From the NCBI GenBank assembly GCA_026392255.1, contig JAPLCJ010000049.1, positions 6,921 through 70,920 of the forward strand: a stretch of DNA of 64,000 nt, given 5' to 3'. Origin of the DNA: Solirubrobacterales bacterium. GTDB lineage: Bacteria > Actinomycetota > Thermoleophilia > Solirubrobacterales > Solirubrobacteraceae. Shown here in pieces: positions 1 to 64,000 of the stretch; the first letter of the stretch is position 1, and every line of letters starts with the position of its first letter. Made by a program: the position numbers and the translations under genes. Under the pieces are notes generated by a model that did not search any database, was not told the origin of the DNA, and worked only from the letters and a program-made list of their open reading frames with translations.

Positions 1-756
1 ACCCTCGTTGTCAATCAGATGGGCGTCCGTGCCTAGGTCGCGCGTTACATCGACGAGACGGTTTGAGTTGGAGGAGTTGGCTGAACCGATTACAAGGACT
101 AGGTCACACATTTTTGCGAGGGTCTTAACCGCAAGCTGCCGGTTGGTGGTCGCGTAGCAAATGTCATCGAGTTTCGGCGTCACAATTTGTGGAAAACGAG
201 CTTTAAGACGGTCAATGATCACTCCGGTTTCATCGACAGAAAGCGTCGTCTGAGTTACGAGAGCAAGCTTGTCATCTTGGGTCATGTCGAGCTTGTCAAC
301 ATCCTCCTCAGTCTCAACTAGGACGACCGATTCGGGTGCCTCACCCATCGTCCCCTCAACCTCCTCATGTCCCGCGTGGCCAACCAAAATAACGGTGTAG
401 CCGTCCTCTGCGAAGCGCTTCGCCTCAATATGAACCTTGGTCACCAGTGGACAGGTTGCGTCGATCGTCTGAAGGCCGCGGACCTTGGCATCCTCATGGA
501 CCGCTGGCGAAACGCCGTGTGCTGAGAACACGGTGACCGCGCCGACAGGAATCTCGTCTGAGAGTTCGTCCACGAAGATGGCGCCACTGGCCCGAAGCTG
601 CTCGACAACATGCTTGTTGTGGACGATCTCCTTACGGACATAGACCGGGGCTCCGTGTTCAGCTAGCGCCCTTTCAACCGTGACTACTGCCCGGTCAACT
701 CCCGCGCAGTATCCGCGCGGAGCAGCAAGCAGCAATGTTTTCGGAGTGCTGAGCAT
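1..756 (-). CDS. ispH: 4-hydroxy-3-methylbut-2-enyl diphosphate reductase IspH/LytB. The C-terminus runs off the left edge of the window.
   Basis: My own translation from the ATG at 756-754 reads [51 protein letters not shown]...[11 protein letters not shown]...[11 protein letters not shown]. PRGxCAGV and TCPLVTKVH are hallmark IspH motifs. The frame is open to position 1. It is absent from the ORF track because there is no stop in the window. Confidence 0.9.
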
Positions 757-789
757 CAGATTCTGGAGTTTAGGGGCACGGGAGCCCTA

Positions 790-954
790 TTAGGGCTTTG
801 TCACGCCAGTTGGCGCTGCCTGAGTCGAACCGCCCCCACCCGAGCAGTTGAACGAGTCCGTCACAACAAGCCCGATGAACGCTCCACCAACGAGTAACTG
901 AACCAGCAGAACTACAACGAGCGCTTTTCCGCGCCCCTTTGCTGCCTCGCTCAA
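790..954 (-). CDS. Possible small membrane protein (54 aa) with a TTG start
   Basis: This is the track ORF 790-984 trimmed to the TTG at 954-952, which overlaps the TGA of the upstream acyl-CoA dehydrogenase as TTGA (951-954). It has one clear TM helix (ALVVVLLVQLLVGGAFIGLVV) followed by a Gly/Ser-rich tail. I recognise no homology. Confidence 0.35.
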   Translation of the reverse strand: MSEAAKGRGKALVVVLLVQLLVGGAFIGLVVTDSFNCSGGGGSTQAAPTGVTKP

Positions 955-2246
955 TCGTTCGCCGTTGCGGCCTCGAGCAGCCACGCAAACTTCTGGCGGG
1001 CAGCATCGCGCCGAGTTGGGATGTGCTCACTTGGAACCCCATCCTCGGGTGCCTCGTAACCGCGCAGGATTTGGCGCGATACAGAGGCGCGGTGCACCTC
1101 GTCGGGCCCATCGTAGAAACGTGCGGCCCTTGCGTAGCGGTACATCGCCTCAAGGGGAAGGTCGGTCGAGTAGCCGAGCGAGCCGTGGACTTGAAGTGCC
1201 CTGTCGATTACATCGTGCAGGCAGTTGGCGCCGAAGAACTTGATTAGTGAGATCTCCTTACGAGCGGCAGCAACACCCTCGGCGTCCATCTTCCACGCTG
1301 CGTGAAGAGTCATCAAGCGGGCTGCGTGGATCTGAGCGGCAGAGTCTGCGATCCAGTTCTGGACCGTTTCCTTCTCCGAAAGCAGCGAACCGTGCGAATA
1401 GCGGACAAGTGAACGCTCGCAGAGCATGTCGAATGCACGTTGGGCCTGGCCGAGCCAGCGCATGCAGTGGTGGATACGACCTGGGTAAAGGCGCTGCTGG
1501 CTAATTAGGAAGCCGCCGCCCTCAGGACCCAACAGGGCCTCTGGGCCGAGGCGAACGTCCTTGTAAAGGATCTCTGAATGCCCACCGAAGTGACCGAAGC
1601 GCTCCTCTGGGTGTTCCATAGTTGGAACATCACGAATGATCTCAAGGCCAGGTGTGTCAGTTGGAACGATGAACATCGACGCTCTCTGGTGAGGACGGGC
1701 CTCAGGATCACTGACTGCCATCACAATCAGGAAATCCGCAAGGGAACCGTTGGTGGTAAACCACTTGTGGCCGTTGAGGACCCAGCCGTCGCCGTCCTTG
1801 ACTGCCCGGGTGGTCAGGAGCGTTGGGTCCGAGCCGGCGCTGTTTGGCTCGGTCATGGAGAAGGCCGAGTGGATATCTCCGTTGAGAAGCGGGTACAGCC
1901 AGCGGTCCTTCTGCTCTGCAGTGCCGGCCAGCGCAATGATCTCTGAGTTGCCTGAATCAGGTGCTTGGTTACCGAAGGCAAAGGGAGCTAGTGGCGAGGT
2001 GCCGAGGATCTCATGCATCAGGCCGAGCTTCAGCTGCCCAAATCCTTGGCCGCCCATTTCCGGGTCCAGGTGAGCGGCCCAGAGGCCTCGCTCCTTGACT
2101 TGCTCCTGCAGCGGCTTGAAGAGCTCGTTGACCTGCTCGAGGCTTAAGTCGAGGGTTTCCATCGGCCAGATTTCCTCGCGGACAAAGCCGCGCATCCACT
2201 CGAGTTGCGCCTCGAATTCCGGTTCAGTGGAAAAGTCCCAAGCCAT
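951..2246 (-). CDS. Acyl-CoA dehydrogenase family protein
   Basis: The 447-aa track ORF has the typical ACAD layout (MAWDFSTEPEFEAQLEWMRGFVREEI..., ...GGHSEILY..., C-terminal helical domain ...YRYARAARFYDGPDEVH). The start is trimmed to MAWDF (ATG at 2246), which is how homologues begin as I recall them. Confidence 0.88.
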   Translation of the reverse strand: MAWDFSTEPEFEAQLEWMRGFVREEIWPMETLDLSLEQVNELFKPLQEQVKERGLWAAHLDPEMGGQGFGQLKLGLMHEILGTSPLAPFAFGNQAPDSGNSEIIALAGTAEQKDRWLYPLLNGDIHSAFSMTEPNSAGSDPTLLTTRAVKDGDGWVLNGHKWFTTNGSLADFLIVMAVSDPEARPHQRASMFIVPTDTPGLEIIRDVPTMEHPEERFGHFGGHSEILYKDVRLGPEALLGPEGGGFLISQQRLYPGRIHHCMRWLGQAQRAFDMLCERSLVRYSHGSLLSEKETVQNWIADSAAQIHAARLMTLHAAWKMDAEGVAAARKEISLIKFFGANCLHDVIDRALQVHGSLGYSTDLPLEAMYRYARAARFYDGPDEVHRASVSRQILRGYEAPEDGVPSEHIPTRRDAARQKFAWLLEAATAND

Positions 2247-2359
2247 TGAGTTCGCAACATTAGCCTTCCTTGCCGCCCAGTGCATTTCGCCCAATGCGGG
2301 TTAATCAAAGCCCCGGTAGCCTTATCCAAGTTGTCACCGACCCAGTTAAGGGTGAACGA

Positions 2360-4078
2360 ATGTCACAGCAGCATCTGGACCGACTTACTGCAGTTGACGC
2401 ATCTTTCCTAGCGCAGGAGGGATCCAACTCGCACATGCACATTGGTGCAGTGATTCTCGTCGAGGGGCAAGCCCCTCCATTTGAGGAGTTCATTGAGCAC
2501 ATCCAGGGCCGCCTTCATCTGGTTCCCCGTTACAGGCAGAAGCTCGCCTTCCCTCCCGGAGATAGCGGGCGGCCACTCTGGGTTGACGATCCGACCTTCA
2601 ACATCTCCTACCACGTGCGTCACACCGCACTCCCCCATCCGGGCAGTGAGGAGCAGCTCCTACAGCTTGCGTCACGGATTGCCTCCCAGCAGCTGGACCG
2701 AAGCAAGCCTCTGTGGGAGATGTGGATCATCGAAGGACTTGAGGACAATCGCTTCGCGCTGATTAACAAGACACACCACGCTCTAGTCGACGGCGTCTCC
2801 GGAGTTGACCTTGCCACCGTCCTTTTTGACCTTGAGAAGAACCCGCCTAAGCCGGGCATGACTATCGAGCCTTGGACCCCGCATCCTGAGCCGTCAGCAG
2901 CAGAACTGGTGGCTGCAGGCCTGCGTGATGCGGCCCGTGGAGTGTTCGGCCTCGCCAGCAGAGCCCTCCGCTACGCCCAACGTCCCGACAAGGCACTTGA
3001 GGAGGTACGCGAGGCCGTGGAGGGCGTCGGAGAGCTGGCATGGGCAGGCCTCAACCCCGCGCCACCAACACCTCTCAATGTTGAGATCGGCCCCCACCGG
3101 CGCCTAGCTGTAACGAGAGAGCAGCTTGAGGATTTCAAAACGGTCAAGAACGCTTTCGGCGGCACCGTTAACGACGTCGTACTCACAACTGTTTCGGGCG
3201 CCCTGCGGACTTGGCTCCATGCACGCGGCATTCGCACCGAAGGCCTTGAGCTGCGCGCCCTAGTCCCGGTTTCGATTCGCTCTAGCTCCGAGCAAGGCGA
3301 ACTCGGCAACCGGATTGCAGTGATGCGCGGTCCGCTCCCGGTCTACATCAAGGACCCGGTTGCCAGGCTGCGGTTTGTCAAGCAAGCAATGGACGGTCTG
3401 AAGGAGAGCAAACAGGCTGTGGGCGCTGAGGTCCTCGCTGGGGTTCAGCAGATGGCTCCACCGACCATCCTCGCTCAGGCATCCCGTGTCAACTTCTCAA
3501 CCCGGCTCTTCAACCTAATCGTGACCAACGTCCCAGGACCGCAGTTCCCGCTCTATGTCCTCGGCCACAAAATGGTCGGCCTCTATCCCATCGCATTCCT
3601 TCCGACAAACCACAGCCTTGCCGTGGCGATCATGTCCTACGACGGCGAGGTCAACTTCGGCCTGCTCGCCGACTACGACGCAATGCCTGATGTTGAGGAG
3701 ATCACCCAAGGCATCTCCGATTCACTTGCCGAGCTTGTGCGTTTGGCTAACAAGAAGGGCCCTGCCTCGAAGCGCAAGGCTCCCAAGGTGGATTCTAAGA
3801 AGGTTGTCAAGAAGAAGGCTGCCAAGGAAAAGAGTTCTAAAGCAGCCAAGAAGCCGGGCAAGAAGAAGTCTCCAAAGGCATCAGTAGCAACACCCGTTGC
3901 CCCACCAAAGCCAAAAGCTCCTAAGGCAAAGCCCGTTCCCGCGGCCAGCCCAATCGCAGAGGACGGCACTCACGCACCCAGCCTCGGACTTCCCTCCTCG
4001 GGAACCCCACGGATCACAACTGGTCCTGCCGCCGAGATGAGAGCCGCCCGACGGGCGCGTCGCACACGCTCTAAGTAG
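2360..4078 (+). CDS. Wax ester synthase/diacylglycerol acyltransferase (WS/DGAT) with a Lys/Ala/Pro-rich basic C-terminal tail
   Basis: It carries the HHxxxDG catalytic motif (NKTHHALVDGVSG) and an N-terminus typical of the family (LTAVDASFLAQE). The start is trimmed to MSQQHLDRL (ATG 2360, preceded by aaggg). The tail from about 3749 reads KKGPASKRKAPKVDSKKVVKKKAAKEKSSKAAKKPGKKKSPKA...PPKPKAPKAKP. Confidence 0.9.
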   Translation: MSQQHLDRLTAVDASFLAQEGSNSHMHIGAVILVEGQAPPFEEFIEHIQGRLHLVPRYRQKLAFPPGDSGRPLWVDDPTFNISYHVRHTALPHPGSEEQLLQLASRIASQQLDRSKPLWEMWIIEGLEDNRFALINKTHHALVDGVSGVDLATVLFDLEKNPPKPGMTIEPWTPHPEPSAAELVAAGLRDAARGVFGLASRALRYAQRPDKALEEVREAVEGVGELAWAGLNPAPPTPLNVEIGPHRRLAVTREQLEDFKTVKNAFGGTVNDVVLTTVSGALRTWLHARGIRTEGLELRALVPVSIRSSSEQGELGNRIAVMRGPLPVYIKDPVARLRFVKQAMDGLKESKQAVGAEVLAGVQQMAPPTILAQASRVNFSTRLFNLIVTNVPGPQFPLYVLGHKMVGLYPIAFLPTNHSLAVAIMSYDGEVNFGLLADYDAMPDVEEITQGISDSLAELVRLANKKGPASKRKAPKVDSKKVVKKKAAKEKSSKAAKKPGKKKSPKASVATPVAPPKPKAPKAKPVPAASPIAEDGTHAPSLGLPSSGTPRITTGPAAEMRAARRARRTRSK

Positions 4079-4084
4079 CGAGGA

Positions 4085-4381
4085 TCAGTACCCGAGGGCG
4101 AACTTCGCGTCTTCGCTCATCAGCTCAGGAGTCCACGGCGGGGTAAAGACCATCGTCGTGGTCACCTCATCTACTCCCGCCAGTTCGCCGACGAACTCCT
4201 TCATCTGCTCTGACACCTGCGGCCCAATTGGACAGGCCGGCGTCGTCAGTGTGAAGGTCACTTCAATCTTTGCCTCTTCAACGGCAACCCCGTAAACAAG
4301 GCCAAGCTCGACAAAGTCGAGCCCGAGCTCAGGGTCAATCACGTTGGTCAGGGCTTCATAAACTTGTTCTTCAGTTGGCAT
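4085..4381 (-). CDS. DUF59/MIP18-family Fe-S cluster assembly protein (SufT/PaaD-like)
   Basis: 98 aa. VYEALTNVIDPELGLDFVELGLVY...TLTTPACPIGP is the classical DUF59 signature with the conserved Cys. Confidence 0.85.
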   Translation of the reverse strand: MPTEEQVYEALTNVIDPELGLDFVELGLVYGVAVEEAKIEVTFTLTTPACPIGPQVSEQMKEFVGELAGVDEVTTTMVFTPPWTPELMSEDAKFALGY

Positions 4382-4452
4382 ACCGACGAGATTAGCGGGA
4401 TCTTCGACGGAGAGCAGTGGGTATCGGGTCCTTGAACCCCTAACCTCGAACC

Positions 4453-4965
4453 ATGCCCGTTCTAATCACCATCCTAATCGTCGTCCCGCTGGCCGAACTA
4501 TTCGTGATTATCCAAGTCGGCAGCCTGATCGGAGCCATCCCAACCATTGCCCTTCTCTTGCTGTTCTCCATCTCCGGCGGCTGGCTGGTGCGACGCGAGG
4601 GCCGGGCCGCCTGGTCCCGCCTCAATGTGGCCATCTCAGCCGGCAAGGTACCCGCTCGAGAGACCGCGGATGGGGTGTTGGTGGTCGTCGCGGGGGCGCT
4701 ACTCCTCACACCTGGCTTCCTCACGGATGCCTGCGGGATCCTGCTGCTCCTACCCGCCGTGCGAAAGGTTGTCCGCGTGTTCGGCCTGAGGCGCATTGTC
4801 GGGGGTGGCTGGCCCGGGTTCGTGGTTGTCGGAGCTTCTACCGCTGGCTCGGCTTGGTCAGGACGTAACTCTCACAAAGGAGAGAACACAGCTGTCCCTC
4901 CTCAGCGCAGCTATGACGTGGACGGGGTTGCGGTTGACGTCGACCCGCCAACACTCGACCGTTAA
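4453..4965 (+). CDS. fxsA: FxsA family membrane protein
   Basis: The N-terminal TM pair reads PLAELFVIIQVGSLIG...ISGGWLVRREG, followed by TPGFLTDACGILLLLPAVR. This is the typical FxsA pattern. Confidence 0.85.
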   Translation: MPVLITILIVVPLAELFVIIQVGSLIGAIPTIALLLLFSISGGWLVRREGRAAWSRLNVAISAGKVPARETADGVLVVVAGALLLTPGFLTDACGILLLLPAVRKVVRVFGLRRIVGGGWPGFVVVGASTAGSAWSGRNSHKGENTAVPPQRSYDVDGVAVDVDPPTLDR

Positions 4966-5093
4966 CCGGACCTTTTGGAAGGTTTTCTGGACTCTCTCTT
5001 TCTCACTGCTATCTTCGCCCAGTTGCCGCGTGCGGCGTCGAGGCCGGTGGAGGACTCGACACTCGCCGATAGCCGCGTGGAAAAGGACCCCCA

Positions 5094-5792
5094 ATGCCTC
5101 AACCGAATTTCAGGTCTGAAGAGGAGCTGTACGCATTCACCCCAGAGGTGTTAGCTCAGCTGTTCCTAACAGCGAGAAGGAAGGGCGACGTCGAGACGGC
5201 TGCCGCCTCGGCCAAGGCAATGGCTTGGCAGATGCGCGGGCAACTGATCCGTCATGCCAAAAACCACACCGGGGCTGATGCGGATCCAGAGCTGATCGCC
5301 GACCAGACGATCAGCCGGGCTCTTCGGGGTGCAATGAAGATGGCGCAGACATTCAACGGAGATGCGCCCGGCCAAGTCTTTGAGTACATGATGACAATCC
5401 AACGCCGGGTCATTGCAGACCACATGAGGCGCGTAAAGGGCCGCGAAAGCATTGTCAGGATCGAATCGCTCCAGTCTGGGCCTGATGATCAGCACGGGCC
5501 AGACGGACGAGAGATTGCCGTCACCGACGATGATTTGATCGCCGTCCACATTGATGATCTAACTGACCAAGTGATGTCAGGTTTTCGCGCATCGCACCGA
5601 CAGATCATTCACATGCGACACATCATTGGCTATTCGTCAAAGGAGACCTCGGATGCCACAGGAGCAACCGTGAGCAATGTCGACAAGGTAATGGAGCGGT
5701 TCCGTAAAGCACTAGGAACGGCTTACCTAGAGGCCGACACAATCCCCGTAGACGACTCTGCCTCAGGGCATAATGGGAGTCACTCCAAATGA
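5094..5792 (+). CDS. Divergent sigma-70/ECF-like protein (region-2-like and region-4 HTH-like segments)
   Basis: 232 aa. The segment ELIADQTISRALRGAMKMAQTFNGDAPGQVFEYMMTIQRRVIADHMRR resembles ECF region 2. The segment HRQIIHMRHIIGYSSKETSDATGATVSNVDKVMERFRKAL resembles a region 4 HTH. There is a good SD (aaaaggaccccca before the ATG). This is a by-eye assignment only. Confidence 0.6.
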   Translation: MPQPNFRSEEELYAFTPEVLAQLFLTARRKGDVETAAASAKAMAWQMRGQLIRHAKNHTGADADPELIADQTISRALRGAMKMAQTFNGDAPGQVFEYMMTIQRRVIADHMRRVKGRESIVRIESLQSGPDDQHGPDGREIAVTDDDLIAVHIDDLTDQVMSGFRASHRQIIHMRHIIGYSSKETSDATGATVSNVDKVMERFRKALGTAYLEADTIPVDDSASGHNGSHSK

Positions 5793-6430
5793 CCACCGTT
5801 GACGACCGATTCGACCAGTACTCAAGCGCCGCCCGTGCGGGCGAGGGGATTGAGCTCGCTCCCCTCTTGGAGGGACTCGGTCAGGTTGAGAGGGCCGAGT
5901 TGACAGCCAGAGCACGCCGCTTCGACGCTTGGAACGAAGAGGCATCGGAATATCGCAATGCCCTCAAGACCAGCCCGGAGCTAGAGCGCCTAGGCCGTTC
6001 CGCCGCAGGCGTCTCGGGCGTATGGCCGTCCCTTCTTCCTCAGTTGCGCAAGGAGGCGGGCGTGGACAGGACCCAGCTGGCACAGCAGCTGTACGACCAG
6101 CTAGGGCCAGCAGAAGACGCTGAGAAGGTAGGCAATTACTACCACCAGATGGAGTGGGGAACTCTTCCTGCCAGCGGTGTGAGTCGGGAAGTTATTGAAG
6201 CCTTGGCAAACATCCTTGACACAGACCCAGACCAGCTTCAAGCATCCGGCACCGCAGGCGCCCAAGAATGGGAGCGCAAGCTCAGGAAGGCACAAACCGG
6301 TCGCCTGCCCAAGAGAGTGTTTGCACGCCTTGTCGGCGAATCCAAGCCGCTCTCCATCAACGACGAGGAATTCTCCCCTCCCAGGCCTGCGGATTGGGAC
6401 GAGACCGACAGGCTCTTCCTCGGCGGATGA
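5789..6430 (+). CDS. XRE-type helix-turn-helix protein
   Basis: 213 aa. The central segment LRKEAGVDRTQLAQQLYDQL...VGNYYHQMEWGTLPASGVSREVIEALANILDTDPDQL has the XRE/Cro-C1 HTH pattern. Its ATG overlaps the upstream stop as ATGA (5789-5792). Confidence 0.55.
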   Translation: MTTVDDRFDQYSSAARAGEGIELAPLLEGLGQVERAELTARARRFDAWNEEASEYRNALKTSPELERLGRSAAGVSGVWPSLLPQLRKEAGVDRTQLAQQLYDQLGPAEDAEKVGNYYHQMEWGTLPASGVSREVIEALANILDTDPDQLQASGTAGAQEWERKLRKAQTGRLPKRVFARLVGESKPLSINDEEFSPPRPADWDETDRLFLGG

Positions 6431-7077
6431 TTAGCCGCAGTTTCGCCGATCCAGCTGGCGGCCCGGCAGTACTGACTGATCGCCACGGAGCTGACGTTGC
6501 AGCGATGGAGGCCCGCGCCATTGCCGTTCTGGATGCGGTTCCTGACACAGCATGGGACGGCCGCCCACCCGTGCCGATCGAGTGGATTGCCACCGAGATG
6601 TTTGACCTCCACATCAAGGACCACGCTGACCTAGAGGGCCTGACTGGAGTGAAACTGCCTGAGGGAAAGTCCCTTTCAGGACTGTTGCTGCCAGATCAGG
6701 GAGTGATCCTCGTCAACGCTGACGAGGTGGCCAAGTGGCCAAACCGGCGACGCTTCACCATTGCCCACGAACTGGGGCATTGGGTCATGCACCGAGACAA
6801 CATGAGCTACCTACGATCGCGTTCCGCAGCGCCCGCGGCTCCCCAGATCACCACAGAGGGGCCGCCCTCATCACTCCTGCGACTTCCCATTGCCGAGGCG
6901 GAGGCCAATGCGTTTGCCGCCGCCTTACTCCTCCCCGCCAGTCTCCTGCGCTCCGCTGCAGACGCCTGTGCCTGCGACTCCAAGGTGCTGGTCGATGCTT
7001 TTGCCAGCACCTACGGGGCAATGCAGAGGCGCTTGGTTACCTTGGGCTACGAGCTAAAAGAACAGATGGCCAACTGA
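6427..7077 (+). CDS. ImmA/IrrE family (COG2856, M78) zinc metalloprotease
   Basis: It has the HEXXH motif FTIAHELGHWVMH (about 6766-6780) and the downstream EANAFAAALLLP motif typical of ImmA/IrrE. The track ORF 6268-7077 is trimmed to the ATG at 6427, which overlaps the upstream stop as ATGA (6427-6430). Confidence 0.85.
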   Translation: MISRSFADPAGGPAVLTDRHGADVAAMEARAIAVLDAVPDTAWDGRPPVPIEWIATEMFDLHIKDHADLEGLTGVKLPEGKSLSGLLLPDQGVILVNADEVAKWPNRRRFTIAHELGHWVMHRDNMSYLRSRSAAPAAPQITTEGPPSSLLRLPIAEAEANAFAAALLLPASLLRSAADACACDSKVLVDAFASTYGAMQRRLVTLGYELKEQMAN

Positions 7078-7085
7078 CCGAATGG

Positions 7086-7541
7086 TCAGTTGTTGGACCC
7101 AAGGCGGTCCCAGCAGTACAACCCAACGCACTCCTCTGCAAGCTCTCGACACCGAGCATCTGAAAGCCATGGCAGGACGGTCTCAAACCATTGCTCTTCG
7201 CCGACTCCTTGGTCGAAAGCATCCTCGCCCCGCATTTCGGCGGCAAGGCGAAGCGCCTCACGCTTGTTCTCACCGAGACTGGCGAATACGCCCGTAAGGA
7301 AATCTCGGTTGGCAACTGGCTGACCAACTTCGAGCGACGCGTGCCAAGCGGCGAGCATCGACAGGTCCTCTTCGTCGAGGTCATTGACGGCCTTGGCATA
7401 GTGAGTGGAGAGCTCGCCTTCAGGGATTTCATCAACCCAAGCGCGCACGATCTCGCCAAGCAGCTGCCGGCGTGCTTCACGCCCGACTGAGTCGGCGATA
7501 ACTCTGATGGCATTCTGTGGCTCGATGAAGCAGAGGGACAC
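7086..7541 (-). CDS. Hypothetical acidic protein
   Basis: This is the track ORF 7086-7595 with a protein-like composition and no motif I recognise. I prefer the GTG at 7541 as the start because it is preceded by GGAGAAACAA. It lies directly downstream of, and co-directional with, the 917-aa secreted protein gene. Confidence 0.5.
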   Translation of the reverse strand: MSLCFIEPQNAIRVIADSVGREARRQLLGEIVRAWVDEIPEGELSTHYAKAVNDLDEEDLSMLAAWHASLEVGQPVANRDFLTGVFASLGENKREALRLAAEMRGEDAFDQGVGEEQWFETVLPWLSDARCRELAEECVGLYCWDRLGSNN

Positions 7542-7658
7542 TTGTTTCTCCACTGAACTCGAAGGGCGGGCTGACCGTGGGGACCATACGCACACCCCCT
7601 GACGACAAGTGCGAAAATCAGCCCCGCGCCGCCGAGGGTGGTGATAGCGACATCTGAG

Positions 7659-10412
7659 CTAACCGACGGCCGTTACGACGATCGGCCTAGAAGTAAACGG
7701 AGTGAACGGATAGCTCGACTCGCTCGGGACAACGGCTCGGATGGAGTAGTTAACTCGGCCGACTGCCGTCCTGAACCTATAGCCGACAGACCATCTCCCT
7801 TCTGGATTTGCTCGGGCCACAGCAAAGGTTTGCCAGCCCCGGCGTGGGATAGACGCCTGAAGGAGTACCAACTTCCCCCCAGACGGCAAATGCCCGCCGT
7901 CAAGGCCTCCAGAGAAGACTGCGGTCCTCCCTACTCGGACCGTGCGAGGAGACACTCCTAGGCTTGATCTGGCAGCAACCCTGACGTGGATCAGCGTCGA
8001 AGTCTGAAGATCCCTGCGACTCCCGCTGTAAGTGAGGCGAAGATGCCTAGATGGCCCGTGCGCTAGGTGAAAGCTAAAGCGTCCGCTGCGGTCTGTCACT
8101 CCCGTTGAGAGCGGTTCCCAGCTAGCGCCGGTCAGCCAAAGCTGACTTTCTGCCGTCACAACCGCACCCGCAACCGGGAGATCATCGCGGTCAAGGATGC
8201 GTCCGTTCAGCGTGGACTCTCCAGAATGAGGAATAGTCACCGAAGTCGAAGCTGAGGCGAGGCCGGAGCCAAACTGACCCACGCCAGCTTCAATGCGTGA
8301 GGGTCCACGCAGCGGCAGCGCGACTAGCGCTGGATCACGGGTCACAGTCCTGTCCGTAGTGCTCTTGTTACCCGCAGCGTCAACCGCTGTAGCTTCAAGC
8401 TCCCAGAGCCCAGCGGGGAGCCCACTGTCGTCGATCATCCCCGTAGCTCGGGAACCAACAGTCTCTAGCGAAAGCGGCCTCCACTCGCCGCCGCTGATTG
8501 GCCGCATCCTCACGGTCACCGCCGTGATTCCGGATGTGGCGTCAGTTGCATCAACCCGAACTACACGCGGATCAGAAACATCTTGAGGGAGAAACACAAC
8601 TCGTTCTGGCGGAGTGCGGTCAAGCATGATCTGTCCGAGCACGCGTCCAGAAGTGTTGCCGGCCGCATCCTTGGCTTCCGCTGTCACTTGATGAATCCCA
8701 TCTGTGTCGATCGTAAGTCGAGTCTCTGACCCAGGATCCGACGCTGCTAATTCGCCATCAAGCCACATCCGAACCCCCGCGAGGCTGCCATCGGCACCAC
8801 CCATACCCGACAGCGCTGCCTGGTCCCTGCCACTCGCGGTCACCTCCGTTGGGCTCGATTCCCAGTGACCAGAAGGCCCAGAGAGTGAAGCTGTGGGTGG
8901 TGTTTCGTCAATCCTGATTGGAACGACAGCTGATTGACGGGAACGGACTCCCGAGCCGCTGATGGCTCGTATTGATATTTGGGATATACCCTCCGGCAGG
9001 TCCAGCAGGGCCAATATGCCGTCGCTCATCTGAGCAAAGGTTGGGTCGGAGCCCACGAACCAAGACCACTTTGTAACCCCTGATATCGGCCCGCTCTGAT
9101 CGTCCGGCAAACGAAGGTTAAGCGGAATTAGCCTTGCCCTCTCGCGCGTGATCCACCCCACCGGACCCAAGACTGAAGGTGTTGCAGGAGCCTCATCGTC
9201 AAACCTCAAGTGCGCCGCTGGCCCCTCGTCAAGCGAGGAACTGTTCCCGGCTGCATCTGTGACTGAAATACGGGCTATCCAATCGCCACGCTGAGGCACC
9301 GTCACGACAGCAGTTGCCTTCCTATCGGTGGGCGGGTCGAAATCCTGCGGAGCCAGACAGTTCAGTCCCGAACCGCTGCCAGAGCAAACCTCCAGCCGTG
9401 AATTTTCGATTGGTGCCCTACCAACCTCGTTAGGAATGTCCCAGGAGAGATGGAACACGTTCGATGTGCGCCAACTCTCGCCCCCTTCAACCTCTGGGGC
9501 TGACGAAACGGTAGGAGCGGTGCCGTCAATGCCAACCGTGCGTTCGACCTTGGCCTCGTTACCGGCAGCGTCACGCGCCACCGCACTGAGCTGCATCAGC
9601 CCCTCTCCGCTTCCGGGGCTGGAAACCGAGAATTGGGCTGTCTGGTCGGCGCAAGGCCGTGGCCGAGCGATGTCGCAAGGCTGAGGAGCATCGGAAGCTA
9701 GAACCCCATTACTCAACAACCTCAGATCAGAGACTCCCGATGCGTCCTTCGCGTCAAGGTCAAGGATTGTCCCTGGCTTGACCCACTTGTTCTCCAAGGC
9801 TGGACCGGTAGCGGTCAGCGTCGGAGGGGAGGGATCATTGACTCTGACTCTCAGAAACCAAGTCGCGAACTGAGCATCAGCATTACCACGCGAGTCTCCA
9901 CCGCGACAGCCCGGCCGCGTTACGCACGTCACCCCCATCTCCAACCACTGGGACGGGGCTATCTCCCGGTGCAGAAAACGAGCACCAGTGACCCAGCGAC
10001 GTGAGCACTCAGGGCCAGCAGGCCCACAGCCGAAAACTGAGCCCTGCTGCCCTGCCATGTTGGCTTGCCAACCCGAACCTCGGGTTCGATACTCGCCGGC
10101 CCAGTCAACACCCACAACAGATGTCCCACGTGGGGCATCAAAACGCCAGCCTGAGCCACGGCCGTGAGGGACGGTGAGGCCAAGAGTCGTACTACGCGCA
10201 AAGAGCCCATCTGAGACACCAAGCGCTGGACACCTTTGATGCACCACGAAAAGATCCGGGGCATCTGACCAGCTCGTCCATGACCTGTTCACCCCGCTCG
10301 CTGCGTCACACGCAGCAACTTCGTACGTCTTCCCCACGGCGGACGAGGGGATCGAAGCCAAAGCAATAAACGCGACAAATACTGCGGGCAGAGTTCGGGA
10401 CAAACGAGTCAA
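7659..10412 (-). CDS. Large secreted protein with repeated Ig-like modules and a C-terminal carboxypeptidase-regulatory-like beta-sandwich
   Basis: 917 aa. The signal peptide is MTRLSRTLPAVFVAFIALASIPSSAVG. A D(A/T)AGN strand motif recurs four times (ARDAAGNEA, VTDAAGNSS, AKDAAGNTS, AVDAAGNKS), each followed by ..D.T(A/P)P linkers. The TTG start at 10412 is preceded by AAGGAG at good spacing. Confidence 0.8.
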   Translation of the reverse strand: MTRLSRTLPAVFVAFIALASIPSSAVGKTYEVAACDAASGVNRSWTSWSDAPDLFVVHQRCPALGVSDGLFARSTTLGLTVPHGRGSGWRFDAPRGTSVVGVDWAGEYRTRGSGWQANMAGQQGSVFGCGPAGPECSRRWVTGARFLHREIAPSQWLEMGVTCVTRPGCRGGDSRGNADAQFATWFLRVRVNDPSPPTLTATGPALENKWVKPGTILDLDAKDASGVSDLRLLSNGVLASDAPQPCDIARPRPCADQTAQFSVSSPGSGEGLMQLSAVARDAAGNEAKVERTVGIDGTAPTVSSAPEVEGGESWRTSNVFHLSWDIPNEVGRAPIENSRLEVCSGSGSGLNCLAPQDFDPPTDRKATAVVTVPQRGDWIARISVTDAAGNSSSLDEGPAAHLRFDDEAPATPSVLGPVGWITRERARLIPLNLRLPDDQSGPISGVTKWSWFVGSDPTFAQMSDGILALLDLPEGISQISIRAISGSGVRSRQSAVVPIRIDETPPTASLSGPSGHWESSPTEVTASGRDQAALSGMGGADGSLAGVRMWLDGELAASDPGSETRLTIDTDGIHQVTAEAKDAAGNTSGRVLGQIMLDRTPPERVVFLPQDVSDPRVVRVDATDATSGITAVTVRMRPISGGEWRPLSLETVGSRATGMIDDSGLPAGLWELEATAVDAAGNKSTTDRTVTRDPALVALPLRGPSRIEAGVGQFGSGLASASTSVTIPHSGESTLNGRILDRDDLPVAGAVVTAESQLWLTGASWEPLSTGVTDRSGRFSFHLAHGPSRHLRLTYSGSRRDLQTSTLIHVRVAARSSLGVSPRTVRVGRTAVFSGGLDGGHLPSGGKLVLLQASIPRRGWQTFAVARANPEGRWSVGYRFRTAVGRVNYSIRAVVPSESSYPFTPFTSRPIVVTAVG

Positions 10413-10422
10413 GGGATTCTCC

Positions 10423-11655
10423 TTATGGTCCGAATTCGACGGACGCGCTGTTGGTTGTTTGACGAGAAGGCTGAGTGGCTGGACTAGTCAACGGCCGCCT
10501 AGTGGATCGGCTCACAGGGGCCTTCGGGGCCTCCGCGGCCATCGGCTCAAACTCAGCCGCGGGCGGAGTGACGACGCCACCAGACGGAGGCTGATCTGAG
10601 CTGGGCGTGTTCCCTCCGTCAGTCTCTGCACCTGATCCGCTCCCGACAGCCGAATCTATGACTGGCGCGGCGTGAACAACCCCGGTCGCAGCCGACTTAA
10701 GGGGTGGGTGAGAGACCACAGTGGTGATCGCGGTTCCTCCACCGGCAAGAGCTGCGGCCGAGGCCGCAACGGCTACAACCTTTCCAGTCGATGCAGCCTC
10801 AACCCAGACTTGTGCGCGAGTAGCCGCCGACACTGATCGGTCCCCCGCCCACACCGCGGCTGCGTGGACAGAGCTGTGGACCCGAGAAATACCCTCTCCC
10901 AGTAGCGGCAACACGAGCGCCAGGGTCGCGGGACGGCGCCTTATTTGCTGCGCATCAACGCGGCAAGCCTGACAGCGCCCGAGGTGGGCGCTCACCAGAT
11001 CGGGGGCGAGCCTCGTACCCCTAGGTGCTCCACCGAGAGTCTCGAGCACCTCTCGGCATTGCTCCCCTGATTCGATTGCTGCAACCCGTTGCTGGAACGC
11101 GCGGTTCCCTTCGGTCACAAGCCGGTTCACCTTCGTGTAGCTCCATCCCCTCAGCTGAGCAATCTCGTTGTAGCTCAAGCCCTCGGCCCGCAGCCGTAGC
11201 GCCTCCGCCTCGTGAGTCTTGAGTCGCCCCATTGCCTCCGTGGCAACGCGCAGCCGCTCCATCAGATCGGCTGAATGCTCAACCCGGCCAATGTCAACAA
11301 TTCCCTCAAGCGAATCCTCCGTAGACGCCACCCCCTTGAGTCGCTCGGCCCTAACAGCCATAGCCTCATGCTTGACGACCGTACGAAGCCAGGCATCCGC
11401 AGTTTCAGGGGCTAGTGAGTCGGCCCTGCGAATCAGAATCTCCATCCCCCTCTGGCAAGCATCGAATGCGTCATCGGCGCAAAGGCTGTAACGGCGCGCA
11501 ACCGCAAGCAACCGAGGCATCTCCTCCCCAACTAGCCTTTCAACCAAGTTCTCTTTTCCACGCGCCCCAGATGAGACCGGGCCGCTCCAGCGGCGAGCTC
11601 GCTGCGAAGTTCTTCTTGCCGTACCGCTGGTGGTTCTGGGTTCTTGCTTGGACAT
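10423..11655 (-). CDS. ECF sigma factor fused to a ZAS-type anti-sigma domain, a TM segment and a Pro/Ser/Thr-rich tail (ECF52-like architecture)
   Basis: Region 2 reads ADDAFDACQRGMEILIRR...AWLRTVVKHEAMAVRAER. Region 4 reads EAEALRLRAEGLSYNEIAQLRGWSYTKVNRLVTEGNRAFQ. The H-x3-C-x2-C motif is HLGRCQAC. A hydrophobic stretch reads VVAVAASAAALAGGGTAITTVV. The start is trimmed to the ATG at 11655 (MSKQEPR), preceded by GGGAAGGAGAACAG. Confidence 0.8.
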   Translation of the reverse strand: MSKQEPRTTSGTARRTSQRARRWSGPVSSGARGKENLVERLVGEEMPRLLAVARRYSLCADDAFDACQRGMEILIRRADSLAPETADAWLRTVVKHEAMAVRAERLKGVASTEDSLEGIVDIGRVEHSADLMERLRVATEAMGRLKTHEAEALRLRAEGLSYNEIAQLRGWSYTKVNRLVTEGNRAFQQRVAAIESGEQCREVLETLGGAPRGTRLAPDLVSAHLGRCQACRVDAQQIRRRPATLALVLPLLGEGISRVHSSVHAAAVWAGDRSVSAATRAQVWVEAASTGKVVAVAASAAALAGGGTAITTVVSHPPLKSAATGVVHAAPVIDSAVGSGSGAETDGGNTPSSDQPPSGGVVTPPAAEFEPMAAEAPKAPVSRSTRRPLTSPATQPSRQTTNSASVEFGP

Positions 11656-11877
11656 CTGTTCTCCTTCCCGTACTCGGGTAGGGGTGGTCATCTCTGAGTT
11701 CGCCCCCTTTGGGGCGGAATGAGGCCGGAACTTGACCTTGGGTGGTCGGTCCGGTCTGGCTATGGACATCTGCTCCGGCGGCGCGGGCAGCTATGCAATC
11801 GGTTCTACGCACCGTTGCCGGCGCGAAGCTACAAACCCATCAGCACCAAGAAAGGTGCGGATTACGATCGGGGAATC

Positions 11878-12501
11878 TCAGGGATTTCCGAGTCGCTCAA
11901 TGCCGCCGAGGAAAAGATCGGTCGCGAAGCGAGCCGCCTGTTGGGGAGTGCAGTCGTCTCGCTCGAGCATTCGCAGCCCAAGCTCTAACGCCGCCCCGCT
12001 CATCGCTGCCGCCATCAAGTCTGCGTCCAACTTAGGAATGTCGCCCCGCGCAACTGCGTCACGGAGATCTCGGTCCAGTTCCTCTACGGCCCCCCCTAGT
12101 GCTGGCTCATCCAGGAGTGCGCGCACATCGCCGGCATTGCGGCCAACTAGGCCAAGGAAGGTGGGGTCATTGGCCAGGTAAGTGAAGAAGACAAGGAAGC
12201 CATCTGAAACGAATGTCTCGGGACTTGTCGCGTCAGCGCGAGAGGTGGCGAGCTTGGCGCGCAACTCGGTCGCACTGCTCTCGACAAGGGCCATGAAGAC
12301 AGATTCCTTATCGGGGAAGTAGTTATAGAAGGTGCCCGTGGCGAGACCACTTGCCCGGATCAGGTCACGAACCGTCGCGCCTCCGTATCCCACGGTCGCA
12401 AAGACATCGCGACCAGCGGAGAGGATCAACTCGCGATTACGTTCCTTGGTGGCCTCACGACGGCCGTTGCTCGCCGTGCCGGGGTCCTGCTTGGCCGACA
12501 T
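11878..12501 (-). CDS. TetR/AcrR family transcriptional regulator
   Basis: The N-terminal HTH reads RELILSAGRDVFATVGYGGATVRDLIRASGLATGTFYNYFPDKESVF. Confidence 0.9.
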   Translation of the reverse strand: MSAKQDPGTASNGRREATKERNRELILSAGRDVFATVGYGGATVRDLIRASGLATGTFYNYFPDKESVFMALVESSATELRAKLATSRADATSPETFVSDGFLVFFTYLANDPTFLGLVGRNAGDVRALLDEPALGGAVEELDRDLRDAVARGDIPKLDADLMAAAMSGAALELGLRMLERDDCTPQQAARFATDLFLGGIERLGNP

Positions 12502-13863
12502 CTAGACCCGAGCAGGAAGCTCGGCTTGCGCTTCCACTGGCAAGCTGAAGCCCCGTTGCTTGGCGCGATCGGCCCCAGCGCGAATCTCCTTGTCAAGCGT
12601 GTGGAGGTAATCCTCAAAGTCCACCTGCATTGTGTGGCGCTTGGACTTCACGTAGCGCTTGAACATCTGGTCCCGCTCGGCGGCAATGTCCTTGGCCATC
12701 TCCGCTGCCGATGGAAGCGCGTATTCCCCACGGAGGTAGGACGCAGCCCAACGGCCCTGTGCTTCGGACAGTGGCATGACAGCGCCGAGTGGCTGAAGGA
12801 GGCCGATGAACAGGACGTTAGGGAGACCTGGTTTGAACACTCGCCGGTAGAGGGGAAGGTCATTGTCAGGCGCACAGATGAAGTCTTCGTCGAAGAAAGG
12901 GAATGTCACCTTGTAGCCGGTGCAGTACACGATCATGTCTGCCTCTACCTCAGTGCCGTCCTCAAAGCGGACACGGTCACCCTTGAGCTCGGCAATATTT
13001 GGCTTGGCCTCTACTGAACCGTGTGTGATGCGCGACAGAATGTGGTCGGAGATCGTCGGGTGAGCGTCGCCAATCTTGTGGTCGGGCTTGGGGAGGCCGT
13101 AGTCCTCGACCCGTCCAATTGTGGTTCGCATAATCGTCTGGAACAGCTTCTGCCTCATGCGGTAGGGAACCCGAGGATCGTTCTTGAGGACCTGGTCAAG
13201 CGGCTTCCCGAAGATGTACTTGGGAATGATGTGCGCGCCGCGGCGAGCAGCGAGATAGACCTTGTCAGCTATATAGGAGCCTTCAACCGCGATGTCCATC
13301 GCGCTGTTGCCCATACCGAGCACAACAACCTTCTTTCCGCGCAGGTCATCCGGCTCTGTGTAGGCGTGAGCATGGATCTGCTGACCATCGAACGTGCCAG
13401 GGAAAGCCGGCTCAGGCATGCGAGGGTTCCAATGGTGGCCATTGGCAACTAGGAGCGCGTCGTAGCGCTCAGATGAGCCGTTGCTGTCCGTCAACGTCCA
13501 AACCTGATCATCTCCCAGCTCAGCGCGTCCTACGGCTGTCTCAAAGCGAATGTGCTCGCGCAGGCCAAAGTGGTCGATGTAGTTGTTGAAGTACTCGGCA
13601 ATCTGGCTGTGGTGTGGAAAGTCCGGATACGACTTGAGCATCGGATAGTCGGAGTACTCCATGCGCTCGCGCGAGGTGTTGATGTGAAGCGACTTATACG
13701 CAGCACTCATGCCGTTCTGATTGCCAAAGACCCAATTACCGCCGACTCGGTCTGATGCCTCGTAACACGTCACATCAAAGCCACGTTCGACAAGTGCTTT
13801 GAGAGCCGTGATCCCCGAGGAGCCTGCTCCGATTACCGCGACCTTTGGCAGTTCTGATGGCAT
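12502..13863 (-). CDS. Flavin-containing monooxygenase (FMO type)
   Basis: It has the GxGxxG motif VAVIGAGSSGI, the FMO fingerprint FxGxxxHxxxY (FDGQQIHAHAY) and a second dinucleotide motif VVVLGMGNSAMD. Its stop directly abuts the TetR ATG. Confidence 0.9.
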   Translation of the reverse strand: MPSELPKVAVIGAGSSGITALKALVERGFDVTCYEASDRVGGNWVFGNQNGMSAAYKSLHINTSRERMEYSDYPMLKSYPDFPHHSQIAEYFNNYIDHFGLREHIRFETAVGRAELGDDQVWTLTDSNGSSERYDALLVANGHHWNPRMPEPAFPGTFDGQQIHAHAYTEPDDLRGKKVVVLGMGNSAMDIAVEGSYIADKVYLAARRGAHIIPKYIFGKPLDQVLKNDPRVPYRMRQKLFQTIMRTTIGRVEDYGLPKPDHKIGDAHPTISDHILSRITHGSVEAKPNIAELKGDRVRFEDGTEVEADMIVYCTGYKVTFPFFDEDFICAPDNDLPLYRRVFKPGLPNVLFIGLLQPLGAVMPLSEAQGRWAASYLRGEYALPSAAEMAKDIAAERDQMFKRYVKSKRHTMQVDFEDYLHTLDKEIRAGADRAKQRGFSLPVEAQAELPARV

Positions 13864-13954
13864 TGCTTGGGCTCCCCTGTTTGCTTGTCTTGCGAGGGTA
13901 TCTAAAAGGTGACGCTTCCGTCAAGTTGCTTCGAGCGCGGTCTAGAGAACGACA

Positions 13955-13989
13955 AAGCCCCGGCTGCTCAAATCGAGCAACCGGGGCTT
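13955..13989 (-). terminator. Candidate intrinsic terminator hairpin downstream of the acylase gene
   Basis: AAGCCCCGGCTGCTC-aaatc-GAGCAACCGGGGCTT forms a 15-bp stem with one mismatch. It lies 26 nt past the acylase stop on the minus strand. Only a weak T-rich tract follows. Confidence 0.5.
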
Positions 13990-14014
13990 CTCAATGCCCA
14001 GTAGGGCTCCTCCT

Positions 14015-16645
14015 CTAGCGGTGTCTAGAGAACGAGATCGCCTGCTGGAATGTCGGACGGTTTGTCCAGCGCATCGTGAACTCTTGACCCGTTGCCGGAT
14101 CAGTTGGGTTCAGCGGTGCGAAGTGAATCCGCTGAGCGAGTGGATTATTCCCAGTCGTGGTCAGCCAGGTAGGTGAGACACTCGTGCCTGTGTCAGTGAC
14201 GACCTGTGCGGCTGCTGCCTGAAGGGCAGTCCAGATTGCCGCACGACATGCCGTGCGGCCGGCTGAGCCGGTCGAACCGCGACCACAGTAGTTCATGCTC
14301 GTTGGGCTCTTAAACGTGTCACCAAGGAGCGTTCCGAGGTCCTTCCGGACCATGCCTGTTCCCGCGCCTTGGTTAGTCTTGTCGCCGCGACCAGCCTTGT
14401 TGAGCAGATCATTAGCGAGGCTCTGCGTAAGTCCGCCGCCCATCACTGCATCGACGATCCTAGGCCATGCCGTGCCCCAAGCAACTACGCCTGGGAAATC
14501 GAATTTGCTGTCAAGCGTTGAATCCAAACGACTGGCATCCTGATTGGTGATCCAGTCATCAATCGCATTAACAAGCGCGGTCGTGTCTGCGTTAGGCGAA
14601 ACACCTGTGAGCGTATTGCCGTCGCTCAGAAGCATGCGCTTGACGTTTGGCCAACCGTCTACAGCGCTGACATCCTGCGTGGCCACACGGTTCATCACGC
14701 TGACCACATCATTGAGCTTGAGCGTCTTGCCTGATGGGTGGTTGAGCCTGAAATCACGCTGGAAAAGGCCCATGCGGTGTGAGGAGGCGTAGCCCCACTC
14801 ATCATCGGCAGCACCCCAGCCCTTGGCGGGATGGTTGTTCCAGTTGGTGATGATCGCCGAGGCGTTGTCACCGGCGACGGCCTTGGGGTTACAACCGTGC
14901 GGGTGAGTGTTCTGGCTGATAAAGCCAGTCCAGTCATATGCGCCGGTTCCAAGGGTTGGAAGCGATGAATCCAAGCCTGTCGCCCGGACTGGGAGACGGC
15001 CTGACGAGAAGAAGCAGATGTTCTTGCTATCGACGTAATGCCAATTGAATGTCGTCTCGAACTCGTTGGCAACCTTGAAGAAGCTCGCTGAGCTCGTTAC
15101 CTGGTTGGTTGACAGGTCAGCAAGTGCACGTGCGCTCCATGGCTCACGGCCACGGTTGGCGCGAGCGTTGGCAACTGCGTACGGAGCGCCATCGATCGTG
15201 ACTGTGCCTGAAATCGGTCCGTGGACTGATTCCTTGAAGTAGACCTCGTGCGCTGCGCCGTAACGGCTGCTCGATGCAAGAAGTCCCGCATCAGTAGTCG
15301 TCATTGCCCGGCAGGTGCCGTTGTAGAGGTAGGAGGTCGACGTCCTTGTCGGAGTGCCGCCACCTGGAACGCAGAGCTGTTCAAGGAACTGATCGGTGTT
15401 GTCCGAACTAGCTGAGGTCAGTGACCATGCGTAGTCCTTGCCGCGGCCAATTAGACCGTAAGGAGCAACCGGAGCGACAGCGCCGCGGAAGTCGAAACCA
15501 CCACCGTGAACGTCTACTTCCATCACGATCTCGGGATGGTAGTAACCGAGCTGTGGTCCCATCACTGCCAGCGGATGGCGTGTGGCCGACCGGCTGGATG
15601 GAACAAGCTGAGCATTAGACATGTAGCGCTTGTCTGGGCCCTTGCCCGCTTCCACTGCTGCGCGGCCAACCGTGTCGCTGGCTGAATTGACGTCAATCAC
15701 CTTGGACGCTGGGATTGCTGTCGTCAGAGTGTTGGTTGGCTGGACGTTGTACGGGAAGCTGCTGTCCTTCCAAGACACAGGAGCATCAAGATCATTCGAG
15801 TGACGGAAGTCGCGGAAGATCGCGAGTCCCTTGGCATTGCCGTACTGCGCCTGCAGCTTGGCCAGAAGGTTGGAGTTACCAACCTCATCGCCACCACCGT
15901 TGCCGAAGATCGAACCGATGAATGAGAACGCTGCGAACGCATCGTTCACGGTCCAATCAGCTGGTCCGTCGCTGGTGTGCGACGCGTAATAGGCGTTGAT
16001 CCCCGCTACGTAGGCAACAAAGTCATTGTAGACCTGCATGTTGCCAGCGTTGGCGTTCTTGAAGGTGTTGACCTGAGCGGTCATCCAATCCCTCGTTGCT
16101 TGGCTTGGCGTGAACTTTGTCGTCGACGTGATGAGACCGAAGGCGTTGATGCCGGGAACACTGAGCGCGGAGACATATGAAGGGCCACGGCCGTTGTTGA
16201 TCAGAAGGTTTCGATCCTGACCAGCGAAATATCCAATGGCGAAGGCCGAGTCTGCACGCGTCTTGCCGATGATGTGCGGCACACCGTGAGCGTCGGTCCA
16301 CCAAGTGACACCTGAATGGCCAGCAAGGCCCATGCGCTTGGTCTCGCCCGGGCCTGGAGTGAGCTCGAAAGCCTCAGACTTGAAGTAGTTACCACCCTGG
16401 ACCTGCGAGAGCGAGACATTGCCGCGCAGCGGTGTGAGCGCGTCATACATCTTCCCCTGATCCACATTCAATGCGTCCGGCAGAAGCCCGCCGTGCTCGC
16501 CGGGAGCAAGAACATTCCAGGCGAGACCTGGAGCGGCGTAGTCAGTCTTTGCGGCTGCAGGCGAAGCTGCGAAAGCCGTGAGGGCGAAAGCGCAAACTAC
16601 TGAGCGCAGAACAGTGCGAGTCACGATATGTATCTCCTCTCCCAT
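14015..16645 (-). CDS. Penicillin acylase / N-acyl-homoserine-lactone acylase family (Ntn hydrolase, S45), secreted
   Basis: 876 aa with a signal peptide (VVCAFALTAFAASPAAA). There is an internal ...YMSNAQLVPSS... segment where the beta-subunit N-terminal Ser nucleophile is expected, and the family-typical GPQLGYYHPEI. An alternative GTG start at 16624 lies after GGAGAGGAG. Confidence 0.85.
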   Translation of the reverse strand: MGEEIHIVTRTVLRSVVCAFALTAFAASPAAAKTDYAAPGLAWNVLAPGEHGGLLPDALNVDQGKMYDALTPLRGNVSLSQVQGGNYFKSEAFELTPGPGETKRMGLAGHSGVTWWTDAHGVPHIIGKTRADSAFAIGYFAGQDRNLLINNGRGPSYVSALSVPGINAFGLITSTTKFTPSQATRDWMTAQVNTFKNANAGNMQVYNDFVAYVAGINAYYASHTSDGPADWTVNDAFAAFSFIGSIFGNGGGDEVGNSNLLAKLQAQYGNAKGLAIFRDFRHSNDLDAPVSWKDSSFPYNVQPTNTLTTAIPASKVIDVNSASDTVGRAAVEAGKGPDKRYMSNAQLVPSSRSATRHPLAVMGPQLGYYHPEIVMEVDVHGGGFDFRGAVAPVAPYGLIGRGKDYAWSLTSASSDNTDQFLEQLCVPGGGTPTRTSTSYLYNGTCRAMTTTDAGLLASSSRYGAAHEVYFKESVHGPISGTVTIDGAPYAVANARANRGREPWSARALADLSTNQVTSSASFFKVANEFETTFNWHYVDSKNICFFSSGRLPVRATGLDSSLPTLGTGAYDWTGFISQNTHPHGCNPKAVAGDNASAIITNWNNHPAKGWGAADDEWGYASSHRMGLFQRDFRLNHPSGKTLKLNDVVSVMNRVATQDVSAVDGWPNVKRMLLSDGNTLTGVSPNADTTALVNAIDDWITNQDASRLDSTLDSKFDFPGVVAWGTAWPRIVDAVMGGGLTQSLANDLLNKAGRGDKTNQGAGTGMVRKDLGTLLGDTFKSPTSMNYCGRGSTGSAGRTACRAAIWTALQAAAAQVVTDTGTSVSPTWLTTTGNNPLAQRIHFAPLNPTDPATGQEFTMRWTNRPTFQQAISFSRHR

Positions 16646-16739
16646 GCACAGCCAGTAAAGCTGCGACTACCTAACGCCACAAACATACACCTCCACAGCG
16701 TGAGGTGCGTCACACGGCGCGTACACGCTTGACAGAGTG

Positions 16740-18215
16740 TTAGGCGGGACGGGAGCCGTCAACCGCGATGCGGTCACGGTCGGCGGCAGTCGGCTCGCCG
16801 CCAAGGTGCCTGTTGACGAGGCGCGCACATTTACGACCCTCAGCGATCGCCGTGACTACAAGTGACTGACCGATCCTCGCATCGCCGCAGGCAAAGACGC
16901 CATCTACCGAGGAACCGAAGACCGGAGCCTTGACATTTCCCCGCGCGTCAAGCGCCAAACCAAGTTGTTCAACCATCCCCCCATGCTCGGGATGCGTGAA
17001 TCCAATTGCGATCAAAGCCAAGTCTGCTTCGATGATCTGTTCGCTGCCAGGGACAGCTGTGAGCTCCCTCGATGACGGCCCTTCCACTCTGTGGGCGTGG
17101 ACCTTAGTCAACTTGCCATCCTCGCCTTCAAACGTGGTGACCTCAGTCCCCCACTCGCGCTTGCCGCCCTCATCCAAGGCGTAGGTGCTTTTGGTGCGTT
17201 TAGGCGGAAGGGGCCATGGGGTCGTCTCGTCTCGCCCGGACTCTGGCAACTCTCCGTAGACATCAAGCACGATGACCTCCTCCGCCTCTTCCCTCAGAGC
17301 GTTAGAGATGCAGTCCATGCCAGTGTCGCCGCCACCGATGACCACAACGCGCTTGCCTGCTGCGCTGATGGTGCTCTCAGCCGTACGAGACTCCTTGCCA
17401 GCGGCTGCTGCCACGGCGCGGTTTCGCTGATAGAGGTAATCCATTGCGTAGTGAACGCCGGAGTTCTCACGGCCTGGGATTGGAAGGTCACGGTGGACGC
17501 GGGAACCGATTGCCACAACGATCGCGTCGAACTGATCGCGAAGCTCGCTGCCGGAGACATCAACACCAATCTCCACTCCGTAGCGGAACTCAATCCCCTC
17601 CTCGACCAGTAGATCCGTACGCCTGTCAATCACCGTTTTCGGCAGCTTGGCGTCCGGCACTCCAAACCGAAGCAGGCCGCCTGGGGCCTCGTCACGTTCA
17701 AAGACTGTTACGCCGTGCCCGAGCCGGCGAAGCTCCTGAGCGACAGCAAGCCCAGCCGGACCGGAGCCGACAACCGCAACCCTGCGTCCTGTCTCATGGG
17801 CAGGCGGTTCAGCAGTGATCCAACCCTCGTCAAACCCGCGTTCAACAATTGACAGCTCGATCTGCTCAATGGCCACGGGATCAGAATTGATCGCGAGCAC
17901 ACAGGCTGATTCACACGGAGCGGGGCAGATCCGCCCTGTGAACTCAGGGAAATTGTTGGTCAAGTGCAGCGCATCAAGTGCCTCGCGCCACTTCCCGCGG
18001 TAGATCAGGTCATTCCACTCTGGGATCAGGTTGCCAAGTGGACAACCGTTGTGGCAGAACGGCACTCCACAGTCCATGCAGCGCGCACCCTGCTCCTTGA
18101 GTTCGGCCTCTGGGCGGAGGTCGAAATACTGGTCGTGATCCTTCACCCGCTCAGCAGGGTCGCGTGCCACGAAGCTCGCGCGGTCAATCCGGAGGAAGCC
18201 GCCTACCTCACCCAT
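16740..18215 (-). CDS. gltD: Glutamate synthase (NADPH) small subunit
   Basis: It has Cys clusters [10 protein letters not shown]...[11 protein letters not shown] and [11 protein letters not shown], plus the [18 protein letters not shown] motif. It overlaps the gltB stop by 8 nt. Confidence 0.95.
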
Positions 18216-21200
18216 CTTGGCTCACCGCCTTGTCAACCTCTGAACCAGCTGCCTCAGCACGCTCTTCCATCGCACGGCGGTAGTCCCGTGGCATCACCTT
18301 GACGAACGATCCAACCGCTGACTCCCAGCCGACAAGCAAACGCTTAGCGACCGCTGAGCCGGTCCGTTCGGCGTGCTCCGAAACCATCGCATGCAGCTCA
18401 GCCTCATCGTGCTCGCCGACAGGCTCAAGGTCTACAAGCTCCTGGTTGCAGCGGGCGGGGAACTTGCCATCCGGGTCGAGTACATAAGCGACGCCGCCGC
18501 TCATTCCAGCCGCAAAGTTACGGCCGGTTGGGCCAAGAATCGCGACACGGCCGCCTGTCATGTACTCGCAGCCGTGATCCCCGACACCCTCAACCACGGC
18601 GGTAGCACCTGAGTTACGGACACAGAACCGTTCTCCAGCGAGACCCCTGAAGAACGCCCGCCCGGAGGTGGCTCCGTAAAGCACGGTGTTACCGATGATC
18701 ACGCTCTCCTCAGCGAGGAACCCAGCCGACTCGGGGGGTCTTACAACCAAGAGGCCGCCTGACAGGCCCTTGCCTGCGTAATCGTTGGTCTCACCCTCAA
18801 GATCGAAGCTGACGCCCTTGGCCAACCATGCGCCGAAGCTCTGGCCCGCTGAGCCCTTGAAGTGGACCTCAATGGTCTCCTCCTTGAGGCCCTCAGATCC
18901 ATGACGGCGAGCTACTTGACCGGAGAGAATCCCGCCAACTGTTCGGTTCACATTGCGGACGCGGCGCTCGAGTCGAACCCGCTCCCCGCGCTCCAGAGCA
19001 GGCGCCGCTGCCGCAGTGATCTCCCAATCGAGTGCGTCCCCAAGAACTGGATCCTGCCCGCGGACTCGGTGCAGTGGGGTGCCCGGGGCAACCTTCGTCG
19101 GCGTCAGCATTCTGCTCAGGTCAACCCCATTGGCCTTCCAATGGTCGATTGCGGTGTCCATCTCAAGGAGATCAGACCGGCCGATCATCTCGTCAAATGT
19201 CCGTACGCCCATCGCGGCCATCAACTCGCGTGTTTCCTCGGCCACCCAGAAGAGGTACTTGACGACATGCTCAGGCGTACCGCGGAATCTGCGGCGTAGC
19301 TCAGGGTCCTGTGTGGCAATACCAACCGGGCAGGTGTTGAGGTGGCAGACGCGCATCATGATGCAGCCCATGGCGATCAGGGGAGCAGTCGAGAAGCCCA
19401 TCTCGTCAGCACCAAGGAGTGCAGCGATAACGACATCGCGGCCAGTTTTCATCTGCCCGTCGACCTGCAGGACCACGCGCGAGCGGAGATCGTTAGCAAG
19501 CAGGGTCTGTTGGGTTTCAGCGATGCCGATCTCCCATGGGACGCCAGCGCTGTGAATCGAGGACTGAGGGGATGCGCCCGTGCCGCCGTCGTAGCCGGCA
19601 ATGACGATGTGGTCGGAGTTGGCCTTCGCAACGCCAGCGGCAACCGTTCCTACACCGACCTCGGACACGAGCTTGACTGAGATCTCCGCATCAGGGTTTG
19701 CGCAGCGGAGGTCGTAAATCAGCTGCTTGAGGTCCTCAATCGAATAAATGTCATGGTGCGGCGGCGGGCTAATCAGGCCTACCCCGGGCGTTGAGTGACG
19801 AAGGAACGCGATGTAGTCATCGACCTTGTGGCCGGGAAGCTGTCCACCCTCACCAGGCTTGGCGCCCTGGGCCATCTTGATCTGGATCTGATCTGCGTTG
19901 GCAAGGTAATGAGCGGTCACACCAAAGCGGCCAGAGGCAACTTGCTTGATTGAGCTGCGGCGCAGATCTCCAGACTCATCACGAGTGAACCTGCGTGCAT
20001 CCTCACCGCCCTCGCCCGTGTTGGACCTGCCGCCAATCCTGTTCATCGCAATTGCGAGGGACTCGTGCGACTCAGGTGAAATGGAACCGAGCGACATGGC
20101 TCCGGTCGCAAAACGCTTCACAATCGCCGTGGCTGGCTCTACCTCGTCAAGGGGAACCGTCTCCCCGGTTGACTTGAGTCGCAGCAATCCACGCAGCAAT
20201 GCCTTCCGGCTCGCCTCGCCATTTACTTCGGCAGCCCATTCACGGTAAGTCGCGAGGCCATCATCGCCCTCGGTGTTTACAGCGTGCTGAAGCTTAGAAA
20301 TCGAATCTGGGTTCCAAATGTGGTGCTCTCCGTCACGGCGCCACTGGAGGAAGCCACCGACTGGAAGCTGCTCGCGGTCGCTGCTTGGCCACGCGCGGAA
20401 ATGCCGCTCAAGGGCTTCCTCGGCAAGAACATCTAGGCCGATGCCACCGATCCGCGATGAGGTCCCGGTGAAGTGCTTGTCAATGAGTTCGTTGTCGATT
20501 CCGACGGCTTCGAAGATCTGCGCGCCGCAGTATGAGGGGATCGTTGAGATACCCATCTTCGACATCGTCTTGAGGAGGCCCTTGCCGATCGCCTTGACAA
20601 TCCGCTCCTCTGCCTCGTCCTTGGAGAGGTCCACGGGCAGGAGTGACCTGTCAGCAAGCTCATCGAGTGACTCAAACGCCAAGTACGGGTTGATGGCCGC
20701 AGCGCCAAAGCCAATCAAGGTTGCCATGTCATGAACACCGCGCGGCTCGCCAGATTCCACAATCAGCCCGGCGCTGAGACGGGTGCCTGAACGGACCAAA
20801 TGGTGATGTACTGCTGAGGTTGCAAGCAACGATGGGATCGGCACGCGGTCGACGCCCACCCCCCGGTCGGAGAGGATCAGGATCGTTGCGCCGCCAGCAA
20901 TCGCTGCGTCGGCCTCTGAGCACAGGGTCGCCAGGCGTGCGTCCAGCCCAGCCTTGCCTTCCCACACCTGCCATGTGATGTCCAGAACCGCAGACTTGAA
21001 CTGCTCATGGTCAATCTGGCGCAGCCGCTCAAGCTCATGGTTGCGCAGGATTGGCTGGGCGATCATCAGCTGATGGGCATGTTCTGGTGTCTCGGAGAGG
21101 AGGTTGCCTTCCCGTCCAACGCAGGTCTCAAGACTCATGACGACGGCTTCCCGGATCGGGTCAATCGGTGGATTGGTTACCTGCGCAAAAAGCTGCTTGA

Positions 21201-22728
21201 AGTAGTTGAACAGCGGCGGCTGACGATCAGAAAGCACGGCAAGTGCCGCGTCGTTGCCCATCGAGGCGGTGGGCTCTTCTCCGGCGGCGGCCATTGGCGC
21301 AATGACCAGACGCATGTCTTCCTGCGTGTATCCGAATGCAAGCTGGCGCAACCTGAGTGGCTCTTGACGGGGAAGGTCAGGCTCCTGATCAGGAAGATCG
21401 TCTAGGCGAACTGACGACGCTTCAACCCACTCGCGGTAAGGCTGACGGCTGGCGACGGATTCCTTCACCTCGGCATCGCTGACAATCCGGCCACCCTCGA
21501 CATCGACGAGGAAAACCCGGCCAGGCTCAAGCCGACCCTTTCGGATGATCTGGTCGGGCTCAAGCGGAAGTACGCCGGCCTCGGACGCAAGAATGACCAT
21601 GCCGTCAGCCGTCTGGACCCAGCGACCTGGGCGAAGGCCGTTGCGGTCCAGTGTTGCGCCAATCGACCTGCCATCGGTGAAGACCACGGCTGCTGGTCCG
21701 TCCCACGGCTCCATCATGCAGGAGTGGAAGTCGTAGAAGCCCTCGAGATCCGGGCCTACTCCCTCGCGTCCCTTGTAAGCCTCAGGGAGCATCATCATCG
21801 CAGCGTGTGCAAGCGACCTACCTGAGTGCACCAGCAACTCAAAGACGTTGTCGAGGGAGGCCGAATCGCTGCCGCCAGGCCTGACTGCAGGGAGGATCTT
21901 GCTGATGTCGTCGCCGAAGAGGTCGCTCTCCATCTGACTCTCACGCGCACGCATCCAGTTGACGTTGCCTCGAAGGGTGTTGATCTCGCCGTTGTGGGCG
22001 ATCATCCGGTACGGATGTGCCAGCTCCCATGAGGGGAACGTGTTCGTTGAGAAACGGGAGTGGACCACCGCGAGTCGAGTAGCCATCAAAGGATCACGCA
22101 AGTCAGGGAAGTAGCCGGGAAGCTGAGGCGAGGTGAGCATTCCCTTGTAGACGAGGGTTCGCGAGGAGAAGCTAGCGATCGCAAGTTCGCTGCCAACTTC
22201 CTTTTCAATCACTCGGCGGATCACATAGAGACGGCGCTCAAGCTCATCCTGGTCCACAACACCCTCACCGGCCCCAACCAGAACCTGACGGAAGGTAGGT
22301 GCAGACGCCAAAGCCGTTTCCCCGCAGTGCCTGCGATCAACTGGGACAGTCCGCCAGGCAAGGACTTCTTGGCCCTCATCTGTAATGACGCGCTCAACGA
22401 TTGCTTCCATCGCCTCTCGCTGCCGGTCATCGGTTGGCATGAACAGCTGTCCAACGCCGTAGCTGCCGGCATCTGGAACTACCGAGCCGAAGGCTGACCG
22501 GAGGAACTGGTCGGGAATCTGAATCAGAATGCCGGCGCCGTCACCCGTGTCGGGGTCGGCTCCCGCAGCACCGCGATGCTCAAGATTGGCAAGTGCAACC
22601 AGAGCCCGTTCAACCACACCGTGGCTGGGGCCTCCAACAAGCTGTGCAACAAAGGCAACGCCACAGGCGTCGTGCTCGTATTGCGGGTCGTAAAGCCCGG
22701 ACCGTCCGGGTCGCGTCGTCATTTCCAT
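18208..22728 (-). CDS. gltB: Glutamate synthase large subunit
   Basis: 1506 aa. The amidotransferase N-terminus reads [15 protein letters not shown] and GXGXG domains are present throughout. Confidence 0.97.
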
Positions 22729-22847
22729 CTTCCCTGCTGGTGGTAGGCGCGTCGGCGCGGATTGTCAGGTGATTGCCGAGGCAGTTTAGCCCGAAAAGGC
22801 CCCAGAGCGGATTTTGGGCGCATCGCAACCCATGCTGCAGCCGTTGG

Positions 22848-25800
22848 TTAGCCGTCAGGAGCCACGAGGCGATCGGTCGCCTCAAGGTCCCATGAGCAGA
22901 GTCGGCCGCGGGCGGGGCAGCCACTACAGGTCCCAACCCACGGCTTTTCAGTAACCGGAACATTGCCAGCAAGGAGCGGAGCTGCCCGCTCGCCAAGGCT
23001 GCTAGCTAGCGAAACAAGATCCTCAGAAGTGAACCGAACGGAAACAGGCTCATCGGGACGCTCTGCGTAGAGATGGATGACCTCAACCCCGTCGCCCGAT
23101 TCACCAACTGCAGCTGAACTGAGCGCCGCCAAGCCATAGGCCTGACGCTGGATTGAGTAGTCCCGCGCTACCAAAGCCTCAAGATCCTCAGCCTCTGCGG
23201 CCCCGGCGCTGGTCTTCCAATCCACCACCACTGGGCCACCACCGTCGCTTGTCGCAAATACATCGAAGATTCCCCTCAACGGAATGGAGTCATCGCCGCA
23301 GTCAAGCTTGACCACAAATCCCTCTTCCCGCGAAACCCTTCCCCCGACAGCGCTGATCTCGCGCAGCCTCGCCCAAGTCTTGGAGCCGATGATGCCGGCG
23401 GCAAGGTCACTGACATGGCTGGCCTCCTCGTCAGTGATTGAGATGTCGGCGATGTCAGCCTCGGCCTTCGCATCCGCAGCGGTCGGGACCGGACCATCCA
23501 GCGGCGCGTTCTCGAGTAGTCCATGCAGAATCACTCCACGCTCGTTTGGCCGCAGACCCGCTTCAGGCGCTGGCCCGGAGGACCTGGCTTCCCCAACGGG
23601 GCTGAGCTCAATGATGTTTTCCGCGTACCAGCGGAACGCGCACTTCCCAGCGGTTTGAAGGCCGCTGTAGGAGAGCGAGGACGGACGCAATGGCACGGCC
23701 TTCGGGTTGAGGGCGCCTTCGACCGGGTGAAGGTCGGGCTCGACACTTGTTGCAGGCACCTGCGGAATTGCCTTGAGCATGGCTTCAAGCCCCTGACCCG
23801 AGTCAACTGTCACATCCATCGTGGCCCCGCCGAGATACGTCTCGGTCCACGCGCCCGGCTCCCCTTCAGCTCCCGCGCCAGCGCAATGAGTTGCCAAGCC
23901 AGGGATCAGCTCCGCGTCGATCATCCGACTCAAGTTTGTGTTGCTACCACCCGCTCCCTGTGGCTTGGGAGCATCGACCGGCCCCTTGCTGAAGGTCCCG
24001 GAGAGGATCAACCGGCGCTGGGGCCGAGTGAACCCGACGTACATGATCCTCATCTCCTCAGCAACATCAGATGCCTTCTCCTGATCAACGAACTCCTGAT
24101 CAGCAAAAGTTGCCACGGCCTTGGCGCCAATCATCTCCCGCCACCTGAACAGGAGATTGCTCCCGTCTGCGCTGACTGAGAGCACCGCCGAGTCGTTGTT
24201 CGCGCCGCGGCCAAGGTCAACAAGCACGGTCAATGGGAACTGCAATCCCTTCGCCTGATGGATGGTCATCAGCCGCACCGCACCTTCCGACCCGCCGGCT
24301 TGCTCAACGACTGCCTCGCCATCGCGCTTGTTGTCAGCGCCAGCGAGCCGCAGGTCAGCCTCACGAGCGAATGCGGCGGGATCAGCCCCATGTTCAGCCT
24401 CCCAAGCAGAGGCGAGGGCCTGCATCCTGCGCACGTTGGCAAAGCGCCGGTCCCCAGCGGGGAGTCCGAGGAGGTAAAGGTCATAGCCGGTTTCGATCAG
24501 GGCAGCCTCAATCGCATCAGACAGAGACCGCCGTCCAGCCAGCGCGCGCTGCTGAGCAAACCAGGGAACAAAGCGATCGCGGATGCCTGCGTCCTCGTCA
24601 TCCAGCACAACGGTGCCGAGGGCTTCAATCAGAGGCACCTCTTTGTCTCGAGCCTCTCCCGCAACCAGCACCAGTGCGTCAACCGACAGACCGCAAATCG
24701 GCGAGTACAGCATGTGGAAGAACCTCTCCTCATGGCAGGCGTTGCCAGTTGAGGCAAGCAAGGCCACTAAGTCTGAGACCTCCGGGCGAATCCAGAGCCC
24801 GCCTGCTCCCTCAATCGTTGCTGGGATCCCAAACGATCGCAACGCCTCGGCGAAGGGCTTGAGCCCACTGACTGCTCTGGCAAGGACAGTCACATCGGAT
24901 GCTGCGTAGCCAGCAGTCTCATCGTCCAGCAAGTCCTTGATGCGCCGCGCAACAGCTGCGGCTTCCGCATCGCGCCAACCGTTTCCGACGATCGAGTCCA
25001 GCCACACCGGTGGGTCGTGCTCGTCAGCCAAAACTGCCTTGATCTGATCCCGATCTTCAAGGATCAGCTCAACCCGGTTGTCCTCTCGGACATTTGCCTC
25101 GCCGGCAGTGAGCGTAAGAAGCCCTTCCAGGTTCTGAGCGTCGAAGATGTGGTTGTTGGTTTCAAGAATCGGTGACCGCGAGCGGAAGTTTGTGGTCAGC
25201 TCGAACCGGCGTTCACGCCCACCAAGCTCATTGGCCCGCTGCTCGAAGATCTCAACCTCGGCGTGCCGGAAGCGATAAATCGATTGGGCCACGTCCCCCA
25301 CCGAGTAGTACTTGCCCTCCGGTGAAATCAGCCCAATCAGCTCGGACTGAATGCGGTTGATGTCCTGGGCCTCATCGAGGAAGACACGCTGGAACCGCGC
25401 GCCGGCAGGTCTCCAGTCACCAGTGTTGCCGTCCTTGGCTGCACTATCGCGGCGCTCTCTCAGGATCCTCAGGCTGAGAAGCGCCAGATCTGAAAAGTCG
25501 AGTAGGCCTGCATCAGCCTTCATCTCTGCGTAGGACAGGTCCCACTCCTCAAGTAGCGCTGCCATCAGAGTCAGGTCGGGGAGAGCGCAGAGGTTGGCTA
25601 CCTGTCCAGCCAGGATTCCCAGAGCATCATGCAGAGCCGCGCGCACCTCGCTACCCCCAAGGAGCTTCCCGGTCCCAGCAAGAAATTTATCCGGCGCACT
25701 CTGAGCGGTGTGCGGGGTCATGATCGAGATCAGCTCCGCCTCGGCCTGCCGGTTCTCGATTGTCTTGTTCGTTGCCCAGTCAGAGGACTCGGCAAGGAAC

Positions 25801-26459
25801 TGCTGGGCGAGAGCCTTCGCGGTCTCTAGCGTTGTCTCAACGGACTCCTTGGCCTCGGCCTCATCAGGGACGCCAAGCCGCGGGTGTTCCTCCCCACCAG
25901 TCCGCAGCCGAGCATGGACCGACCTGATGTTGCTCTCAAGTGATGCTCGCGGGTTGTCGTCGTAGTTGGCCAGCAGCTCGAGGGCGCTCTGACCGTGTTT
26001 CTCCTGAAAGCGTTCGAGCGTCACTGCCCAGGCCCGGCCGACAAGCTCAGGGTCTGACTCGTCAACAATCTTGAACCTCGGGTCAATCCCAAGCTCGAGG
26101 GCATTACGACGAACCATGCCCTGACAGAACCCGTCAATGGTCGAAACTTCGGGTTCCTCATCAGGGATCGGTGGTGGCGTGTCGAGCCCATCGCGGAGCC
26201 GGATCAGAGCAAGCGTCCGTGAACGAATCCGGTCGCGCATCTCTGCCGCAGCCTTCCGAGTGAATGTGATCGCAAGAACTTCGCTCGGTTTGACCGGCTC
26301 ACCAGTTGCCAATTTGTCAACCGTGACTGACAGCGCAACACACTCCGCAAGGACTCCGGTCTTGCCGCTTCCTGCTCCGGCGACAATCACCGCCTCGTCG
26401 TGGCGTGCCTCAATCGCAACGGCCTGCTCAGCCGTCCAGCTGCGGGTCGGATCGATCAT
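22848..26459 (-). CDS. UvrD/AddA-type ATP-dependent helicase-nuclease subunit (AddA/AdnB-like) with a C-terminal PD-(D/E)XK nuclease
   Basis: It has the Walker A motif VAGAGSGKTGV and UvrD motifs. The C-terminus reads GKCAFRWY...FDVFATSDGGGPVVVDWKTS...QRQAYGL...CSGCPARGRLC. The ATG at 26459 overlaps the upstream stop as ATGA (26456-26459). The track start at 26480 is a GTG without an SD. Confidence 0.85.
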   Translation of the reverse strand: MIDPTRSWTAEQAVAIEARHDEAVIVAGAGSGKTGVLAECVALSVTVDKLATGEPVKPSEVLAITFTRKAAAEMRDRIRSRTLALIRLRDGLDTPPPIPDEEPEVSTIDGFCQGMVRRNALELGIDPRFKIVDESDPELVGRAWAVTLERFQEKHGQSALELLANYDDNPRASLESNIRSVHARLRTGGEEHPRLGVPDEAEAKESVETTLETAKALAQQFLAESSDWATNKTIENRQAEAELISIMTPHTAQSAPDKFLAGTGKLLGGSEVRAALHDALGILAGQVANLCALPDLTLMAALLEEWDLSYAEMKADAGLLDFSDLALLSLRILRERRDSAAKDGNTGDWRPAGARFQRVFLDEAQDINRIQSELIGLISPEGKYYSVGDVAQSIYRFRHAEVEIFEQRANELGGRERRFELTTNFRSRSPILETNNHIFDAQNLEGLLTLTAGEANVREDNRVELILEDRDQIKAVLADEHDPPVWLDSIVGNGWRDAEAAAVARRIKDLLDDETAGYAASDVTVLARAVSGLKPFAEALRSFGIPATIEGAGGLWIRPEVSDLVALLASTGNACHEERFFHMLYSPICGLSVDALVLVAGEARDKEVPLIEALGTVVLDDEDAGIRDRFVPWFAQQRALAGRRSLSDAIEAALIETGYDLYLLGLPAGDRRFANVRRMQALASAWEAEHGADPAAFAREADLRLAGADNKRDGEAVVEQAGGSEGAVRLMTIHQAKGLQFPLTVLVDLGRGANNDSAVLSVSADGSNLLFRWREMIGAKAVATFADQEFVDQEKASDVAEEMRIMYVGFTRPQRRLILSGTFSKGPVDAPKPQGAGGSNTNLSRMIDAELIPGLATHCAGAGAEGEPGAWTETYLGGATMDVTVDSGQGLEAMLKAIPQVPATSVEPDLHPVEGALNPKAVPLRPSSLSYSGLQTAGKCAFRWYAENIIELSPVGEARSSGPAPEAGLRPNERGVILHGLLENAPLDGPVPTAADAKAEADIADISITDEEASHVSDLAAGIIGSKTWARLREISAVGGRVSREEGFVVKLDCGDDSIPLRGIFDVFATSDGGGPVVVDWKTSAGAAEAEDLEALVARDYSIQRQAYGLAALSSAAVGESGDGVEVIHLYAERPDEPVSVRFTSEDLVSLASSLGERAAPLLAGNVPVTEKPWVGTCSGCPARGRLCSWDLEATDRLVAPDG

Positions 26460-29432
26460 CGCATCGTCCGGCAGAGCCACTCGTAGCTACAGCCACCGTC
26501 GTAGCTGCAGTGGGCGGGGTCAGAATGCAAGAGGCCATCGCGGATTCCCATGACAGCATCACGGGCCCTCTTCCTGGCCGAATCAATCAGCGCTTGAAGC
26601 TCATCCTCCGACACAGCGTCCTTGCCCCTGTCATTGAGAGCTGAGGCTCCGGGAACACCTTCCACAATTGCGCCTCGCATCTTGCGATCCTTGACCGACT
26701 CATAGAGAGCGGCCGCTGGCTTGCCTCCAAGCAGCTGAATAGCCGCCAGTAGGTAGATCGGGGCCTGGAGGCGACGCTCTGACTCCCACTTCTCCTGTGC
26801 CCAAATGGTCTTCCCGCTTTTGTAGTCACGCACGAGGAGAGTTCGCTCCCCGTCGGCCTCAATGACATCAATCCGGTCCACGGTGCCGCGCAACTTGATC
26901 CCATCGCCGAGGTCGAGTGGGTCTCTGGCCTCTCGGCCTGTCTCTGGGTCGGCCTCACAGCCAAACTCGAACTCAACCTCAATTGCCTTCGCTGGCCAGT
27001 CTCGAGAACACTCAAGATCAAGCCACTGGAGTGACAGTGTCTCCGCGCGCTGAAGGGCCACGCGGGCCGCGAGTGTGTTGGCCGACTCTTTGCCGATCTT
27101 GGCGATTGCCTCGGTGATGGCCTTCTTGGCCGCTTCCATCACGGCAGGCTCGATCCGACCGTCGCCTTCCTCAATGGCAACCTCGACGGCGCGTTGCAGC
27201 GCGAAGTGGACAGCTGTCCCTCTAAACGTTGGCTCCCCTTCGGGCTCCATCTCCTTGGGACCGAGGACATTCTGCCCAAGCCATTTCAGAGGACAGTCGC
27301 AATAGGCCTCGAGGCGACTGGGTGACACGACCTTCTCGTATTCACTACCGATCTGAGCTCGGGCAGCCTCCCCCAGCTCGGGCAGCCTCCCCCAAGGTCG
27401 CCGGCAGGTCACGCACTCTGGAGCCACCAGCCTCGTTGGCTAGTAAGCGAAGTTTGAGCCGTCCGCCCTCGGTGTCCCCAATCGGTTGCACAGTCCCGGC
27501 CGAGCGGTCTGGCTTGCGCTCGGCGAAGGCCTCAAGGTCATAACCCAGCAGTCGCAGTACCTCGTCTTGATAAGCGGAGCTGGCCACTTGAGCCCCGGCG
27601 TCGTCACGCACTCGCCTGACAAGAATCACGCACTTCCGGGCTCGAGCAAAACAAGCAATGAAGCGCTCTTTCTCCCCCGCCTCTTGCCTTCCGGCAGCGC
27701 TGGAGTAACGGATGTCGTTCTGCTCGTCAGCTGGCAGGCGCGCCTCTCCTAGACAGTCGGCTGGCGTGTCTCCCAGGAACGGGTCGTGACCCGAGGCGGC
27801 GGGGAACAGACCGTGTTCCAACCCGTAGACAACAACTGCGTCAACTCTGCGTCCCCGAATCGATGACGGGTCGGTGAACAGAACCGCGCCCGTTCGTGCC
27901 GAACCCGTGTCAATGTCGACCTCAAGCGCACCGAGTTCCTCGATCATCGTCTGAGGATGGTCACGGTCAAAGAGCTCGGCCAAGTCAAGGGCTGACTTGG
28001 CGACCGTCGATACAACCGCCGCGTCAAAGAGCGTGTCCCGCTTCAGGCGCTCGCCGCGACTGACCGGCCCGGCACGCAGAAGCTCGTCGGCCGCCGTCGC
28101 GAGCGCGTCAGCAAGGTCCTTCTTGCTGGCATGCCTTGCGAGCCGTCGTCCCGTCTCAAGTTGCTCACCAATCTGGACGTCCCATGAACGGAGTACCTCT
28201 TCAGCTGAATGCACGCCCTTACGGCGAAGCTCAGCCTCAATTCGGTCCACAATCAGTGCACGCTCGGCCCCCGCTACCACCCGGACCCAGGCAAGGCCGT
28301 CCTCCAGCGTGGCTAGGTCAGCCTGGAAGGAAGCCCGACAGAGGCCGATCAGCCCCCGACCGAGCGTCGTGGCTCCCAGCGGGGCGGACTCGGGACGAGC
28401 TACGTCCACTCCCGAAAGGTTGAGTATTGATTCCAACAGCGCATCTCCATCGGCGTGTGGCCGCACAACTGCGATTGCCTCCGGTGCCATGCCGTCCTGG
28501 ATCAGTTCCAAGACTGCACCAGCCGCAAGCTCCGCAGTGGCACGCGCACCTGATCCGGTCAGGATCCGCACGCTGCTTCCATCATCAGTCACCACACTGC
28601 CCGCTGAATTGGAGAAGAGCTTGTCGGCCAGCTGGCCCAGCACGCCATTGGACTCTGGGTCAGAGTCAAGCAGCGTTTCCTTAACCTCAAGTCCGTTCCC
28701 AGCGCCTGCCTTGAGCCTGAGTGCCGCGGTCTGCGCGACGCCAACTCTGCGGTCGGTTTCAGTTGGGAGCGACACCATTACGTCCGTGCCATGCGCAAGC
28801 GCCTTGATCGTCTCCACCTGAACTGCAGTGAGGTCCGAGAAGCCGTAGAACAGGACCGGCTCCGACCCACCTATCGCGGGCGACATTCTCAGAGCGTCGA
28901 GTGAACGTCGGGCCTGAAGGTCACGGTCAGTTATCTCCCCGCCGGCAAGCCGCTCGAAGTAGGCGCGAACCAGACTCATCGTCGCGGCTGCGCGTGAAGG
29001 GCTGCTCTCGGACAGCATTTCCTCAAGCAGGTCGTCAAGAACCAGTCCGCGTGAGTGCTCCACAACCAGTCGCTCAAGTGCGATCGGGAACCCGGGAGCA
29101 CGGGCGGAATCAGTAATCCCTCCCAGAGACTTGTTGGCAAGGCCCGCCTCTACAACCTCGCGGACAATCAGCCTGCGCCGAAGCGGACCAATCAGCCTGC
29201 CCTTAACACCGCCGCGTCTAGCCAAATCACGGACGAACCGCTCCCACGTGACCACGCGACCACCGATCAGTGCTCCGTCCTCGAGGAGCTCATTCTCATA
29301 GGTCTCGCGGTCTGCGCCCGTGGGCACGACAAGCACTGGTGCTGAGCCTGATTCCGCTTCGGCGCGGAACCGGGACAGGACTACCCCCGCCTTTGAGGCG
29401 TTGGCCGGTCCAAGAATCAGGTCGAGAGGCAT
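26456..29432 (-). pseudogene. AddB/AdnA-like helicase-nuclease subunit, split into 695-aa and 323-aa ORFs by a 19-bp tandem duplication
   Basis: The N-terminal ORF (29432-27345) has a degenerate Walker A (LILGPANASKAG) and helicase-like domains. The C-terminal ORF (27427-26456) has an AddB/Cas4-like nuclease (SRLEAYCDCPLKWL, DRIDVIEADGERTLLVRDYKSGK, LQAPIYL, HCSYDGGCSYEWLC). Deleting one copy of the 19-mer joins them in frame: ...DLPATLGEAARAQIGSEYEKVVSPSRLEAYCDCP... The result is a 985-aa protein. Confidence 0.85.
27356..27394. repeat. Perfect tandem duplication of a 19-bp unit (agctcgggcagcctccccc, two copies plus 1 nt)
   Basis: Read directly from the sequence: copy 1 is 27356-27374 and copy 2 is 27375-27393, and they are identical. 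Confidence 0.97.
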
Positions 29433-29484
29433 CCTTGCCTACGGTCGCAGCGAGCTGACCGTTCCTGACAGAGCACCCAACTGC

Positions 29485-31818
29485 TCAGTCCTGCTCCGCG
29501 GCTGTGTCGATGGCGTCCGGCTCAACACTGGGCGCCGGCTCCTTCTTGGCAGCAGGCTTCTTCTTCGAGGCCGGCTTCTTCTTGGCAGCAGGCTTCTTCT
29601 TGGCAGCAGGCTTCTTTTTCGCAGCAGGCTTCTTGGCAGCTCCTGGAGCCGCCTTCTCAGCTGCTTCCTCTTCCAGCACGGCAGGCGGCTTGTAGCCGTC
29701 CTTGGCCCAGGCCTCGTCAAACTCGACCCGCCAGCGACCTTCCTCGTTCTGGAACAGCGCAAGCTTGGCTCGGAAGGACTTCCCGGCACGGCTTCTAAAC
29801 CCAGTTACCTGACGCTCGGTCTTGCCCGTGCGGATCAGTTCCTTGACGATCGTTGAATTCATTGTCTTGCCAGCCTTGGCCTTCCAGATCACAAACCCAC
29901 AGCCCGGATCATCCTTGGCCCAGCAGGAGTAGCCCTTGCGGTTCTCCATGATGTCGGCGCCACAGATTGGGCAGTGACCAAGGTTTGCCCTTGGCATGCG
30001 GACTCCTTCAAGCTTCTCGTCCAGCATCGCCACGGTCTCCTTGGCAAAGGCTGCGATGTCGCCGATGAAGGCGTCCTTCTTCTCCTCACCCTTGGCGATC
30101 TTCTCTAGACGCGCTTCCCACTCACCAGTCAGTGCGGGTGAGGTGAGGGGGTGATCACCGAGCAGGCGGATTACGTTGACGCCCTTCTCAGTGCAGACAA
30201 GAGCTCGGCCGTCACGTTCGATGTAGCCACGGGCGATCAGTGTCTCGATGATCCCGGCTCGCGTGGCTGGCGTGCCGATGCCCGACTCCTTCATTGCCTC
30301 GCGGGCCTCTTCGTCGTCAACCTCCTTGCCGGCGGTCTCCATTGCCTCAAGCAGCTTGCCGTCTGAGTAGCGCTGTGGCGGCTTAGTTTCCTTGCGCTCT
30401 CCCTCAACGCTGAGCACCTTGACCTGCTCGCCCTCCGTCAGCTTGGGAAGCAACTCATCCGAGCGGGGGTCACCGTCAATACCGCGCCAACCTGGGACAG
30501 CCAAGACCCGGCCTCGGGTGCGGTACTTGTAACCAGCTACCTCGGTCTCCAAGGTGGTGTTCTCCGCAATCGAATCCGGATGGAAGACAGCGAGGAACCT
30601 GCGAGCCACAAGGTCGTAGATCTTGCGCTCGTCTTCACTGAACTTGGCGATTGGATGCGAGTCAGTGTTGGTCGGAATGATGGCGTGGTGGTCGCCGACC
30701 TTTTCGTTGTTGACAACTTTTCCAATCGGCAGCGAGTCCAGCCCGATCACGAAAGTGGCCGCCTGGGCGTATTCGCTTGATGTGCGACCGACGACTTCTG
30801 CGATCTGCTTGATCTCCGGGACCATGTCTGTTGTCAAGTAACGGGAGTTGGTCCTTGGGTAGGAGAGCGCCTTGTGCTGCTCATATAGCTTCTGGGCGGC
30901 GCTGAGTGTCCTCCGGGCAGTGAATCCGTAGCGACTGCTGGCCTCCCTCTGCAAGGAGGTGAGGTCGAACAGGAGCGGTGCCTTGTCGCGGCGCTCACGC
31001 ATCTCAAGCCTGACGACGGTGCCTTGGCCATCACGTGTGGCCTCTACTGCCTCGTCTGCAAGCTTCTCCTCAGCTAGACGATCGCCGACCTCGGCCATCA
31101 GCACACCGCTATAGACCTCGCCAGCATCAGTGCTGAAGCTGGAGGTGACCTGCCAGTAAGGAACTGGGATGTGAGCGGAGATCTCCTCCTCACGGCGAGC
31201 GAGGATCGCAAGCGTCGGGGTTTGTACCCGGCCTAGCGAGACAGCGCCGTCAAACGATGTGCGAAGGCGAATTGTTGCTGCGCGGGTTGCATTCATGCCG
31301 ACTATCCAGTCAGCCTCCTGTCGCGCTCTGGCGGCTGATTCGAGGGGCTCAAGCTCCACACCTGGCCGGAGATGACCAAACGCATCCTCGATCGCTGCCT
31401 TAGTCATCGATGCAAGCCAGAGGCGTTGAACGGGAAGATCGCACTTGGCTTGGTGGTAACAGAGCGCAAAGATCAGCTCGCCCTCTCGCCCTGCGTCGCA
31501 AGCGTTAATGACAGCGTCGACGTCATCCCGCTTGAGCTGGCGCTTAACGATGTTGAATTGCACCTTGGAGCGGTCGTCAACTACGTGCTTGAACTTGAAG
31601 CCGTCAGGAACGATGGGGAGCTCCTCCATCTTCCAGCTCTTCCACTTCTTATCGTAGTCCTCGGGTTCAGCCAGCTGGACGAGGTGGCCAACCGCCCAAG
31701 TGATGACGTGGTCAGGCCCTTCAAGAAAGCCCTTCCCTTTTTTGAATGGGCCGGGCAGCACTCGAGCCAGGTCGGTGCCTACGGAAGGTTTCTCAGCGAG
31801 TACGACTGTCTTTGCCAT
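29485..31818 (-). CDS. topB: Type IA DNA topoisomerase, TopB (topoisomerase III)-like, with a zinc ribbon and a KKPAAK-repeat tail
   Basis: The N-terminus MAKTVVLAEKPSVGTDLARVL...ITWAVGHLVQLAEPEDY...ACDAGREGELIF...RLWLASMT closely resembles Bacillus TopB as I recall it. The C-terminus has CPICGADIMENRKGYSCW and AAKKPAAKKKPAAKKKPAAKKKPASKKKPAAKKEPA. Confidence 0.9.
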   Translation of the reverse strand: MAKTVVLAEKPSVGTDLARVLPGPFKKGKGFLEGPDHVITWAVGHLVQLAEPEDYDKKWKSWKMEELPIVPDGFKFKHVVDDRSKVQFNIVKRQLKRDDVDAVINACDAGREGELIFALCYHQAKCDLPVQRLWLASMTKAAIEDAFGHLRPGVELEPLESAARARQEADWIVGMNATRAATIRLRTSFDGAVSLGRVQTPTLAILARREEEISAHIPVPYWQVTSSFSTDAGEVYSGVLMAEVGDRLAEEKLADEAVEATRDGQGTVVRLEMRERRDKAPLLFDLTSLQREASSRYGFTARRTLSAAQKLYEQHKALSYPRTNSRYLTTDMVPEIKQIAEVVGRTSSEYAQAATFVIGLDSLPIGKVVNNEKVGDHHAIIPTNTDSHPIAKFSEDERKIYDLVARRFLAVFHPDSIAENTTLETEVAGYKYRTRGRVLAVPGWRGIDGDPRSDELLPKLTEGEQVKVLSVEGERKETKPPQRYSDGKLLEAMETAGKEVDDEEAREAMKESGIGTPATRAGIIETLIARGYIERDGRALVCTEKGVNVIRLLGDHPLTSPALTGEWEARLEKIAKGEEKKDAFIGDIAAFAKETVAMLDEKLEGVRMPRANLGHCPICGADIMENRKGYSCWAKDDPGCGFVIWKAKAGKTMNSTIVKELIRTGKTERQVTGFRSRAGKSFRAKLALFQNEEGRWRVEFDEAWAKDGYKPPAVLEEEAAEKAAPGAAKKPAAKKKPAAKKKPAAKKKPASKKKPAAKKEPAPSVEPDAIDTAAEQD
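29541..29640. repeat. In-frame tandem repeats of about 18 bp encoding (KKPAAK)n in the topB 3' end
   Basis: The plus strand shows reiterated cttcttggcagcaggctt units. Confidence 0.8.
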
Positions 31819-31867
31819 CGGCGCGGCACAGTAGCGGCCATTGAAGGTGAACCAAGGTCTGGCCTAC

Positions 31868-33025
31868 TCAGCGCCCACACGGACCCGTAGGGTCCCGCTT
31901 GCCAGATTTGGCACGTAGAAGCTCCTTGCTGACAACTGATGGTGGAATGGAAAAGCCCCCTTGCGGCCCGCCACCATTGGTTCTAGCGAAGACGGTGCCG
32001 ACCACACGACCACGCTGGTCAATGACCGGACCACCCGAATTTCCGGGCTTAACATTGCCCCGCAAGATTGTGATTGTCCGTCGCACCTTCTTGCGTCCAT
32101 AAGCATCTTGTGTAATTGCGAGCAGCGTTTGCCCGACCCGCGCTGCCGAGGTCGTAAAGGCACCGTCTAACGGATAACCAAGGATCACAGCCGTTGTCCC
32201 CGCTTTCGGGTCCGACCCAATCCGAAGGGCGGGAACAGAGAGCCCTGGGACTCCGATAACAGCGACGTCATCATGCCTGTTGAAGGTCAGGACACCTGAA
32301 CTCAGACCCAAGCCGCTACCTCCCACCTCAACCGACGGGGAGCCATCCCCAGCGACGACATGAGCGTTGGTGACCACAAGCCCTGGCCCAGCAACCCAGC
32401 CCGTGCCCTCCACTGAGAAACCACATGCCTTAGCTCTGATCCGAACCACCCCAGCCCGATCAGCCCTAACAGCACTCGACTTCAGAATTGCAGGGTCTGG
32501 CTTGCCCACCAGCACCGGAGTCAGCCCACTAACCGCTGGAAGAGGGTCAAAGGCACTGATCCACCCCAACAGCTGATCCGCCGGGGGCGCGACACCGCCA
32601 ATAAGGGACACGACCTGAGATGCCCGGATCTCTCTTCTTACCGAATCCAACCCTGGGAGTTGCACCACGACGACTGCTCCAAGCCACACGACAGCTACGC
32701 CCACCACTAGGCCAAAAATGCCGCCTAGGAGGCGGTCGAACATTCCCACGAAGGGGAGCGGCAACGCCTTTCGGAGCTTGATGCCAACTCGTTCCAAAAC
32801 GATCGCCATCCCAGCACCACCCACCGCTGCGCCAATCAGGGCGATCATCGGTGCATAGGGCGAGCGCTCACCTTGCTCCAAGAGCAGCGGGGCAAGGCGC
32901 GCGGCCAGAAGTGCCCCGCCAAAGAATCCAGCCAAGGAAAGCGCTCCGCCAATAAGACCCGCGCGTCGTCCTTGCCACCCCGTCAGGCCGATGACGGCGA
33001 TGAGAATCCAGTCGAAAGTGGTCAT
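31868..33025 (-). CDS. MarP-like membrane serine protease (CvpA domain fused to an S1C trypsin-like domain)
   Basis: The N-terminal TM region reads MTTFDWILIAVIGLTGWQGRRAGLIGGALSLAGFFGG (CvpA-like). The C-terminus has TNAHVVAG and GNSGGPVID, the catalytic His and Ser motifs. The start is trimmed to the ATG at 33025. Confidence 0.8.
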   Translation of the reverse strand: MTTFDWILIAVIGLTGWQGRRAGLIGGALSLAGFFGGALLAARLAPLLLEQGERSPYAPMIALIGAAVGGAGMAIVLERVGIKLRKALPLPFVGMFDRLLGGIFGLVVGVAVVWLGAVVVVQLPGLDSVRREIRASQVVSLIGGVAPPADQLLGWISAFDPLPAVSGLTPVLVGKPDPAILKSSAVRADRAGVVRIRAKACGFSVEGTGWVAGPGLVVTNAHVVAGDGSPSVEVGGSGLGLSSGVLTFNRHDDVAVIGVPGLSVPALRIGSDPKAGTTAVILGYPLDGAFTTSAARVGQTLLAITQDAYGRKKVRRTITILRGNVKPGNSGGPVIDQRGRVVGTVFARTNGGGPQGGFSIPPSVVSKELLRAKSGKRDPTGPCGR

Positions 33026-33103
33026 CGCCCCAACACACGAACAACCATACGGCCCGCCCCTGACCACCCCAAAACGCCACCTCGGGATCTACCCTCTCTG
33101 CTG

Positions 33104-34846
33104 ATGAGCAAGCCACTCCCGCCAAGTGACCCAATCGCCCTGCGCCGCAAGGCTGCTGTCGGCCTCAGCGCACTCGCACTGACAGCGATCGTCGCAGCTG
33201 GCTTGATCTGTGGTGACGACGGTGGAAGAGGGGTCGCGAGGAGCTACGCAGCCGCTTGGGCACGGCAGGACTTCCAGGCCATGTACAGCCAACTTTCCAA
33301 GGAATCCAAAGCGAAGCTGAGCTTCACGAGCTTCTCTACCCAGCAGTCCGAGGCGCTCGCCACTGCCACCGTTAGGCGCCTCACCGCCCACGACGCAGGG
33401 AAGGTCTCTGACAACGCTTCCCAAGTCCCCTTCACAGTTGAAACCCGCGCATTTGGAACTCTCAGACTCACTGCTCGGATCCCGTTGACCGCCGACAACT
33501 CCGATGCCAGTGTTGTTTGGAGTTCAAGCCTTCTGCTTCCGGGATTGCGCCGAGGTGAGTCCCTCAGTCGAACGACCTCGCTTCCCCCGCGCGCTGCACT
33601 CATTGCCGCTAATGGCGTTGCCCTCGCTGAGGGTCCTTTCCGCGTTTCAACAATCCCAGAGGTCGCATCTGAAGTCGTGGGAACCGTCGGCTCACCGGTG
33701 GGAGGCATCGGCTTGACCCTTAAGGGACTTGGCTATCCGGCAGATGCAGCCGTTGGAATCACCGGTTTGGAGCGCATCTTCCAGTCGAAACTTGCTGGGA
33801 CGCCCGGAGGCACGCTCTCCGCTGGAGCCAGACTGCTGGCAAACACCACACCCAAGCAAGGCAGAGCTGTCCGCACCACGATCGTGCCCTCCATCGAGCT
33901 AGCTGCAATCACTGCCATGGCTGGGCGTCAAGGTGGAGCAGCCGTGATCAGACCCAACACGGGCGAGATTCTGGCGCTCGCACGCAGTGCGTTCTCGGAA
34001 GTGGCCCCGCCGGGCTCAACGTTCAAGATCATCACCGCTGCCGCCGCGCTCGATTCCAAGGTTGCCACCCTCAAGACCGTCTACCCAGCTGCAACGAAAA
34101 CCGTCCTAGATGGGCATTCCATCCAGAACGCCAATGGCGAGTCATGCGGCGGGACCCTCGTCCAGAGCTTTGCGTATTCCTGCAACTCAGTCTTTGCTCC
34201 TCTGGGAGTCAAGGTTGGCGCAGCGCGACTCGTTGAGATGGCTGAGAATCTTGGCTTCAACCGCCCGCTCAAGAATATCCCCGGCGCATCGATCAGCCGG
34301 ATCCCCCAGGCTTCGGAGCTTCAAGGGGCTGATGCCGCCGGAACCAGCTCGATCGGACAAGGTCAAGTTGTTGCCTCAGCGCTAGAGATGGCCAGCGTTA
34401 CGGCGACGGTCGCAAACGGCGGAGTTAGAGCAGAGCCAACCCTAACCCTAGTCACTAGGCCCACAGCCACTAAGCGGGCGATGAGTCCAGAAGTCGCAAG
34501 GGCCATGCGGACGCTCATGCTTGCCGTTGTCAAATATGGAACAGGCATGTCTGCTGCCATCCCGGGCGTTGCCATTGCTGGCAAGACGGGTACAGCTGAG
34601 ATACGCAACACAGTCCCAATCGACCCCAATAACCCCGTGGACCCGAACGAACCCGTTGATCCAAATACCCCACTGGTTATCCCTAATGATCCGGCAAACA
34701 CTGACGCATGGTTTGTCGCATTCGCCCCTGCTTGGCATCCACGGATTGCGGTCTGCGTCCTGCTCGACGGAGCCGGACATGGTGGCGACACGGCGGCACC
34801 AGCAGCACGCGACATCCTCGTCGCGGCCCTTAAGAACCGCCGTTAA
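33104..34846 (+). CDS. Class B penicillin-binding protein (transpeptidase)
   Basis: It has the SxxK (GSTFKI), SxN (SCNSVF) and KTG (GKTGTAE) motifs and an N-terminal TM anchor. The start is trimmed to the ATG at 33104 (MSKPLPP). The longer track ORF overlaps the divergent marP-like gene. Confidence 0.9.
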   Translation: MSKPLPPSDPIALRRKAAVGLSALALTAIVAAGLICGDDGGRGVARSYAAAWARQDFQAMYSQLSKESKAKLSFTSFSTQQSEALATATVRRLTAHDAGKVSDNASQVPFTVETRAFGTLRLTARIPLTADNSDASVVWSSSLLLPGLRRGESLSRTTSLPPRAALIAANGVALAEGPFRVSTIPEVASEVVGTVGSPVGGIGLTLKGLGYPADAAVGITGLERIFQSKLAGTPGGTLSAGARLLANTTPKQGRAVRTTIVPSIELAAITAMAGRQGGAAVIRPNTGEILALARSAFSEVAPPGSTFKIITAAAALDSKVATLKTVYPAATKTVLDGHSIQNANGESCGGTLVQSFAYSCNSVFAPLGVKVGAARLVEMAENLGFNRPLKNIPGASISRIPQASELQGADAAGTSSIGQGQVVASALEMASVTATVANGGVRAEPTLTLVTRPTATKRAMSPEVARAMRTLMLAVVKYGTGMSAAIPGVAIAGKTGTAEIRNTVPIDPNNPVDPNEPVDPNTPLVIPNDPANTDAWFVAFAPAWHPRIAVCVLLDGAGHGGDTAAPAARDILVAALKNRR

Positions 34847-35421
34847 AGGTCGAGACTGATGACTGCGGCTGGCTTCTTGCCTGACGCCGAGTCGTAAATC
34901 TCAAGAACGAGTGGACGGTTCTGGTACACGTCGTTACTCAGCTTGAAGAGAAGAAGTGCGCCCTCACGAACAGGACCTGATCCCGCGATGGACGAGGCCG
35001 ATGGGTAAATCCAGTCGGGCTTAAGCGCCTCGGTTGGGTTCCACGCAAAGATGTTTGTCGCTGTGTTAAGCGCGATCGGCGTGTAGCGCTTGTCGGTTGT
35101 GTCAACCAGCTTGAACTTGGTTGCGAGCTTGGTATCGCTGTTGCCAAAGTTCTGGGCACGCAGAAATACCGCGAACCACTGCTCGCCAGGGCCAGGGGGA
35201 ACAGTCCCTGCCGGCAGCCCGACCAGGTAGCTGGCGTCCTCTGGAAGCTTCGAATTCAACGTCCGTGAAATCTGAACCTGATAGGCGACATCGTTGATGT
35301 CAACGTAAGCACCCTCGCCAGCGCCGACCGTCACATTCTCAGTCGAGCCGCAGGCAGAAGTGCCTGCTGCGAGGCACAGTGCGGCTACAACCGGAAGGAT
35401 TCTGCGAGGGGCGTTAATCAC
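34843..35421 (-). CDS. Putative lipoprotein (DUF4352-like beta-sandwich?)
   Basis: There is a lipobox LCLAAGTSAC after a basic N-region. The GTG start at 35421 avoids overlap with the upstream SRPBCC gene, but the start is uncertain (the track ATG is at 35529). Confidence 0.55.
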   Translation of the reverse strand: MINAPRRILPVVAALCLAAGTSACGSTENVTVGAGEGAYVDINDVAYQVQISRTLNSKLPEDASYLVGLPAGTVPPGPGEQWFAVFLRAQNFGNSDTKLATKFKLVDTTDKRYTPIALNTATNIFAWNPTEALKPDWIYPSASSIAGSGPVREGALLLFKLSNDVYQNRPLVLEIYDSASGKKPAAVISLDL

Positions 35422-35432
35422 GGTGCGAGAGT

Positions 35433-35927
35433 CTACCCACCAGCGACCGTGACTCGCTCGCCGCGACCCCGGTCCTGTTCGAGGATTGTCTTCATTCGCG
35501 AGACAGAACGGTTCATTTTCCGCTTCCACCAGCCCTTACCGCCGACTATCTCCAAAAGACGGTCTGACATCTTCGAGGGCACTGTTTGCCAAGTCCACTC
35601 CACGCGCGTTGACCCACCCGAAGCCTGCGTGAGCGTCATGACACTCATGGCCTTGACTCGGTTCATCTTGCCCCCGGCGCCTCTAGCCACAATGCGGTGG
35701 GGTTGCTCGGTGTCAACGTAGATCAGATCTGACCAGTCAAACCGGTTCATCGGAGCGCCAATCCTGAACCGTGCTCCGGCACCTTTGCCCTTTGAATTCT
35801 CTCGAGTCAAGTGCCATCCGCTCAGGAAATGGTCTGTGTACTCAGACATGTTGGCGATATCAACGAGGTAGTCGAAGACTTCCTCTCGCGGGCGGGCGAT
35901 CGTTGTGTTGACGGTGACCGGGTTCAT
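35433..35927 (-). CDS. SRPBCC (START/polyketide-cyclase-like) family protein
   Basis: 164 aa. The pattern MNPVTVNTTIARPREEVFDYLVDIANMSEY...RIVARG...STRVEWTW is typical of the family. Confidence 0.7.
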   Translation of the reverse strand: MNPVTVNTTIARPREEVFDYLVDIANMSEYTDHFLSGWHLTRENSKGKGAGARFRIGAPMNRFDWSDLIYVDTEQPHRIVARGAGGKMNRVKAMSVMTLTQASGGSTRVEWTWQTVPSKMSDRLLEIVGGKGWWKRKMNRSVSRMKTILEQDRGRGERVTVAGG

Positions 35928-36014
35928 CTAGAGCGTCAGTCTAATGGGGCCGCAAGCCGACGTGAGTGACGTGGCGCGCACGCAGATGCGCCTTGTGGGC
36001 TTACACTGCCAACG

Positions 36015-36803
36015 ATGGCTCGGACGATCGCTGTGCTCTCACAAAAGGGCGGAACCGGCAAGACGACAACGGTGAGGACCCTCACCGACGCTTTCAGGCG
36101 GGCGGGCCTCCGTGTTCTGGCCATTGACTTGGATCCTCAGGGCAACCTCTCTGACTACTTCGATCTTGACCCCGACGCAGCCCCTACGGTCGCCGAAGTG
36201 CTGCTTGACCGTGCCACCGCAGCCGAGGCAATCCATAACGACGTGATCCCAGCGAACTTGGGGCTCGCTGAAGCTGAGCTGGTATTGGGCGGAAAGATGG
36301 GAAGGGAACTAACCCTCCGTAAAGCACTTGGTGATGTTGGTGACACCTACGACCTGGTCATGATCGACTGCCCTCCCGCACTTGGCCTTCTCACAGTTAA
36401 CGCGCTTGTCGCAGCTGACCACGCCCTGATCTCATCCGAAGCCCAGTACTTCGCAATGCAAGGTGTTGAACAGGCGCTGGAGGTAATTGAGCTCGCGCGG
36501 GACGGACTCAATCCTCAGCTCGACTGGCTCGGTGTGATCCTCAACATCGCCGACCTTCGAACCGTTCATTCGCGTGAGGCTAGGCAGGCACTTCTGGAGC
36601 ATGTCGGCGACCGTCTGATCGATCCCCCAATTCGCGCGTCGATCGCCTACGCCGAGTCAGCCGAACGGGGACTCTCAATCCTTGACCATCGGCCAGACCT
36701 AGCCAGCGACTACCTCAAGATCGGTGCTGAAATCGCCCGTCGCGTCCAGCAGCCGGAAGCCGCCGCAAAGCTTGAGGCAATGATCGAGCCCGACTCCGCC
36801 TAG
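36015..36803 (+). CDS. ParA/Soj-family P-loop ATPase (orphan)
   Basis: It has the deviant Walker A motif VLSQKGGTGKTTT and DLVMIDCPPALG. There is no adjacent parB. Confidence 0.85.
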   Translation: MARTIAVLSQKGGTGKTTTVRTLTDAFRRAGLRVLAIDLDPQGNLSDYFDLDPDAAPTVAEVLLDRATAAEAIHNDVIPANLGLAEAELVLGGKMGRELTLRKALGDVGDTYDLVMIDCPPALGLLTVNALVAADHALISSEAQYFAMQGVEQALEVIELARDGLNPQLDWLGVILNIADLRTVHSREARQALLEHVGDRLIDPPIRASIAYAESAERGLSILDHRPDLASDYLKIGAEIARRVQQPEAAAKLEAMIEPDSA

Positions 36804-37213
36804 GAGTCAGAACTGGCGCCGGGCTCCTGCGGGACTCCGCCGGCGGCTTCAATCCGAGCGCCCATCGCCTGAGCCAACGCAATAGCTGACTTCAGCGGCC
36901 GCACCATGACAGTGAATGTCTTGATCAGGCCGTCATCACCAAGGTCAAGAAGGTCCACGCCTTCGATCTCTAACTCGCCGACATTGGCTCGAAACCGAAG
37001 CATGTGACTGGTGCCCTGCTCAATATCGTCGACGTAAGTGAAGTTCTCAAAAACCTGCGAGACATGCTCGAGGAGAGTCGAGACCACGAGCTTGGAGTGG
37101 TACCCCTTGAAAGCCACAGGGCTGTAAAAGACGACGTCGTCAGCTAGGCAGGCCTTCATGCGCTCCACGTCCATCGTCTCAACGGCTGCTCTGAACTGGT
37201 CTCCCGTGCTCAT
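36800..37213 (-). CDS. SnoaL/NTF2-like fold protein
   Basis: 137 aa. The N-terminus FRAAVETMDVERMKACLADDVVFYSP resembles SnoaL-like domains. Its ATG overlaps the thrB stop as ATGA (37210-37213). Confidence 0.5.
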   Translation of the reverse strand: MSTGDQFRAAVETMDVERMKACLADDVVFYSPVAFKGYHSKLVVSTLLEHVSQVFENFTYVDDIEQGTSHMLRFRANVGELEIEGVDLLDLGDDGLIKTFTVMVRPLKSAIALAQAMGARIEAAGGVPQEPGASSDS

Positions 37214-38064
37214 GCGACAGGAACTCCGTCCACTGTTGCGCCAACCGGTTCAAAGTCGACAGCCATAACGGTTGCCCATTCGCCTGCATGGTCGCTTAGC
37301 CGCTCTCTAACGGCATCCGCAGCCGAATCTTCAACCCAGACAAGAACTGCTGATCCTGAGCCGGAGATGGTCGCTCCGATAGCCCCGAGTTCTGTCACCT
37401 TGCCAAGTAGCTCCCAAGAGTTCGGGTAAAGGGCCGAACGCCGGCGCTGGTGGACCTGATCGTGGAGCCCCTTCGCGATCAACTCCTTGTCGCCACTCGC
37501 CAGCCCTGCTCCAAGCAATAGTGCGTATCCCGCGTTGGCAACCGCGTCAGCGATAGGTACCTCGGCTGGGAGAACATCTCTGGCTGCCTCGGTGTGGACG
37601 CTGTGCTGAGGGACAACCACAAGTCCGCTGATTGAGTCTGGGACAGTCAAGTTGGTGACCTGCCCGCCTACATGGACAGCGACTCCGCCGTGATAGGCGG
37701 CCGTTGAGTTGTCAGCAACACCATCAACCTCAATTGCCAAGGCCAGCGGGTCATTGCACTCCCCGCCAAGTGCTTTGGCAGCAAGGATTCCCGCAAGCAC
37801 TGCACAAGCGCTGGAGCCGAGGCCGCCGCAGAGTGGAATCTCCGATTCGACTGTGAACCGAATGCCGTCCGCGGGGAGCACTCGCTCGAACGCCTGGACC
37901 AGAAGGTTAGACCGGTCAGAAGGCACATCAATATTCGTGGTGATCGAGAACTCATCCGCTCGTTCAGCATTCAATACAAGCCGCGGGGATAGAGCAGCGG
38001 CAACCGAATCAAACCCAGGTCCAAGATTGGCGGATGTCGCCGGAACGCTTACGCGGACGGTCAT
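37210..38064 (-). CDS. thrB: Homoserine kinase
   Basis: It has the GHMP kinase motifs [13 protein letters not shown] and [10 protein letters not shown]. The start is trimmed to the ATG at 38064, which overlaps the thrC stop as ATGA (38061-38064). Confidence 0.9.
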
Positions 38065-39071
38065 CCCAAGACCACTGCTCGCAGTGCCTCGATGTCCACC
38101 TCGCACGGCGTCACCCCGCCACCTTGGGCAAGAGCAGTGTCCGGGTCCTTGAGGCCGTTACCGGTCAGCACGCAGACCACGTCCTCCACCCCGTCTGCTC
38201 CGTGGACAAGTAGTCCCGCTACGGATGCAGCCGATGCTGGCTCGCAGAACACACCCTCTTTGTTTGCTAGCAGTCGGTACGCCTCAAGAATCTGCTCGTC
38301 GGTAACCGTCCTCACCGAGCCATTCGACTCAGCGAACGCAGTCTCAGCCTCGGTCCAACGGGCCGGATTGCCAATTCTGATCGCAGTTGCGATGGTCTCA
38401 GGATTTTCGACCGGATGGCCGAGCACAAGCGGCGCGGCGCCCGCGGCTTGGAATCCGAACATACGGGGTGCTGCGCCCACCTCTTGAAAGCCCTTCCACC
38501 AAGCAGTGACGTTGCCCGCATTGCCAACTGGAATCGCCAATGCAGCAAGGTCTGGCAGTACGTCGTGGATCTCAAAGGCACCCGTCTTCTGCCCCTCAAT
38601 CCGAAACGGATTGACAGAGTTCACGAGAGCAACCGGCTCTGTCTCAACCAGTTCCCTCACGAGCTTGAGTGCTTCATCAAAGTTGCCGTCTAGGCCAATC
38701 ACTCGAGCCCCATGGATCAGCGATTGGGCCAGCTTGCCCTGAGCGATCTTGCCGCCGGGCACAACCACCGCACAGGTGATGCCAGCTCGAGCTGCATAGG
38801 CGGCCGCACTGGCAGCCGTGTTCCCCGTGGACGCGCAAATGACAGCATTGGAACCGTCTCGTACGGCGGCGGAGACAGCGCAGGTCATCCCCCTGTCCTT
38901 GAACGATCCCGTCGGGTTGAGGCCTTCAAGCTTGAGCCAAACACGCGCACCAACGCGCTCACTGATCTCGCAGGCGTAGATCATCGGCGTGTTCCCCTCG
39001 CCGAGGCTGATGATCGGGTCACCCTTCTCGAAGGGGAGCCTGTCCATGTGGCGTTCGATCAAACCTGGCAT
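38061..39071 (-). CDS. thrC: Threonine synthase
   Basis: It has GNTPMI...[18 protein letters not shown] (PLP lysine motif). The start is trimmed to MPGLIERH (ATG at 39071), 1 nt after the hom stop. Confidence 0.92.
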
Positions 39072-39072
39072 A

Positions 39073-40302
39073 TCAACCGCCGAAATCCTCTTCGATGACA
39101 CGGATGGCCCTCGGCTGAGCCCGCAAGGAATCAAGTCCGGCGAGCACCGTGAGTGCCTTCTGGAACTTGGAGTCCGCGACGGGATGGCTGACCATTACAA
39201 GCCTCGCGTTGCCAGCGTTTCCTCGCTGCACCACTGAACGCACAGATACGCCGTGGTCACCAAGGACCGTGGCCACCTGGGACAGCACTCCAGGACGATC
39301 CTCAACCTCAAGATGAAGGTAGAACGCCGATTCTGAATCCGCTACTACCGGAAGCTCATTGGTGGCAGGTGGAACTTGGGCGACTGCGCCGGACGCAATT
39401 GCTACCAAGTCGCCCAGAACCGCAGACGCCGTCTGCGGACCACCCGCGCCCGGTCCCGAAAGCGTGATCTCGGTGATGTCCTCGGACTCAATCGTGACAG
39501 CGTTGAACGCTCCACCAACCGAGGCGAGCGGATGGCCTGGGTAAAGGAAGGCGGGATGAACACGAACTGAAATCCCCTCGCCAACTCGTTCAGCGGTGGC
39601 AATCAACTTCAGCCCAAGGCCGAGCTCACTGGCATAAGCGATGTCATCTGGCTGAATCCCCTCAATGCCCTCGCAGGGGACGCTGTCAGGGTCAACCGAG
39701 GTTCCGAACGCAAGACGGGCGAGAATCGAGATCTTCGCGGCCGCATCGAGGCCGGCGACATCCTCAGTTGGATCAGCCTCGGCATAGCCAAGTGCCTGGG
39801 CTTCTGCCAGAACGTCGGCATACGCGGCTCCAGTGCGGGCCATTTCGCTCAAGATGAAGTTGGTGGTGCCGTTGACAATCCCGTGGATTCGGTCAATGCG
39901 CGAGCCAGCGAGTGACCCGGTCAGAACCCTAATAACCGGCACGACTCCGGCCACAGCAGCTTCAAACCGCAGCTGAACGCCGTTCTCCCGGGCAATAGCC
40001 CAAAGCTCGTCACCGTGGCGGCTGAGAAGCTGCTTGTTGGCCGTGATCACGTGCTTACCGCTACTCAGAGCGCGCGCGAGCATGTCCTTGGCAGGAACCA
40101 GCCCACCCATAACCTCAACAATCACATCTGAGTTGGCAAGGATCGAGTCGAAGTCACCCTGTGAACGAGTCAGGACGCCGACAACCTCTGGCCTTCGGCC
40201 CGTGGTCGCCTCAACCGCATCGGCACGCTGGGCAACTAGCGTCTCGAACGCTCCGCCAACAGTTCCATGCCCGAGGAGTCCTATTCGGATTGGCTCAGAC
40301 AT
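39073..40302 (-). CDS. hom: Homoserine dehydrogenase with a C-terminal ACT domain
   Basis: It has [11 protein letters not shown] and NGTTNFILS. The ACT-like tail reads [22 protein letters not shown]. Confidence 0.92.
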
Positions 40303-41576
40303 CAGGACTTCCCTACCTCACGGGCAAGCAGGTCATCAAAGCTTTCGCGCCGCACTGCCACGCTCGCATTACCCTCGTCTACGAAGATAATCGCCGGCCT
40401 GAGTGCTCCGTTGTAGTTGTTAGCCATGGAATGACCGTAGGCACCCGTAACCGGGACCGCCACGAGGTCGCCGCGCTTAGGGTTTGGCAGCTTGGCGTTG
40501 CTGACGATCTCATCACCGGACTCACAGTGCTTCCCTACCAAACGGCAGCTCACATCCGCTACCTCATTAAGCCGGTTGGCACTGAGAGCTTCGTACTCTG
40601 AGCCGTACGCGAGCGGGCGCAGATTGTCGCTGATTCCGCCGTCCACAGCAACCCAAGTGGAAACATTGGACTTGACTGATTCCACGCTGTACAGCGTCAC
40701 ACCGGCCGAGGCAACAAGTGCTCTGCCGGGTTCAAGCATCAGCTTCACATCAGGCCCAAAGTTTTCTCTAGCGGCTGCAGCGGCTCCGGCAACGAATGCC
40801 TCAATGTCGCCATCCTCTTCGCCGTCCAAGTAGCCCACTCCTAAGCCTCCACCGAGATTGACAACCGGAAACTCTCCTAGGCCCGCGATGGCCTCTGCGG
40901 CGCGGACAATTGAACTCGTATCCCCGAGCTGACTGCCTACATGAATGTGGAGACCTTGAAGATCAAGCGAATCCTGAGCCCGTATTGCGTCAATGACAGC
41001 AGCAGCATCCACAAGGTTGACCCCGAACTTAGAGTCCTCCTGCCCCGTGGAGATGGCGGCAATCGTGTCGCCCGTAACTCCTGGAGTTACTCGCAGTAGC
41101 ACCCGCTGAACTAGCCCAGCCTTGGCGGCGCGATCGGCAATCAGCGAAACCTCGTTGATGTTGTCAATCACGATCAGGCCAACTTTGTGGGCCAAGGCAT
41201 CGTCTAGCTCGGCGTCGCTCTTGGCATTTCCATGGAAGAGGATGTCTTGGGGAGCAAAGCCGCCGAGCAGAGCGAGACGCAGCTCCCCGCCGGAGGTCAC
41301 ATCGCAGCCAATGCCCATCGGCGCGAAAACCCTCCCGACCGCACCAATCGGGCACGCCTTTGAGGCGAACATGATCTTGCCGTCAAGTCCGCTCTGGGCA
41401 AGAGCAGCGACGAATCGTGCGGCGCGCTCGCGGAGCTCACTCTCAACCATTACGTAGAGCGGAGTACCGAACTGGCTGGCTAGTTCTACCGCGTCGCATC
41501 CGCCCAGCATCAAGTGCCCGTCGGGGCTGATTCCGCTCTGGGCGGGGAGAACCGATGGCAGCGAGCGCATTTCCAT
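40302..41576 (-). CDS. lysA: Diaminopimelate decarboxylase
   Basis: It has FGTPLYVM, FASKACP (PLP Lys), EPGRALVA and CESGD. The start is trimmed to the ATG at 41576. Its stop overlaps the hom ATG by 1 nt (TGATG). Confidence 0.92.
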   Translation of the reverse strand: MEMRSLPSVLPAQSGISPDGHLMLGGCDAVELASQFGTPLYVMVESELRERAARFVAALAQSGLDGKIMFASKACPIGAVGRVFAPMGIGCDVTSGGELRLALLGGFAPQDILFHGNAKSDAELDDALAHKVGLIVIDNINEVSLIADRAAKAGLVQRVLLRVTPGVTGDTIAAISTGQEDSKFGVNLVDAAAVIDAIRAQDSLDLQGLHIHVGSQLGDTSSIVRAAEAIAGLGEFPVVNLGGGLGVGYLDGEEDGDIEAFVAGAAAAARENFGPDVKLMLEPGRALVASAGVTLYSVESVKSNVSTWVAVDGGISDNLRPLAYGSEYEALSANRLNEVADVSCRLVGKHCESGDEIVSNAKLPNPKRGDLVAVPVTGAYGHSMANNYNGALRPAIIFVDEGNASVAVRRESFDDLLAREVGKS

Positions 41577-41654
41577 GCCCTGATGATCGCACGGGCACCC
41601 CTCACGGCGGGGGCTGCGGCCGCCGTCCTGCGCGGATGCTGCCATTCTTTGGCG

Positions 41655-42338
41655 ATGAAAACCCCCCAGCAGGCACCAACCCCACCCACGGAGACAGGCC
41701 GTGAGCAAGGTCTCGAATGGGCGCGCTTTGACCCGCTCGACTCACCGGTCGGCGGCGTCCTAATCCTGCACGGAGCTGGTTCACGCAAGGAGAACCACTA
41801 CGACGTTGCACGTCTGATGACCGCTGCTGGCCTATCTGCAATCTGTTTTGACCAGCGCGGGCACGGCACAAGCGACGGTCCGATGGACGAGCGGCTGTTG
41901 GAAGATGTCGTGTCTGTCGCGGGACTCTTCGGCCAGCTTCCAGTCGGGCTGAGGGGCTCAAGCATGGGTGGATTTGTCGCGCTGGGAGCTGCCAGAGCAG
42001 CTGACGCAACTGCAGTGGTTGCCATCTGCCCGACAACAGCCGCACAGTTTGGCGAAGGAGTAAGGGCTGGGCGGATGGGGTTCGACGCAGACCCAAAGGC
42101 AATCGCCAGCGTTCTTGACCGCGGCGAGCCGGACCCGCCGGATGTCCCAGTGCTCCTACTTCACGCGGATGGAGACGAGGTCGTTCCCGTCAGTCGCTCC
42201 CGTGCGCTGGCCCCTCTCCTTACCAACGAGGCTTCGCGTTATGTCGAAGTACCCGGCGGGCACCACCGCTCGCTTCAGCACGATCCAGAGTTCGTAGCCC
42301 TGAGCGTCAAGTTTCTCGCTCAACACATCCCTAGCTAG
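41655..42338 (+). CDS. Alpha/beta hydrolase
   Basis: It has HGAGSRKENH and the nucleophile elbow GSSMGG. The start is trimmed to the ATG at 41655. Confidence 0.75.
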   Translation: MKTPQQAPTPPTETGREQGLEWARFDPLDSPVGGVLILHGAGSRKENHYDVARLMTAAGLSAICFDQRGHGTSDGPMDERLLEDVVSVAGLFGQLPVGLRGSSMGGFVALGAARAADATAVVAICPTTAAQFGEGVRAGRMGFDADPKAIASVLDRGEPDPPDVPVLLLHADGDEVVPVSRSRALAPLLTNEASRYVEVPGGHHRSLQHDPEFVALSVKFLAQHIPS

Positions 42339-42342
42339 GGAC

Positions 42343-43119
42343 TCAGGCTTGGGCGTCTGGCTGGTCGAGCCTAAGGCCGCCGCGCTTGCCATTGAAAACA
42401 AGCCAAGCCGTTCCCGCCAAGCCGATAACCAGTGCCCACACCTGCGGTTGAGTCAGACCGATTGCGGCATCTGAGTTCCTACGGATGAACTCAACGAGGA
42501 AGCGCTCAACACTCGATGCCACCATCCAGAGGGCGAAAAGTGAACCTGGCTTTAGCTTTCCGCGCAGATGCCAGAGGCTGAGGGCCACATAACCCATGAC
42601 TAGGGTTTCATAGACGGGCGTTGGGTGGACTGTCACACCAGGAGCGGTGGGAACCGTCCCGTCGGGATAACCCATTGCCCAAGGCAAGGTCGAGTCCCGC
42701 CCGTAGTCACCATCACCGGAGATCTGACACCCGATCCGCCCGATCGCATAGCCAAGCGCAAGGCAGGGTCCGGCAACATCAAAGAGCTCGATCAACGGAA
42801 CACGACGCCACTTGGACCAGATGAAGACCGCCAGCACTCCTCCGGCGAACCCACCAAACCAAGTTAGGCCTGAGCCGCCGAAGATTGCGCCGAGGGGGTC
42901 GTTGGATAATGCATCCGTGTTGTTGAGTAGCCAATAGATTCGAGCGCCGGCTAGGCCTCCGACGATCGCGAAGATGATCGTTTCCCAAGCCCACTCGTCC
43001 CTCCAACCTAGTTCCCGATAGCGCCGTTGGACCAGTAGCCCCGCGGCAATGAAGGTCAGGGCGAAGAAGATCCCAAAGGTCTGAAGCTGTATCCCGAAGA
43101 TGTCAAAGTGAACGAGCAC
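42343..43119 (-). CDS. lgt: Prolipoprotein diacylglyceryl transferase family protein
   Basis: A polytopic membrane protein with FGIFFALTFIAAGLLV, GRIGCQISGDGDYG (a variant of the GRxGNF box) and HPTPVYE. Confidence 0.75.
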   Translation of the reverse strand: MLVHFDIFGIQLQTFGIFFALTFIAAGLLVQRRYRELGWRDEWAWETIIFAIVGGLAGARIYWLLNNTDALSNDPLGAIFGGSGLTWFGGFAGGVLAVFIWSKWRRVPLIELFDVAGPCLALGYAIGRIGCQISGDGDYGRDSTLPWAMGYPDGTVPTAPGVTVHPTPVYETLVMGYVALSLWHLRGKLKPGSLFALWMVASSVERFLVEFIRRNSDAAIGLTQPQVWALVIGLAGTAWLVFNGKRGGLRLDQPDAQA

Positions 43120-43153
43120 TAGAAGCGAGTCTAGCGGGCTAGCCGCCTGCGGG

Positions 43154-44368
43154 TCAGAGCCAGTTCATAGGGTTCGTGACCGAACCATTGACACGCACTT
43201 CAAAGTGAAGGTGCGCGCCGAAGCAAAGACCCGTACATCCGATGTACCCGATCACTTGACCCTGCGAAACATGGGATCCGACGGATGTCGCAAAGCGGGA
43301 CTGATGCGCGTAACAAGTTGATACGCCGCCACCATGGCCGATGCAGGTGTAGTTGCCATAGCCGCCTACCCAGCCCGCAATCTGAACCGTGCCAGAGCCA
43401 GCGGCTCTAATTGGAGTGCCAGAAGGGACACCAATGTCAACGCCTGGATGGCATGACTCCCAAGCGCGACGCTCGCAGAATGGTGAGGTGACAGGTCCAT
43501 TGACGGGCCAGATGAATGTGCCGGATCCGGACCGAATTGGACCGGCAGAAAGGTTCCCAGACCCTTGGAGTTGCCCGGTTACGGAATTGATGTCGGCCTG
43601 GAGAACATCGATCTTCTCGTTCAAGCGCTCACTGTCAGCGCGAACCTGGTCAAGCGCGCCTTGACGCTGTGACCGCGCCGAGGCCCAAGCCTGCTGCTTG
43701 GACTCAAGCTTGCTGCGGACTGCGCTGATCTCATTGCGGCGTTCCAAAATGGTATTGGCGATCGTCTGCTTCTCAGCCTCAATGCCAGCCAGCCGTGACG
43801 CGATGGTGGCCGTGTGGGCCCGTGAGATCCGAACAGCAGTGATGATCTCGCGGTCCTGCTGACCGATCCTTGAAAGGAATTCCTTGTTTTCAATCAGCCG
43901 CGCAAAGCCATCGCTGTGCAGAACGACCGTAATCAAGTCTGGCCTGTCGGACTGGTAGAGCTCAACCAAGCGCCGCGAAAGAGTCTTGCGAGCTTTCCCC
44001 AACTGAGCCTTCAGCTTGGCCAACTCTCCCTCAGATTTTCTGTGTTGAGTCTGAATTACGCGAAGGCGCGCAACGGCAGTGTCCAGTTTCGCCTGAACGC
44101 CGGCCTGACGGGTGCGAAGCGTGGTGATTCCGCCCTGTATGCCGTTGATCTTGTTTGTGAAGCCCGCGATCGTTGACGAGAGGACTCGTGCCTGACCCTG
44201 CTTGTGGTCAATCTTGCCCTGCGCCTGATTGATCTGGTCTCGCATGCTGCCAACCGACTGCGCGCCAGCAGTGGGAACCGCAACTGCGCAGATTGCACAG
44301 AAGGCGATTACTGCAATGGAGGCCAAGGGGGCGCGATTAGCTACGGGGGTCATTCGGGTTTTCCTCAT
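43154..44368 (-). CDS. M23 family peptidoglycan metalloendopeptidase with an N-terminal coiled coil (EnvC-like)
   Basis: It has HPGVDIGVPSGTPIRAAGSGTV, YAHQS and GAHLHFEVRVNG, plus a signal sequence. The alternative ATG at 44353 has a better SD (GAGGA). Confidence 0.85.
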   Translation of the reverse strand: MRKTRMTPVANRAPLASIAVIAFCAICAVAVPTAGAQSVGSMRDQINQAQGKIDHKQGQARVLSSTIAGFTNKINGIQGGITTLRTRQAGVQAKLDTAVARLRVIQTQHRKSEGELAKLKAQLGKARKTLSRRLVELYQSDRPDLITVVLHSDGFARLIENKEFLSRIGQQDREIITAVRISRAHTATIASRLAGIEAEKQTIANTILERRNEISAVRSKLESKQQAWASARSQRQGALDQVRADSERLNEKIDVLQADINSVTGQLQGSGNLSAGPIRSGSGTFIWPVNGPVTSPFCERRAWESCHPGVDIGVPSGTPIRAAGSGTVQIAGWVGGYGNYTCIGHGGGVSTCYAHQSRFATSVGSHVSQGQVIGYIGCTGLCFGAHLHFEVRVNGSVTNPMNWL

Positions 44369-44445
44369 CTATTCCTGAAGGCTTGATAGTCGCTGGTCAA
44401 CAGCCCAACAGGGGCTGGTGAATAGGGATTTGCAGAGAAAAGGGG

Positions 44446-45003
44446 CTAGAAGCCGCGGGGATGGCGCACTGCATAACCAGAGCCGGAGCGCATGGTCTTC
44501 TGCCAACGAGACTTGGCAGAGCTTGCGCCCGAGGTATCAAAACGAGCTCCGGCTACAACCATGAAGACATGGCCGCCGTTGGCGTAAATCGTGATCCATT
44601 GGCCTTTGCCACGATCACCGAAGCTTGCGAAGTCACCCGACACCATTGTCTGCCGGAGCAGCCCACCGCCGTGTAGCGCAACTCCAACTGAACCTGAGCA
44701 GTCGTAACCCCTAGCCAACCATGCTGCATGGCCGCCACCCCAGATGTAGGGAAGTGAGCGGATCTTGTTGCCGGCCCAGATGACCTGCTTGACGGCAAGT
44801 GGCGCTGCTGCGGGCGCATAGGCAAGCCCACTCTTGATAACCACGCGACTACCAGCGACTGTTGGGGTTTTTGGCGTGGAGATAACGGGTGGGGCAGGAT
44901 CGCCAGGCGAGGCGCCGCCAGTGGCGTCATCTGCAAGGGCAGACGGAACCATGACAAGCATGGCCAAAATCGCTGCTGTGGATGTTGTACGGAAAATTTG
45001 CAT
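44446..45003 (-). CDS. Secreted NlpC/P60-like (C40) cell-wall hydrolase
   Basis: It has a signal peptide, YIWGGGH...GYDCSGSV (Cys nucleophile context) and GHVFMVV (His). Confidence 0.7.
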   Translation of the reverse strand: MQIFRTTSTAAILAMLVMVPSALADDATGGASPGDPAPPVISTPKTPTVAGSRVVIKSGLAYAPAAAPLAVKQVIWAGNKIRSLPYIWGGGHAAWLARGYDCSGSVGVALHGGGLLRQTMVSGDFASFGDRGKGQWITIYANGGHVFMVVAGARFDTSGASSAKSRWQKTMRSGSGYAVRHPRGF

Positions 45004-45009
45004 CTGTTC

Positions 45010-45140
45010 GGTTGCCGCCGGAGTTAGCTGTCGGGCTGGCGCTGAACTTGCGCCTCCCGCGACTCTTGCGCGGGATTAGCCCCATGGGATCTTGGGTCCC
45101 CCGGTCACCTGACTTGACGTCAGGTCATTAGGCACGGATA
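45010..45140 (-). promoter_or_regulatory. ydaO/yuaA-type (cyclic-di-AMP) riboswitch in the 5' leader of the NlpC/P60 gene
   Basis: The minus-strand RNA reads GUGCCUAAUGACCUGACGUCAAGUCAGGUGACCGGGGGACCCAAGAUCCCAUGGGGCUAAUCCCGCGCAAGAGUCGCGGGAGGCGCAAGUUCAGCGCCAGCCCGACAGCUAACUCCGGCGGC. It contains the hallmark blocks GGGGGACCCA, GGGG..AAUCC and CCCG.CAGCUAAC in the right order with the expected intervening hairpins. This was compared from memory with the B. subtilis ydaO leader. Confidence 0.8.
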
Positions 45141-45228
45141 AAACTACCACAGGTTCGGACGGAAGCTCCAGCCCCGGCCAGACCGTCGGACCTGCGCCAA
45201 GTGGCCGTGAGAGGTAAGATCAGCCTAG

Positions 45229-46371
45229 ATGAAGGGGATTCTAAGACATCGGCGACCGGCCCCGAGGGTTCTCGTAATAGCCCTCTTGTGTGCGCTATCT
45301 CTCACAGCATGTGGCGGTTCAACCCTGCTTGGAGGCAGCGACGAGTCAAGCGCCGGGTATCCCGAAGTGGCCACGAAGAACACAACTAGGGTTGGGGGCG
45401 AGACGACCGCAGACCGAGCAGCAGCGGTCTCTCTCGCCGTCTGGCCAGGGGCAGGACAGCGCCCAGGCTCCGTTGCCCTTCTCCCCGGAGACTGGCAGTC
45501 TGCACTCGCCGCAACCCCTCTTGCCGCGCCACCCTTCAACGCAGCCTTCCTAATGGCCAACGACGGCGTGCCCGACTCGACAGAGTCAGCCTTGGACGCG
45601 CTTAACCCCACCGGAGTCAAGGCATCCCAGGGTGTGAAGCGAATCCGGATCGGCAGTGCAGATGATCCGGGCGACAGCAGTCAGATCAGTGCTGACTACC
45701 CCGCTGCTCTCGCCGACGCAGTCGACCAGTCCCGGGAGGCTGCCGGCGCTCACATGACCAACTCCGTCGTTGTGGTCGGGACCACAGACTCGCAATGGTC
45801 GATTCCCGCGGGAGCCTGGGCGGCCCGAAGTGGGGACCCAGTGCTATTCGCCGAGAAGGATGCGCTGCCGCAGCCGACTGTGGCTGCTATCCGCCGCCAC
45901 GGACGCCCGCTGATCCTGCTCTTGGCGCCCATTTCAAGCGTCTCCGTCGCTGTTGAGAAGCAGCTGCAGTCAAACGGTGATGTGGTCCGGATCACGGGGA
46001 AGGACCCGACCGACGCTGCTATCGCCTTTGCCCGCTTCCGGGACGGCGACCGTGGTTGGGGACTACTGGACCCCGGTCACGGATTCATCTTCTACAACCA
46101 GAACAACCCGATGGACGGAATCATTTCCTCCCCGCTGTCTAGCGCCGGGACTTGGGCGGCAACTATCCCCCTCCCTTCCGATTCGGCACTCCCGGCTTCC
46201 CTAGACCAGTATCTACGGGATGTACAGCCGGGCTTTAGAGACGACCCAACCCGGTCGGTTTACAATCACGGTTGGCTGATGGGCAACACAGACTCAATCA
46301 GTCAGCAAACACAGGCCAACATTGACCGCCTGCTGGAAATGGTCCCAGCCAACGAACGGATGAACCCTTGA
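45229..46371 (+). CDS. Putative lipoprotein with cell-wall-binding-repeat-like modules
   Basis: It has the lipobox LSLTAC. Repeated segments of the type WQSALAATPLAAPPFNAAFLMAND / IPAGAWAARSGDPVLFAEKD resemble cell wall binding repeat 2. Confidence 0.55.
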   Translation: MKGILRHRRPAPRVLVIALLCALSLTACGGSTLLGGSDESSAGYPEVATKNTTRVGGETTADRAAAVSLAVWPGAGQRPGSVALLPGDWQSALAATPLAAPPFNAAFLMANDGVPDSTESALDALNPTGVKASQGVKRIRIGSADDPGDSSQISADYPAALADAVDQSREAAGAHMTNSVVVVGTTDSQWSIPAGAWAARSGDPVLFAEKDALPQPTVAAIRRHGRPLILLLAPISSVSVAVEKQLQSNGDVVRITGKDPTDAAIAFARFRDGDRGWGLLDPGHGFIFYNQNNPMDGIISSPLSSAGTWAATIPLPSDSALPASLDQYLRDVQPGFRDDPTRSVYNHGWLMGNTDSISQQTQANIDRLLEMVPANERMNP

Positions 46372-46646
46372 GCGACGCCGAATCCCCAAACCTCACAAGC
46401 GCCAACCATGTGCTTAGCATCGATGAAATCCGTGCCCTTACCGGTGCTGCCACACCCCACTTCGCACTCCAAGTTCGGGAACGGGTCAAGCACCTAATTG
46501 CTGACCTTCCCGCCGACAGTCCGGTCAGGGCATTCGGTCAAGGAGAAGTCGACCGCCTGCTTGAGGTTGGCCGTCGCGGAGAAACCCGCGGTACGCCGAA
46601 CGAGCCGACCCTGACACCGCTCGCTTCAGTCGATCCGGAAGCCTGA
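46368..46646 (+). CDS. Hypothetical protein (92 aa)
   Basis: A track ORF whose TTG start overlaps the upstream stop as TTGA. I recognise no motif. Confidence 0.4.
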   Translation: MSDAESPNLTSANHVLSIDEIRALTGAATPHFALQVRERVKHLIADLPADSPVRAFGQGEVDRLLEVGRRGETRGTPNEPTLTPLASVDPEA

Positions 46647-46654
46647 GCAACAAC

Positions 46655-47695
46655 ATGCGGATCGGCCTGTTCCTCGCTTACTGGCCGTGGTTCACTCCCG
46701 AGGAGCAGTCTGATCTGGCAATCCTCGCCGACCGACTGGGCATTGACTCAGTCTGGATCAGCGAAGCCTGGGGACAGGACGCTGTGTCTGTCCTCGGCAG
46801 TCTGTCGGCCCAGACCGAACGGGTGCGCCTTGGCTCCGGCCTGATGCAGATCCCAGCCCGCCAGCCATCTGCCACGGCAATGGCGGCTGTGACCTTGGAC
46901 GTTCTCTCAAAAGGCCGCTTCAACCTTGGGCTTGGCCTCTCCGGGCCGCAGGTATCCGAGGGTTGGTACGGAGTTGCCTTTGACAAGCCCGTCACGCGAA
47001 CTCGCGAATACGTTGAAATTGTCCGCAAAGCTATGGCCGGTGACAAGCTCGAGTACGACGGTGACTTCTGGACAATCCCACTCCCCGAGGATCAGGGGAT
47101 GGGCCTCGGTCGCTCACTCCGAATGCTCGCGCGCCCCGTACAGGAGCGCATTCCGATCTACCTCGGCGCGATTGGCCCTAGGGCAGTCGAACAGGTAGGC
47201 GAGATTGCCGATGGCTGGCTTCCGTTCATGTACAGCCCCGAGAACCCAGACATTCTGGGGGAACCACTCCGGCGCGGCGCCGAAAAGGCGGGTCGCACGA
47301 TTGACGACATCGACATTGCCGCCGTAATTCCAGTGGCCGTGGCCGACAGTGTCGAGGCCGCGCGAGAAGCCACAAAGCCCTGGATCGTCTTCTATCTCGG
47401 AGCGATGGGTGCAAAGACCAAGAACTTCTATGTGGACCTCGCCGACCTCTACGGCCACGGTGAATCTGCCCGCGCATGCCAAGAGGCATTCCTTTCCGGC
47501 GACAGACTAGGGGCGGCCGCCAAGCTGTCAGATGAGCTGATCGACATCTGCACGATCTCAACAACGCCCGACCTGCTCGACGGTCGGATCGCTGCCTACG
47601 AACCAATCGGAGTGAACGAGATCGTCGCCATTCCTTGTGGTGACGCCGAAACAAAGGACCGAACCGTCCGGGCCCTCGCAGCAACACGTGCCTGA
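46655..47695 (+). CDS. LLM-class (luciferase-like) F420-dependent oxidoreductase
   Basis: It has MRIGLFL...DSVWISEAWGQDA...GRFNLGLGLSGPQVSEGWYG, typical of this family. Confidence 0.88.
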   Translation: MRIGLFLAYWPWFTPEEQSDLAILADRLGIDSVWISEAWGQDAVSVLGSLSAQTERVRLGSGLMQIPARQPSATAMAAVTLDVLSKGRFNLGLGLSGPQVSEGWYGVAFDKPVTRTREYVEIVRKAMAGDKLEYDGDFWTIPLPEDQGMGLGRSLRMLARPVQERIPIYLGAIGPRAVEQVGEIADGWLPFMYSPENPDILGEPLRRGAEKAGRTIDDIDIAAVIPVAVADSVEAAREATKPWIVFYLGAMGAKTKNFYVDLADLYGHGESARACQEAFLSGDRLGAAAKLSDELIDICTISTTPDLLDGRIAAYEPIGVNEIVAIPCGDAETKDRTVRALAATRA

Positions 47696-48128
47696 CCAAC
47701 TGCCCGTATCGGTCCTCTACGACGCTGATTGCGGCTTCTGCCGCTGGTCGGTGGCCAAGCTGCTGGAGCGGGACAGTCGTCGGCTTCTGATTCCGGTCTC
47801 TATTCAATCGGCGCAGGGCCAGGCTCTCCTAAGTTCGATCCCAGAAGGCCAACGGCTTGATAGCGCCCATTGCGTAGCGAGCAACGGAGAAATCCGCTCG
47901 GGTGGAGAAGCGTTTGAGTGGATCGCCAGCCGGATCGATGGCCTTGGCCTGGCAGCTCGATTTTCCCAGAGTGTTCCTTGGTTACTGACAGCGGGTTACG
48001 GGCTAGTGGCAGGGAACAGGAGCCGTTTCTCTCGCTGGATGACACCAAGCCGGCTATCAGCTGCTGACCGGGTGATCGCCCAGCACCAAGGGCCGCCTGA
48101 CCCAGACTCATCCGAACCCCGCGGTTGA
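47688..48128 (+). CDS. DCC-family thiol-disulfide oxidoreductase (DUF393)
   Basis: It has the motif VLYDADCGFCRW. I prefer the GTG at 47688 as the start; the track start at 47637 lies inside the LLM gene. Confidence 0.75.
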   Translation: MPDQLPVSVLYDADCGFCRWSVAKLLERDSRRLLIPVSIQSAQGQALLSSIPEGQRLDSAHCVASNGEIRSGGEAFEWIASRIDGLGLAARFSQSVPWLLTAGYGLVAGNRSRFSRWMTPSRLSAADRVIAQHQGPPDPDSSEPRG

Positions 48129-48157
48129 CACCACGGCCAGGGCAGTAAGTTGACCCT

Positions 48158-49213
48158 ATGAGCACTTGGGAACAACTCGCACAACTACCGATCGATGTCG
48201 AGGGCTATGACCTTCTTCCTTTGGCCGAGAATGTCTCCTCCGGCTTCCTGCGGCAAACCACGGTCGTTCGACTCAAAGGCGGTGGACATGAGGGACTAGG
48301 CGAGGACGTTGTCTACGACGGGGTTGATCAGGATGCTTTTCAAGCAGCCGGACCGGTCCATGAGCTGACCTCTGCGCGGACCCTTGGTGATTTCACCCAA
48401 CTGATATCAGAGCTAGATCTCTTCCCAACTAAGTCTCCCGAGCGCGAGGTTTCGCGTCTTTACCGCAGGTGGTCATTTGACTCAGCCGCACTCGACCTAG
48501 CTCTGCGTCAGGCAGGCATGGGCCTAGAGGAGGCCGTCGGCCGACCGTCGCAGAGCCTCGCCTTTGTTGTATCTCTGCGCCTCGGAGAGCCACCGACGCT
48601 TGAGCCGATCATGGAACGACTCGCGATTGACCCGACCGTTCAGTTCAAGTTGGACCCAACGGACGACTGGGATCCTGAACTCATAGCCCAGTTGGCAGCA
48701 ACCGGAGCCGTGGAGTCCGTCGACTTCAAAGCCCTCTACTCAGGAAGTCCGGTAGATCAAACTGGTGGCGTCGAGCTATACCAGCGTGTGATTGGCGCGC
48801 TTCCTGAGGCGTGGATAGAAGATCCAGGCTTGGAGGTTCAGGGCGTTAATGATTTCCTCACCCAACACAGAGACCGCATTACCTGGGACGCAAACATCCA
48901 CTCCATCGCAGACATCGAAGCGTTGCCGTTTAAGCCGAAGATGGTCAACGTCAAGCCCTCCCGCGTTGGCGGACTGCAGTCGCTGATGGAGACCTACGAC
49001 TATTGCGACCGCGAGGGGATCCGAATGTACGGCGGGGGCCAGTTTGAGCTTGGAGTTGGCCGCGAACAGGCTCAGCTACTCGCCTCCATATTTCACGCCG
49101 ACGGGCCAAACGACCTCGCACCAACCGGCTGGAATGCAGTGCAACCAACCGGCCCACTGTTAAGCAGCCCACTCCAGCTGTCTCCGGCGGCGACCGGGCT
49201 GCGCCTAGCCTGA
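48158..49213 (+). CDS. Hypothetical protein, possibly enolase-superfamily (MR/MLE-like) fold
   Basis: The spacing of KLDPTDDW, WIEDP and VNVKPSRVGGL is reminiscent of the metal-ligand and barrel-end motifs of the enolase superfamily. This is a weak by-eye call. Confidence 0.4.
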   Translation: MSTWEQLAQLPIDVEGYDLLPLAENVSSGFLRQTTVVRLKGGGHEGLGEDVVYDGVDQDAFQAAGPVHELTSARTLGDFTQLISELDLFPTKSPEREVSRLYRRWSFDSAALDLALRQAGMGLEEAVGRPSQSLAFVVSLRLGEPPTLEPIMERLAIDPTVQFKLDPTDDWDPELIAQLAATGAVESVDFKALYSGSPVDQTGGVELYQRVIGALPEAWIEDPGLEVQGVNDFLTQHRDRITWDANIHSIADIEALPFKPKMVNVKPSRVGGLQSLMETYDYCDREGIRMYGGGQFELGVGREQAQLLASIFHADGPNDLAPTGWNAVQPTGPLLSSPLQLSPAATGLRLA

Positions 49214-49244
49214 AATCGAATCCCGGGGGGCGGATTCACGCCTT

Positions 49245-49757
49245 GTGGCACCTCCCAAGGAGATGCTCAACAGACTGGAGGACCTGCCCCTCCTACCACC
49301 TGACGCCCTCTCTCCCGGGCTGACGCTGCGAGTGCACGTTGCTAATACCCACATCGCCCGCCTCAAGGGGTTGGCAGGCCGAAGGGTCCAGCCGACCCCA
49401 GATGTTGGTCTTCTACTTACCCACACGGCGGCCGTCCACACATGGGGGATGAGATTTCCGCTTGACCTGATCTGGCTCTCCAAAGCAGGTGTCGTGATCC
49501 GCATAGATCGCAATGTCGGTCCGCGTCGGCATGTCCTCTGCCGCGGGGCTAGCGCAGTGATTGAAACGCCCAACAACCCTGCCCACCCACTCGGGCTTGA
49601 GGAAGGCCACCGGCTGACGACGCAAATGCGTACTCTTCCCCGTCTGCCACCCCCGCAGGGGTGGGGAACTAAAAAGACTGACAACAAGGAGAGATTGACA
49701 TGGGAGAGAAGCTCGGCATCGCAGGCTCAGGAGCCATCGCAACAGGACTCGCCGTAA
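49245..49757 (+). CDS. DUF192 domain protein
   Basis: It has ARLKGLAGR...LLLTHTAAVHTWGMRFPLDLIWL...VIETP. The start is uncertain. The 3' end overlaps the next gene by 58 nt. Confidence 0.65.
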   Translation: MAPPKEMLNRLEDLPLLPPDALSPGLTLRVHVANTHIARLKGLAGRRVQPTPDVGLLLTHTAAVHTWGMRFPLDLIWLSKAGVVIRIDRNVGPRRHVLCRGASAVIETPNNPAHPLGLEEGHRLTTQMRTLPRLPPPQGWGTKKTDNKERLTWERSSASQAQEPSQQDSP

Positions 49758-50500
49758 CCGCAGCAGCAAACGGTGAAGTAACCCTCTGGGCACGCTCAGA
49801 CGCGTCTGCAGACCGAGCACGTGGAGTGATCGAGAAGCTCTCAGGCAAGCTCGACGACGCAGACCGCGCAGCACGCGTCACCGTCACCACCGACCTAGCT
49901 GACCTCGCCGGATCGACCTATGTTGTTGAGGCAATCGTCGAGGAGCTTGAGCCCAAGAAGGCCATGCTCGCCGAGATCGCCGCAATCGTTGGAGACGGCA
50001 CAGTTATCGCCTCCACAACATCCTCACTTCCAGTCGCCGAACTCTCCGCTGCCAGCGGCCAGTCCGATCGGTTCGCAGCACTCCATGTGTTCAACCCAGT
50101 CCCACAGATGAAGCTGATCGAACTCTGCTTCCCTGATGAGGCAAATGAGGACACAAAGGCCCGCACCCGTGCACTCTGCGACGAGCTTGGCAAGACTGCC
50201 GTCGAGGTACCCGACGTTCCAGGCTTCGTTGTCAACGCACTCCTCTTCCCTTACCTGTTCCACGCGGTCGAGCATTCGGAGAAGACCGGCATTGCCCCAG
50301 CCGACATTGACACCGCCATGAAGCTCGGAGCCGGCCACCCAATGGGACCAATGGCGCTCCTCGACTTTGTAGGGCTTGACGTGTCAGCAGCAATCGGTGA
50401 CGAGATCGGTGCGACCGTGCCTCAGAAGGTTCGTGACCTGATCGCCGCCGGAGACCTTGGCCGCAAGACCGGCAAGGGCCTTCTCGACTGGAGCCGCTAA
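49700..50500 (+). CDS. 3-hydroxyacyl-CoA / 3-hydroxybutyryl-CoA dehydrogenase
   Basis: It has IAGSGAIATG (a Rossmann motif), VEAIVEELEPKK, TSSL and FHVFNPVPQMKLIE. There is a strong SD (AAGGAGAG). Confidence 0.9.
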   Translation: MGEKLGIAGSGAIATGLAVTAAANGEVTLWARSDASADRARGVIEKLSGKLDDADRAARVTVTTDLADLAGSTYVVEAIVEELEPKKAMLAEIAAIVGDGTVIASTTSSLPVAELSAASGQSDRFAALHVFNPVPQMKLIELCFPDEANEDTKARTRALCDELGKTAVEVPDVPGFVVNALLFPYLFHAVEHSEKTGIAPADIDTAMKLGAGHPMGPMALLDFVGLDVSAAIGDEIGATVPQKVRDLIAAGDLGRKTGKGLLDWSR

Positions 50501-50511
50501 GCAGCCCAGCC

Positions 50512-50620
50512 AAAACGAGAAGCCGACCCTAAGGTCGGCGCTGTCATAGAAAACGAGAAGCCGACCTTACGGTCGGCGCTGTCATAGAAAACGAGAAGCC
50601 GACCTTACGGTCGGCTTCTC
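50512..50620. repeat. 38-bp tandem repeat (about 2.7 copies). Each copy carries a GCCGACC-N4-GGTCGGC hairpin, and the last copy forms a 12-bp-stem terminator.
   Basis: Copy 1 is 50512-50549 and copy 2 is 50550-50587; they differ at 2 positions, both in the loop. Partial copy 3 starts at 50588 and ends as GAGAAGCCGACC-ttac-GGTCGGCTTCTC (50594-50621). On the minus strand each hairpin is followed by CGTTTTC. Confidence 0.9.
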
Positions 50621-50795
50621 TGGCTTGGCGATGGACCCGCCCCGGCCCATCGTCTCCCTCCCCCATACCGCCGACGTGGTCGGCGGCGTGCGAGAAGGCA
50701 AATATACAACTAAAAGGGGCCTTGCGCTAAAAATCACTAGGGCCGCTTTAGGTGACGGCCGTCACACGACTGCCCCTATTGACGATTCGGCTATT

Positions 50796-52127
50796 TCAGC
50801 TCTCTGAAGATTCAGAGCCGGTTGCCGGCGCATTTACGCTCGGCGGCCGCACGCGCACAGATTCGATCCTGTTGTCCTTCATCGCCTCGACGCGCAATAC
50901 GTGACCGTTCACGGTCACCGTGTCGCCTCGATGAGGCCTGCGGCCCAGTTCTGAGAACACAAGGCCACCGATCGATGTGTAGTCATCGGTTTCCTCAGTG
51001 AGCTCAATCCCGTGCTCGACAAGATCCAACATTGGGAACTCACCCTTGACAAGAAAGTCTCCATTGGCCAGTGATCGAATCGGGCCACCCATTGGATCCG
51101 TCTCATCGTCGATCTCGCCGACGATCTCCTCGACAATGTCCTCCACGGTAACGATGCCACTGGTTCTGCCGTACTCGTCAGCAACCACAGCAAGCGTCAC
51201 CCGCTGATGCTGAAGGTCGGCGAGCAGATCATCCAATGGCTTGTTCTCGGGGACAAGCGGTGCCTGCTTCTCAAGGCCTGCCAAAGGAGCATCAGCCCCG
51301 TCACTCAGAAGGCGCTGGGTCAGCAGGCTCGAATGAACCACACCCCGCACCTGGTCGACATCCTCGCCGTCAACCACAAGTAAGCGGGTGTGGCCGGATG
51401 AGATACAAAGCTTTAGTGCTTCTCCGACGGTGTTAGCAACATCGACCGTTGTTACGGAAGGAATCGGGGTCATTACCTGTCGGGCCTCCTGCTCATGCAG
51501 GTGGAAGACGCCCGCCAACATGCCGGCCTCGCTGCGTTCAAGCTGCCCGCCTTCAGATGACTCGGCGATCAGCATTTTGATCTCCCCCGAGGTCTGGACG
51601 CTGCCTGTCAACTCTGCTGGGTCCTGCCCGAGCAGACGGAGAATTCCGTGGGAAGCCTTTGTCAGAACGAACGAAAGTGGCCGAACGGCAACCTCAAACC
51701 AGTGCATTGGCTTTGCAACCTTCCTCAGCACTCCTTCCGCGTGGCCAATCGCATAAAGCTTAGGAACCAGTTCGCCGATGGTGATGTGCGCACTGGTGAT
51801 CAGCATGTAACTGATCACGATCGCGATCACAACCGCGACACCCTCTGCCGCCACCGCACCCAATGGACCCTCCAGCAGGTGAGCGAGTGTCTGTTCGCCG
51901 ACAGCACCAATACCGATGGAAGTCATGGTGATTCCCACCTGGCAGGCTGAGATGGTCTCGGCGATGTCGTCCATGGTTCGCAAGGCAGCCTCTGCGCCTC
52001 GCATGCCTTCGACCTTCATCTCCTCCAACCGACCGCGGCGGGACCGAACCAGCGCGTACTCGGCAACAACAAAGAACGCATTGCCTAATAGCAAGGCTGC
52101 CGTGAAGAGCAGGAGCAGAAGAGTCAT
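50796..52127 (-). CDS. CNNM/CorC/TlyC-family protein (DUF21 + CBS pair + CorC_HlyC)
   Basis: The N-terminus LLLGNAFFVVAEYALVRSRR is the DUF21 signature. CBS domains and the C-terminal transporter-associated domain follow. Confidence 0.9.
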   Translation of the reverse strand: MTLLLLLFTAALLLGNAFFVVAEYALVRSRRGRLEEMKVEGMRGAEAALRTMDDIAETISACQVGITMTSIGIGAVGEQTLAHLLEGPLGAVAAEGVAVVIAIVISYMLITSAHITIGELVPKLYAIGHAEGVLRKVAKPMHWFEVAVRPLSFVLTKASHGILRLLGQDPAELTGSVQTSGEIKMLIAESSEGGQLERSEAGMLAGVFHLHEQEARQVMTPIPSVTTVDVANTVGEALKLCISSGHTRLLVVDGEDVDQVRGVVHSSLLTQRLLSDGADAPLAGLEKQAPLVPENKPLDDLLADLQHQRVTLAVVADEYGRTSGIVTVEDIVEEIVGEIDDETDPMGGPIRSLANGDFLVKGEFPMLDLVEHGIELTEETDDYTSIGGLVFSELGRRPHRGDTVTVNGHVLRVEAMKDNRIESVRVRPPSVNAPATGSESSES

Positions 52128-52241
52128 CGTGCCTCGCAGAGAGTCAGCGCAATCAAGTGCGCGGTGCTACTTCGGTACGGAGATTCGTCGCCTTCAGGCA
52201 TCCAGGGATTCTTGCGCAAGCGTACCCCGCAAGACGGCGCT

Positions 52242-52529
52242 CTAGTGCCCATGCAGGGCGTCTATCGCCCGCGAGAGGTCCACATCGAGTTGAGTGACTC
52301 CCCCTGCTGAATGGGTGGAGAGCGTTACCCGAACCTTGTTCCAGCCGTGGGCGAGGATGTCCGGGTGATGATCAGCGGCCTCCGCGAGTCCAGCAACTTG
52401 GTCTGCAAACGCCCACGCGGATGCAAAGTCAGCGAACTCACGGTCAAGTACCAGCGCTCCTCCTGCTGTGACCCACTCCGAGTCTGCGACAGCCGCTGTC
52501 AACTCCTGCTCACTCAACTTGTCCGCCAT
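52242..52529 (-). CDS. 4a-hydroxytetrahydrobiopterin dehydratase (PCD/DCoH)
   Basis: It has AEAADHHPDILAHGWNKVRVTLSTH. The start is trimmed to MADKLSEQEL (ATG at 52529). Confidence 0.85.
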   Translation of the reverse strand: MADKLSEQELTAAVADSEWVTAGGALVLDREFADFASAWAFADQVAGLAEAADHHPDILAHGWNKVRVTLSTHSAGGVTQLDVDLSRAIDALHGH

Positions 52530-52636
52530 CAGTCCCCCTGTCGTCGATCTGATTAACGAGAGTAGCGATACTGCTCTGTCATCAGATTCGCTAGCGTCAG
52601 TGTGGAGTTCCACTAACCGAAGGAGTATTTGTACCC

Positions 52637-53218
52637 ATGTCCCGTAAGTTCCTCGCAGTGTCAATCTCCGGCATGGCCATTCTTCTGGGTGCCTGTGGCT
52701 CAAGTAGTCCTACGGACCAGATCCGCTCAACCTTCAGCGAAGCCACCTCGGGGCTGACCTCTGGTGATGGAGCCAAGTTCTGCAACTCCCTCACACCTAC
52801 AGCTCAGAAGACATTCGGAACGCAGATCGCCGCAGCAACTGGTGGCACAACCTGCGCTCAAGGCGTGACTAACCTGCTCAAGGCCACCAAAGCCATTTCG
52901 ACCGGTGATTGGGCTTCCTTCTGTCAACTGATTGGCCCCAAGCAGGCAGCGGGCATCGCTCAAGCTGGCCCTAGGCTCAAGACGGCCAAGACCTGCGCCG
53001 CAGCAGCCACCGCCCTAGCTGCCACACCAGCCGGAAAGGCGTCCTTTGACCAGTTGGGCAAGCAACTCGACGAGTCTCTCTCGCGCCTTGGCAAAGGCAA
53101 GCTCGAGAAGATCACGATCACTGGTGACACCGCTGTCGCGACCGTCAACCCATCTCAGCCGGGTGACAAACCAATCAAGTTCCAGAAGGTCAACGGAAGC
53201 TGGAAGATCAGCGAGTAA
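52637..53218 (+). CDS. Putative lipoprotein
   Basis: It has the lipobox AILLGAC. I recognise no other motif. Confidence 0.6.
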   Translation: MSRKFLAVSISGMAILLGACGSSSPTDQIRSTFSEATSGLTSGDGAKFCNSLTPTAQKTFGTQIAAATGGTTCAQGVTNLLKATKAISTGDWASFCQLIGPKQAAGIAQAGPRLKTAKTCAAAATALAATPAGKASFDQLGKQLDESLSRLGKGKLEKITITGDTAVATVNPSQPGDKPIKFQKVNGSWKISE

Positions 53219-53239
53219 TCCTGGCGGGCCTCGGGCCGC

Positions 53240-54064
53240 CTAGTTGGGAATCAGACCGACGCTTGACGCAGCGGCAATGCCAATGACCACTGCGGCAACG
53301 CCGATCGCTGCGCAAGCGGCAAGGGCCGCGTTCTTACCGTGGCGCTCGCCGACTTCCTCCAGCACGAAACCAGCGAACAGCCCGCCGGCCACGCCACCGA
53401 CATGAGCGCCGATAGCAATACCGGGAACCGCAAACGTAATAACGAGGTTGATCACTAGAACCGGCCCAAGACCCGTGTTCCAGATGTTTGTCCCCCGCCG
53501 GTGAGCCATCACAATCGCGGCGCCAAGCAAGCCAAATGCAGCACCTGAGGCACCAACAACCGGCACCTGAGGCTGCAACACAAGCGCACCCATCGAGCCG
53601 CAGAGCAGGCTGACCACATAGAGGGTCAGGAACCTCGCCTTACCGAGCGCGGGCTCTAGCTGGGAACCCAGTATCCAGATGAACACCATGTTCATGAACA
53701 GGTGGAAGAAGCCGGCGTGCAGGAAGCCGCTGGTAACCAACCGCCAGTACTCGCCACCCTCGGAGACCGCCGGGCCGTAGAGCTGCCCGTTGAACATCAC
53801 TTGGCCTTGCCCACCCGAGGCAAGACCGCCACCTGCAAGGGCGGAGATCAGGAACACAATTACGTTCAGAGCGATCAGCGTCACGGTGACCATCGGCAGG
53901 TCACTCTGAACGGCACGATTGGTTATCCGTGTCTTCTCCCGCGAACAGTTAGGGCAGCGCATCCCGACCGGCGTTGGGGTCATGCAATCGGGGCAGATTG
54001 GGTTCCCGCAGGCTGAGCAAGAAACGCCTGTTTCGACTCCACGGTGGAATGTGCACTCAGCCAT
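53240..54064 (-). CDS. Rhomboid family intramembrane serine protease with an N-terminal zinc ribbon
   Basis: It has CSACGNPICPDC...RCPNC, then TM helices with GASGAAFGL (catalytic Ser) and AHVGGVAGG (His). The start is trimmed to the ATG at 54064. Confidence 0.85.
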   Translation of the reverse strand: MAECTFHRGVETGVSCSACGNPICPDCMTPTPVGMRCPNCSREKTRITNRAVQSDLPMVTVTLIALNVIVFLISALAGGGLASGGQGQVMFNGQLYGPAVSEGGEYWRLVTSGFLHAGFFHLFMNMVFIWILGSQLEPALGKARFLTLYVVSLLCGSMGALVLQPQVPVVGASGAAFGLLGAAIVMAHRRGTNIWNTGLGPVLVINLVITFAVPGIAIGAHVGGVAGGLFAGFVLEEVGERHGKNAALAACAAIGVAAVVIGIAAASSVGLIPN

Positions 54065-54093
54065 TGGGCAAAGACGGTAGCGGCCGGCGGCGG

Positions 54094-55770
54094 TCAGGCC
54101 GACGCAGACCGTGACGGCTTGCGCCGAGCCGGCTTGGTCGTGGTGACTCGATCGCGCCACCGCTCCGGATCAATCTGTCCGGCGACGAGCCTTGCGAGCA
54201 TGCGCGTCTCAGGTGCGCGCGCGCCGTCTTGGGTCAGCTTGGCCGCCAGCAAGGAGACCGTGTCAAGCGACTCGATCGCCTGCCCAATTGAGGCCTCAAT
54301 CTCGCTCACCGCAAGCCCCTTAGAGAGCATCTCGCCCGCACGGCGGTTGCGACTGCCCTCCGCGAGGACCGTTGCGACAAGGTCTCCTGCTCCAGCAAGG
54401 CCAGCAAAAGTCTCCAGCCGGGCTCCACGCTCACCAGCCCAGGCAACGATCTCAGCCCACACGCGGCCAGCCGCCGCCCCAGCAGCATTCGGTCCGCCAC
54501 TCATCGCAGCGGCGGCGGCCAGTGCCGCGACATTCTTGGCGCAACCGGCCATCTCAACGCCCATAACATCAGAGGTGGTCTCTACATAGGTCCGGGCCTC
54601 ACGCAGCGGGGCGGCAAGGCGCTCAAGCAACACTCGGTCTTCTGACGCCAGCACAAACGCAGCACCCTTCTCCAGCGCCCCAGCTGCATGGGCTGGACCG
54701 CCAATAGAGGCCACTGAATGCCCTGCGGCGCGCTTGGCTACATATTCCGCTGGAAGATCCCCCAGGTGAGGGACCAGGCCTTTGCTGAGCAGGACGATCC
54801 CCGTGGACTGAGGCATGCGTGGAGCGTGCGCGGCCAGCGCGGCAGGCAATGCTCGCGACGGCACAGCGAAGCAAACCAGGTCACACGCAGTCGCATCTAG
54901 GTCCGCCGCTCTTACCGCCCGAACCCGGTCTGGGAGCACCACCCCAGGCAGGTAGGGCTCGTTCTCTTTCAGTCTGTTGAGTGTTTGGACTTGCTCGGCG
55001 TTGCGGCAGGCCAGCACCACCTCAACATTGGCTCTTGCCAGCAATACGGCGAGTGCCGTACCGGCAGAGCCCGCACCAACAATCGCTACGCGTCGTAGCG
55101 GTGCAATGCCGCCTAGGAGCTCCCACTGGAGGCAGATAGGTGACCAAATCCTGTCTGTGACAGAGAGTGCAAGGTTTGGTGTGAGGTCCTCCCGCTCGAC
55201 CTTAGGGAACCTCAGTGGCCTACCGATCATGATTCGGACCTTGTGTGGCCGGACTCGGAATCCCTTGCGGATCCTCTCGGTACCGATAACCGCAACGGGG
55301 ACAACCGGCGCCCCTGAGATCAGTGAGAGGCGCGCGGCGCCTGTCTTTGCTTTGCCGAGTGGCCCAGGCCGCACCCGCGTACCTTCCGGGAAGATCAGGA
55401 CACAGTCACCACGCGCGAGGATCATCTCGGCTGTGGCCAACATCTCAGCGTCACCGCGGTCCCGGTTGACCGGGAACGCACCAAGCCTCGAGATCAGCCA
55501 ACCGCCAATCCTGTGTGAGAAAAGCTCCTTCTTCGCCACGTAGTAAATCGGGCGACGGAGGCAACAACCGATCACGAACGGGTCAAGGAAAGACCTGTGA
55601 TTTGCCGTCACGATGACCGGGCCCGACTTGGGTATGTGCGCCATTCCTTTTCGGGAGGTCCGGAAGTAAATCAGGAAGAAAGGCTGGAGAATTGACCTCG
55701 CAAGCCAGTAAAGGGCGGTGTTTACGCCCTTCTCGCGTGCATAGGTGTGAAGTGCGTCACGATCCACCAC
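54094..55770 (-). CDS. plsC/gpsA: Fusion protein: an N-terminal 1-acyl-sn-glycerol-3-phosphate acyltransferase (PlsC) domain plus a C-terminal NAD(P)H-dependent glycerol-3-phosphate dehydrogenase (GpsA)
   Basis: PlsC blocks: TANHRSFLDPF (HxxxxD) and IFPEGTR. GpsA blocks: VAIVGAGSAGTALA, NEPYLPG, KGL..., GVEMAGCAKNV. It is a single uninterrupted 558-aa ORF with a GTG start. Confidence 0.85.
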   Translation of the reverse strand: MVDRDALHTYAREKGVNTALYWLARSILQPFFLIYFRTSRKGMAHIPKSGPVIVTANHRSFLDPFVIGCCLRRPIYYVAKKELFSHRIGGWLISRLGAFPVNRDRGDAEMLATAEMILARGDCVLIFPEGTRVRPGPLGKAKTGAARLSLISGAPVVPVAVIGTERIRKGFRVRPHKVRIMIGRPLRFPKVEREDLTPNLALSVTDRIWSPICLQWELLGGIAPLRRVAIVGAGSAGTALAVLLARANVEVVLACRNAEQVQTLNRLKENEPYLPGVVLPDRVRAVRAADLDATACDLVCFAVPSRALPAALAAHAPRMPQSTGIVLLSKGLVPHLGDLPAEYVAKRAAGHSVASIGGPAHAAGALEKGAAFVLASEDRVLLERLAAPLREARTYVETTSDVMGVEMAGCAKNVAALAAAAAMSGGPNAAGAAAGRVWAEIVAWAGERGARLETFAGLAGAGDLVATVLAEGSRNRRAGEMLSKGLAVSEIEASIGQAIESLDTVSLLAAKLTQDGARAPETRMLARLVAGQIDPERWRDRVTTTKPARRKPSRSASA

Positions 55771-55859
55771 GGTGGAGCCTACCGGCGCTCCGGGCGGCGA
55801 CCAAAGCCATCTCGCCCAAAGGACTCAACGCCCTCTTGAGCGGTGTATCGTCGCAATGG

Positions 55860-56225
55860 ATGACCCTCTCTAAGCGGACAACCAACGGAGCTATAGCCGG
55901 TGGCATTGCGTCACTCGTGTGGGCGATCACCGAGCCACTCGACAAGCCAGTCTTCAACTGTGAATACAGCGATGTTGAGCTCCTCGGCAAGGCTGTGACG
56001 CGTGGTCGGCTCTGGCCAATAGCTGGCCTGATCCAGCACCTCCTAAACGGCGCGCTGTTTGGCGCTGTTTACGCAAATGTCGCACCCAAAACCCCTGTCC
56101 CAGCTCCACTCCGCGGCGTTGCGGCGGGTATGACAGAACACCTCGCTTCATGGCCGGCCGTAGGCCTTGCTGTTGGCGCCATCTCCTCTTCGGAGGGGTC
56201 CTCGGCGCAGTCGAGGCGAAACTAA
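55860..56225 (+). CDS. Hypothetical small membrane protein
   Basis: A track ORF trimmed to the ATG at 55860 (MTLSKRTTNGAIAGGIASLVWAI...). It has hydrophobic segments. The C-terminal 25 aa look low-complexity. Confidence 0.4.
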   Translation: MTLSKRTTNGAIAGGIASLVWAITEPLDKPVFNCEYSDVELLGKAVTRGRLWPIAGLIQHLLNGALFGAVYANVAPKTPVPAPLRGVAAGMTEHLASWPAVGLAVGAISSSEGSSAQSRRN

Positions 56226-56247
56226 ACAGAGACGCCACCTCCGCTTG

Positions 56248-57183
56248 ATGGCAACGCGGACCCTGATCACCGGGGCAACAGGCTTTGTCGGCACTCACCT
56301 AGCTCAATACTGCCTAGATCAGGGTGACGAGGTCCACGGCCTATCGCGCACTGCCAACGCTGAGACTGCACAGAACATCGTCTGTGACCTGCTCGACCTC
56401 GACGCAGCGAAACGCAGCGTCGCTAACGCTCAGCCAGAGGTAGTCCATCACCTTGCAGCCCTTGCTTCCACCGGGCGTTCGTGGCAGGACCCAGCACGCT
56501 GCATCAACGACAACCAGGCAATGACTTGGAACTTGCTCGAGGCAGTGCGGGCAGAAGCGCCAGAGGCAATCGTCCTGCTGGCCGGCAGCGGTGAGTCCTA
56601 CGGTCGCCCGCAGGACCTTCCAATCAGAGAGAACCACCGGCTTGCTCCCACATCGCCCTATGCCATTGCAAAGACCGCGTGTGACCTGATTGGTGGGCTG
56701 TTCGCCGAAGCCCACGGCCTAAAGGTCATCCGGGCCAGGGCGTTTAACCACGCCGGCCCCAACCAGGCTGGCGAGTTCCTGATCGGCTCGCTTGTAGCCC
56801 AAGTGGCGACAGCTGCCGCCTCAGGTGAGGACAGCGTCACTCTGCTCACAGGGAGTGGTGACATTCGGCGGGACTACACAGATGTGCGCGATGTCGTCCG
56901 TGCCTACCGCGATCTGGCCCTGAGTAACACGACCGGCGTTGTGAACGTCTGTCGCGGAGCCTCCACATCCACGTCTGAGATAGTCGCCCTAGTGGCTCAG
57001 GCCGCTGGTGATCGGGTCAACGTCGAGCATTCGGTCGACGATGCGCTGATCCGTCCCCACGAGACTCCTGAGGTGGTCGGCTCTCCTGATCTGATCAACA
57101 GACTGATCGGCTGGCAGGCCCAAATCCCGCTCGAGCAGACCGTGGCCGACGCGCTCGAAGCAGCATTGGCCGCCTCCGCCTAA
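56248..57183 (+). CDS. NAD-dependent epimerase/dehydratase (SDR; GDP-sugar reductase/dehydratase-like)
   Basis: It has LITGATGFVGTHL and the catalytic YAIAK. The start is trimmed to the ATG at 56248. Confidence 0.85.
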   Translation: MATRTLITGATGFVGTHLAQYCLDQGDEVHGLSRTANAETAQNIVCDLLDLDAAKRSVANAQPEVVHHLAALASTGRSWQDPARCINDNQAMTWNLLEAVRAEAPEAIVLLAGSGESYGRPQDLPIRENHRLAPTSPYAIAKTACDLIGGLFAEAHGLKVIRARAFNHAGPNQAGEFLIGSLVAQVATAAASGEDSVTLLTGSGDIRRDYTDVRDVVRAYRDLALSNTTGVVNVCRGASTSTSEIVALVAQAAGDRVNVEHSVDDALIRPHETPEVVGSPDLINRLIGWQAQIPLEQTVADALEAALAASA

Positions 57184-57204
57184 ACTCGTCGTTGTGCAGT
57201 ACCC

Positions 57205-57278
57205 GCCGGAGTAGCTCAGCTGGTCAGAGCACCTGTCTTGTAAACAGGGGGTCACGAGTTCGAATCTCGTCTCCGGCT
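57205..57278 (+). tRNA. tRNA-Thr (anticodon UGU)
   Basis: Folded by hand: acceptor GCCGGAG/CTCCGGC, D-arm GCTC-AGCTGGTCA-GAGC, anticodon arm CCTGT-CTTGTAA-ACAGG, variable GGGTC, T-arm ACGAG-TTCGAAT-CTCGT, discriminator T. No CCA is encoded. Confidence 0.95.
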
Positions 57279-57291
57279 TTATTCGCGATAG

Positions 57292-59460
57292 CTAGGACTG
57301 CTCTTCCGGGCCCTCAATGCCCACGTTTGGGAGCAGTCGGTCAAGCCACTTCGGCAGCCACCAGGTGGCATTGGCGGCAAGGTCCATGATCGCCGGGAGC
57401 AGAATCACGCGGATCAGGAATGCGTCTAGGAACACGGCCGTTGCCAGGCCGACGCCGAACATCATGATGATCTTGTCGCCGCCGAACATGAAGGATCCAA
57501 AGACACAGACCATGATCGTCGCCGCAGCAGTGACAACGCGGCCTGTCGCAGCGAGCCCGTGGCGTACGGCGGCCCTTGGATTGTTGGAAATAGTCCACTC
57601 CTCACGGATCCTGGAGACAATGAAGACCTCGTAGTCCATCGAGAGCCCGAAGATGATTGCGAACATCATTACCGGCAGGAACGGCTCGATTGGGCCGGGT
57701 TCGATCCCAAACAGGCTCGCGCCCCACCCCTCCTGGAAGACGAGCGTCACGACGCCCAATGCCGCGCCGATCGAAAGAAGGTTCATTACGGCCGCCTTGA
57801 TCGGCACCAGAACTGACCTAAAGACAAGCATTAGTAGAAATGCGGAAAGCAGGACCACAACAATGATGAACATCGGCAGCTTTGAGCTGAATATGTTCGC
57901 TAGGTCAATGGTTGCCGGGGTAAAGCCACCAACGAGGATGTGCGTACCGGTTTGCCGGGCCAACTTCGGAGCCACTTCCTTGCGCAGGTCCTGAACCAGC
58001 GCCGTTGTCTCTTCGCTCTGAGGACTGGACTTTGGGTAGGCAACGAGAACACCGGTGGTCCGGTCCTTACTCATCGGCATCACGGTCACTTGGGCAATGC
58101 CTGAGACAGCCTTCAGGCCGCGGTCAACCCCAGTAAGGGCCTTCTCCTTGCCGTCCTTGGGAAGCGTCACAACAATCTGCATTGGCCCGTTGAAGCCCGG
58201 ACCAAAGCCGGTCGCAAGCAGCTCGTAGGCCTTGCGGGTGGTCTGGTCTGGCCCATCGTTGCCAGCGTCGTTATGCATCTGACGCATGCCGAAGGCGGGG
58301 ATTGTGAGAGCGACAAGGACAGCCGTTCCGCCAATCGCACAGATCCAGCGATGCCTGACGACAACATCAGCCCAGCGGGCCCACATTTGGCCTTCACGTT
58401 CCGCTCCTCGGCGCTTAGTTCTGCCGCGGCCAATCCTGCCGCCGAAGACATTGAAGCCGAGCAAGGCAGGCGTCAGGGTGAGGGCGGCAAGCATCGTGAC
58501 GAGCACGACCATGGAGGTTGCAATTGCGACTCCGTATAGGAAGGAGATTCCAAGCAGGACCATGCCGAGAATCGCAATCACGACTGTCATCCCAGCGAAG
58601 AGCACTGAGCGGCCTGCGGTCGTCATTGACTCCACAATCGCCTCGTGGTGGTCACCACCGTTACTTGCATAGGCGTCACGGAAGCGACTGACTATGAACA
58701 GCGAGTAATCAATCCCCACGCCGAGGCCGATCATCGCTGCGAGTTGCGGTGCGAAATCTGCCGTGTCTAGAACGTGACTGAGGAGTCCCAAGAGGGAGAC
58801 CCCCACACCGAGGCCGAACAAGGCGGTGACGACCGGCAACCCCATTGCCACGACTGACCCGAAGGTCAGAAGGAGGATGATGATGGCCGCAAGCAGGCCG
58901 ATGGCTTCTGTGGCCACTGGAGGCTGGCGCTCCGCCAATGCGATTGCCTGTCCGCCAAGTTCAACTTGGAGTCCATTGCCACCGGCAGCCTTAGCTGTGT
59001 CGATCACCTTTTGGATAGCCGCCTTGGGCAGCTTCTGCCCGAGTTGGTCAAAATCCAACACGGCAAAGGCGATGCGGCCGTCCTTGGATGTCTGCCCCCG
59101 GCCCGTCTTGGAATAGGGGCTCACGACGGTGGCAACGTGAGGAAGCTTGGCCACCTTCCCGAGCATTAGTTCTACACGCGCGGCAACCTTAGGGTCAGTG
59201 ACCTTGCCGGTCTTAACCGTAAGGACAATCTGGGAGCGATCCCCCGACTGAGAAGGAATGGCCTTTGCGAGAATGTCTGAGGCTGCTTGAGCCTGAGACC
59301 CGGGGATCTTGATGTCGTTGGCATAGACAGCGGGCTTAGCTGCCCCAATACCGACTACGGCAATAAGGAGAACAGCCCACGCAAGTACCACTAGGCGTCG
59401 ATGGCGGATACAGAAGCGGGCTAGCCGTGGCAAAGGGACATCCTCAGCTGGCCTCGCCAT
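57292..59460 (-). CDS. MMPL family (RND superfamily) transporter
   Basis: 722 aa with two 6-TM bundles separated by soluble domains, and an MMPL-typical N-terminus (RLARFCIRHRRLVVLAWAVLLIAV). Confidence 0.9.
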   Translation of the reverse strand: MARPAEDVPLPRLARFCIRHRRLVVLAWAVLLIAVVGIGAAKPAVYANDIKIPGSQAQAASDILAKAIPSQSGDRSQIVLTVKTGKVTDPKVAARVELMLGKVAKLPHVATVVSPYSKTGRGQTSKDGRIAFAVLDFDQLGQKLPKAAIQKVIDTAKAAGGNGLQVELGGQAIALAERQPPVATEAIGLLAAIIILLLTFGSVVAMGLPVVTALFGLGVGVSLLGLLSHVLDTADFAPQLAAMIGLGVGIDYSLFIVSRFRDAYASNGGDHHEAIVESMTTAGRSVLFAGMTVVIAILGMVLLGISFLYGVAIATSMVVLVTMLAALTLTPALLGFNVFGGRIGRGRTKRRGAEREGQMWARWADVVVRHRWICAIGGTAVLVALTIPAFGMRQMHNDAGNDGPDQTTRKAYELLATGFGPGFNGPMQIVVTLPKDGKEKALTGVDRGLKAVSGIAQVTVMPMSKDRTTGVLVAYPKSSPQSEETTALVQDLRKEVAPKLARQTGTHILVGGFTPATIDLANIFSSKLPMFIIVVVLLSAFLLMLVFRSVLVPIKAAVMNLLSIGAALGVVTLVFQEGWGASLFGIEPGPIEPFLPVMMFAIIFGLSMDYEVFIVSRIREEWTISNNPRAAVRHGLAATGRVVTAAATIMVCVFGSFMFGGDKIIMMFGVGLATAVFLDAFLIRVILLPAIMDLAANATWWLPKWLDRLLPNVGIEGPEEQS

Positions 59461-59540
59461 TCGGGGCGGAATGCGGGCACGGAGGTGAGCTTATCCGCTC
59501 AGAACCCGTCGAGCCGTGGAAGTGCGCCAAACTTGGACAA

Positions 59541-61025
59541 GTGTCAGCTACATCTCCACACCAACCCTCAGTTGTAATCATCGGCGCCGGCTTTGGCGGC
59601 CTTGCAGCTGCTATCGAACTTGAGCGCCACGGCCACACCAACTACACGGTCCTCGAACGCCAAACTGAGGTCGGCGGGGTCTGGCAGGCCAATCAGTACC
59701 CAGGCGCACGCTGTGATGTGCCCTCGATCATTTACCAGTACTCCTATGACCTTCGCCCAGACTGGTCAAGGCGCTTTGGTAACCAGGCAGAGATCTGCGA
59801 TTACCTCAAACAAGCCTCAGAGCGATTCGGTGTGCGGCCACGCATTCGCTTCAACACCTCCGTTCAATCAGCGCACTTCGATGAGCAGAAGGCCAGCTGG
59901 CATCTGACGCTCGCTAGTGGCGAGACAATTGACGCCGACGTGATGATCTGCGCGACTGGGCAGCTCAGTCAGCCCAAGATCCCCGACCTGCCCGGACGTG
60001 ACACCTTCGCTGGGGCACAGTTTCACTCAGCTGAGTGGGATCACAGCGTGGACATCACCGCCAAGCGGGTAGCGGTTGTGGGCAGCGGGGCGAGTGCCGT
60101 GCAGATCGTCCCTGCGATCGCTCAACAAACAGGCCACCTCACACTTGTTCAGCGCCACCCAAACTGGATTGTGGGGAAGATGGATTGGGCCCCAAGCCGG
60201 CTTGAGAAGAGCCTTGGGCGAAGGTTTCCCATCTTCCTCCGCGGTTACCACAACGTGATGTGGCTCTACTTTGAATCGCGCTACCCATTGGTGCTGCGTA
60301 AGGCCGACCCGGTCCGCCGCGTATGGGAGCGGATCCTCAAGCGTCAAATCGCCAAGGCGCTGGGTGACCCGCACAAGACAGCCGCCTGCATCCCTGACTA
60401 TGCGCTTGGATGCAACCGGATTCTGCTTTCCAGTGAGTGGTACCCGACACTGGCAAAGCCAGATGTCAGGGTTGTCAACTCAGGTGTCGCTTCGCTCGAT
60501 GCGGACGGGATCGTTTGCTCCGATGGGACAAGGGTTGATGCCGATGTGATCGTCTGGTGTACAGGCTTCACCGCAACTGAGTACATCGCCCCGATGGAAG
60601 TTGTCGGTCGTAACGGTCAGAACCTGCGCACAGCCTGGGCGGATGGACCAGAGGCCTACCTCGGCCTAGTCACAGCCGGATTCCCGAACATGTTCATGTC
60701 ATACGGGCCCAACACCGGAAGCCTGACCAACACGCTGATCTACATGTTTGAGAAGCAAGCGTCCTGGATTCGCCAGGTGATCGAACACCTCGGGACCACC
60801 GGTGGCTGGGTTGATGTCCGTGAGGACGTCCACCGCGAGTTCAACGACGAAATCCAGAGTCGGCTTCAGAAGACTGTCTTCACTGCCGGTTGCCCCGGCT
60901 GGTACAGCACGGACTCGGGCAAAGTGACTCAGGTTTGGACCGGGTCACACGTGGAGTACGGACGGCGCACCGAGACCCTCGATCCGTTGATCTTCGAGCG
61001 TGGTGGCTCGAAGACACCAGCCTGA
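59541..61025 (+). CDS. Baeyer-Villiger-type flavin monooxygenase (EthA-like)
   Basis: It has VVIIGAGFGGLAAA, the BVMO fingerprint FxGxxxHxxxW (FAGAQFHSAEWD) and VAVVGSGASAVQ. I prefer the GTG at 59541 as the start; the track start would overlap the divergent MMPL gene. Confidence 0.85.
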   Translation: MSATSPHQPSVVIIGAGFGGLAAAIELERHGHTNYTVLERQTEVGGVWQANQYPGARCDVPSIIYQYSYDLRPDWSRRFGNQAEICDYLKQASERFGVRPRIRFNTSVQSAHFDEQKASWHLTLASGETIDADVMICATGQLSQPKIPDLPGRDTFAGAQFHSAEWDHSVDITAKRVAVVGSGASAVQIVPAIAQQTGHLTLVQRHPNWIVGKMDWAPSRLEKSLGRRFPIFLRGYHNVMWLYFESRYPLVLRKADPVRRVWERILKRQIAKALGDPHKTAACIPDYALGCNRILLSSEWYPTLAKPDVRVVNSGVASLDADGIVCSDGTRVDADVIVWCTGFTATEYIAPMEVVGRNGQNLRTAWADGPEAYLGLVTAGFPNMFMSYGPNTGSLTNTLIYMFEKQASWIRQVIEHLGTTGGWVDVREDVHREFNDEIQSRLQKTVFTAGCPGWYSTDSGKVTQVWTGSHVEYGRRTETLDPLIFERGGSKTPA

Positions 61026-61037
61026 CCACTTAGGGGA

Positions 61038-61184
61038 CTAGCCGGTTACGCGTTCCTCTTCGAGCGCACGGTTCTCTTGGCGCTCGGAGAGAATCTTCAC
61101 TGCGACAACCATCAGCAGAACGTTGACCAGAACACCAATCCCTATGAAGGTGAAGAGGAGGCCGGCTGTGTACTTGAAAGCCAT
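61038..61184 (-). CDS. Possible 48-aa single-TM protein
   Basis: My own translation reads MAFKYTAGLLFTFIGIGVLVNVLLMVVAVKILSERQENRALEEERVTG. It is below the track's size cut-off. It looks more protein-like than the overlapping 78-aa track ORF in another frame. The SD is weak. Confidence 0.35.
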   Translation of the reverse strand: MAFKYTAGLLFTFIGIGVLVNVLLMVVAVKILSERQENRALEEERVTG

Positions 61185-61299
61185 GCTGAGTCCGAAGATT
61201 GTCATCGGGTGTGAATGCTAGCGCCAAGGGCGGGTGGCTGACACGACGCCATACCCCGGCAGCCAATCAGGCCACCGGGGGTAGGCATTGAGAGAGGGG

Positions 61300-61962
61300 T
61301 CAGGCAGCGATACGGCGTGACTCAAGGTGCACGCTGACCTTGCGCTTTACGCGCTGAAGAGCGTTGTCCACGGTCTTTGTGTCCCGACCAGTTCGCTCAG
61401 CAATCTCCTCGTAAGGACGGCCATCGAGGTAGAGGGCCAGTACTTCGGCCTCAAGCTCCGAGAGTTCAGCTGCCAGGCAGTCAACCAAGGCACGCAGCTC
61501 CTCAGAAGAGACCACGCGGCTTGCTGGGTCATCGGTCTTTGGACCTGGGATGAACTCCTCAAGCGTTGGCTCACCTTCACCCTGCTGACCGCCGGGAGAG
61601 GATGAGAACGACACGTACTGGTTGAGCGGAATGTGCTTGTTCCGGGTTGCGGTCTTGACCGCAGTGATGATCTGCCTGGTGATGCACAGCTCCGCGAAGT
61701 TGCGGAATGAGGACTCTCTGTCAGTCCGGTAGTCACGAATTGCCTTGTAAAGGCCAACGAGCCCCTCCTGGATCAGGTCATCTGCGTCTCCTCCAGCGAG
61801 GAAGTACGACGATGCTTTGAGGCGTACGAAGCCGTGATAACGACGGACCAACTGGTCTAGTGCACGCTCGTCGCCCTGCTTGGCGAGCGCGATAAGGAAC
61901 CCATCATCAACCTTAGGCTTAGGTTGAAGGCTTCTCGGAAATGGCTGTGAACTGTATGACAC
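61300..61962 (-). CDS. sigH: Spo0H/SigH-type sigma-70 family factor (Firmicutes sigma-H family)
   Basis: It has YFLAGGDADDLIQEGLVGLYKAIRDYRTDRESSFRNFAELCITRQIITAVKTATRNKHIPLNQYVS and LYLDGRPYEEIAERTGRDTKTVDNALQRVKRKV. Both are near-identical in pattern to B. subtilis SigH as I recall it. The GTG start lies after AAAGGA. Confidence 0.85.
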   Translation of the reverse strand: MSYSSQPFPRSLQPKPKVDDGFLIALAKQGDERALDQLVRRYHGFVRLKASSYFLAGGDADDLIQEGLVGLYKAIRDYRTDRESSFRNFAELCITRQIITAVKTATRNKHIPLNQYVSFSSSPGGQQGEGEPTLEEFIPGPKTDDPASRVVSSEELRALVDCLAAELSELEAEVLALYLDGRPYEEIAERTGRDTKTVDNALQRVKRKVSVHLESRRIAA

Positions 61963-62138
61963 GTGAACGTCCTTTCGAACGGCTTATTGCCGTAGTGGTC
62001 GTTGACGCACTGCCTCCCCTGGCGCCCCGCTTCTCAATTATGTCCCCGGCTTCAGCTCTAGGTCTCAACCTACAGTTGAGGCTTAAGGAATTGCGCCAGC
62101 TTTCCATAAGCATGCTCTTTTGTCAAGCAAAACTTTTA

Positions 62139-62157
62139 CGCCTCTCCTCCGGGGGCG
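62139..62157 (-). terminator. Candidate terminator hairpin after rlmB
   Basis: On the minus strand, CGCCCC-cggagga-GAGGCG is followed by TAAAAGTTTTG, about 30 nt past the rlmB stop. Confidence 0.4.
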
Positions 62158-62187
62158 CTAGTGAACGTGCTTGGACCGTTTGTTAGG

Positions 62188-62877
62188 TCAGGCGCCGCGT
62201 TGGCGAACGGCTTCGTAAAGCAGTGCTGCGGCAGCGGTTGAGACGTTCAGGGATTCGATCCGCCCAGCAAGTGGAAGGGCTACCAACCGGTCGCAGGCAT
62301 CCGCGACACGTGGGCGAAGGCCCTTACCTTCTGATCCCATCACGAGCACAACTGGGCCGGTCCAATCCACGGCGTCCCACTGCTCTGCGCCCTCCATCGC
62401 TGCACCGTGACTCCAGAACCCTGCGTCTCGCGCCTCCACAAGGAAGTCGGCGATGTTGCGCACCTGCGCAATTGGCAAGTGTTCGACAGCACCGGAGGAC
62501 ACCTTGCAGACAACTGGTGTTACCTCCGCGCTCCGATGGCGGGGAATCACAAGCCCAGCCGCCCCTGCTGCTGCGGCCACTCGGCAGATCGCACCAAAGT
62601 TCCTTGGGTCCTGTACCTCATCGAGAACGACTAGGAGGGCATCCTTGACCGCCAGCAGGTCAGCCGGGTCGGCGTAGACAAAGTCAGCTACCTCAGCGAC
62701 CACACCCTGATGATCTGGGGACTCGCAACGCTTCTCCAGTGCCTGAAAATCGCCTGTCTCCACTGGGATGTCGGAGGGCCAGTCAGCCTCAGGTCCTCGC
62801 TCCGTCACCCAGATGCGATGGACATTGCGTGGCCCTACGATCGCCTCGTTGACAGCGTTGCGTCCGTAGATGATCAC
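62188..62877 (-). CDS. rlmB: TrmH/SpoU-family 23S rRNA (guanosine-2'-O)-methyltransferase RlmB
   Basis: It has the N-terminal IYGRNAVNEAI substrate-binding domain and SpoU motifs (DPRNFGAI, LVMGSEGKGL, IESLNVS). Its ATG overlaps the cysS stop as ATGA (62874-62877). Confidence 0.88.
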   Translation of the reverse strand: MIIYGRNAVNEAIVGPRNVHRIWVTERGPEADWPSDIPVETGDFQALEKRCESPDHQGVVAEVADFVYADPADLLAVKDALLVVLDEVQDPRNFGAICRVAAAAGAAGLVIPRHRSAEVTPVVCKVSSGAVEHLPIAQVRNIADFLVEARDAGFWSHGAAMEGAEQWDAVDWTGPVVLVMGSEGKGLRPRVADACDRLVALPLAGRIESLNVSTAAAALLYEAVRQRGA

Positions 62878-64000
62878 TGGTCTGAGATCAGTTCAGGGCC
62901 GTTAGCGCCATCGCGCACAGTCCAACCGCGCTGGAGTAGCTCGTCACGGATGCGGTCGGCTTCAGCCCAATCGCTGGCAGCCCTGGCAGTCTCGCGCGCT
63001 GTCAGCAGCTCAAGGGACTCAGCATCAGGACCGTCACCAGCAGTTTGGTCGAGCAGGTTCTCGAGGGCAAAGACAGTGAGCATTGTCCTCAGGCCATCGC
63101 CGCCGATGACTCCCCCGTCTCTGTTTGCCTCGCGAACCCAGCCAAACAGCTCAGCCAAGGCAGCTGGCGTGTTGAAGTCGTCGGCAAGGGAGTCAAAGAA
63201 CCTCTCCTCGTAGTGAGTCAGTGAATCCGGTGAGGGGCCGTCGGTCAGGTTGCGTGCGAGCTCGCCGATCCGAGCGGCGCGGGCTTGGGCCTCAACAAAG
63301 CGCTCGTCCGTGCAGGAGAGAGGCTGGCGGTAGTGACCGCTCAGCAACCAGAGGAGGACGGCATCGCGGCCGTGAGCGTCGATGGCCTCGTGCAGCAGGA
63401 GAACATTCCCAACGGACTTAGCCATCTTCTCCTCACCGAAGCGGACCATGCCGTTGTGCATCCAGATCTTTGCGAGTGGCTTGCCCCGAGCAGCAGCCGT
63501 TTGGGCCTGCTCGTTCTCGTGATGAGGGAAGACAAGGTCACTGCCGCCACCGTGAACCTCGAAGTCAACGCCCAGCTCGGCCTCGGCCATCGCTGAACAC
63601 TCAATGTGCCAGCCTGGACGCCCGGGGCCCCAAGGGGAATCCCACGAAGTGTCCTCGCCAGGCTTGTTTGCCTTCCACAGCGCAAAGTCAAGTGAGTCAC
63701 GCTTGATCGAGGCGCCCTCGACCCCTTCGCCTTGGTCCATCTGATCAACATCGCGGTGGGAGAGCTCGCCATAAGCCTTATGCGAGCGGACGCTGAAGTA
63801 GACGTCTCCTTCGGCTTCATATGCATGCCCTGCGTCGACAAGATCGGAGATCAGGCTGATGATCTCTTCGATGTGACCCGTGGCAAGCGGCTCAGCATCA
63901 GGACGGCCGATCCCAAGAGCATCGGTGTCGGCTCTGTAGTGGTCAGCCATCTGGTTAGCCAGATCAGTGCTCGCCACGCCAGCTGCATTGGCTGCCGCGT
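62874..64000 (-). CDS. cysS: Cysteinyl-tRNA synthetase. The N-terminus runs off the right edge of the window.
   Basis: It has GRPGWHIECSAM, FPHHENE and the KMSKS-type motif KMAKSVGN. The reading frame stays open upstream of the track's GTG to position 64000. Confidence 0.93.
   Translation of the reverse strand, partial: AAANAAGVASTDLANQMADHYRADTDALGIGRPDAEPLATGHIEEIISLISDLVDAGHAYEAEGDVYFSVRSHKAYGELSHRDVDQMDQGEGVEGASIKRDSLDFALWKANKPGEDTSWDSPWGPGRPGWHIECSAMAEAELGVDFEVHGGGSDLVFPHHENEQAQTAAARGKPLAKIWMHNGMVRFGEEKMAKSVGNVLLLHEAIDAHGRDAVLLWLLSGHYRQPLSCTDERFVEAQARAARIGELARNLTDGPSPDSLTHYEERFFDSLADDFNTPAALAELFGWVREANRDGGVIGGDGLRTMLTVFALENLLDQTAGDGPDAESLELLTARETARAASDWAEADRIRDELLQRGWTVRDGANGPELISDQ

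Follow-up and report, generated by a model that had tools for sequence, protein, structure and literature searches.

A conserved candidate triad of sigma factor, XRE-fold partner and M78 metalloprotease in Solirubrobacterales as a possible protease-gated stress switch

Introduction

What regulatory logic could hold a divergent sigma factor gene, a gene for a protein with an XRE-type helix-turn-helix (HTH) and a gene for an ImmA/IrrE-type (M78) metalloprotease together in one operon? ECF sigma factors are activated by membrane proteolysis, partner switching, phosphorylation, C-terminal extensions or conformational change of an anti-sigma factor, and Xre-COG2856 pairs, which are predicted to be toxin-antitoxin-like, are common in prophages and ICEs. 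The triad considered here lies in a 64,000-nucleotide stretch of DNA from a Solirubrobacterales bacterium (hereafter the window), a member of an order that is abundant in soil and fresh water and hardly studied experimentally.

Results

Organization of the operon

The three genes are co-directional, and the ATGA stop/start overlaps that the initial annotation had reported between them were confirmed exactly, at 5789-5792 and 6427-6430. They are as follows.

5094-5792, plus strand: ORF1, 232 aa, predicted divergent two-domain (sigma2 + sigma4) ECF-like sigma factor
5789-6430, plus strand: ORF2, 213 aa, partner protein with a predicted XRE-type HTH core
6427-7077, plus strand: ORF3, 216 aa, predicted single-domain M78 (ImmA/CapP-type) zinc peptidase

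The longest open reading frame in the ORF3 frame opens upstream, at 6268; judged by sequence conservation, the true start is the ATG at 6427 in the ATGA overlap, because the N-terminal motif RSFADPxGGP that follows this ATG is kept in relatives whose neighbours are only 41-50% identical. Four further elements were located upstream of and within ORF1.

4987..5015, plus strand: putative housekeeping-like promoter of the operon, with -35-like CTGGAC (4987-4992), a 17-nt spacer and -10 TATCTT (5010-5015)
5026..5080, plus strand: structured 5' leader hairpin, ending right before the Shine-Dalgarno sequence
CGTCGA (5036-5041), N15, CGAC (5057-5060), plus strand: degenerate sigma-type motif within the leader hairpin
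5575..5601, plus strand: low-confidence candidate internal sigma-type promoter within ORF1, TGTCAGG-N17-CGAC

The promoter block CTGCTATCTTCG is unchanged in all seven clade-1 loci compared (7/7), whose sigma factors share merely 32-41% identity, and this conservation suggests its promoter role. The leader hairpin, as modelled with RNAalifold, contains 18 pairs, and nine of these show compensatory changes, about three lineages being covered; comparison of the leader and operon with Rfam matched nothing relevant. The internal motif in ORF1 scores 17.8 bits, a value reached in 15% of random windows and not significant on its own, and is kept in close relatives only. An in-frame ATG (M174, 5613-5615) lies 11 nt downstream of it, and with low confidence the element might drive expression of a sigma4 fragment together with ORF2 and ORF3. 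A codon-usage argument for this internal promoter was dropped as weak, TCA accounting for 21% of Ser codons here.

Conservation and linkage of the triad

The three-gene order is conserved well beyond this genome. Among 97 distinct ORF2-family loci, 67 are complete in the same gene order, 29 run into a contig end and have each visible partner, and one (L104) is rearranged; a partner is missing from none of the 97 where the contig has room for it. The loci that could be assigned belong nearly all to Solirubrobacterales and occupy several chromosomal contexts. Relatives of ORF1 required an exhaustive search, since a word-indexed search gave only near-identical proteins and a word-indexed profile search added little, and the genome scan for sigma loci used a four-sequence sigma alignment.

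The sigma stop codon lies no more than 7 nt from the ORF2 start in 86 of 87 loci, with overlap in 48, a tight junction that resembles those of sigma/anti-sigma pairs. Other clades have a loose junction of 11-74 nt between ORF2 and the protease gene, often with a fourth small gene in it, and in one locus the protease gene has moved upstream, so that the obligate co-expression of all three genes read from the overlaps in the initial annotation was an overstatement. A domain common to the fourth small protein and the N-termini of ORF2 and the sigma factor (RxGD motif) was considered and dropped, as the profile comparison matched only a fusion artefact in L005. Pairwise distances of the three proteins are correlated (r = 0.88-0.93), with partial correlations of 0.65 for ORF2-M78, 0.46 for sigma-ORF2 and 0.29 for sigma-M78; ORF2 appears to be the hub of the triad because the highest values fall to its pairs. 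The metagenome-assembled genome ELA317 carries two triad copies (L013 and L017), both with the FxsA context; this shared context makes paralogy a less likely explanation than a mixed bin.

Genomic context

The triad is flanked by housekeeping genes in three different conserved contexts, and in the window and two large clades the synteny is stable, with either FxsA/ORF4 or DAO/RecD2/CMAS/ABC transporter genes. Neighbours in the window encode FxsA, an Fe-S assembly protein, WS/DGAT, acyl-CoA dehydrogenase, the unknown ORF4, an Ig-like protein, a second ECF sigma factor, TetR and FMO. The original statement that no integrase, phage or conjugation genes flank the triad holds for the 5-10 kb around it. 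There is likewise no tRNA gene within 50 kb of the triad (the sole one of the window lies at 57205-57278) and no GC anomaly at the triad, and ORF2 has no relatives in IMG/VR, GenBank phages or PLSDB plasmids. No recognisable defence operon adjoins the triad in the window or the two large clades, the protease being the only PADLOC match.

ORF1 resembles two-domain ECF sigma factors

The proposal that ORF1 is a divergent ECF sigma factor was borne out by the family profile and the predicted fold. As a single sequence, ORF1 stays below the curated cut-offs of TIGR02937 (E = 2.9e-10, 40.0 bits, cut-off 42.9), Sigma70_ECF (20.4, cut-off 21.1) and Sigma70_r4_2 (16.3, cut-off 25.7), and among Pfam models Sigma70_r2 gave no match. 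The family profile matches ECF sigma structures over both domains (SigL, 4.3e-15; RpoE, 3.5e-14), aligning with SigL residues 2-150. In the AlphaFold model (pLDDT 86.5), a linker of low confidence (aa 128-144) separates two helical domains, and all of the model's top 50 PDB neighbours in Foldseek are sigma factors (50/50). Sigma2 and sigma4 domains are present and regions 1.1 and 3 absent, an arrangement that fits the ECF (group 4) layout, and residues N195, V196, D197 and R202 of the region-4 recognition helix are invariant or nearly so across the family. By profile and model, ORF1 is a divergent ECF-like sigma factor that falls just under curated thresholds, and it probably lies outside the current ECF groups. 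No M78- or XRE-linked ECF group is named by Casas-Pastor et al. 2021 in their main text; ECF130 and ECF201 are noted as lying 'near HTH proteins', ECF201 being confined to Firmicutes.

ORF2 contains a predicted XRE-type HTH core

The XRE-type HTH claimed for ORF2 gained support from HTH_31 matches in the family and from the structural neighbours of its AlphaFold model. The single sequence matches HTH_31 weakly and below the cut-off (E = 0.0057), and six of 18 family members match it, at best with E = 7.5e-5. The best PDB neighbours of the model are the XRE-fold proteins ClgR, C.BclI, GraA/HigA and Stl (probability 0.96-0.99), with TM-scores to target of 0.5-0.6 and global E-values above 0.2. 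On this sequence and model evidence the core of ORF2 is an XRE-type HTH fold, which contains an insertion of about nine residues between helices 2 and 3. The protein is divided as follows.

aa 1-73: helical N-domain, new
aa ~78-155: XRE-type HTH core, with the invariant motif YYHxMEWG at 117-124, in the recognition helix
nt 6320-6328, plus strand: invariant motif F178-A179-R180 of the disordered linker
nt 6395-6427, plus strand: conserved C-terminal helix WDETDRLFLGG

F-A-R represents the sole invariant residues of a linker that is otherwise variable and modelled with low confidence. An anti-sigma domain of the zf-HC2, RskA or RseA_N type was found by Pfam in none of the 18 family members scanned, no match of the N-domain (aa 1-75) to a known anti-sigma domain was obtained with PDB sequences, Foldseek or Pfam, and neither a zinc motif nor a transmembrane segment is recognisable in ORF2. 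Comparison of the ORF2 profile with PDB sequences returned chance-level matches only (PanZ, E = 0.4). The HTH carries a net charge of -7 in the window protein, within a family range of -10 to +7.

ORF3 is a predicted single-domain M78 peptidase

The assignment of ORF3 to the ImmA/IrrE-type proteases was corroborated by Peptidase_M78 (PF06114; E = 1.1e-12, 48.2 bits, cut-off 22). Two motifs make up its predicted zinc site.

nt 6766-6780 (aa 114-118), plus strand: HELGH zinc site
nt 6895-6915 (aa 157-163), plus strand: third-ligand motif EAEANAF

HExxH and the downstream Glu are conserved over 72 homologues, and by sequence ORF3 is an M78 peptidase of one domain. CapP is the model closest to it (PADLOC, E = 1.2e-19), with a match confined to the peptidase part (positions 19-137 of the 242 in the profile); the HTH-like linker and the GAF domain are absent from ORF3, which has 216 aa in a family of about 180-220 aa. 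Most family members carry the CapP-type switch Cys, 12 residues after the second His. The window's clade lacks this Cys, ORF3 and its near relatives having Arg or Ala at that position.

A sigma-type promoter motif precedes the sigma gene in many relatives

A bipartite ECF-type motif, TGTCAG(G/A)-N16/17-CGAC, was identified mostly 9-11 nt before start codons. TGTCAG is present in 28 of 59 non-redundant sigma upstream regions vs two of 59 coding controls, and 644 kb contain 68 instances of the full bipartite motif vs about seven expected, the latter figure being the window shuffle expectation of 0.73 per 64 kb scaled to 644 kb. The motif precedes sigma genes and neighbours, which in the soil-metagenome clade are ARPP-1 genes (13 loci), vWA genes (five loci) and a NurA-like gene. 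Triads are also adjoined by an ADP-ribosylglycohydrolase gene and by a Vsr-containing restriction-modification system of type IIG, whose upstream regions yielded no motif. Upstream of the sigma gene in the clade of the window are the housekeeping-like TATCTT promoter and no more than a degenerate motif copy. Where promoters diverge, two TGTCAG copies lie in inverted orientation at a short distance, such as CTGACA-N4-TGTCAG in L054, and no further conserved operator-like element or separate palindrome was seen by eye in the sigma upstream regions.

The RecA-NDp/PafBC motif reads TGTCRGTG-N8-TAnnnT, and this identity was rejected for the motif described here as its instances contain no TAnnnT at that spacing. 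The layout of TGTCAG(G/A)-N16/17-CGAC matches known ECF promoters, such as TGTCACA-n16-CGTC of ECF41 (PMC3426412). From its position and this analogy, we infer that ORF1 may be the sigma factor that reads the motif.

An AddAB-like operon is a candidate target

The best sigma-type motif in the window lies in the 52-nt gap after topB, before an operon for a helicase-nuclease.

29444..29470, minus strand: best sigma-type motif of the window, TGTCAGG-N17-CGAC
22848..29432, minus strand: AddAB/AdnAB-type helicase-nuclease operon, candidate regulon member
27345-29432, minus strand: AddB_N gene of this operon
26456-27427, minus strand: PD-(D/E)XK nuclease gene of this operon
22848-26480, minus strand: AddA-like UvrD + PD-(D/E)XK gene of this operon

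Between this motif and the ATG of the addB-like gene (29432) are 11 nt, and the motif scores 23.4 bits with the position weight matrix, a score matched in two of 400 random 64-kb sequences. Other exact matches, at positions 1655 and 33184 of the window, stay under 14 bits and are probably due to chance. This promoter motif, one site in one genome, makes the AddAB-like operon a candidate target of the triad.

Discussion

A protease-gated sigma switch as the best model

The observations are best explained, with a rough probability of 45%, by a regulatory module that Solirubrobacterales carry on the chromosome and inherit vertically, the M78 protease gating the ECF-like sigma factor through its XRE-fold partner ORF2. 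This model gains support because the coupling of sigma factor and ORF2 is tight and a candidate sigma-type promoter exists. The triad probably forms a stress-triggered switch, with DNA damage as the likely stress. Translational coupling would supply ORF1 and ORF2 in fixed proportion, and ORF2 would keep the sigma factor inactive, most likely through direct binding as a new cytoplasmic anti-sigma factor that contacts it via the N-domain and/or the C-terminal helix. A stress signal, which by analogy with ImmA, IrrE and CapP may be DNA damage or single-stranded DNA, would activate ORF3, which would then cut ORF2 in the linker, at or beside the invariant F-A-R. The freed sigma factor would send RNA polymerase to TGTCAG(G/A)-N16/17-CGAC promoters, giving leaderless or near-leaderless mRNAs. 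In most relatives the motif stands before the sigma operon itself, suggestive of positive feedback, and before adjacent genes; in this genome the clear target would be the AddAB-like double-strand-break resection operon. Cleavage of ORF2, sequestration of the sigma factor and the nature of the signal are suggested by analogy with characterised systems, cleavage also by the adjacency and co-inheritance of the two genes and by the F-A-R of the linker, and single-stranded DNA as the ORF3 signal is only an analogy because ORF3 has no GAF domain and the window's clade no CapP-like Cys.

The HTH of ORF2 with its invariant recognition-helix motif would suit a DNA-binding repressor as well. In a cascade of the DdrO/IrrE, CapH/CapP or PBSX type, which we regard as rather unlikely, ORF2 would be an XRE repressor acting on promoters, possibly on TGTCAG, ORF3 would cleave it after damage, and the sigma factor, never in contact with ORF2, would be one of the derepressed products and would then transcribe the regulon. 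Such a role accords with the XRE fold and with YYHxMEWG in the recognition helix, yet the ORF2 positions that match base-contacting residues of 434-type repressors vary across the family, whereas the motif is constant. Many family members have a neutral to basic HTH, but that of the window protein carries a net charge of -7. Inverted TGTCAG pairs as in L054 could serve a dimeric binder; however, no conserved palindromic operator was seen apart from the two promoter blocks, the HTH of ORF2 is central rather than N-terminal, and ORF2 has no sizeable C-terminal oligomerisation domain. The characterised partners of such M78 proteases (ImmR, DdrO and CapH) are all DNA-binding repressors, but the near-universal tight junction of sigma gene and ORF2 is typical of sigma/anti-sigma pairs and would be needless for a repressor.

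The triad might instead control adjacent pathways, switching on nearby defence-type operons upon phage infection or DNA damage, with the window copy domesticated or orphaned. Being about output and not mechanism, this proposal is compatible with ORF2 as either anti-sigma factor or repressor. It draws on the motif before ARPP-1, vWA and NurA-like genes in the soil clade, on the ADP-ribosylglycohydrolase gene and type IIG system that adjoin triads, on CapP as the best protease model with the switch-position Cys kept in most family members, and on the capH and capP genes found with a sigma factor next to CBASS (Lau et al.). It appears improbable, since the window and two large clades present housekeeping synteny with no recognisable defence operon and the sole strong motif match in the window is on a DNA-repair operon. 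That the triad is a toxin-antitoxin-like Xre-COG2856 pair, or what decay has left of a mobile element's regulatory end, merely adjacent to an unrelated sigma gene, is very improbable and largely refuted. Pairs of this kind are predicted to be toxin-antitoxin-like and are frequent in prophages and ICEs, and PHROG families match ORF3 and, weakly, ORF1; against this, the three genes are co-inherited without exception in the 97 loci with strongly correlated distance matrices, ORF2 has no relatives in the viral, phage and plasmid collections, and the surroundings show neither integrase nor phage genes (5-10 kb), tRNA genes (50 kb) or a GC anomaly.

Returning to the protease-gated switch, a broader version is put forward tentatively, at clearly less than even odds: the triad would mediate an order-wide stress response of Solirubrobacterales, probably to DNA damage, in which an operon-encoded cytoplasmic metalloprotease of the ImmA/CapP type destroys an XRE-fold anti-sigma factor, and the released sigma factor reads leaderless TGTCAGG-N16/17-CGAC genes that include AddAB-type repair and, elsewhere, adjacent conflict genes, by a previously undescribed activation route. 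If true, the action of an operon-encoded M78 protease on an HTH-fold partner would be a further route of ECF activation, joining the ImmA/IrrE/CapP protease switches with sigma/anti-sigma pairs, and the triad would give Solirubrobacterales a candidate damage-response regulator. A concrete promoter consensus and a first candidate target, the AddAB-like operon, make the model testable, and the triad suggests what the sigma factors beside capH/capP in some CBASS loci may do.

Comparison with known systems

A literature search on ECF sigma factors together with M78, DUF955 or COG2856 turned up no account of such a triad. The novelty that the initial annotation saw in a sigma-linked pair was nevertheless overstated, as Lau et al. 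2022 have capH/capP with a sigma factor and PBSX joins Xre with the sigma-like Xpf; Lau et al. report, in a single sentence, 24 CBASS systems in which capH and capP are accompanied by a gene for a sigma factor of the sigma-70 family (10.1101/2022.04.27.489752). CapP, activated by single-stranded DNA, cuts CapH at the F82/R83 bond, and related proteases cut DdrO and ImmR (10.1101/2022.04.27.489752); its peptidase, HTH-like linker and C-terminal GAF domain together form the single-stranded DNA groove (PMC13228613). Like the triad, CapH/CapP has an XRE-type HTH gene directly upstream of an M78 HExxH peptidase gene, and the F/R bond cut in CapH has a likeness, by sequence, in the invariant F-A-R of the ORF2 linker. 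The cysteine switch of CapP, between HExxH and the third ligand and absent in IrrE, corresponds to Cys in most ORF3 relatives and to Arg in the window's clade. In contrast to CapP, ORF3 (216 aa) has neither HTH-linker nor GAF domain and hence no such groove, and in contrast to CapH, ORF2 has an N-domain of about 75 aa before the HTH and a short C-terminal helix in place of the dimerisation domain. The sigma factor of the triad is an obligate, translationally coupled member, and the triad sits in chromosomal housekeeping synteny, not in an immune operon.

DdrO/IrrE (PprI) of Deinococcus is likewise chromosomal and lineage-wide, and once DNA is damaged its M78 protease eliminates the XRE-family regulator, so that repair genes are induced; the candidate target of the triad is also a DNA-repair operon. 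Unlike ORF3, IrrE has three domains including GAF, which forms the single-stranded DNA groove there as in CapP, and DdrO is a classical repressor on a palindromic motif, with no sigma factor and with genes that do not form one operon. ImmA of ICEBs1 and phage phi105 is, like ORF3, a small single-domain M78 protease that cleaves an adjacent XRE repressor (ImmR), but ImmR/ImmA controls a mobile-element switch via RecA or RapI without a sigma factor, whereas the triad is not on a mobile element.

ECF sigma/anti-sigma pairs (RpoE-RseA, SigW-RsiW and SigL-RslA) share with the triad a two-domain sigma factor and a partner gene directly downstream that overlaps or abuts it. The candidate promoter motif of the triad resembles theirs in being bipartite, in its spacer of 16-17 nt, in its CGAC/CGTC-type -10 and in often standing before the sigma gene; their inhibitor is thought to be removed by proteolysis, as ORF2 would be. 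In ORF2, unlike in their partners, neither an anti-sigma domain nor a zinc motif or transmembrane segment can be recognised, and the protease is an operon-encoded cytoplasmic M78 enzyme, whereas these pairs use site-1/site-2 membrane proteases or ClpXP. PBSX of Bacillus subtilis combines an XRE repressor (Xre), an ImmA-family protein (the ImmA-like XkdA) and the ECF-like sigma factor Xpf, which drives downstream genes after DNA damage. It differs from the triad in being a defective prophage, in that its genes are not one coupled operon and in that the sigma factor is controlled transcriptionally.

Triad organization and conservation

Three co-directional genes constitute the triad:

5094-5792, + strand: ORF1, sigma-like protein of 232 aa
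5789-6430, + strand: ORF2, XRE-HTH partner protein of 213 aa
6427-7077, + strand: ORF3, M78 peptidase of 216 aa

The ATGA overlaps joining them, reported in the initial annotation, were confirmed at 5789-5792 and 6427-6430 in the window sequence. The longest possible ORF in the frame of ORF3 opens at 6268; the true start is the ATG at 6427, because the sequence RSFADPxGGP directly after it is retained in relatives whose neighbour proteins are 41-50% identical. No GC anomaly was observed, and the sole tRNA of the window (57205-57278) lies more than 50 kb from the triad.

Relatives of ORF2 were gathered from contig look-ups, a one-genome-per-GTDB-species scan and a metagenome scan, and were sorted with family HMMs, yielding 97 non-identical ORF2-family loci. 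Sigma, ORF2 and M78 genes were complete and in order in 67 of these, 29 were cut by a contig end with the visible partner present, and one (L104) carries a relocated, divergent M78 gene upstream; no locus lacked a partner despite room on the contig. The three-gene order, initially described for this genome alone, is thus conserved beyond it. Fourteen of the 16 genome matches in the GTDB-species scan were MAGs assigned to Solirubrobacterales, Solirubrobacteraceae or just Actinomycetota, and one was a MAG labelled Acidobacteriota. MAG ELA317 carries two triads, L013 and L017, with sigma factors 96% and 41% identical to that of the window; L017 lies in the FxsA/ORF4 context and L013 is too short to display flanks, and the MAG probably mixes two related organisms in one bin, paralogy being less likely.

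In 86 of 87 loci, ORF2 starts within 7 nt of the sigma stop codon, and in 48 the two genes overlap, an arrangement usual for ECF sigma/anti-sigma pairs. The ATGA overlap between ORF2 and the protease gene is limited to the window's clade; elsewhere the gap measures 11-74 nt or, in many soil loci, ~264 nt. The proposed coupled co-expression of all three genes therefore holds for the first junction but not generally for the second, and sigma-ORF2 constitutes a fixed core to which the protease is linked more loosely. The ~264-nt gap houses a fourth gene, whose product of 50-85 aa carries the motif DPxALYRxALRxGDxxLA (L012:2265-2426, L039:4650-4850, L042:3239-3463 and ~30 other loci); this gene gave no Pfam match and is absent from the window. 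L005 has a frameshifted ORF2 to which the fourth gene is fused, together with a truncated protease.

Pairwise distances of the three triad proteins are closely correlated (r = 0.88-0.93), with partial correlations of 0.65 for ORF2-M78, 0.46 for sigma-ORF2 and 0.29 for sigma-M78, placing ORF2 at the hub; this fits a protease-gated model, as weak evidence.

Genomic context

Triad contexts are chromosomal and clade-dependent:

Window's clade (clade 1): upstream IspH, acyl-CoA dehydrogenase, WS/DGAT, an Fe-S assembly protein and FxsA; downstream ORF4 on the opposite strand
Second clade: upstream an ABC/FtsX transporter and a DAO oxidoreductase; downstream RecD2 and cyclopropane-fatty-acid synthase
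Third clade, mainly soil: variable, with ARPP-1 (13 loci), vWA, NurA-like, ADP-ribosylglycohydrolase, and type IIG restriction-modification with Vsr

No ORF2 relatives were found in IMG/VR, GenBank phages or PLSDB plasmids which, together with the chromosomal contexts, indicates that the module is not a mobile-element immunity cassette, as had been anticipated.

ORF4 (7086-7595, - strand; 151-169 aa) is convergent to ORF3 and had no match in Pfam, NCBIfam, PHROGs or PADLOC. Its conservation among clade-1 loci is much stronger than that of the triad or of FxsA: clade-1 ORF4 proteins score 311-376 bits, versus 68-160 for the sigma factor in divergent clade-1 loci. ORF4 is absent from the contexts of the other clades. 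At 7659-11769 (- strand), the gene for a 917-aa Ig-like-rich protein is directly preceded by one for a second ECF sigma factor of 448 aa, which has a long C-terminal extension; some clade-1 relatives have this pair and others (e.g. L003) lack it.

Properties of the three proteins

As a single sequence, ORF1 remained below the curated cut-offs of TIGR02937 (E=2.9e-10; 40.0 bits against 42.9) and Sigma70_ECF (20.4 bits against 21.1). An exhaustive phmmer search retrieved relatives in 85 cluster representatives, and a 27-sequence family profile matched ECF sigma factors of known structure across both domains (SigL, 4.3e-15; RpoE, 3.5e-14). The AlphaFold model (pLDDT 86.5) comprises two helical domains connected by a flexible linker, and all of its best 50 PDB neighbours are sigma factors. 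Since both the family profile and the predicted fold match sigma factors, ORF1 is assigned as a divergent two-domain ECF-like sigma factor, in agreement with the region 2/region 4 reading of the initial annotation; judged from the model, it is predicted to have the ECF fold and to act like an ECF sigma factor, although sub-threshold in curated models. Residues N195, V196, D197 and R202 of the region-4 recognition helix are invariant or nearly so family-wide, so that one and the same -35 element is expected to be read in every clade.

No curated model exists for the ORF2 family. An XRE-type HTH occupies the middle of the protein (aa ~78-155), as initially proposed: HTH_31 matches 6 of 18 family members, and the nearest neighbours of the structural model (pLDDT 77) are ClgR, C.BclI, GraA/HigA and Stl. 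Helices 2 and 3 of the HTH are separated by an insertion, and its recognition helix bears an invariant YYHxMEWG. The HTH is preceded by a helical N-domain of ~75 aa, for which no relatives were detectable by profile against PDB sequences or by model against the PDB, and followed by a low-confidence linker, whose only invariant residues are F178-A179-R180, and by a conserved C-terminal helix, WDxTDRLFLGG.

The identification of ORF3 as an ImmA/IrrE-type protease was upheld by its match to Peptidase_M78 (E=1.1e-12) and by its zinc motifs, HELGH (aa 114-118) and the Glu ligand in EAEANAF (aa 157-163), both conserved over 72 homologues. The top defence-library model was CapP (1.2e-19), with the peptidase domain alone covered. 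CapP and IrrE bind ssDNA through HTH-linker and GAF domains (PMC13228613), for which the 216 residues of ORF3 leave no room. In most ORF3-family members the 12th residue after the second His, the position of the CapP cysteine switch, is a Cys, in contrast with the window's clade, where Arg or Ala is found. Lacking the three-domain architecture of CapP and IrrE and, in its clade, the cysteine switch, ORF3 is thus ImmA-like in size. RSFADPxGGP (aa 4-13; window 6436-6465) is present in clade-1 proteases including L003, L009 and L016, most of the clade being without a CapP-like cysteine; it resembles the VFAR motif of the substrate and could constitute a pseudo-substrate autoinhibitor.

Candidate promoter and target

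Of 59 non-redundant sigma-gene upstream regions, 28 contain TGTCAG, compared with 2 of 59 coding controls. This hexamer constitutes the leading half of a bipartite element, TGTCAG(G/A)-N16/17-CGAC(C/T), which occurs 68 times in 644 kb (109 stretches) against ~7 by chance, the latter figure being the window shuffle expectation of 0.73 per 64 kb scaled to 644 kb. The element mostly ends 9-11 nt upstream of the start codon, implying leaderless or near-leaderless transcripts, and precedes the sigma gene itself as well as neighbours encoding ARPP-1, vWA, NurA-like, GGACT and SHOCT proteins and several unknowns. It is similar in form to known ECF promoters, such as the ECF41 consensus TGTCACA-n16-CGTC, a CGTC-type -10 being typical of ECF promoters (PMC3426412). 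From its position and this analogy, we infer that ORF1 would read TGTCAG(G/A)-N16/17-CGAC. ARPP-1 (PF20208) is divergent beside the triad in 13 soil-clade loci (e.g. L041:552-1526, L108:2299-3255, L104:6076-7104), where the motif often lies 9 nt before its start codon, and an ADP-ribosylglycohydrolase gene is found near one triad; these neighbours hint at a link to ADP-ribosylation-type conflict systems.

In the window, the relevant features are:

CTGGAC 4987-4992, 17 nt, TATCTT 5010-5015, + strand: predicted housekeeping-like promoter of the sigma gene
5026-5080, + strand: structured 5' leader hairpin, with compensatory changes in 9 of 18 pairs in about three lineages
5575-5601, + strand: weaker PWM match (17.8 bits), inside ORF1
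29444-29470, - strand: stronger PWM match (23.4 bits), in the 52-nt gap after the topoisomerase III gene, 11 nt before the AddB_N ATG

The CTGCTATCTTCG block is invariant in all seven clade-1 loci compared. The leader hairpin, which gave no Rfam match, stops just short of the Shine-Dalgarno sequence and contains only a degenerate motif, CGTCGA-N15-CGAC; the degenerate -35-like and -10-like blocks overlap with its arms, so that it may function as RNA, as DNA, or as both.

The PWM, built from 33 unique motif instances, gave two matches above 14 bits in the 64-kb window. A score of 23.4 bits was reached anywhere in 2 of 400 random 64-kb sequences, with no position requirement. The AddB_N gene is followed by genes for a PD-(D/E)XK nuclease and an AddA-like UvrD-nuclease. 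From one site in one genome, this AddAB/AdnAB-type break-resection operon is a candidate target, which would agree with the DNA-damage logic of ImmA, IrrE and CapP. The addB-like gene appears to be split on the - strand into AddB_N (27345-29432) and PD-(D/E)XK (26456-27427) parts overlapping by 83 nt; a genuine pair of genes, a frameshift or a misassembly could each account for this. The weaker match, TGTCAGG-N17-CGAC, is conserved in close relatives (L003 has TGTCAGA-N17-CGTC in the same place) and is not statistically significant alone; with the in-frame ATG of M174 11 nt on, it could yield a leaderless transcript for a sigma4-only fragment, ORF2 and ORF3.

Proposed mechanism and alternatives

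The best model, to which we assign a probability of about 0.45, is a protease-gated sigma switch. ORF2 would keep ORF1 inactive, most likely by binding it directly, until a stress signal activates ORF3, which would cut ORF2 in its linker at or beside F-A-R; the freed sigma factor would then transcribe the motif-bearing genes. CapP cuts CapH at F82|R83 (Lau et al. 2022, 10.1101/2022.04.27.489752). The main alternative, which we rate as somewhat less likely, is that ORF2 acts as a DNA-binding repressor of the classical type, with the sigma factor as no more than a derepressed product, as in PBSX. The well-kept HTH of ORF2, its lack of a recognisable anti-sigma domain and the fact that all known substrates of this protease type are repressors (10.1101/2022.04.27.489752) speak for such a repressor. 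Four observations count toward an anti-sigma role: sigma-ORF2 coupling is universal, no operator besides the two promoter blocks was seen in triad upstream regions, the base-contact positions of the HTH vary across the family, and the window's HTH domain has a net charge of -7.

In the soil clade, the module may plausibly control the conflict genes next to it, a reading that concerns the output of the switch, not its mechanism. The lack of ORF2 relatives in the viral, phage and plasmid collections and of partnerless loci among the 97 largely excludes a toxin-antitoxin pair or a remnant of a mobile element.

Comparison with known systems

The protease and HTH pair is of the ImmR/ImmA, DdrO/IrrE and CapH/CapP kind. 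The main text of the ECF re-classification (Casas-Pastor et al. 2021) ties none of its ECF groups to M78 proteases or to XRE proteins of this kind. The initial suggestion that no sigma-Xre-protease module had been described is overstated, as the bare association is already on record for 24 CBASS systems, in which capH and capP occur together with a gene for a sigma-70-family sigma factor (Lau et al. 2022, 10.1101/2022.04.27.489752), and on which no follow-up was found in the literature. New with respect to these systems are a triad that is obligate, order-wide, chromosomal and translationally coupled, an ORF2 of distinct architecture, and a candidate promoter with a first candidate target.

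Follow-up and report, generated by a model that had tools for sequence, protein, structure and literature searches.

The window, a stretch of 64,000 nucleotides (64 kb), belongs to an uncurated metagenome-assembled consensus deposited at NCBI for a Solirubrobacterales bacterium (NTY57_07200). Its minus strand carries adjacent addB-like and addA-like genes, and the predicted addB is interrupted by a perfect 19-bp tandem duplication. A topoisomerase III gene (topB) lies upstream of addB and a glutamate synthase gene (gltB) lies downstream of addA. The order topB-addB-addA-gltB is common to the closest relatives, and the addB-addA pair is present in all relatives. The features of the locus, in window coordinates, are as follows:

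22848 to 26459, minus strand: AddA-like partner gene, 1203 aa, with UvrD-helicase, UvrD_C and PDDEXK_1 domains
26456 to 27427, minus strand: open reading frame (ORF) of the addB 3' fragment, 323 aa at its longest, called as 290 aa in GenBank
27345 to 29432, minus strand: ORF of the addB 5' fragment, 695 aa, comprising 686 native residues and 9 out-of-frame residues
27356 to 27374, minus strand: copy 1 of the 19-nt unit, plus-strand sequence AGCTCGGGCAGCCTCCCCC, gene sense GGGGGAGGCTGCCCGAGCT
27375 to 27393, minus strand: copy 2 of the 19-nt unit, identical to copy 1

The 19-mer AGCTCGGGCAGCCTCCCCC occurs in two perfect copies in direct tandem (27356-27374 and 27375-27393), which read on the plus strand ...gatctg AGCTCGGGCAGCCTCCCCC AGCTCGGGCAGCCTCCCCC aaggtc.... 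Tandem Repeats Finder assigns the repeat a period of 19, with 100% matches over 2.1 copies; the 0.1 copy beyond two stems from a lone A at 27394, and the flanking microhomology thus amounts to one base. Among 100 Markov-1 randomisations of the window, perfect duplication reaches a unit length of 12 nt at most; thus, a perfect duplication of 19 nt is far beyond chance. The two copies together form nucleotides 2040-2077 of addB. A single copy encodes residues 680 (third base) to 686, (L)GEAARA, and the 19 nt inserted at codon 680/681 shift the frame by +1. The repeat is contained in the 83 nt (27345-27427) that the two minus-strand ORFs of 695 aa and 323 aa share, and the novel junction of the two-copy allele joins ...GCCCGAGCT to GGGGGAGGC.... 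Deletion of one copy yields a single uninterrupted ORF of 985 aa, which reads ...DLPATLGEAARAQIGSEYEKVVSPSRLEAYCDCP... and has the exact length of the orthologues. The first-pass annotation had described a perfect 19-bp tandem duplication placed where the two ORFs overlap, with removal of one copy fusing them into a 985-aa protein; the coordinates, the repeat analysis and the orthologue length bear out this description in each of its parts.

In the two-copy allele, the native frame is kept through Ala686 and is followed by GGGCPSSDR and, nine codons on, by a TAG at 27347-27345. The 686 native residues of the 5' fragment correspond to the helicase-like ADDB_N region plus a linker, and the break falls in this linker, between the helicase-like body and the nuclease domain. 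The assignment of the break site to an inter-domain linker is based on low model confidence (pLDDT of 48-59 over residues 641-680, the least confidently modelled stretch of the protein) and on the absence of conservation between R662/A665 and E702 among 24 homologues. The break is found where this stretch, also the least conserved of the protein, comes to an end.

The repaired protein, that is, the 985-aa product of the one-copy frame, is matched by Pfam to PF21445 ADDB_N at residues 5-227 (27.9 bits versus a cut-off of 26.6) and to PF12705 PDDEXK_1 at residues 696-982 (112 bits). With a profile from the 24 homologues, the best PDB match is Bacillus subtilis AddB (3u44_B, E 5.9e-48) and the second-best is mycobacterial AdnA (E about 1e-22). 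An AlphaFold2 model of the repaired protein has a mean pLDDT of 82.5; its top five Foldseek matches are all chain B of B. subtilis AddB (E down to 4e-33, TM 0.50), with AdnA coming next (E 5e-21). The Pfam, PDB profile and Foldseek results thus point to AddB. An AdnA identity was considered and rejected, as AdnA lies at least 12 orders of magnitude below AddB in fold E-value and further still by profile. The NCBIfam models score far under their cut-offs, with 36.4 bits versus 903.7 for TIGR02773 addB_Gpos and 26.6 bits versus 486.5 for TIGR02786 addB_alphas. Given these scores, the repaired protein belongs to a distant AddB-type lineage, outside the curated Firmicutes and alphaproteobacterial subfamilies, rather than an equivalog of either. 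In the window itself, the uninterrupted frame of an AddB gene is lost to the premature TAG.

The nuclease motifs reside in the 3' fragment and include D846, D863-Y-K865 and Q883xxxY887, of which D846, D863, K865, Q883 and Y887 are invariant among the 24 homologues. Four cysteine residues (Cys 707, 969, 975 and 981) bracket the nuclease domain; Cys 707, 975 and 981 are invariant across the homologue alignment, and Cys 969 completes the four-Cys set. In B. subtilis AddB, the four cysteines bind a 4Fe-4S cluster, and by likeness to this enzyme the cysteines of the repaired protein are putative Fe-S ligands. An N-terminal helicase-like region joined to a C-terminal four-Cys PD-(D/E)XK nuclease, as read from the translation in the first-pass annotation, is confirmed by the ADDB_N and PDDEXK_1 matches and by the four cysteines. 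The AddA-like protein has an intact Walker A motif (GAGSGKTG), and the ATG of its gene (26459) overlaps the TGA of addB as ATGA: gcgATGAtcgat.

Fifteen related contigs were fetched, of which 13 span the site; among the fetched contigs, L002 stops short of the site, and L001 and L006 are one record. A single copy of the 19-mer is found in 13 of the 13 spanning contigs. Eight of these share about 95-96% nucleotide identity with the window across the gene (blastn, counting the columns of the 19-nt gap, gives 95.1% for the close group), and the other five share 81%; a pattern search on the eight close contigs likewise returns one copy in each. A MAFFT alignment of the gene with five contigs, picked so that each identity group is represented, spans 2,977 columns, and its single gap is the 19-nt insertion of the window. 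L003, the closest long contig, aligns over 18,975 bases at 96.0% identity with 736 substitutions, and the duplication is the only indel over this distance; thus, the window assembly is not generally prone to indels. A chimeric join at the site is rejected, as divergence from L003 is equal on both sides.

At the protein level, intact 985-aa orthologues (P0001, P0026, P0029 and P0030) fall in the same 90% protein cluster, the members of which derive from JGI, ENA, NCBI and Logan assemblies of freshwater samples. The full-length homologues (948-992 aa) read straight across the site. A natural split of the orthologues at the same point, which had been named beforehand as the case to check, is found in none of the 24 homologues and none of the 13 spanning contigs. 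One protein of 846 aa (P0031) was examined as a candidate second disrupted allele and dismissed, its length being reduced by a 100-N scaffold gap and not by mutation.

The dN/dS values relative to L003 are 0.10 for residues 1-685 of addB, 0.06 for residues 686-985 and 0.094 for addA, and the only stop in addB is the one caused by the duplication. As these values equal the level of addA, addB was under normal purifying selection until very recently. An old, established pseudogene is rejected on the same grounds, namely a dN/dS of about 0.09 like that of addA and the lack of other stops or indels. The closest relatives read TAGGGGAGG where both copies in the window read TGGGGGAGG; the substitution that separates TAGGGGAGG from TGGGGGAGG thus either predates the duplication or was carried into an extra copy that was made from finished sequence. 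The identity of the copies, the sole indel in 19 kb and the unrelaxed dN/dS together indicate that the duplication is, as judged from the sequence, either very recent or not biological. The very recent event proposed in the first-pass annotation accordingly stands on condition that the event is biological.

The split is already present in public annotation, where it is unflagged as a disruption and appears as two ordinary CDSs. The 695-aa fragment is identical to GenBank MCX6394615.1 ('MAG: hypothetical protein NTY57_07200', from a 148,636-bp contig), and the 3' half is MCX6394614.1, a 290-aa 'PD-(D/E)XK nuclease family protein'. A quality flag is thereby warranted: MCX6394615.1 and MCX6394614.1 look unrelated and should read as one disrupted 985-aa gene of the AddB type.

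The preferred reading, to which about even confidence is given, is that a real and very recent 19-bp duplication arose in one freshwater Solirubrobacterales population, with a loss-of-function or hypomorphic effect, and was captured in the MAG consensus. By contrast, the organism may have an intact one-copy 985-aa addB, the extra 19 bases having entered at a step of assembly, scaffolding, gap closing or polishing, for instance where ends that overlap by 19 nt were abutted unmerged or where a local reassembly went wrong. Such an artefact is a serious possibility, though it is judged to fall short of probable. The 64-kb window is free of Ns and of scaffold marks, divergence from the relatives continues unchanged across the site, and no other indel occurs in 19 kb, all of which favours a real allele and speaks against an artefact. 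The final k-mers of the usual de Bruijn assemblers are, moreover, longer than the 38-bp structure, which would therefore normally be needed in the reads; assemblers with a final k above 38 would not normally invent a 38-bp tandem that the reads lack.

Other observations count against a real allele or fit an artefact. There is almost no microhomology to explain slippage, and the two-copy junction is unseen in any second assembly in scans of JGI metagenome contigs. An overlap of 19 nt equals k-1 for k = 20, the default smallest k of IDBA-UD, and the length of the unit fits this value, although the assembler of the window MAG may differ. The perfect copies, the sole indel in 19 kb and the undecayed gene form exactly the pattern expected of an artefact, and the single copy in 13 of 13 relatives agrees with it, as does the nature of the source, an uncurated MAG in which both halves were deposited as ordinary CDSs. 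A null allele as the population majority is also a priori unlikely at a dN/dS of 0.09. MAG errors of these types are documented: 13 local assembly errors were found in one 1.13-Mb genome (Chen et al. 2020, PMC7111523), and MAGs can contain sequence duplicated where scaffolds are joined, as well as incorrect numbers of repeats, especially with IDBA-UD (PMC7111523).

Independent assemblies were searched for either allele. A two-allele gapped pattern, validated on local loci where it matches both one-copy and two-copy alleles, and a junction-only pattern gave no match in JGI metagenome contigs, a collection without this lineage. For the same strain, exact look-ups of the 695-aa fragment, the 290-aa fragment and topB brought up no independent assembly. 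A look-up of the exact AddA protein identified a Logan contig (L016, from SRR20698643), with 99.78% identity in the 5.5 kb of overlap; it is the sole near-identical independent contig and ends at window position 26806, 550 nt short of the duplication. Guessed partial products of the Logan contig that neighbours L016 were absent, as was a control partial of L016 itself, cut products being unindexed. The topB cluster includes no variant from the SRR20698643 sample, and this SRA run gave no match in the literature.

With regard to the origin of the extra copy, a hairpin or quasi-palindrome was tried as the driver and rejected, as neither the one-copy nor the two-copy version folds better as DNA than shuffled sequences do. 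With a microhomology of one base and no hairpin above the shuffled controls, no sequence feature points to a particular route, and this applies to slippage, template switching and staggered-break fill-in alike.

If the allele is real, its product would be a 695-aa AddB that lacks the nuclease/Fe-S domain. The premature TAG lies about 890 nt upstream of the addA start; without re-initiation, ribosomes miss the ATGA junction and thus the coupling into addA, which would be lost or weakened. A GTG at 27328-27326, used in GenBank as the start of the 290-aa protein, sits 16 nt past the premature stop. In the intact protein this codon is that of residue 696, at which the PDDEXK_1 match begins. Just ahead of the GTG is a GAGAAGG stretch that ends only 2 nt before the start codon. 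Re-initiation at this GTG is conceivable, and some nuclease domain could be produced in this way, but the Shine-Dalgarno (SD)-like GAAGG is spaced by only 2 nt. The first-pass annotation had held that the 3' fragment remains ATGA-coupled, which would leave translation of the nuclease fragment and of AddA possible. This overlap is indeed in place; the continued translation is overstated, as ribosomes halt at the TAG (27347-27345) and would need an unproven re-initiation at GTG 27328. The expected outcome would be an AddAB enzyme for double-strand-break resection that is null or strongly hypomorphic, and the allele would be a young, probably deleterious and transient variant.

The position of the break also lends itself to a functional interpretation, in which AddB would act as two polypeptides that assemble with AddA, or in which the duplication would be one phase of an on/off polymorphism, reversible within the population and acting on recombination or on the degradation of DNA ends or of phage DNA. 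Either is improbable. The break in the inter-domain linker, the GTG placed 16 nt past the stop where the PDDEXK_1 match begins, with GAGAAGG just upstream, and the intact ATGA coupling of the 3' fragment to addA are all compatible with a functional split; however, the spacing of only 2 nt between the SD-like element and the GTG is not in its favour, and no conserved sequence feature points to a programmed event. A perfect tandem duplication can be lost precisely, restoring the wild type. Against this, the 19-nt unit is present in only two copies, unlike contingency loci, and the site is neither split nor variable in copy number in any of the 24 homologues or 13 spanning contigs. The reversible on/off mutation that had been offered as an alternative in the first-pass annotation is on these counts not upheld.

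Two related candidates are not supported. A phase-variable contingency locus conflicts with the one copy in 13 of 13 relatives and with the lack of a two-copy match in JGI metagenomes, and a programmed +1 frameshift or naturally split gene conflicts with orthologues that are free of the insertion and homologues that read through. The combined proposal, that the two-copy allele is real and is kept in a lake population beside the one-copy allele as a reversible AddAB switch, or that AddB is functional as two polypeptides split before the Fe-S nuclease domain, is very improbable indeed. If a switch or split of this kind were true, an uncultured actinobacterial lineage would toggle or tolerate the loss of its main double-strand-break resection nuclease. 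Under the preferred reading of a real and recent mutation, precise reversion by loss of one copy would be possible, and the allele would not be a regulated switch.

If reads confirm the duplication, the locus would be a clean natural case of a core DNA-repair gene with a loss-of-function allele that has just arisen and can revert precisely. Such a case, from an uncultured freshwater actinobacterium, would be of modest interest for population genomics and would entail no new mechanism. For now, the finding serves to flag the annotation and quality of the record and makes the locus a candidate for a check against reads.

Of the known systems, B. subtilis AddB (PDB 3U44/3U4Q/4CEH chain B) is the closest to the repaired protein. 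The two share a domain order in which an ADDB_N/UvrD-like body precedes a four-Cys RecB-family nuclease, and in both cases the gene is directly upstream of that of an AddA-like helicase-nuclease. They differ in that sequence identity is only about 14-15%, the window protein is shorter (985 aa versus 1166 aa), its Walker A-like site is GPANASKA and not GxxxxGK[ST], and its gene is broken by the duplication. Mycobacterial AdnA of the AdnAB enzyme (PDB 6PPJ/7SJR chain A) is from the same phylum and shares the two-subunit motor-nuclease architecture. By contrast with AddB, AdnA is the weaker match; the N-terminal region of the window protein fits ADDB_N and not the UvrD-helicase models, and its Walker A-like motif is degenerate. 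With respect to the lesion, the locus resembles the ordinary frameshift pseudogenes and split calls of draft genomes and MAGs, in which two adjacent same-strand CDSs sum to an intact orthologue and the cause is a short perfect duplication with a length that is not a multiple of three. It differs from these only in the gene affected and in its cleanness, with a sole indel in 19 kb and no other decay. The event is of a common kind, being either a mutation that has just arisen or an error of local assembly, and does not represent a new biological feature.

The fragmented addB gene belongs to a family in which gene calls can be shortened by assembly alone. In L015, a contig from a relative (ENA MEHR18-2 scaffold_95), a 100-N scaffold gap at positions 2505-2604 deletes the start of the addB orthologue and thereby accounts for the short gene call of its 846-aa product (P0031); this homologue is a case of assembly-caused 'truncation' within the same gene family. 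A second contig, L016 (Logan SRR20698643_71647), corresponds to window positions 21344-26806 with 12 mismatches in 5,463 bp and is independently assembled from a nearly identical strain. It points to a public run (SRR20698643) whose reads could show whether addB carries one or two copies of the 19-nt unit.

Two tandem repeat arrays and two RNA elements are located in the window, as follows:

29537-29634, minus strand: 18-nt in-frame repeat of about 5.4 copies inside topB (29485-31818), perfect across 29573-29616
44997-45144, minus strand: c-di-AMP riboswitch (ydaO/yuaA leader, RF00379), 58.4 bits, exceeding the gathering threshold
50512-50615, plus strand: 38-nt tandem repeat of unit AAAACGAGAAGCCGACCTTACGGTCGGCGCTGTCATAG, 2.7 copies, two of them perfect
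57205-57278, plus strand: tRNA-Thr (TGT), the sole tRNA found within the window

The topB repeat is placed near the 3' end of the gene, past the Toprim_Crpt domain of topoisomerase III, and has an equal copy number in the closest relative, as no indel separates it from L003 (the closest long related contig). Over positions 29958-31957, across the topB gene, divergence from L003 falls from about 4% to less than 0.5% (1, 3, 0 and 3 mismatches per 500 bp) and climbs again, reaching up to 11% around 34458-34957. The pattern is a mosaic and suggests that lineages have recombined.

The 38-nt array starts immediately 3' of a TAA stop codon (at about 50498-50500). Every unit includes the hairpin GCCGACC-TTAC-GGTCGGC, with a longer stem in the final copy (GAGAAGCCGACC/GGTCGGCTTCTC), and the array resembles terminator-like hairpins in tandem.

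The AddA-like protein (22848-26459, minus strand) has a four-Cys pattern flanking its nuclease domain (GKCAFRW ... GTCSGCPARGRLC), and the AddB-like subunit has one too. Should the four cysteines of the AddA-like protein be metal ligands, this actinobacterial enzyme would contain an Fe-S-type nuclease domain in each of its two subunits. In AddAB of Bacillus subtilis, such a cluster is found in AddB only.
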